A stretch of DNA of 64,000 nucleotides from the NCBI GenBank assembly GCA_963924565.1, contig OZ004610.1:29512001-29576000 (forward strand), in the 5' to 3' direction. Origin of the DNA: Ascidiella aspersa (lineage: Eukaryota). Below are positions 1 through 64,000 of this stretch, in pieces; position 1 is the first letter of the stretch, and every line of letters starts with the position of its first letter. Both the position numbers and the translations under genes were made by a program. The notes beneath the pieces were generated by a model. It did not search any database, was not told the origin of the DNA, and worked only from the letters and a program-made list of their open reading frames with translations.

Positions 1-8557
<8,557 letters not shown>

Positions 8558-8720
8558 GGTGAAGTGTCTAGCAGATACTGATAATAAAAAGTTTGTTTCG
8601 CTAGTGGCAAATATATTTATAACAATGTCTGCATTGATTAGCTGGCTCATTTGTTACATTAATCAGAGGTCATTCATTTCTACAGCTCTAAAAGCAAACA
8701 ATTAAATACAAGTTACTTAC

Positions 8721-8925
8721 CCTGTATGAGAGCAAAGTCAGATTTATCAAAGTTAGATGACTGGGATGTCGAGCCAACTGATGATCTAGAACCGTTAGCA
8801 TCTCTCTTTTATACGCGCTCGTCAATTATCGCCAAACGCTTTTTTTGCACTGCTTAAAACAGTTGCGCTATTAGCACCTTATTAGATCTGCGGCGGCTGT
8901 TTATGTCGTCACCTTAAGTCACAAT
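8721..8925 (-). promoter_or_regulatory. Non-coding exon 1 and proximal promoter of myosin A
   Basis: Donor GTAAG at 8716-8720 (minus). Inr-like TCATCAGTT 8776-8784, TATAAAA 8807-8813, E-box 8860-8865, T-box-like AGGTGCTA 8872-8879, and TGTCGTCACCTTA block 8904-8916 shared with promoters B and C. Confidence 0.8.
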
Positions 8926-10732
8926 AGCCCGCAATTACAACGCTTGACATATATTGTTGCAAAACCTACACCTTTTGCGTATGAGACATTATGCTACACA
9001 GTTTTTATTATGATTGTTTAAATTCGTCTGATTACGGTAATATTTATGGTTTTCATGTACATAAAGCAAGTTATTGTTTAACAAGTTGTAAATGTTGAAA
9101 AGCTTATAGTCATTTTCTAACAATGTTGTTAACAATAGAATTATGCGTTGTGTGGCTAAAACATATAACTTGCAAACATTTTACAGTAAATTACTTCTAG
9201 ATTCGTTCTATTTTCATTTTTATATATATTAGCATCTTATTGTGGCTTTTGGGCAAATAAAATTTGGTCGCGAACTAAAAAGGTTAAGAAGCACTTAATT
9301 ACCTCACTTTGTAGCTATAAGTATTTTATTATTGTAACCCTAATTATGCATATATTACTTATTTGTTAAATCAAACTATGTTTTTTGCCATTATTAGCTA
9401 ATGTAATTTTTTGCAGTTTGTGCAAACTTTTTGTTTTAGTATATGTTTTTCCTGTTTTAAGGGTCTTTGTAGCCACCATCGCGCATACTTCTAAATTAAA
9501 AGTTTTGCCAATTTAAACCCAATAAACGCACTTTCTTGCCGCGATTAAACTGGATTTCAGCTGCATAGTTGCGCACGAGTTCGTTAGAAAATAACAGGGT
9601 GTGATTTCAGATGTTTTATGACTCCACGTTAAGACGTCTTTGCAAAAATATTGATTTTATTTGGTTTAAACCGCTTTTGGGAGATTTTCTAAGAACGGCC
9701 ACAAACATATTGAAGCATGATAGTAGTTAGATAAATGGAATGTACCAAAGTTTAGCAAAAAAGTATAGTGTAGCGTGTGGACATGGCCTGGTTGCCGTTG
9801 GATCTACCCCTGTTTGTGTCTTTGTTTAAAAAATTAAAAAAAAAAATTGTAGCCCCTACAACAGACTGCTCCGTATACTCCCGCGTGTCAAAATTCCCCA
9901 CATGTTAATCCACTTAATGCGACTATTTATATTCAAGGTATGAATTTAAAACGGATTCACGAGCTAAAAGCGTTTGCCGCCCAATAACAGGTCTGACACT
10001 AGATTGTTGTAGTCTACGCTATCTTACACTGAAATTATTATACACTAATGACTAAACTATGCGCTTTGTTTTTTTGCCAATCATTTTAGCACTTGCGTGG
10101 TCGCGCATACACAAATAAGTCCTCACTTATTTGAAATGGAACACCAAAAAAATTTCCTAAATAAAAACGTGCGGATGGAAAATTTTAAGGTTGAAAAGCA
10201 CTGGGTTGGATGAATGATATTTAGTACTAGAGTGTTTTTACAGTTTCGATGAAAATTTGCAACCTTTGTCCTCAGTTTTTCCTCCATGAGCTTCTTGCTT
10301 TAAGTTAGTTTCTTGTATATTCATCTTGCTGGTTACAACCTAGCAAACCTTTATTTGTTTGTAAAACATTATGAGTTTAGTGGTATAAAGCGTTTGCTGC
10401 AGGTAAATTATTATGAACATTTAATATCATTGCTGTTATCACATGTGTATGTGTTTTGTTATTTGCGTCTATTGCATTCTTACCACAAAGTTAAAATCCA
10501 TGGAAAATTAAAACGTAAATTTTGCCAAATCGTGGTTCCCCGTGGTCTGCATGTAGTGGACCATGGCATCCTAACTAATATTCAGTCAAAATTAACAACA
10601 TACCGGTACATTCCAAAACGCGCATTTTGTGAATCTCATTTAAATTTAAAAAAGTTAAATAATTCTTTTTGATTAACATTAAATCTTTTTTGCCCTTTCT
10701 TTATTTCCCAAACGCCCTGACACTTTGTAACA

Positions 10733-11348
10733 CAGTGGTTCCCAAACTGTGGTACGCCTACCACCGATGGTACGCGAGATACTTTTAGGTGGTACGCGAC
10801 TAACTGCAGCATACGTATAAATTTGCGAAAACTGAAACTTTCAGGATTGGGTAATTTCTAATGTCGTTTAAGTTCCCTGTGGTTTCGCACGTTTGTGATG
10901 TAACACTTATCTTGTTCAAGATAATAAAACGCTAATTGTTAGCTGGTTTAATATGTATTTAATAATAATGAACTGATAGCAGCAGTGTAGTATTGTCGTA
11001 TGTATATTGATATTTCAATGATATTGAGCTTCTGTAATTTCTTCTAAAATAGAGGAATAATGAGAGGACTAAATTTTTTTTAAGAATTTAGGAACATGTC
11101 TAAGCTAAAGTACAGTCAGGCTTACATAAAGTACGGGTTTGTAGCTATTGATAACAAAGGAGAAGCTCTTCCGCAATGTTTAGTTTGTGTGAAATATGTT
11201 ATCATCATGCTTGAACCGAGTGACCGAACTAGTAAATTTCGTCAAATCTTCTGCCTTTAATACTCGGTTGTTTAAACGTCTTTGTGAGAATCTCAGTTCA
11301 AATTACACCTGTTTTCTCTATTACACAGAGGTGCGCTGGCTCTCACGT
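10733..11348 (+). mobile_element. Internally deleted hAT (Buster/Charlie-type) DNA transposon remnant
   Basis: Left TIR CAGTGGTTCCCAAACT at 10733, preceded by 8-mer TTGTAACA (NNNTANNN). From ATG 11096: MSKLKYSQAYIKYGFVAIDNKGEALPQCLVCVK (BED-finger start), joined out of frame to CLNRVTELVNFVKSSAFNTRLFKRLCENLSSNYTCFLYYTEVRWLSR (Buster-type EVRWLSR motif). No right TIR found. Confidence 0.88.
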
Positions 11349-12611
11349 CCATCGCATTAAAACAATTGCTGCGTTTTGTATAATGTATGGCTTTTATGTC
11401 TTCCTGGAATGACATTTGTGAAACTTGATTACACCTACGCCATAACGTAGGCATATGGTTTTTACAAAAGTTATATAAAATTGTAGTTTTTCCTAGGCTT
11501 GAATTAAAATGAATATAGTTAGACTCTTTTTCTGAACATTAGTAACAAAGTGCCTGTTTAGTGACGTATTTTTGAAATATATTTTAGCACTAATACTGGC
11601 TAATTTGGCTGAATTGACTATTTTATTTTATCAAGAGAGACTAAAAAGTTTTCATGTGGAACTATTTAAGATCTATATGGCCTATTTTTTATTTGGTATC
11701 AATACACTATTCATAAAATATGACGTTTGATCGGCATCCATTTGGTTTTACATAGTTTTTGTTAGGACAAATGTTTTATGAAGGCCAATTCCCACGTCAT
11801 AACTTGGCCTGGCCGACTTGGTCCAATTAAGTTTTATGTTATCCTAATAATGTTCTTTAAAGTGAGATCAATCTCTAGTACTTATAAGCATTTTAAAATT
11901 TTGAATCAAGAAGAAATCAAAATGATATTTTTTACGAGATTTGTTTTAGTTACTGGCATTTTTTTCTTTATGTTTCAAGAAAAAATATTTTTTGTAATTA
12001 ATTTGAGATAACAAGGTTTATGTATTTTTTCATCAAGGATGAGACTCCGATGTCTGTTTACAGATTTATGTTGGCTTAAGTTGTCTACAACGCTAGGGTA
12101 TTTATTATTCGTATTATAATAAAAATAACTCAAAGAAGAGTCGGCTAATATATAAATTTTTATTTCAGTTTATTCTCATTTGCTTCGGCTTTGTTTAATG
12201 TTAGCTAAAAGGCCAGATTTAGTTTGGTTGAATAGTCCATTTTGCTTCTTTTACTACGAAGATGCTCACTCTATTACTGATATTATACAAGAATGGAGAA
12301 AATGGTATATAAGACGACGTATGTATTGAACGAAGTGTGTTTTTTTGGAACATAATGGTGATCTAATTTTTGTTTGATTCAACTTACATCGTAGAGTATT
12401 GTAGTTGGTATTTCATGGATCTGTTTCGTGTACACATTTTATTAATCGTTTTCGAATAACTTGAGAGTCTCATATCGTTTGGTTTTTATAGTAAGCATCC
12501 TCCCGTCTTGTCTAAACTTCACCCACTATTTTTTCTAGATGCTGTGCTAAATTCTCTACATGCTTTTCAACCAAAATCATATTTTGTAACTGCCAAGCAG
12601 ACAGATCAGAT

Positions 12612-12617
12612 TTTATT
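12612..12617 (-). terminator. Polyadenylation signal of myosin B
   Basis: AATAAA on the minus strand about 80 nt after the stop codon at 12698-12700. Confidence 0.7.
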
Positions 12618-12697
12618 GAATATTTTTTTTTTAAATGGTCGAATTTGAAATAAATAAAAGGTAGGACGTCTGATCCAGTTCTGTAGTGAAGAGCAGT

Positions 12698-22779
<10,082 letters not shown>

Positions 22780-22936
22780 GGTAAAATATCTCGTAGATTC
22801 TGATAATAAAACAAGTTTGATTCGCTAGCGTGCAAATATATTTATAATTATATATACATGTTCTTGCTTACTATTAGCTTGCGTTCTTGTTACGCTAATA
22901 AGAGGTTAATCAAACAGTCAAATGCAAGTGACTTAC

Positions 22937-23145
22937 CCTTTATAGGAGCAAAGTCAGATATATCAAAGTTAGATGACTGAGATGTCGAGCTAACTGATGA
23001 TCTAGAACCGTGTGCATCTCTCTTTTAAACACGCTCGTCAATTATCGCCCAGCGCATTTTTTTGCACTGCTCGAAACAGTTGCGCTATTAGCACCTGATT
23101 AGATCGTCGGCGGCTGTTTATGTCGTCACCTTAGGTCACAATGGC
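22937..23145 (-). promoter_or_regulatory. Non-coding exon 1 and proximal promoter of myosin B
   Basis: Alignable with the A promoter. E-box 23077-23082, AGGTGCTA 23089-23096, TGTCGTCACCTTA 23121-23133. The TATA position reads TTTAAAA (23023-23029). Confidence 0.78.
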
Positions 23146-26100
23146 CCGCAGATGCAACGCTTGACATGTCTTAGTACAAAAAAAAAACTGTGCGTGTGAG
23201 ACCTGATGATTCGCGGGTTATGTCTCGTTGGTACGTCGTTTAAATTTTCCATGGGCTTCGCATAATATAATCAGTCCTTTACGTATATCTAAACTTAATT
23301 GCGGTAATGGAAAGCTTGTAGTATAGTATTAGTATCCCATGCTAAGTGCATTCAGAATCATTGTGACAAAGATCTGCGACAGTTTATGAGGATTTTTTGA
23401 TAGAACATATAAATCAATAAATAAATCACGAAAAATAAATTATTCGACAAAAAGTCTAATCGCAGATCCTAAAAAACTTTTCAGAAGAACCTCTGGTTTA
23501 CTGAAACATTATATACGTATAGAACGCTTTACAATGTACGATGCGCTTCTTTAAAATTGTTTTTGCAGTTGCGCAAGCGTGTGTCATAAACGGTTTAACG
23601 AAATAATTATAGTCTTAACGTTAAAAATTGTATGTCAACGAAGTCAGCTCAGTAGGTCTGACAGCAACCAATTTCTTTTCAGCGCACTCGCCAGTTAAGT
23701 TAGTTAATCAGCACTCCCGGAGCAAATTGTATTCACATTGAAGGGCAGGCGAGTGCAAAATCTTAACCCAACCAATCCCTCGATTGTTGGTCGCAAATGA
23801 CTGCAAAAATACACAAAAAATCGATCTTTTTTAATTTTATAGCTGTAAATGTGCTACTTGTAAACTGAGAGATATGAATGACGGTGGTATAGATTTTTCG
23901 CGCAAAGCACGTACGAGTTTATCCTAAATAAATAAAATAGGTTGAATAGTTGTTTTTGACTACTAGAACTGCATGGGCCGTTATACTCTCAAATGTTGTG
24001 TTAAATGTAAGACGTGCTAAATTCGCTTGAAGCACAAATAGCCCGTTTATGGAAATTGATTTGGCAAACTTTTATTTGAGATACCGCCGTCCGCCATGCT
24101 ACGCGCGCCCTCAGTAAATCATACTAAAATTGGTAAAAAATACCTGCATTTCCGTAGTTATACAGGCAAAACATATAGTTTAGGGGGACAGGTTTGGAAC
24201 CGCCCCTAGTATAAGGTAATGAAGCCTATACGTTTGTTCCTACATACTTGGTGTGCCTTACTAACGTTCATAATAAACATTTTCGTTAAAAAATGTGCTA
24301 TTATGGCGGCGCTGATGCATCGTCAAATTACAAAAAAAGCAAGATAAAGTTTTACTGAAAATAAGGAACAGGCTGAATTACATTGCTTGACAGGACGGCC
24401 TGCCACCGTACTTTGTTCAAATCTGTCGTATGCCATTCGACTCTATATGGGACGACTGGGACGTATTTCGTTATACGATGTAATTGCGTAAATTTCAATG
24501 TTACTGCGTAAATTTAACTTATTAATTACGCAAAAAACGAGATTATTAGTTGACAAATTACGGATAAAATATTCATAGTTAAGAGAAACGACATACTTTC
24601 TTGTATCACCTAATAAGCACTCCATCAATAAGTAGTCGGGCAAATGCTACAACATGTATAGAGTTGCATATATTTAATCCAAATTTTACTTCTCGGAATT
24701 ACTGAAACCGTTGCATTTTTCCCCTTTTTAATGGGCTGACTATTTACTATGTTATTTTACTCTTTAATAAAACAACGCTGGGATATAGTCGTAGCGTTCG
24801 CGTCCTCGCATTTATTCGCCCTGTGTTCTGCTAAGAAAGACGTGATTCTGTAATGCTAGAAATTATTCCATAGTACAGTAGCACCTTTACTAATGCCAAA
24901 TTTCGCAAATTTAATAAAATAAGATTACTAAAAAAGCTTCTAGCTAAAGTGTTTTCTTTTGTGCAATTGCCAAGGGGTCATGTTAAAAACATGCAACGGA
25001 ACTGAGTAGATTCGAACAGCGCACATATTACACAATGTCCTAATTTAAGGCCAATTTTTACCTCCCGTCTAAATAAAAAGCATTTTCGTGGTCCTGAAAA
25101 ACAAAAGGGAAAGGGAAATGAATCATTTATCCATATTGCAGAAAACTTATTGTTTTGTACTTGTCTGCACCATAAAAACTTACACAATCTCCTTATCAAC
25201 ACAAAGGAGTAAAATATGTGTAACTGTATGTGTTTCTGACGTGTTATAATATAAAAAAATGTTAAATTAAAGTTGGTACCCAAATAAGTTATTGGCCCTA
25301 TTTTGATGTGGTCCGTTTTTTTGACATAGTTCCTTTAACGATTATACAAATCAAGTTAGTTGGGGCTTTGGAAGATAATATTTATATGATAACATGAAAA
25401 TATTTGAACACTGGCCAAAGGACAGTTACCGATTCAATCCTGTGGCTGTAATGCTTTATTAACAGCTTTTTTAAATAGTAAATATGGTTATATATTATGT
25501 ATTAAGGAATTTGAAGTTTGTTAAAAAAATTAAATGATTCCTCAAGAATAGTAATCTTTCTTGATGAATTTATTTTTTACTGTATTTCACTCTACGGTGT
25601 AAAAGAGCTAAGTACCGATCATTTGTTTCGCCATAAAGGTAGGGCAAACAGTAAATTAGCAATCTTGTGGTCATTTGCAAAGTCGTGCAATAAATGATTG
25701 TGTAATAGCGATAATGGATTCATGCGTAATACCACAATGGATAAAATGTGTACTAAAGATAGTAGCAGTTATCTTTTGTTTTGCGTTAAAAATGACCAAA
25801 CGGTTGGCCAACTAGGAGTTTATTGGAATTGGTCCGTAATAATCGTACATTGGAAGTTAATGATTTATGTAAAGCAAAAGTTCTTGGATACAAGAGTTAT
25901 GTTTAAGTATAGTTTGTTTTTTAGTGGTTCTAGGTTTTAATTTGCGTTTTGGTTTGCTTCGTTGTATCCTATATATTTTTTGTGTTTTTAATACTGATAT
26001 TTCTCTATTAGAGAAAAAAGTATTCTTAACTTTGATTTTTGGGTGGCGTATCGTAACAGAAAACTGACGCTTTGTCGGTTGGTCAACGAGCAGTTACTTA

Positions 26101-26589
26101 AATATTATTATTGCCGGTAATCGTAATTAGAAAAATAGGCCTTTTGATTCAATTTCTGATTTGAAACGATTTAACGATTCTTATATCTTTCTGGAAAACA
26201 TAACAAAGCCTGAACGTAGAAAACCATTACCCAGTAGGGCATAACCTAAAACAAAATTAAATAATTTCTATTTTAATCGCTATATAATTAATAAAATGCT
26301 AAACAACCCACTACTACTATGAACTACGATGATTGTTATAGGGAACAAGGTTGTCAAATTTTGTGCTAATTTCGTTTTAAATTAATTTTTGATAATTAAC
26401 CTATATTGATTTTCTTTTTCTTTTTTCTGATCCTATTTGGAATGCTTCTGTATTGTCTTACCACTAAACATGAACTTATATGCTGCGGCATTGAACCTAT
26501 CATAAACTTATCTGCCTCAAATAATAATAAAATTACCTGATACAACACAAACATTCAAGGATGTTTTAACTGCACAACAGGCAGGCTAT

Positions 26590-26595
26590 TTTATT
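26590..26595 (-). terminator. Polyadenylation signal of myosin C
   Basis: AATAAA on the minus strand about 95 nt after the stop codon at 26689-26691. Confidence 0.7.
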
Positions 26596-26688
26596 GCAAT
26601 AAATAATAATTTAGATTTTTCACGTTAAATACGGAAAGTCGAATTAAAATACAGATGTGACTGATTAAGTTCATCTTGTCGAGCTGGT

Positions 26689-36593
<9,905 letters not shown>

Positions 36594-36881
36594 GGTGAAG
36601 AGTTAAAGTTATCTGTTTAAATATAACAGAAACACGATAAAGGATTTTTCCAAAGCCTAATTCTATCCATATTTCCCGCATGCTTATACAACCGAAGAGA
36701 CATATTTAAAATCTTACATAAAATGCGCTACAAAATAGAATGTTTTGTGGCCCACATCGGTTGGTAATCACTTTTATTATGTTTTAATTTATACCAAACC
36801 TACTTTAATTTAGTACCAACCGAAAAATCAGGTTTATTCTTTTCAAAGCGTTTACAAGGGGCACCGCAGAGTCAGTCTTAC

Positions 36882-37085
36882 CTTTGTGAATGAAGTAAAT
36901 CCGAAAGGCTGACTGTTTGTCAAGCTGACTGATGATCAGAAACCTTCCGCAACCGCGTTATATACCCCTTCGCAAGTTATCACACCCGGCAAACTTTTTC
37001 ATGCCACTGAACAGCAGTTGCGTTATTTTTAGCACCTCGCCGAATAATCGTCGGCTGTCCTTGTCGTCACCTTACGTCACAATGC
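36882..37085 (-). promoter_or_regulatory. Non-coding exon 1 and proximal promoter of myosin C
   Basis: Donor at 36877-36881. Inr-like TCATCAGT 36928-36935, TATATAA 36958-36964, E-box 37015-37020, MEF2-consensus TTATTTTTAG 37023-37032 overlapping T-box-like 37030-37037, TGTCGTCACCTTACGTCA 37062-37079. Confidence 0.8.
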
Positions 37086-38780
37086 CCGCGAATGTTGCGT
37101 CGATGCCTACTCGCGGCTTAGTGTTGCCAATGTCGTGTTTGGCTCACGAGAATTTTGTAAGACTTCAAGTTGCCTTCACCAACATTAGAAATATAACTTA
37201 ATATAACATATCAAAACTGTTGTACATAATGTATAACTCACACCATGTTGTTGCATTTTATACGCATTACGACATTCTTGTTTTAAGCTGAATTTACTGC
37301 GCGTTAATTATCGGTTGTCATTATGACATTGTTGAGCTGCTCTTGGCATATTTTTTCAAAAAAAAACTACTTTTTTCTGGAAGTTGTGCGAGTTATGGTG
37401 CGCATCCCTAAACTATCGTATAATAGTATAAGTGTAAGGAGAAAATGTAAATCCGTCGCTTTCTGGGATTATGATTGAAAGCCCAAGTACAAGAATTCCG
37501 TTCTATTTGCGACTATAAGTCCGTTGATGGTTTTTACACGTGTTTCGTTTATTCCTTACACATTTTAATCTACATAAAATTATGTTACACTGTTTTTTAT
37601 TAAATTGGAAAAGTTCCTCTTTAAGTTATATTAGTATTGGTCGCCTTGGTTTGAAGACGCCAACATTGACTTTCTACACTACACATTTCTAAAGCGAAAC
37701 TTAAGCCCTTCAGATGATGTGCATCGCGGTCGCCGCAGCGAAATTCAATAACCGCGAGCTCACGTGGATTGCAGCCCATCGTTTGTCCAGTGCTGCGTAT
37801 TTTATTTGCGCGTGTCGCGCTTGGCATTTAAAATGTACATTTGTGCTTGTAATCGCGCGGCGCAAGTAATCAGTGCGAGCGCCGTGTCGATTGCGTTGCG
37901 GGGTAGCTTCAGGTTAAGCATTACCGATCCTTCATTTACAATTGTCACGTTGCAATTAAACAATCTAACTCCTAGGCTTAAAATGTGTTATAATATACCG
38001 GGGTCGTGAGTTTTAAAGTCTAGTCTTTCCTTGTTATGTTATTACAAGGAAATTTCCAATGCCTACTAAAAATTATATGATACACCACTGGTAAATTTGC
38101 GGTAACTGTTGTTCCACATGAATTTAGAAGGTTGGAATCATTGATATAAAAATGTACCTTGCGTATAGTAATAATATTTGCTGTTAAAATTTTAGTGACC
38201 TATTCAAATCGCCTTCTGAAGAGTGAATGACACCGCGTATAATCACGAGGAGCTATTTTTCTTTAGTGTTATCGGTCGTGGCAGTACATTGGGCCAGTTC
38301 CATTGTTAGACCATGGAAATCCTTTTTAGCAAAAGTCACCCGATACGAATAGGGTATTTTTTGGAACTGCTTTTTTTCGCGAAATTCAATTCCGACGTAG
38401 TTTAGTTTTCGCTTTAATAGCCTGAAAAATTCTAATTTTGTTTTTTCGCTAAAACCTGTTTAGTATAGGAACTGTATTGTTGTTGTATCCAGATATCCAT
38501 CATACACGTTAGACAGAAATTTAATACATCCTAATGACTCAATAGATTAATAAAATCAAATGTATATACATCAAATCGCAACTACACAAATCCCTTTTAA
38601 AAAGTTTGAGAAACACGCGGTTCCGCTAATGGCGAGTGCTGATAAAAAGTATTACCAATAATATTTCGATATGTAATTGTCCCCAGGTCTATTGCAAAAT
38701 GTTCACTGATTTACGACCATCTAAATAATGGACCCAAGTATTTTGGGCAGTTAAGAAGTCGTTTGTTACACACGGTTTTC

Positions 38781-38872
38781 ATTTTGGAGCATAATGGTTG
38801 GAGGTTGTAGTAAGACGTAATAAGAATATCAAAGCCCATACAGAAGTATGTATCATTTTGAACGTTTCGAAT
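38781..38872. repeat. Half copy of the palindromic repeat at 55.4-55.6 kb
   Basis: TTTTGGAGCATAATGGTTGGAGG...TAAGAATATCAAAGCCCATACAG...TATCATTTTGAACGTTTCGAA matches 55414-55498. Confidence 0.8.
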
Positions 38873-39019
38873 AAGCCTACTTTATTAATTTTCAATTTAT
38901 TTTCATTTTATTTTTCGGTTTTTGTTTTATTTTACAGATATCGTCGTTCATTTCTAGTTGTATCTTACCAATACCAGAATGTACCAAGGGGGCATCGCGA
39001 CGAACAGCAATGCCTTTGC

Positions 39020-39238
39020 AAGGTGTCGATTAAGACACGGTCGTTGTCGCACGCCGGCATTATGAGGTGACGATTGGTCAGCTGTCCGCGAGTAAAGAGG
39101 CGAAAGGACGCGAACCATCGCGAACCGTATAAAAGCGTCGGCCAGAGAAAGGTTCGACATCAGTTAGCTTCACTTGCAAGTCTAACCAACAGCTTTGTGT
39201 TTCTGCAATCTTCGCTGTACGTTCATATCGTCTACAAG
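39020..39238 (+). promoter_or_regulatory. Proximal promoter and non-coding exon 1 of myosin D
   Basis: AGGTGTCGA at 39021, AGGTGACGA 39066-39074, E-box CAGCTG 39079-39084, TATAAAA 39128-39134, Inr-like CATCAGTT 39158-39165, donor AG|GTAAGT at 39239. Confidence 0.82.
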
Positions 39239-39582
39239 GTAAGTTTTACGAATTGCGATAAATAAACTGGGGCCCTAATACAGCAGAACCATTGCTACCT
39301 TGTTAATAAAGTTCAAGTGCGTGAGTTTATAATGTAGCCCCTTTATCGTTAAACGAACCTAAGTCGATCTGCATTGCGAGACACAACCAAGCAAAAAACA
39401 AGCTAAATATTGTGTTATTTTGTTACCGTTTAGAATGTGCGTTTAAACACCCAGGTAACATAACCAGAGGCAAATTTTATACAATGTAGTATTGCGATAA
39501 GTAAAATTACCTCTTGCTGTCGACACAGAACCAATTATCGTTTTCCTTTCAATTTTCGTGAAGGTCCTTTGATCTTATCACC

Positions 39583-49367
<9,785 letters not shown>

Positions 49368-49662
49368 GTGAGGTGTCTAACTAGTGTAGGCCTAAGTGAT
49401 TATGATTTAGAAAATGTCGTAAGAGCTTTATTGCATATGTTATTACCCTCATCATAAGATTGATATATCTATTGGCCAAATCTATTTTTTTATACTTGTT
49501 TTTAGTGTGTTTTTTTTGCTATATTTCCCTAATCTGTTGTTATATTTATTTCAGGTTTACATTCGCTGAAACAACCCCATCGGGTCATGATACTTTGATC
49601 GACCTTGATTTTAAATTATTCTTCGTAATTCTGTTATTTAAATCGTGCTTTTGAAATGCAAA

Positions 49663-49668
49663 AATAAA
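49663..49668 (+). terminator. Polyadenylation signal of myosin D
   Basis: AATAAA about 110 nt into the non-coding terminal exon (acceptor TTTCAG ending at 49554). Confidence 0.7.
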
Positions 49669-49776
49669 AACCCGATCTGTCGTTGTTGACAGTGAAGAAA
49701 ACGTTTCCTGCTGAAACTTTAACATTAGAAAACTACCTCGAAAAAGGCGACAGACATATTAGAACATCAGATAATA

Positions 49777-50090
49777 AGTGGCGTAGCCAGCCGAAATTTT
49801 TTCTTTTGGTGGGGCAAAAAGTTTGAACTTTTTTGTTTAGCTTTTGCCATTATATTAATTGCACGAACACAAATAAATGTAACGAACACAAATAAATATG
49901 TTAGCAAACCGTTTCGAGCAGCAACGGACTAAGTGTTTATACTAAAAAACAATTCAAATAGCAAAAACTGACTAAAAGTAGTAAAACTACATTAACGTAT
50001 AGCAAACGTAATATTAACTACATCGTTTGTGACATCTTATGTTGTCGGCCCATCGACATATTTCGCTTAACTGGAAAGGCGTAATTTGTG
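49777..50090 (+). mobile_element. Possible decayed hAT-like DNA transposon fragment
   Basis: Terminus-like AGTGGCGTAGCCAG...TTTTGGTGGGGCAAA. Downstream broken reading HRL*HLMLSAHRHISLNW loosely resembles a hAT C-terminal dimerisation region. Confidence 0.35.
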
Positions 50091-51081
50091 CTTTAAAGTT
50101 GACCAAATCATCTTGTTGATCAGAAAGCAACAGAGCACTGAGTCCAGCCCAGTATCAACATTCAGAGTTGAGCAGAAATCACGATAGATCGCAAAGACAA
50201 GCCGCAGCATGGCCGCCAATTCCCAACAGTATTTTTAGCAGCTCGTCAGTGTCATTACACTGTCTAAGCGTAAAGCGTATGGTACTGCAATGCGCTAACA
50301 AGGATAGCCAACCCAGACACCTGCTAGCTTAGCAGCTTTAGTTTTCAAAGAGAAGTGCTGTTAGACTAGATAACTGTCAGCTAGCAGGCGTTGCTGTTGT
50401 AGAGAAACGACGCATGTCTGTTTGTGCACGCTGTTTACTCAAAATGCAAAATCTATTATATTTTGACAAGCAATTAAACATAGGAATGCTTTAAACTCAT
50501 CAAATTTTGGTAGAGCTTACTAAAATCATAAAATACTAGTATTTATATTTGTTTAGTGTTTTGTTTAAGAACTATATAATTATTTACTTGAGCTTTGCTA
50601 GAAAATACAAAATGCCACTATTTGCTTTACAAAGGTTGTCACAGTTATTTGCTTTACAAAAGGTTGTCACAGAAAGTAAAAAATTAAAATCAAAACCTAA
50701 AGGTTTAACACTACTGTACAATATATATGAATAGCTAATTTTATTTTACAACCGTGTCCACTTTATTAGAGTATAGACCTCTTTATTAACAATCTTACTA
50801 GGCTGTTGAGAAATTAAAATTTAATTGTACACAGGTATATATTACAATATGTATAGTATACTATTTATGATAAAATCAATTAATTCCTATTGTTACTAAT
50901 TGTAGGATAAGGAACTGTGGTCAGTTAGTAAAACTGGCATTAAAACAATTTTATGTTTGGGTTATCTGTATAGCTGTTGATAGAACAGGTTTTCTCTCCA
51001 TTTGCGATATAACCAGCTATTTGCACAAATGATTATCACTTGGATAAAAATTTCCTAAAATGCACTGTGACAATTTTCAAA

Positions 51082-52305
51082 ATGAAGATTAGTATTTGCT
51101 GCTTGACCTGTTTGATTGGTGACGACAACGAAAAAGATCCTGAAGAGAGTCACCTAATAAGCAATGAACAAGAAAGCGATAAAAGAAAATCGGAATCTCA
51201 AGAAGGTCCAGCTCAAAGTGCAACCAAGTCTGAAGTCCCTGTTAAGAATGATCCTAGTTTGGAAGCGCAGAATTCTGAAAAACTTCGACGCACTGTTGGT
51301 GTATCACGGCGTTACAATGTCAAACCGCAAGGATACAAATTTTCACTAGGGGAAAGCATAGAAGAAACAAGCTTGCTAGTGAAAATTGCAATTAAAATCA
51401 TACCAAGAAGTGGCATGGCAAAAATATACGCAATCGATGCATTCAATGTTTTTTATACAGTTGTAGACAAATCGTCTTTGAATGATAGCGTGGAAGACTG
51501 CCCAGTTGTTCAACTAAGGACTAAGATTATCCCTTCTGATATCAGGGGTCACAGTAAAAAGTATGAAGTAAGTGAGAGCATAACTGGTGCGCTAAAATTC
51601 AGCACTGAATGTCTGCACACCATTTCCCTGCAGGATTTTCAAACGAGTTCAGTTCGTTTGCGCCTGTACCATGTGAATAAGCACCAGAAAGACAGCTTGC
51701 TCGGAGAATATTTACTCGATAATTCCAAGCTTGAACTGGACTACTCTGGAAGCACATCTAATGTTTCCCTTGTTATGCACAGCCCTTCGGAAAAAGATGT
51801 GAAGCCTCCAATGATGTCGAATGTAAGACGTTCAATCAGCAGCAGTTCAAGTGGGTCACAGTCGGTAACCAGGGGTGATTTTAAGAGCACAATTCGAAGG
51901 GCTGACACCAAACCTACTTCTCGCGGCGCGTTGCCAAAATTTCAGGAATCCAGTGGAAACGATGACGACGGTGAAGCAGCGACCGGCAGTGGGGGCAACG
52001 ACTTTCACAAAAGGGTGAAAAAAAAGAAAAAGAGCTTTCTGCAAACTATTCGCAAGCCAAATGCGGAAAAGGAACTTTCACAAGAAAGCACAGAAGAGCC
52101 GGGCACACCCCAAAAAGTGGACAAGGATACTGCTTTAGAGTGGCTGAGGAAGGGAGGCATTGAACGCTCGGAAAAGGTCAGCGAACTGCATCAGGCCACT
52201 GAGGAAATGGAACAAACTGCCGGGAATTTTAGTGCTGTGAGTGTACGCCTTCGCGAGAAATATGAAAAAAAGAACAAGAAGAAACGCTCGCTGGAATCCA
52301 ATTAG
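51082..52305 (+). CDS. Putative 407-aa C2-domain plus C-terminal R-SNARE-motif protein (tomosyn/amisyn-like tail, no transmembrane segment)
   Basis: 1.2-kb uninterrupted ORF in AT-rich DNA, first ATG 51082 (MKISICCLTCLIG). SSVRLRLYHVNKHQKDSLLGEYLLDNSKL resembles SYT14/16-type C2. IERSEKVSELHQATEEMEQTAGNFSAVSVRLREKYEKK resembles synaptobrevin/tomosyn coiled coil. Confidence 0.8.
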   Translation: MKISICCLTCLIGDDNEKDPEESHLISNEQESDKRKSESQEGPAQSATKSEVPVKNDPSLEAQNSEKLRRTVGVSRRYNVKPQGYKFSLGESIEETSLLVKIAIKIIPRSGMAKIYAIDAFNVFYTVVDKSSLNDSVEDCPVVQLRTKIIPSDIRGHSKKYEVSESITGALKFSTECLHTISLQDFQTSSVRLRLYHVNKHQKDSLLGEYLLDNSKLELDYSGSTSNVSLVMHSPSEKDVKPPMMSNVRRSISSSSSGSQSVTRGDFKSTIRRADTKPTSRGALPKFQESSGNDDDGEAATGSGGNDFHKRVKKKKKSFLQTIRKPNAEKELSQESTEEPGTPQKVDKDTALEWLRKGGIERSEKVSELHQATEEMEQTAGNFSAVSVRLREKYEKKNKKKRSLESN

Positions 52306-52735
52306 GTATTTATGGTTTATACGTACGGTGTGTACCGCTGCAATATATGTGTAGTTTTTAAATTGACTGCTTTGTTGTAAAGATATGTGCAATGTATGCT
52401 ACGTTAAAAGCATTTAACAGTTATTAAACACATGCTTTGTTTTTGTGGTAGCGTATCAAGAATTAACACTAAGTTTATTTCTTTTATGTAATTCTATATC
52501 AGCATTTTTCAAATAGGTCTCTAAATGAAATTCTCTTTATTAACTCGTATGTTGTTTTTGTTTATATAATGAATTCAAAGTATTAAAATGCCACAGCATG
52601 AGAAAGACATTTCATGAAAATGTACATAAGTAAGTTATGTCTATACACAGGAAAGCAATCGTTTTCCATATTTTACTTCATCAGTATGTATATTTATAAA
52701 TGTGTTGACAAATGCCACAAAGAGATGTAACATTT

Positions 52736-52736
<1 letters not shown>

Positions 52737-52766
<30 letters not shown>

Positions 52767-52802
52767 CATATATATATGTGTGTATATACATATATTATAT
52801 GT
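52737..52802. repeat. Compound (CA)n/(TA)n microsatellite
   Basis: ACACACACAC...ATATATATAC...GTGTGTATATACATAT run. Confidence 0.9.
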
Positions 52803-55449
52803 ATTAGATTGGAATATTTCCTATGTTGTAATCTTATTTAGGTTGTGTATTTTTTTTCTATTTTTATTAAGTGTAGTTTCTTATGCCAGTTAATGTTATT
52901 ATTAGGATTGCGAAGATGTAATTTCAAGAAAATGTTTTTATACTAACAAGTTTTTTGGATAAATCTTGTATCTTGGCATTCTTATTTAACTTCACTACAG
53001 TCCACAAATAACCTATGTAGTTATTTGCTCGATGTGTTTGTTATTTGTGAGGTTGCTAAAGTTTCATAATTCATAGAGCAGTTTTGTTATTATTTGTTCA
53101 GTTTTTGACTCATTTCCTGGATAGATGAGTTTTTGCTTAATTGCATTTTGATATTTTATTTGCAGTTTTGCTTACAAACAGGAAGCCCTAATGTTGACTT
53201 CTTTTGGCAATATACATTACACTTTTTTAATATTTTGATTAATATATACAATAGTGCACAGGGAGTACTTTTTGTGCTATTTAACTATTTGTAACCATAG
53301 AAAAACAATTATTTTCATGAAGAGTTGCCTGGGGTCCTACAATGCGAACATATATAAATAATGATTTTTAAAACTTGAATATCTGAAATTCACTATTTTG
53401 TACCTTCGTTTTAAACTATTTTAATCACAATTCAATGTGTTTCAACTGCTTTAAACAAGATGTGTCCAGAAATTGAGGTGTTTTTTTTATGTAAAGTTCC
53501 CTTTTTCAATGGTGTACTATCAGGCGATCACACTTTTTTGCAGTTGTTGTTCGTATTTAAGTGATGTGCAATGTTGCGCTGTCTTGACTCGCCTATTTCC
53601 ATTAAGGACGGATTTAAAAAAAACCTCCAGTGTTTGCTTTGTTGACAATACAGAAACGCGCAAAGGATGCTACTCGTTTGTGAAATGTGCCATTTTGCTT
53701 TTAAAACAGATATCGGGTGTATTTAATGGCTTTCACGATCAAAGCCTCAGTCAAATAGATATCTGTGACTGTGCGACTCATTTAGCATCTTTTCCATGTT
53801 GTATGGTTTAAAAGGTTATCATAAATTTTTGGACCTGAAGTATATGCTGTTAAGAGACTTTAAGGTTGCCAATTATTTTTTATTGGTCATTGTCAATCAA
53901 ATCATTTCCATTAACCACGACAGTCAACAAGGATGTAGTGATAAAAAACAGAGGCCCGTCCTTATTGTTAGAAGTCACAGCCAACGTTTTTTCGGAAACC
54001 GCAAGTTTGAATACCTACCAAAAAATGTGTACCTAAAAATGAACCAGCAATCAAACGATGCACAGTGACTTACCAGAATAATAACCCTGAAAAGTATATC
54101 TTGTTATAAAAAGCCGATTTTGTCACTTATGCGACTGGCCACCAACGCATTCGAAACGTCAGGCTTTCCAATCAGTTCCCGCTTCGGTTTAATTGCGCGA
54201 CTTGCAGCGGGAGGTTCGCAGCAGCGACGGCGAAATAAATAATTCCGCGCGCTTCAAGCAATTATTACGCGCCGGTCGCGCCTGCACTGGCGTCGCCATA
54301 TGCGTGAATAATTGCCGCCGACGTATGCGTTGAAAAATCGATTTTTGCCGGCTGCCGCCGCAAAAGCGTGTTTGAAAGTCGAGCGCCAAGTGTCAATTGC
54401 AAGTTGTTTTTATTTTGTATCCTTTTGACGAGCCTGTGCCCCCAGTAAATCTTCGCGCCTTTCTGTAATCATTAAAATGCACATCTTAAGCCTTGTATAA
54501 TATGCATTTTGACTGTTGTCGCACCAATAGGCTGATTTATCATTTCCCGGTACGTTTTACTGTTGACGATGTACATATTCATTTTCTTTCACAGATTAAC
54601 AATATTCAGTAATATAACTGTGAAGATGCGTTCTTCCAATTTAATATTTTAAGGATTTTTTTAGTCCATAGTTTTAATACACAGTTTCGTACTACCAGTC
54701 ATCTCGACGTTTTGTCAATCGGGTGCGCTGGATAATTCGTTTTACCTTTCATCGGCACATTTTTAGCTTCTCGACATTTTTATTTTGCCACCCAGATATT
54801 TTGTGACGAGAAGTCACTAAATTTTACCGCACCGTCTCTCGTTAAAATATATTCGTCTTCAGGGCAACACAGTACGAAAGGTTTCGTTATATAAGTGTTA
54901 AAATAAAACACGCTTGTTTGTCAAAATTTAAGATGAAACCATTTTTTTATTTGTAATTTTATTCGAGTTTCGATATTAAAAACAATGCTAGATCGAAATC
55001 CTGTCGGATTTAGAAAGAAAAAGTTGCTAAATGTTCATGATAAATGTTATAATGTCAAAGTGTCTTTTGTTACTTTTTAAGCCATACTAATTTGCTTGTT
55101 AACAAAAGTGCGTGATAAGGCGATGTATTGTTTAAGCAAGCGTAAATTTGCTATTTTGTATACCTACAAATCAATCAAAATGAATATTTTAAAACTATAA
55201 ATGCGCGAATGCTCTGCTGGTCAAACTTAAATTAAATTCGCCTTTCCGTTTAACTGCAATCAAAGTAGATGAAAACGTATTTTGAACAAAACTGTCTATA
55301 AAGAAGAAGGCTCTGGTAAAATTCAAGCAAGTCCAAATTAAAGATTTGGTTTATGTTCCTTTGGAATAAAACGCTTATTTTACCGGAATCGTGTAAACTA
55401 AGGATTATGTAAGTTTTGGAACATAATGGTTGGAGGTAGTAAGACTTGG

Positions 55450-55570
55450 TAAGAATATTAAAGCCCACAGTAGTAGATATCACTTTGAACGTTTCGAAAT
55501 TTGTAGACTATGAGAGTGATTCGAAACGTTCAAAATGATACCTACTACTGTATGGGCTTTGATATTTTTA
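55450..55570. mobile_element. Palindromic MITE-like element
   Basis: About 50-bp imperfect inverted arms 55450-55498 and 55520-55570 around a ~21-bp spacer; a partial copy lies at 38.8 kb. Confidence 0.7.
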
Positions 55571-58500
55571 TTACGGATTATGTAATTCTTTTTAAATAAG
55601 GCCCAGCAGCAACTTGCTAAAAAAATGGGTTGCATTGCCATTTAGGCGGCGGATGCTTTTCCATATGGCGCGAACAATTCGCAAAACTCGCTCTTCGCGG
55701 AACACACAACACTACACAAGCGCCGACAGAGCGCATAGACTTCCCGCAGTTCAGCCCGTCTTACGTCAAAAAACAATGGCGAGACTCCAGCCTCGGCTGC
55801 GTGACAACTTAGCAGAGCGTCAGGCCAGCAACGGTTTTCACGCAGGACCGTCTTTTATTCGGCGGCAGGAAAGACAGAAGATGAGTGGCGCTTGTGTCGA
55901 GCTTCGGCCGACTAAAAATGGCCCGCTACGACTAAGAGGCTCCTGATTAGCAGGAAATGATTGCGCGCCCAAGACAATGCGTTGCGCCGCCGTCGCTTCA
56001 ACCCTTTCGAGTCGACCTGTCCATCAATATGAAGCTTCCACTGTATAAGTTAAGTGTTTTCTACCGGCAAGCGTTCGGCCGTTCAATCAGCTTCCAACTA
56101 TATTCCATTACGACCGAACAGCACTCTAAGGAACTGAATTTATTTTTTACAAAGTTTTAAGTAAACTTTCATTTAGTTTGGCATTAATCATTGGTTCTCT
56201 ATGTGTGGTACTCGCCTCCGCATTGCAGAGTGAGCACTGAGCATGCAACGATTAAAATAGGTTGGAAACGTCACCCGTAAGGTTTAAATTTGCGCTTGAA
56301 TGTTTTTTATAGCAAAAAATGTTTTTGTTAAAGTTTGGTTCAACCCGTATACTAAAATCCGCTACATTATTGGTGCTAGTAATACATTTTTTAATCACAA
56401 TGAAGCTTTGGCAAAGAAGCAAACACAGCCCGAGGTTCTGCAAAAGCAGCTTGATATAAAGTAAAAAAAAATTGGCCATAAAAATGAGGCTTGCTTATAG
56501 TTTTTCATTGTTTTAGCAAAGTCTTGCTCAACTTTTGCTGGTCGGGGTTTTCTATCCCAATGCAAATGCATTGATTGATCAGTGTTGCGACCCTTGTGTG
56601 TATTGAGCCGCTGTAGAGGTTATGAAGCTGCTTGTCTAGTCGAACCCAAACCATCCTTCATGTTAAACACGAAACTACAGGAACAGGAAGACGACAAGGC
56701 CTTAATTACGTGACGATTTAAACACTTTTGCTTAGTTTTTTTCTCGTTGTAGAAGTGTAAAGCTGTCCGTTGAAATGCCGTTTTCAAACATGTTTAGCAA
56801 GTGAGTTAAATCGCAAACCAAATAGGCGTTTAACTCTTACGTCGTTGCTCCTTAGGTGTATCCCTCCTATCCCTCCCATAAGCACAAAGAACAATTTTGA
56901 CTAGTTAGAAAAACACTGCAAACCAACAAGCCAAGCATTTATTAGAAATCATTTCAGAACTTTAGTTATTGGTAATCAAGGTATTAATAAAAGCGTTTAG
57001 AGTTTCTTACAAACCATGGTCACCAAACCAACAACCTGGTTTGGTGTGTATAGCAAGACTCATTATACGTTACTTGTTCATTGCGATGTTGCATTATTCT
57101 TCGCAGAGGTGACAACCAATCTACGTGGGTGGGTCGTGTGTTTTTACACGTGGGCGTTGCGGTGACATTCCATTTTTCGAAATCATAGGTATTATAAAAA
57201 AACGAAATAGAGTGATGTGATTGATTCCGCACTCGGTGTCAAAAGGTCTGCTTGGTATGTGTAAGAATCCAGTAAAGACATCCTAAAATACCAAGGCCAC
57301 AAAGTGTCTAACATTACAAAGCAAAGCTACGACAAAAATATCAATTGTAAAAGTGTGCCTTTTTTTGTACACATCTTTTGAAGCACGACGCCGTATTAGG
57401 TCTCTTCTAGTTTTATCTATTGGTACGCATGGCATCGGCTTTTGGCTTAATCGTCCCACGTTATTTTCAGCTACATGTTGAAGGCGTGGGCGTTTCGGTG
57501 ATGTAAATGTGCCCGTCTTCGTTATTATTAGCGACATCCGCGCTGTTACTCAACTGAGGGATTGGCTAAACAGAAATTACCTGAATCTTATTGCTTAAGA
57601 CGAACACCCAATAAATCTGCATTTGGTTGGGAATTTGCTGTTTCAAGAAGTAATGTTTGGCAGCCTAAATAAGAGATCGTATGTGTTTGTATAGTATTTC
57701 AATACGATACAGTTTAAAAAAAAACTTTCATTAAAAAGACTTTAAGGGTTATTGTGACAGAGCCTAAACAAAAATCTAAAAATAAATTCGTACCATGACA
57801 GATAATAATAATAATAATTTTACGTGGCGTTAAGGAGCAAAAACCTAGTAAGATTTCCATTTTCACACTACACCCAAAGTGTGAAGCTTAATGTCTCTTT
57901 CACAGCGTTGTCAACAGCACGCATCCATACCCACACAAAAATGTACAAGGCCGATTTGCTTAGGTGCTACAATAACAGACGACCCCTTTATTCAAGTATG
58001 GCTCCAGACTATAAAGTGTGTATGGGTAATACTTTGACTACCGGACAAAGATCATATGGGTAGGCCTACAAAGATTGTAAAAAATAATCGTTTGGTTCTT
58101 TGCTTAGTGGTCACGAAAGCATGCGTATTGCACAGTTTTTTTTTAGGTAGATCTGTTTTTCGGCTGTGGTGACCATAATACAGTACTGTCATTTACAATA
58201 ATGTTTGCATCGAATGCTGCAGAACCAACTTTCTGCCTTTTCGCTCCAAGGCTCGACTCAATGCCACGCTCTGCGATTAACTGTCACGTTAAAAGCATCA
58301 GCGCGCGCACGTTTTTGCCTTGTCGCCAGCAATTAGCGACGAAACGGCGCGCGCATTAAATTTTAATGCGCCGCGTAGCACTCGGCGCTTCCAAATGAGG
58401 CCGAATCTCTTCAACACTCTATTGGCCTTTATTTTTCACCCAACAATCAAATCGGAAACTAGGTGTTAAGAAAGCCGTCAATGACTATTTAAAGCTACGA

Positions 58501-59247
58501 TGCGCAATACCGAGCGAAAGTTATAAAAAAGACCAGCGTTAAAGTCGGTAAGGAAAGCCCGGTGGCTTCCCGCGCGGCAGCGCTAACTGGACCTATTGAT
58601 TGCCTCTTGCCGCCGCCTCTGATGATAATGATGATGTCCCTGCAGCGTTCACTTGTTTTCTCCGCTTTGTGTGCCTGATCGATCGTCGTCGCCTTTACAT
58701 GAGGATTTTCGTTGTCGCAGGGCGCCAAAAATCGTCGCTATACTGAATTGCGCCAATAAAATTGAAGCAGGCATTGCAGTTTGAAGAGTGCAACATTTAT
58801 TTTTCTAGATTTAAGGCGAACAATCTTTTCTCTTGTTTTAAGTATGTACAAGGCGTTTCACAACACAACAACTATTTCAAATTTTATAATTGGATGTTTT
58901 TATTTGCCGTTTGCGTTAGGCTATATGATCTTAACAATTTATATTTTATAGCGAGGCTTATGCAAATTACCAAAAGGGTAACCCAGTAAAAATAGCGCTA
59001 TAAACAATGCCGACTTCTAACAACGATACTAAGCGCTAAAGGAAAACAAAAACAATTCTACACGATATTTGAGTTTTAAACGTGTCAATCACTTGCCAGT
59101 CTAACCATAAACGTCTAATAAAAGAAGCGCATCGATTTCCAAAGCGTTAATTGCACATTCTTCCTTGACCAGAACAAATGCAAACAGCCTTTCTGCACGT
59201 TGCACGCCACGTATAATATGTTTGAATGCGCACTCATGTGTTATGAG

Positions 59248-59503
59248 CAGTGGTTCTCAAACTAGTGGTTACTCACCGACTAGTGCTTTATGCTGTCTAC
59301 CACTTGATTTCAGAACTAAATTTGACGATACTTATATTTATATTCAGTAATGCAAAAAAAATGCGTTGGTTATGGGCGATTTACCGTTGAAAAGAGTCGC
59401 GAAAGCTTCTGTAATACGCAAAAGCTCCACAATTAAAGCAGTCCACCTACTATCTTGCATGGCCACACGTACAGCAAAAAGCACCAAACTTTGAGAACCG
59501 CTG
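59248..59503. mobile_element. Non-autonomous hAT (Charlie-type) MITE, about 256 bp
   Basis: TIRs CAGTGGTTCTCAAA and TTTGAGAACCGCTG (13/14 match). Flanking 8-mers GTTATGAG and CTTTTGGG match 5/8, consistent with a decayed target-site duplication. Confidence 0.75.
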
Positions 59504-59607
59504 CTTTTGGGACGGCGCTTATCGAGGCGACCAAAATCGCTGTCTATACATTTTTTTCCAAAGAAGAGCAAGCGAAAAAAACGGGGATATGTATAAGAAG
59601 GCCGTTT

Positions 59608-61932
59608 TCAGACCACGATGTCGTTCTTGGTTGGCGCGAAAAAGGTGATGGTCGGGTAAAGGCGCTGCTGCGTCTCAAGCGTCTTGCGCAAAACACTCTG
59701 GACAACCTTCCGCCTGAAATACCGCCTCGAATGCCGGTCGGTGAGGGCGTCGTACTCCGGAACAATGGGCGCCTGCTTGTTGCGCAGCCGCTCGGTCTTA
59801 ATGTTGTCGAGGACGAAGCTGCGCTCCTGCTGGTCGAGCTTGGCCGCAGGCGGTGTGGGGATACTACGACGTCTGGCGGACATGCGATGCAGGCCGCGTT
59901 TCTCCGGCGGCACGCGCGGCGTGCTTTGAGTAGGCAAACGCGGCGCGCTCTGCGAAAAATGGTTTGCTTGGATTGAAAAGGGAGCACTCTGTGTAACACG
60001 TTTGCTGCGTTGTAATAATAACAAACGAATACACAGATCAGCCTCAAGTGGTATCTAATTCAGGGTTTGGCAAACGTTTCGCCACCCGCGAATGTCACCG
60101 GCAGTTTTTCTCCTATATTTTTCTGTTTTTAATTCACTATGAACAATATACATATTACTTTCTAAAGAACATTTTTTAAATATGTCCACGATAAAAAGAT
60201 GTCACCAAACAACGCATTTTTATCATTTTACAATTTTTTATTTGACTATAAACAATGTACATATTACTTTCCGCAGAACATTTAAAAATATTGTGGATGA
60301 AGATATCAATTGGGACCAAATAACGCATTATTAATCATTTTACTAACAAGGTAAAATCATACCCAATTTAAATTTACCCATTTTTATTACAACTTTATTG
60401 ATGTTTTTTTTATATATCTCCGTCAAACTATTCGCGTTCATATTGGATTCGATTGGTCTTATAAGATTTTAAGCATAAACTTAAAGAAGTTGATTTTTTT
60501 AATGGTTTTATTTCTAAAAAAATTACTTTGTGGTGAGCGTTAAAACAATCCTCAGTACTTTAAAATAAAAGTATTCTAAATCATGTAGGGCCTAAATACA
60601 AAATAAGCGTTCTATGTTAAGTGAAACTTTTAACAGTTCACAGCGACGCTTAACACTGTTTTTCCATCGCCGTACAATTTTAACTGCCCTCGTAACACTA
60701 TTAAAGTATAGCGCCAAATTTAGGCACTGTTACCCACCTGTGCGGACATGGTCCTGGTCACCACTTCCCTGACCATGGGTGACCTGAAGTAACCCGCCGA
60801 GTGTCGGTCCATTATCGCGTTGTAGGGTCGAATGATAGACGCACGACGCGGCCTGGTGTAAGGACTGTTGTAGTACTGCAAGACATATTTATTAGTTGTG
60901 GTTGTACCGTCAGCATATTGCAACCACTCTTAGATTGGTTTACATTAGACGTGTGTGGCTGAAAAAAACGCTCTTGGTTTTGGAAGGTTGAAATATTAGA
61001 ACTTTGACGCTTTCGGCTAGAAGCGTGGAAATTTGCCGTTGCGCTGTCCACGCTTTATGTGCAAACTGGACGCACTATAGCGTTTTGCGCCAGACGCTAA
61101 CGCCAGAAATAAGAAATAAGCTATGCTGCCAGGCATAACATATAACCGAGTGTTGCTAATACAGCAGTATAACTTAATCAATCGACGTTTCGACGTCCTA
61201 TAACGTCAGAAAGCTAACGCTATAACGCTAACGCCAGAAGCAAAACGCGCCTAGAGTGAACCAACCTATAGAATTATACATGTTTATACCAAAATAATCA
61301 TGTTCGAATGATACATTTTTATTATGAAGAGCACGTAACATTTCTACCAATTTGTGCATAAATTCAAGTTAAACTTATTATTTGGGTAAGCTTAAGGTTG
61401 AGTTAAAATGTTTTTTTCAAATAAACTGATAATAAGACCAATAAAACTGACTAATGAGGCAAATCTAAATAATATTGAATTTTACTTAGGATTCAGTTAA
61501 GCATCATAATTATCTAGACTTAAAATTGAGTTGAAAAACTCCAAAAGAGGTTAAACATTAAAATATTCGTTCAAAGTTTGATTCTGATAAATTAAATTTA
61601 GTGGAACCAACTAAACTAAGTTGAACTTGAGTTAAATAAGTTGAACTTGAGTTAAATCGAGATTGAGTTGTGCGTCAAATTAATTTCAAGTCCGTACTTC
61701 GGACATTGACACTAACCACATCGGACTTTATGGCGTCGACCACGTATTCCCTTTCCCGGTGCCGCTGGACAGTGATGGGGGGCAGGGGGTGCAGATCGGG
61801 GATGCTGTCCCTGACTTTAAGGGGTGAGTAGCACGTCAGATGGGGGTGGGAACTGCGAGACGACGAACGACCCCCGCTATAAGCAGGGATCGTGGCAACC
61901 CGCGAGTTGTACACCTTTTCCACCTCGTTCAT
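59608..61932 (-). CDS. About 231-aa protein with two C17orf98/SPMAP1 (DUF4542)-like motifs; probable ciliary/sperm axonemal protein
   Basis: Exons 61932-61717, 60875-60738 and 59949-59608 join in phase 0 with GT-AG sites. Motifs EREYVVDAI...IIRPYNAIMDRHSAGYFRSPMVREVVTRT and ERSFVLDNI...IVPEYDALTDRHSRRYFRRKVVQSVLRKT resemble the recalled C17orf98 pattern EKGFILDGV...IPPYNAQQDYHARSYFQ...LLRKT. Confidence 0.75.
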
Positions 61933-61989
61933 CGTGCTGCTGACTCTAAACAACAGAAAAAAAATTGTGTCACTTGGTCTTACAAGGAG

Positions 61990-62655
61990 TTTTATTCAAG
62001 CAAGGCATAACTGAAAAATTTAGCTTACGACGAGGTTCGAACTTTATAGCTTGATCATAATTCAGTTGACAAAGAGTTAAGTATAGTGCTGAAACTTCAT
62101 TATTCTGCCGGCTATGAACAGTTTCGCAAGGCGTAAATTCGGGTAAATGCATTTGCGGTTTGAGTCGACTTTTTTTTCATGTGACTGAATAATTGCAGGT
62201 TAGTTTTTAATTTTTTAAATCGTGGTTAGGCAGTGGCGTTCATGGAACGTATGAAATTTCGCCACAATTAAATCAACATTAGATATTAAATCAACATCAG
62301 CTGGCTCTGAATGGCAGAAAACAAATATGTCAGTGGGTATCACGGATTTTTGATTCAAGCAAAACATAACTGAAAAATCTAACCTATATGACGAGGTTCG
62401 AACGTTATACCTTGATCACAATTGAGTTGACAAAGAGTTAAGTATAGTGCTGGAACTTCATTATTTTAAAGGTTTTTATCAATTCTGTAGATTTGAGTGA
62501 ACTTTATTATTTCTTGTGGCTAAAAATATTTACGGGCCCCGTTGGTTTGCATTTGTCGCCTATCAGTTCGCTGCCACTTTTTTTTAAATCGTGCTTAGGG
62601 AGTGACGTTCATAAAACTTCTGGAGTGTCGCCACAATTAAATCAACATCAGATAA
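61990..62655. repeat. Diverged tandem duplication, unit about 360 bp, two copies
   Basis: ATTCAAGCAA..CATAACTGAAAAAT..GACGAGGTTCGAAC..GTTGACAAAGAGTTAAGTATAGTGCTG and CGCCACAATTAAATCAACAT occur in both 61990-62290 and 62348-62655. Confidence 0.88.
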
Positions 62656-63094
62656 ATGAATGATCTTAAGACTGTTATGAAAACAGTCTAAAACATAAAA
62701 TTATTTCTTAAAATAAACGGTCTTAAGATCATCTGATACGAAAGCAAGAATGTTTCTTTTACATTTTAGATCCTCACTTCCTAAAGTGTTTCAGATAAAA
62801 TAATATTGCTTTTGCTCCGTTTGGCGTCAAAGAGACAGAAAAGCGACTGCACACAGTGCACTAAAATTAGTACCTCTGTAGATACTTTCTAATTGCTCTC
62901 TTACATAATCTTGTAGTTATGATGTATATCGTGAGGCCGTAAAATATATCCTTCGCTGCGCTTTAACAAGAAGTCTATACACACACAAGAAGGGTCAGAC
63001 TATGATGCGGGACCTAAAGTTTAATCGACCTCATTAACTTACTACCACATTGGCTAACCACCCTATATATCAAGCTAAAAAAACGTCTACTCAC

Positions 63095-63177
63095 TTCTCG
63101 ACCAAACCTTAGCGTTGTCCGAAACTTCAAAGTGATCCGCGTTGCGCCAAAACAGCTCCTCTCGCCGCCTAAGCAAC
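63095..63177 (-). promoter_or_regulatory. Candidate 5' UTR exon and RFX X-box-like site for the DUF4542-like gene
   Basis: Donor GAA|GTGAGT with exon end at 63095 (minus). GCCGCCTAAGCAAC at 63164-63177 approximates the X-box GTNRCC-N0-3-RGYAAC. The surrounding region is CpG-rich. Confidence 0.5.
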
Positions 63178-64000
63178 AACAAGACGAAAATTTGCAGCCT
63201 GGTCTGGGAACGGGTCCGGTTCAACAGCGTAGGCCCCAGCGAAGTCGAGCGCGTTTTTATTCAAGTCGACCGCTGACAAGCTTTGGAAACATGTCGCCGC
63301 CTCGCCGACATTGTTGGCAAAACGCGCGGCGCCATTGTCTTCCAGGAATCGGTAACAATGCAAGCGCCAGCGGCTAATTGTTTGGGGCCGCGTTTCGCGT
63401 GACACGGACCAGGTAAGGGGATAGTTTGACAAGGCGAGGGTACACCTTCATAAGCGGTCAAAGGATCAGAACAACTCCTCTTAGCCCTTTAAACGCCATT
63501 TGTTTTGTATGTGTTGTGTTTTTTAACTCTTAAATCCCGGGCGAAACGCGTTGACGCACTTTACAAGAGGATGGCGCAGGTTTGTCACAACATAAAGCGT
63601 CATACAGCTGCCGGTTTAATTACTGCGACGACGCAGGCGATTCCGTCACTGTGGAAAGCTCATAATGACCCGTCGCGCTCCGTTGCAAAGACGCAATGCT
63701 GTGCTAATGACACGAAATCGGCCCTGCCCCCAAATCGCGCCCTACGGACCCCCGCCCGCCGAAAACAAAACAGGGCAACGAAGACAACAAATCGCCTTTC
63801 AAAGCGCCCGCGTTTATGAGATCGACGGCGGTTGATTTTATCCAATTATGACGGGAGGATGAATGGCGCGTATAGTGTTCGGCACGTTGCGCCTTTCACC
63901 AAATCGACGGGGATTCCGTGTTAAGAGGGCGACCTTGCCTCCGGTAAACTCGTCAAGCAAAAGGTCGCGGCGACTGCGAGACTGTGTGAAGCGTTCTGCT

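Follow-up and report, generated by a model that had tools for sequence, protein, structure and literature searches.

A single-exon gene of Ascidiella aspersa encodes a 407-residue protein in which a predicted C2 domain of synaptotagmin-like topology is joined, through a disordered linker, to a C-terminal helix related to R-SNARE motifs. The gene lies in the window, by which we mean the whole stretch of DNA analysed (64,000 nucleotides; contig OZ004610.1, positions 29,512,001 to 29,576,000). We infer, at what we judge to be even chances, that the product is a membrane-tethered R-SNARE-like regulator, apparently restricted to tunicates, that is itself unable to drive fusion. Alongside tomosyn and amisyn, it may form a third class of non-fusing R-SNARE regulators.

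The gene and its relatives

Counted from its first ATG, the open reading frame (window 51082-52305, forward strand) runs intact through 407 codons to a TAG stop. An earlier note on this DNA had described it as one ORF, and it aligns end to end with its ascidian orthologues, at 58-60% identity with the 411-residue protein of Phallusia mammillata and at 41-46% with the 411-residue protein of Ciona intestinalis. Full-length orthologues are present in Phallusia, Ciona and Clavelina; the Ciona gene is LOC100175316. The possibility that the reading frame is the last exon of an upstream myosin gene was rejected because the orthologues begin at the identical methionine. Searching the 308-Mb Ascidiella aspersa genome with the protein returned one match only, showing the gene to be single copy. 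An exhaustive search of 1.84 billion proteins yielded just 18 relatives, and a profile search with the 18-sequence alignment retrieved nothing beyond the family itself. On present sequences the family appears confined to tunicates, with named members in Phallusia, Ciona and Clavelina. The Clavelina orthologue is labelled 'C2 NT-type domain-containing' by one source, and the Phallusia orthologue is also named. The earlier note knew of no described protein combining a C2 domain with an R-SNARE motif; in agreement with this, we found no paper on the family, which carries no name. The whole 407-residue protein gave no usable match in the Protein Atlas, and an Rfam scan of the window gave none.

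A coding sequence made of a single exon is also what a chance reading frame or a decaying retrocopy would look like. We consider a non-functional gene extremely improbable, since the 407-residue frame is intact, its start and stop are kept as far away as Ciona and Clavelina, and a named orthologue exists in Phallusia. Conservation also tracks the domains; across the family, the linkers have a mean identity of 22-23%, the C2 domain 45%, the helix 48% and the N-terminus 63%. Five conserved modules occur in fixed order: a cysteine cluster, an ExxxL[LI] motif, a type-I C2 fold, a disordered Ser-rich linker and the C-terminal helix. The features, all on the forward strand, are as follows.

51082..52305, +, complete coding sequence (ORF list; end-to-end alignment with ascidian orthologues; one match in its own genome)
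51097..51111, +, N-terminal cysteine cluster C6, C7, C10, consensus MKIxCCCFTC, candidate S-palmitoylation anchor (alignment)
51121..51360, +, linker 1, acidic and disordered, residues 14-93 (pLDDT below 50; mean family identity 23%)
51142..51159, +, acidic dileucine-type motif E21-x-x-x-L25-I26 (ExxxL[LI]), candidate clathrin-adaptor sorting signal
51361..51831, +, C2 domain of type-I (synaptotagmin-like) topology, residues 94-250 (AF2 pLDDT above 90; Foldseek; VIA-align)
51511..51561, +, basic beta3-beta4 segment with Q144, R146, T147, K148, R155, G156, H157 and K160 (invariant or nearly invariant columns)
51832..52116, +, linker 2, Ser-rich and disordered, residues 251-345 (pLDDT below 50; mean identity 22%)
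52117..52263, +, R-SNARE-type helix, residues 346-394 (Pfam Synaptobrevin; family profile against the PDB; 18-sequence layer table; pLDDT)
52165..52167, +, codon of the zero-layer arginine R362 (opposite the Arg of VAMP2 LERDQK in HMMER alignments)
52264..52302, +, polybasic C-terminal tail with 6 K/R in 13 residues (composition; hydropathy; end of the VAMP2 alignment)

Probable membrane attachment and the C2 domain

The three N-terminal cysteines are invariant in a nine-sequence alignment and conserved in 15 of 16 N-termini. In the same manner E21 and L25 are invariant in a nine-sequence alignment, and the ExxxL[LI] pattern is found in all full-length members. Motifs of the form [DE]xxxL[LI] are sorting signals, and the putative sorting role of E21-x-x-x-L25-I26 is assigned on this basis. 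Together the cluster and the motif suggest a palmitoylated, adaptor-sorted membrane protein. The 'soluble' regulator of the earlier note is for this reason doubtful, and the protein is probably not soluble.

In the predicted structure, residues 94-250 form an eight-stranded C2 beta sandwich. The beta-rich stretch that had been noticed at about 51373-51786 (residues 98-235) falls inside it, in a part of the model with pLDDT above 90. The top Foldseek match is the KIBRA C2 domain (E 7.2e-8, TM 0.85), and 126 PDB matches were obtained at E<=0.001. VIA-align superposes the model on KIBRA C2 with Z 14.7 and an rmsd of 1.9 A over 123 of 128 residues; by class, type-I C2 domains give Z 12-14 and type-II domains Z 8-9. 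The earlier note had likened the segment to the Ca2+-independent C2 domains of synaptotagmin-14/16; in the present comparison the closest structural neighbours are the type-I C2 domains of KIBRA, PI3K-C2alpha and rabphilin/synaptotagmin. Structure comparison thus bears out the earlier reading of this segment as a C2 domain, on which the Pfam sequence models are silent: neither C2 (PF00168) nor NT-C2 (PF10358) matched the window protein at E<=10 or nine family members at E<=1. The Protein Atlas feature matches to this part are to assorted divergent C2 families, all scoring below 0.9.

The best-conserved stretch within the domain is the basic beta3-beta4 segment, a candidate phosphoinositide-binding groove. 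Our assignment relies on analogy: the C2 domains of PKC and synaptotagmin carry lysine-rich beta3-beta4 clusters, and lipid or IP6 complexes of the KIBRA and PI3KC2alpha C2 domains head the fold search. The predicted top loops (122-141 and 214-223) vary more and contain more gaps than any other part of the domain, and there is no conserved acidic cluster in them. When the alignment was inspected by eye, the counterparts of what we take to be the calcium-binding aspartates in the loops of Syt1 C2A were not conserved acidic residues. The C2 domain is probably calcium-independent.

The C-terminal helix and its possible roles

Beyond the C2 domain, the Ser/Gly-rich linker of the earlier note was recovered as residues 251-345, which are predicted to be disordered and are poorly conserved (mean identity 22%, compared with 45-48% for the domains on either side); it holds one invariant arginine, R272, within a TIRR motif. 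The predicted C-terminal helix follows at residues 348-406 (pLDDT 83-89). The Pfam Synaptobrevin model (PF00957) matches the protein with 23.6 bits (E 4.6e-5), under the gathering cut-off of 26.4; in a six-frame scan of the genome the window helix scores 26.4 bits, equal to the cut-off. The genome's true tomosyn gives 31.3 bits with the Synaptobrevin model. A weak match below the cut-off recurs in all nine family members scanned. When a family profile of the helix was compared with the PDB, the best 16 matches were all R-SNAREs, led by tomosyn (1URQ_A, E 1.2e-4) and followed by VAMP2, VAMP4, VAMP8, Snc1 and Nyv1.

The layer residues are L352 (-3), L355 (-2), G359 (-1), R362 (0), V366 (+1), L369 (+2), T373 (+3), M376 (+4), A380 (+5), F383 (+6), S387 (+7) and L390 (+8), after which comes a VAMP-like KY juxtamembrane motif. 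The pattern resembles that of VAMP2, with small residues at +3, +5 and +7, Phe at +6 and Leu at +8. R362 aligns with the arginine of LERDQK in VAMP2, which we take to be Arg56, the zero-layer residue of the rat protein; the assignment of the zero layer to 52165-52167 in the earlier note is therefore right. This position is arginine in 17 of the 18 family members and glutamine in one divergent member. Hydrophobic layers are conserved in all 18 sequences only from -3 to +8. Layers -4 to -7 are occupied by K, S, P, Q or gaps and lie in the disordered region, the Pfam and PDB alignments begin at around VAMP2 residue 42-54, and the VAMP2 alignment stops in the KYWWKN region. These alignments make the helix a homologue of layers -3 to +8 of brevin-type R-SNARE motifs, which amount to their C-terminal three quarters. 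The claim of an R-SNARE motif thus stands as regards the layer-0 arginine and the profile matches; the motif is, however, shortened. Lacking layers -7 to -4, the helix cannot enter a bundle of all 16 layers, and its affinity is possibly low.

The region homologous to the window helix coincides with the central exon of the genome's own synaptobrevin gene; this exon starts at layer -4 and extends to the KYWWKN juxtamembrane region, and the transmembrane helix is encoded by an exon that follows. Capture of the central exon through exon shuffling is a possible origin of the motif. The polybasic tail stands where synaptobrevin has its transmembrane helix. No transmembrane segment was detected in the whole protein, the best 19-residue Kyte-Doolittle mean being 1.05, inside a C2 strand; a helix of this kind had already been reported to be missing after the heptad segment.

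If the helix were a relic of a synaptobrevin exon that has since become a generic coiled coil, serving self-association or a non-SNARE partner, the protein would be a C2 membrane adaptor with no SNARE pairing at all. This would agree with the sub-cut-off Pfam score and the shortened motif, and the best C2 neighbour, KIBRA, is a scaffold protein. A binary complex prediction in which the C-terminal 68 residues were paired with a single syntaxin-1-type H3 exon (L005:1435-1611) scored 0.15 against a mark of 0.34, which speaks neither for binding nor against it; the syntaxin-1 H3 region and both SNAP-25 motifs are split across exons in the Ascidiella aspersa genome. We nevertheless regard such an adaptor as unlikely. 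The conserved residues are exactly those at SNARE layer positions, including the buried polar arginine of layer 0 (17/18), which a generic coiled coil would not retain, and the asymmetry of small and large residues from +3 to +7 makes sense only in a heterotetrameric SNARE bundle.

In the reading that we prefer, a non-fusogenic competitor, the cysteine cluster would be palmitoylated and the dileucine motif would sort the protein to a plasma-membrane or an endosomal/vesicle pool. The invariant basic beta3-beta4 surface of the C2 domain would bind acidic phosphoinositides, and a canonical cluster of calcium-binding aspartates would be missing. The helix would then take the position of synaptobrevin, pairing with a Q-SNARE acceptor of the syntaxin plus SNAP-25 type. 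The membrane anchor lies some 340 residues from the helix, on the side from which zippering could not draw two bilayers together; the resulting complex would therefore be non-fusogenic and would compete with synaptobrevin in the way known from the motifs of tomosyn and amisyn. The Pfam score below the cut-off (23.6 vs 26.4), the missing layers -7 to -4 and the glycine at layer -1 count against the competitor reading.

The position of the anchor also bears on whether the protein could itself be fusogenic, as a lipid-anchored R-SNARE in the manner of Ykt6, in which the polybasic tail together with palmitoyl groups would suffice for force transmission. The layer-0 arginine, the VAMP-like KY juxtamembrane motif and a polybasic tail adjoining layer +8 are features that such a protein might have. 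The covalent anchor, however, is located at the other end of the protein and separated from the helix by two disordered linkers; the layers for N-terminal nucleation in trans are absent, and the protein has neither a C-terminal cysteine nor a CaaX box. We therefore consider fusogenic activity of this kind very unlikely.

The shortened motif might alternatively act in favour of fusion. Since the family keeps just layers -3 to +8 and the juxtamembrane motif, the helix could fill the half of the syntaxin/SNAP-25 acceptor nearest the membrane, with the N-terminal nucleation site still open. It would then be a positive placeholder and not an inhibitor, preventing dead-end 2:1 complexes until an incoming synaptobrevin displaced it. 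A synthetic fragment, synaptobrevin 49-96, acts in this way in vitro, where it stabilises the 'delta-N' acceptor complex and accelerates fusion. The conserved layers end at -3 in 18 of 18 sequences, and both the start of the alignments near VAMP2 residue 42-54 and the start of the predicted helix at residue 348 fit a placeholder. We think this role improbable; the shortening may merely mirror the captured exon, and the full-length motifs of tomosyn and amisyn are inhibitory. More speculatively still, the protein could be a natural counterpart of 'Vc / synaptobrevin 49-96': a palmitoylated, C2-targeted half R-SNARE that arose in tunicates through capture of the central synaptobrevin exon, and that would serve as a priming chaperone, not a decoy, keeping the acceptors at release sites fusion-ready until displaced by synaptobrevin.

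To our knowledge, anchor-less R-SNARE regulators have been described in two architectures only, one with WD40 repeats (tomosyn) and one with a PH domain (amisyn). A third would unite a truncated motif with a C2 domain that is probably calcium-independent, a sorting motif and what is probably a palmitoyl anchor. It would imply that the combination of a lipid-binding module with a VAMP-like coil has evolved repeatedly, and would offer a natural experiment on the C-terminal half of the R-SNARE motif acting alone. The apparent confinement to tunicates narrows the generality of the finding, yet provides a clean example of innovation in the exocytic machinery within a single lineage. Direct tests of function are feasible in Ciona, a tractable chordate whose nervous system is simple and whose connectome is known.

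Comparison with known systems

Like the window protein, tomosyn (STXBP5) has a C-terminal R-SNARE motif that carries arginine at layer 0 and lacks a transmembrane anchor. Its four-helix complex with t-SNAREs is non-fusogenic for want of an anchor (PMC8377282). The C-terminus of tomosyn from the same genome, encoded elsewhere (G000:C4:13.69 Mb), is 35% identical to the window protein over 34 residues (27.3 bits). Tomosyn differs in its WD40/Lgl scaffold and in its full-length motif (Pfam positions 7-66), whereas the window motif starts at layer -3. No Pfam match to a WD40/Lgl double propeller was found in the window protein, and its model has a single C2 sandwich.

Amisyn (STXBP6) is likewise a small protein in which a lipid-binding module and a linker precede an anchor-less VAMP-like coil. 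It combines a PH domain with this coil and is a competitor of synaptobrevin-2; the PH domain binds PI(4,5)P2, giving transient tethering to the plasma membrane (PMC10670990). This tethering is a functional parallel to the role proposed here for the C2 domain. Amisyn differs in having a Sec3-type PH domain in place of C2 and in lacking a cysteine cluster; the Sec3-type PH model (PF15277) finds no match in the window protein. A separate amisyn-like gene, with exons matching PF15277 and PF00957, is located on G000:C3, which rules out the window gene as the tunicate counterpart of amisyn. The amisyn-like gene is 49% identical to tomosyn (45 bits) and scores 20.4 bits against the window protein. 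With tomosyn and the amisyn-like gene both encoded elsewhere in the genome, the window protein represents a separate, third architecture, as the earlier note had supposed in setting it apart from both.

The best pairwise match within the genome is synaptobrevin/VAMP2 (37% over 41 residues, 31.6 bits), with which the window protein has in common the layer residues 0 to +8 and the KY juxtamembrane motif. Compared with synaptobrevin, it lacks the transmembrane helix and layers -7 to -4 and has 345 additional N-terminal residues, including the C2 domain. By these scores (synaptobrevin 31.6, tomosyn 27.3, amisyn-like 20.4 bits) the motif stands about equally near to the synaptobrevin and the tomosyn of the genome, and is more distant from amisyn. 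The description 'tomosyn/amisyn-like' in the earlier note was therefore right as to the R-SNARE type and too specific beyond that.

The type-I C2 domains of KIBRA, synaptotagmin and rabphilin have the same fold and topology (Z 12.7-14.7), and in the matched PDB entries those of KIBRA and PI3KC2alpha hold phosphoinositides or IP6. The C2 of the window protein has no detectable sequence similarity to the KIBRA, synaptotagmin and rabphilin domains, and it occurs singly and not as a tandem pair; the traits of the synaptotagmin family, an N-terminal transmembrane helix and tandem C2A-C2B, are not present. Ykt6 and SNAP-25 are, as we propose for the window protein, SNARE-motif proteins held on membranes through acylated cysteines and not by a transmembrane helix. 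Ykt6 differs in its longin domain and in its C-terminal lipidation, which adjoins the motif. In SNAP-25, a Qbc SNARE, the cysteine cluster is central, whereas that of the window protein is far N-terminal.

Gene structure, surroundings and family

The protein is encoded by a single unbroken ORF, counted from its first ATG; some 23 codons 5′ of that ATG lies a stop in the same frame. The features of the window used here are:

51082-52305 (+): ORF of 407 codons, the gene under study
~52424: ATTAAA polyadenylation-type hexamer, some 120 nt 3′ of the stop codon
52735-52800: (CA)n, (TA)n, (TG)n microsatellite, 3′ of the gene
1-42000: three tandem units of ~14.05 kb, 94-100% identical
40248-48759: fourth unit copy, partial and inverted
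30155-30733 (-): one of the unit ORFs, which match Pfam Myosin_tail_1 (here E 5e-20)

The window protein aligns from first methionine to last residue with a 411-aa protein of Phallusia mammillata (58-60% identity) and likewise with a protein of Clavelina lepadiformis; Ciona intestinalis LOC100175316 also aligns over its full length (41-46% identity). Because these alignments run end to end, the coding sequence is complete in one exon, and the single ORF proposed in an earlier note is indeed intact. They also identify the genome as ascidian. In the 308.6-Mb, 75-contig assembly, of which the window is G000:C4:29512001-29576000, the sole match of the ORF was itself; the gene is therefore single copy. 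A myosin gene on the same strand has its end some 1.7 kb 5′ of the ORF. That the ORF is an exon of this gene was ruled out, as the orthologues start at the same Met. Positions 1-49400 hold a myosin heavy chain cluster with four or more nearly identical genes; three lie on the (-) strand and one on the (+) strand, the (+) copy being the one that ends upstream of the gene.

A phmmer run that used neither a word index nor a length window searched 1.84 billion cluster representatives and returned 18 proteins at E ≤ 0.001. The profile of these 18 found no further relatives in a 5.8-billion set. All named members are ascidian proteins. The literature search gave no mention of Ciona LOC100175316 nor of a C2 plus R-SNARE architecture, in line with the earlier note, which knew of no described protein of this kind. 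This conserved family has no name and seems to occur in tunicates only. One member, P0018, is divergent: 316 aa long and taken from an ENA contig of 1.56 Mb, it has Gln in place of Arg in the zero-layer column and an N-terminus unlike that of the others. It may represent a paralogue, or its gene model may be poor.

C2 domain and N-terminal motifs

An AlphaFold2 model built on a nine-sequence alignment contains two confident modules with disordered stretches between them. Mean identity to the window protein among 14 full-length relatives follows the same pattern.

Predicted modules (AlphaFold2) and conservation (14 full-length relatives)
Residues 94-250: beta sandwich, pLDDT mostly >90
Residues 348-406: single long helix, pLDDT 83-89
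Residues 1-93 and 251-345: low-confidence stretches, pLDDT <50
Residues 1-13: mean identity 63%
C2 part: mean identity 45%
C-terminal helix: mean identity 48%
Two linkers: mean identity 22-23%

This module-wise conservation indicates that the protein is under selection and argues against a chance ORF.

Searching the PDB with the beta domain (Foldseek) gave 126 matches with an E value of 0.001 or less. Every one of the best 50 is a C2 domain, and KIBRA C2 (E 7.2e-8, target TM 0.85) and synaptotagmin-1 C2A head the list. An independent all-against-all VIA-align run agrees.

VIA-align matches of the beta domain
KIBRA C2: Z 14.7, rmsd 1.9 Å, 123/128 residues
PI3K-C2alpha C2: Z 13.6
Rabphilin C2A: Z 13.5
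RIM, synaptotagmin IV, Slp4, synaptotagmin-1: Z 12.7-13.3
PLC, cPLA2, PKC-epsilon, NEDD4 C2 domains: Z 8-9 only, alignments beginning one strand later

Given Z scores of 12.7-14.7 for the KIBRA/synaptotagmin group against 8-9, with a later alignment start, for the PLC group, we read the strand order of the modelled domain as type-I (synaptotagmin-like). The C2 segment suspected earlier is confirmed as a fold. At the sequence level neither Pfam C2 nor NT-C2 matched any of nine family members; one database labels the Clavelina orthologue ‘C2 NT-type’. The best-conserved part is the basic β3-β4 segment (Q144, R146, T147, K148, R155, G156, H157, K160); R192, R194 and Y196 also rank among the best conserved residues. 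Variation is greatest in the predicted top loops, where no acidic cluster is conserved. In a by-eye alignment of the loop-3 region with what we take to be the YDFD...D segment of synaptotagmin-1 C2A, the window protein has H, N and S, and these positions vary across the family. From these observations we infer a C2 domain that is probably calcium-independent and phosphoinositide-binding.

Full-length members all start M-K/R-x-x-C-C-C-x-x-C. The window protein begins MKISICC..C, with C6, C7 and C10 invariant in the nine-sequence set, and a conserved ExxxL[LI] (E21, L25, I26) lies downstream. Such N-terminal Cys clusters are typical of S-palmitoylated peripheral membrane proteins, and [DE]xxxL[LI] is a classical adaptor-complex sorting signal. 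In view of both motifs the description of the protein as soluble is probably wrong; a lipid anchor at the N-terminus is more likely. About 340 residues would separate this anchor from the SNARE-like helix, which forms the free end.

The R-SNARE-type helix and its nearest relatives

Pfam Synaptobrevin matches residues 360-400 (E 4.6e-5, 23.6 bits, below the 26.4 cut-off) in the protein scan and reaches 26.4 bits at this locus in the six-frame genome scan; the undoubted tomosyn of the same genome scores only 31.3 bits. The match recurs in all nine members scanned. When the 18-sequence family profile was run against 177,635 PDB sequences, R-SNAREs took the first 16 places (tomosyn 1URQ_A, E 1.2e-4; VAMP2, 2e-4; then VAMP4, VAMP8, Snc1, Nyv1) and the rest was noise. 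The alignments place R362 (codon 52165-52167) opposite the Arg in VAMP2 LERDQK, which is the zero-layer Arg56 in rat VAMP2 numbering; R362 so occupies the position first assigned to it.

VAMP2 layers projected onto the family alignment
Layers -7 to -4: not conserved, disordered region
Layers -3, -2: hydrophobic
Layer -1: variable, Gly in the window protein
Layer 0: R in 17/18 members
Layer +1: V, L or I
Layer +2: L, V or M
Layer +3: T, A or S
Layer +4: M or L
Layer +5: A, invariant
Layer +6: F, L or W
Layer +7: S, T, A or N
Layer +8: L or I

On this projection the R-SNARE-type motif is shortened, with 12 of 16 layers present. After +8 the family keeps the VAMP2 juxtamembrane KY, followed by a polybasic tail to the C-terminus. 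The highest 19-residue hydropathy anywhere in the protein is 1.05, thus a transmembrane helix is absent, as had been proposed.

Pairwise comparisons within the genome
Helix with synaptobrevin exon: 31.6 bits, 37% over 41 aa
Helix with tomosyn C-terminus: 27.3 bits, 35% over 34 aa
Helix with amisyn-like C-terminus: 20.4 bits, 40% over 25 aa
Tomosyn with amisyn-like, for scale: 45.1 bits, 49% over 47 aa

By these scores the motif is a separate, brevin-type lineage outside the tomosyn/amisyn pair. The earlier ‘tomosyn/amisyn-like R-SNARE motif’ therefore holds as to R-SNARE type (Pfam, PDB profile) but not as to membership of that pair. The central synaptobrevin exon (L009:1504-1662, a locus cut from the assembly; G000:C4:22521344-22521550 (+)) runs from VVDIM (layer -4) to KYWWKNCK and is bounded by AG (acceptor) and GT (donor); the transmembrane helix is encoded on a later exon. 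Its span coincides with the homology region in the window family, which suggests that the family motif may have arisen by capture of this exon.

Proposed function and comparison with known R-SNARE proteins

We infer the function of the protein from its sequence. The best-supported reading, to which we give about an even chance, is that of a decoy. The Cys cluster would tether the protein to the membrane, the C2 domain would direct it to acidic, phosphoinositide-rich membrane, and the helix would occupy the synaptobrevin position on a syntaxin plus SNAP-25-type acceptor. Since no anchor follows layer +8, the resulting complex would be unable to drive fusion. The shortening to layers -3 to +8 also allows a placeholder, which would keep the membrane-proximal half of the acceptor filled until synaptobrevin, zippering from the free N-terminal half, displaces it; we consider this unlikely. 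A non-SNARE role for the helix seems similarly improbable, and a buried Arg that is conserved, together with the small/large asymmetry among the layers, speaks against a generic coiled coil.

The genome splits the syntaxin-1 and SNAP-25 SNARE motifs over exons. Other SNARE loci are:

G000:C8:10429132-10429459 (-), L004/L006: syntaxin-1, two adjacent alternative exons for the C-terminal H3 half (layers +1 to +8), which look like mutually exclusive exons
G000:C1:36610844-36611674 (+), L002:853-1683: intron-less, full-length 276-aa syntaxin with transmembrane helix; SNARE motif, by eye, like the endosomal syntaxin-7/12 type
G000:C4:13688914-13689087 (-), L016: R-SNARE motif of the tomosyn orthologue, within a 1120-aa open frame; the gene, normally multi-exon, seems largely intron-free here
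G000:C3:27965226-27966046 (-), L015/L022: amisyn-like gene, Sec3-type PH and Synaptobrevin-type exons ~550 nt apart

The amisyn-like PH exon matches Sec3-PIP2_bind PF15277 (24.8 bits, slightly below cut-off). The last exon, downstream of it, matches Synaptobrevin (36.6 bits), is 49% identical to the tomosyn motif of the same genome and reaches its stop codon without encoding a transmembrane helix. In its title, Kondratiuk 2020, a reference in PMC10670990, describes amisyn as vertebrate-specific. Tomosyn, amisyn and synaptotagmin were rejected as identities of the window protein, the tomosyn and amisyn-like genes lying at separate loci. Because both are present elsewhere, the gene adds an independent, third architecture to the anchor-less R-SNARE proteins, and the earlier claim of a third type stands as regards architecture. 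Unlike a canonical R-SNARE, the protein has no transmembrane helix and an incomplete motif, thus it is not one. Tomosyn works in the manner of the decoy proposed here (PMC8377282), and amisyn is described with the same mechanism, its PH domain having the role that we propose for the C2 domain (PMC10670990).
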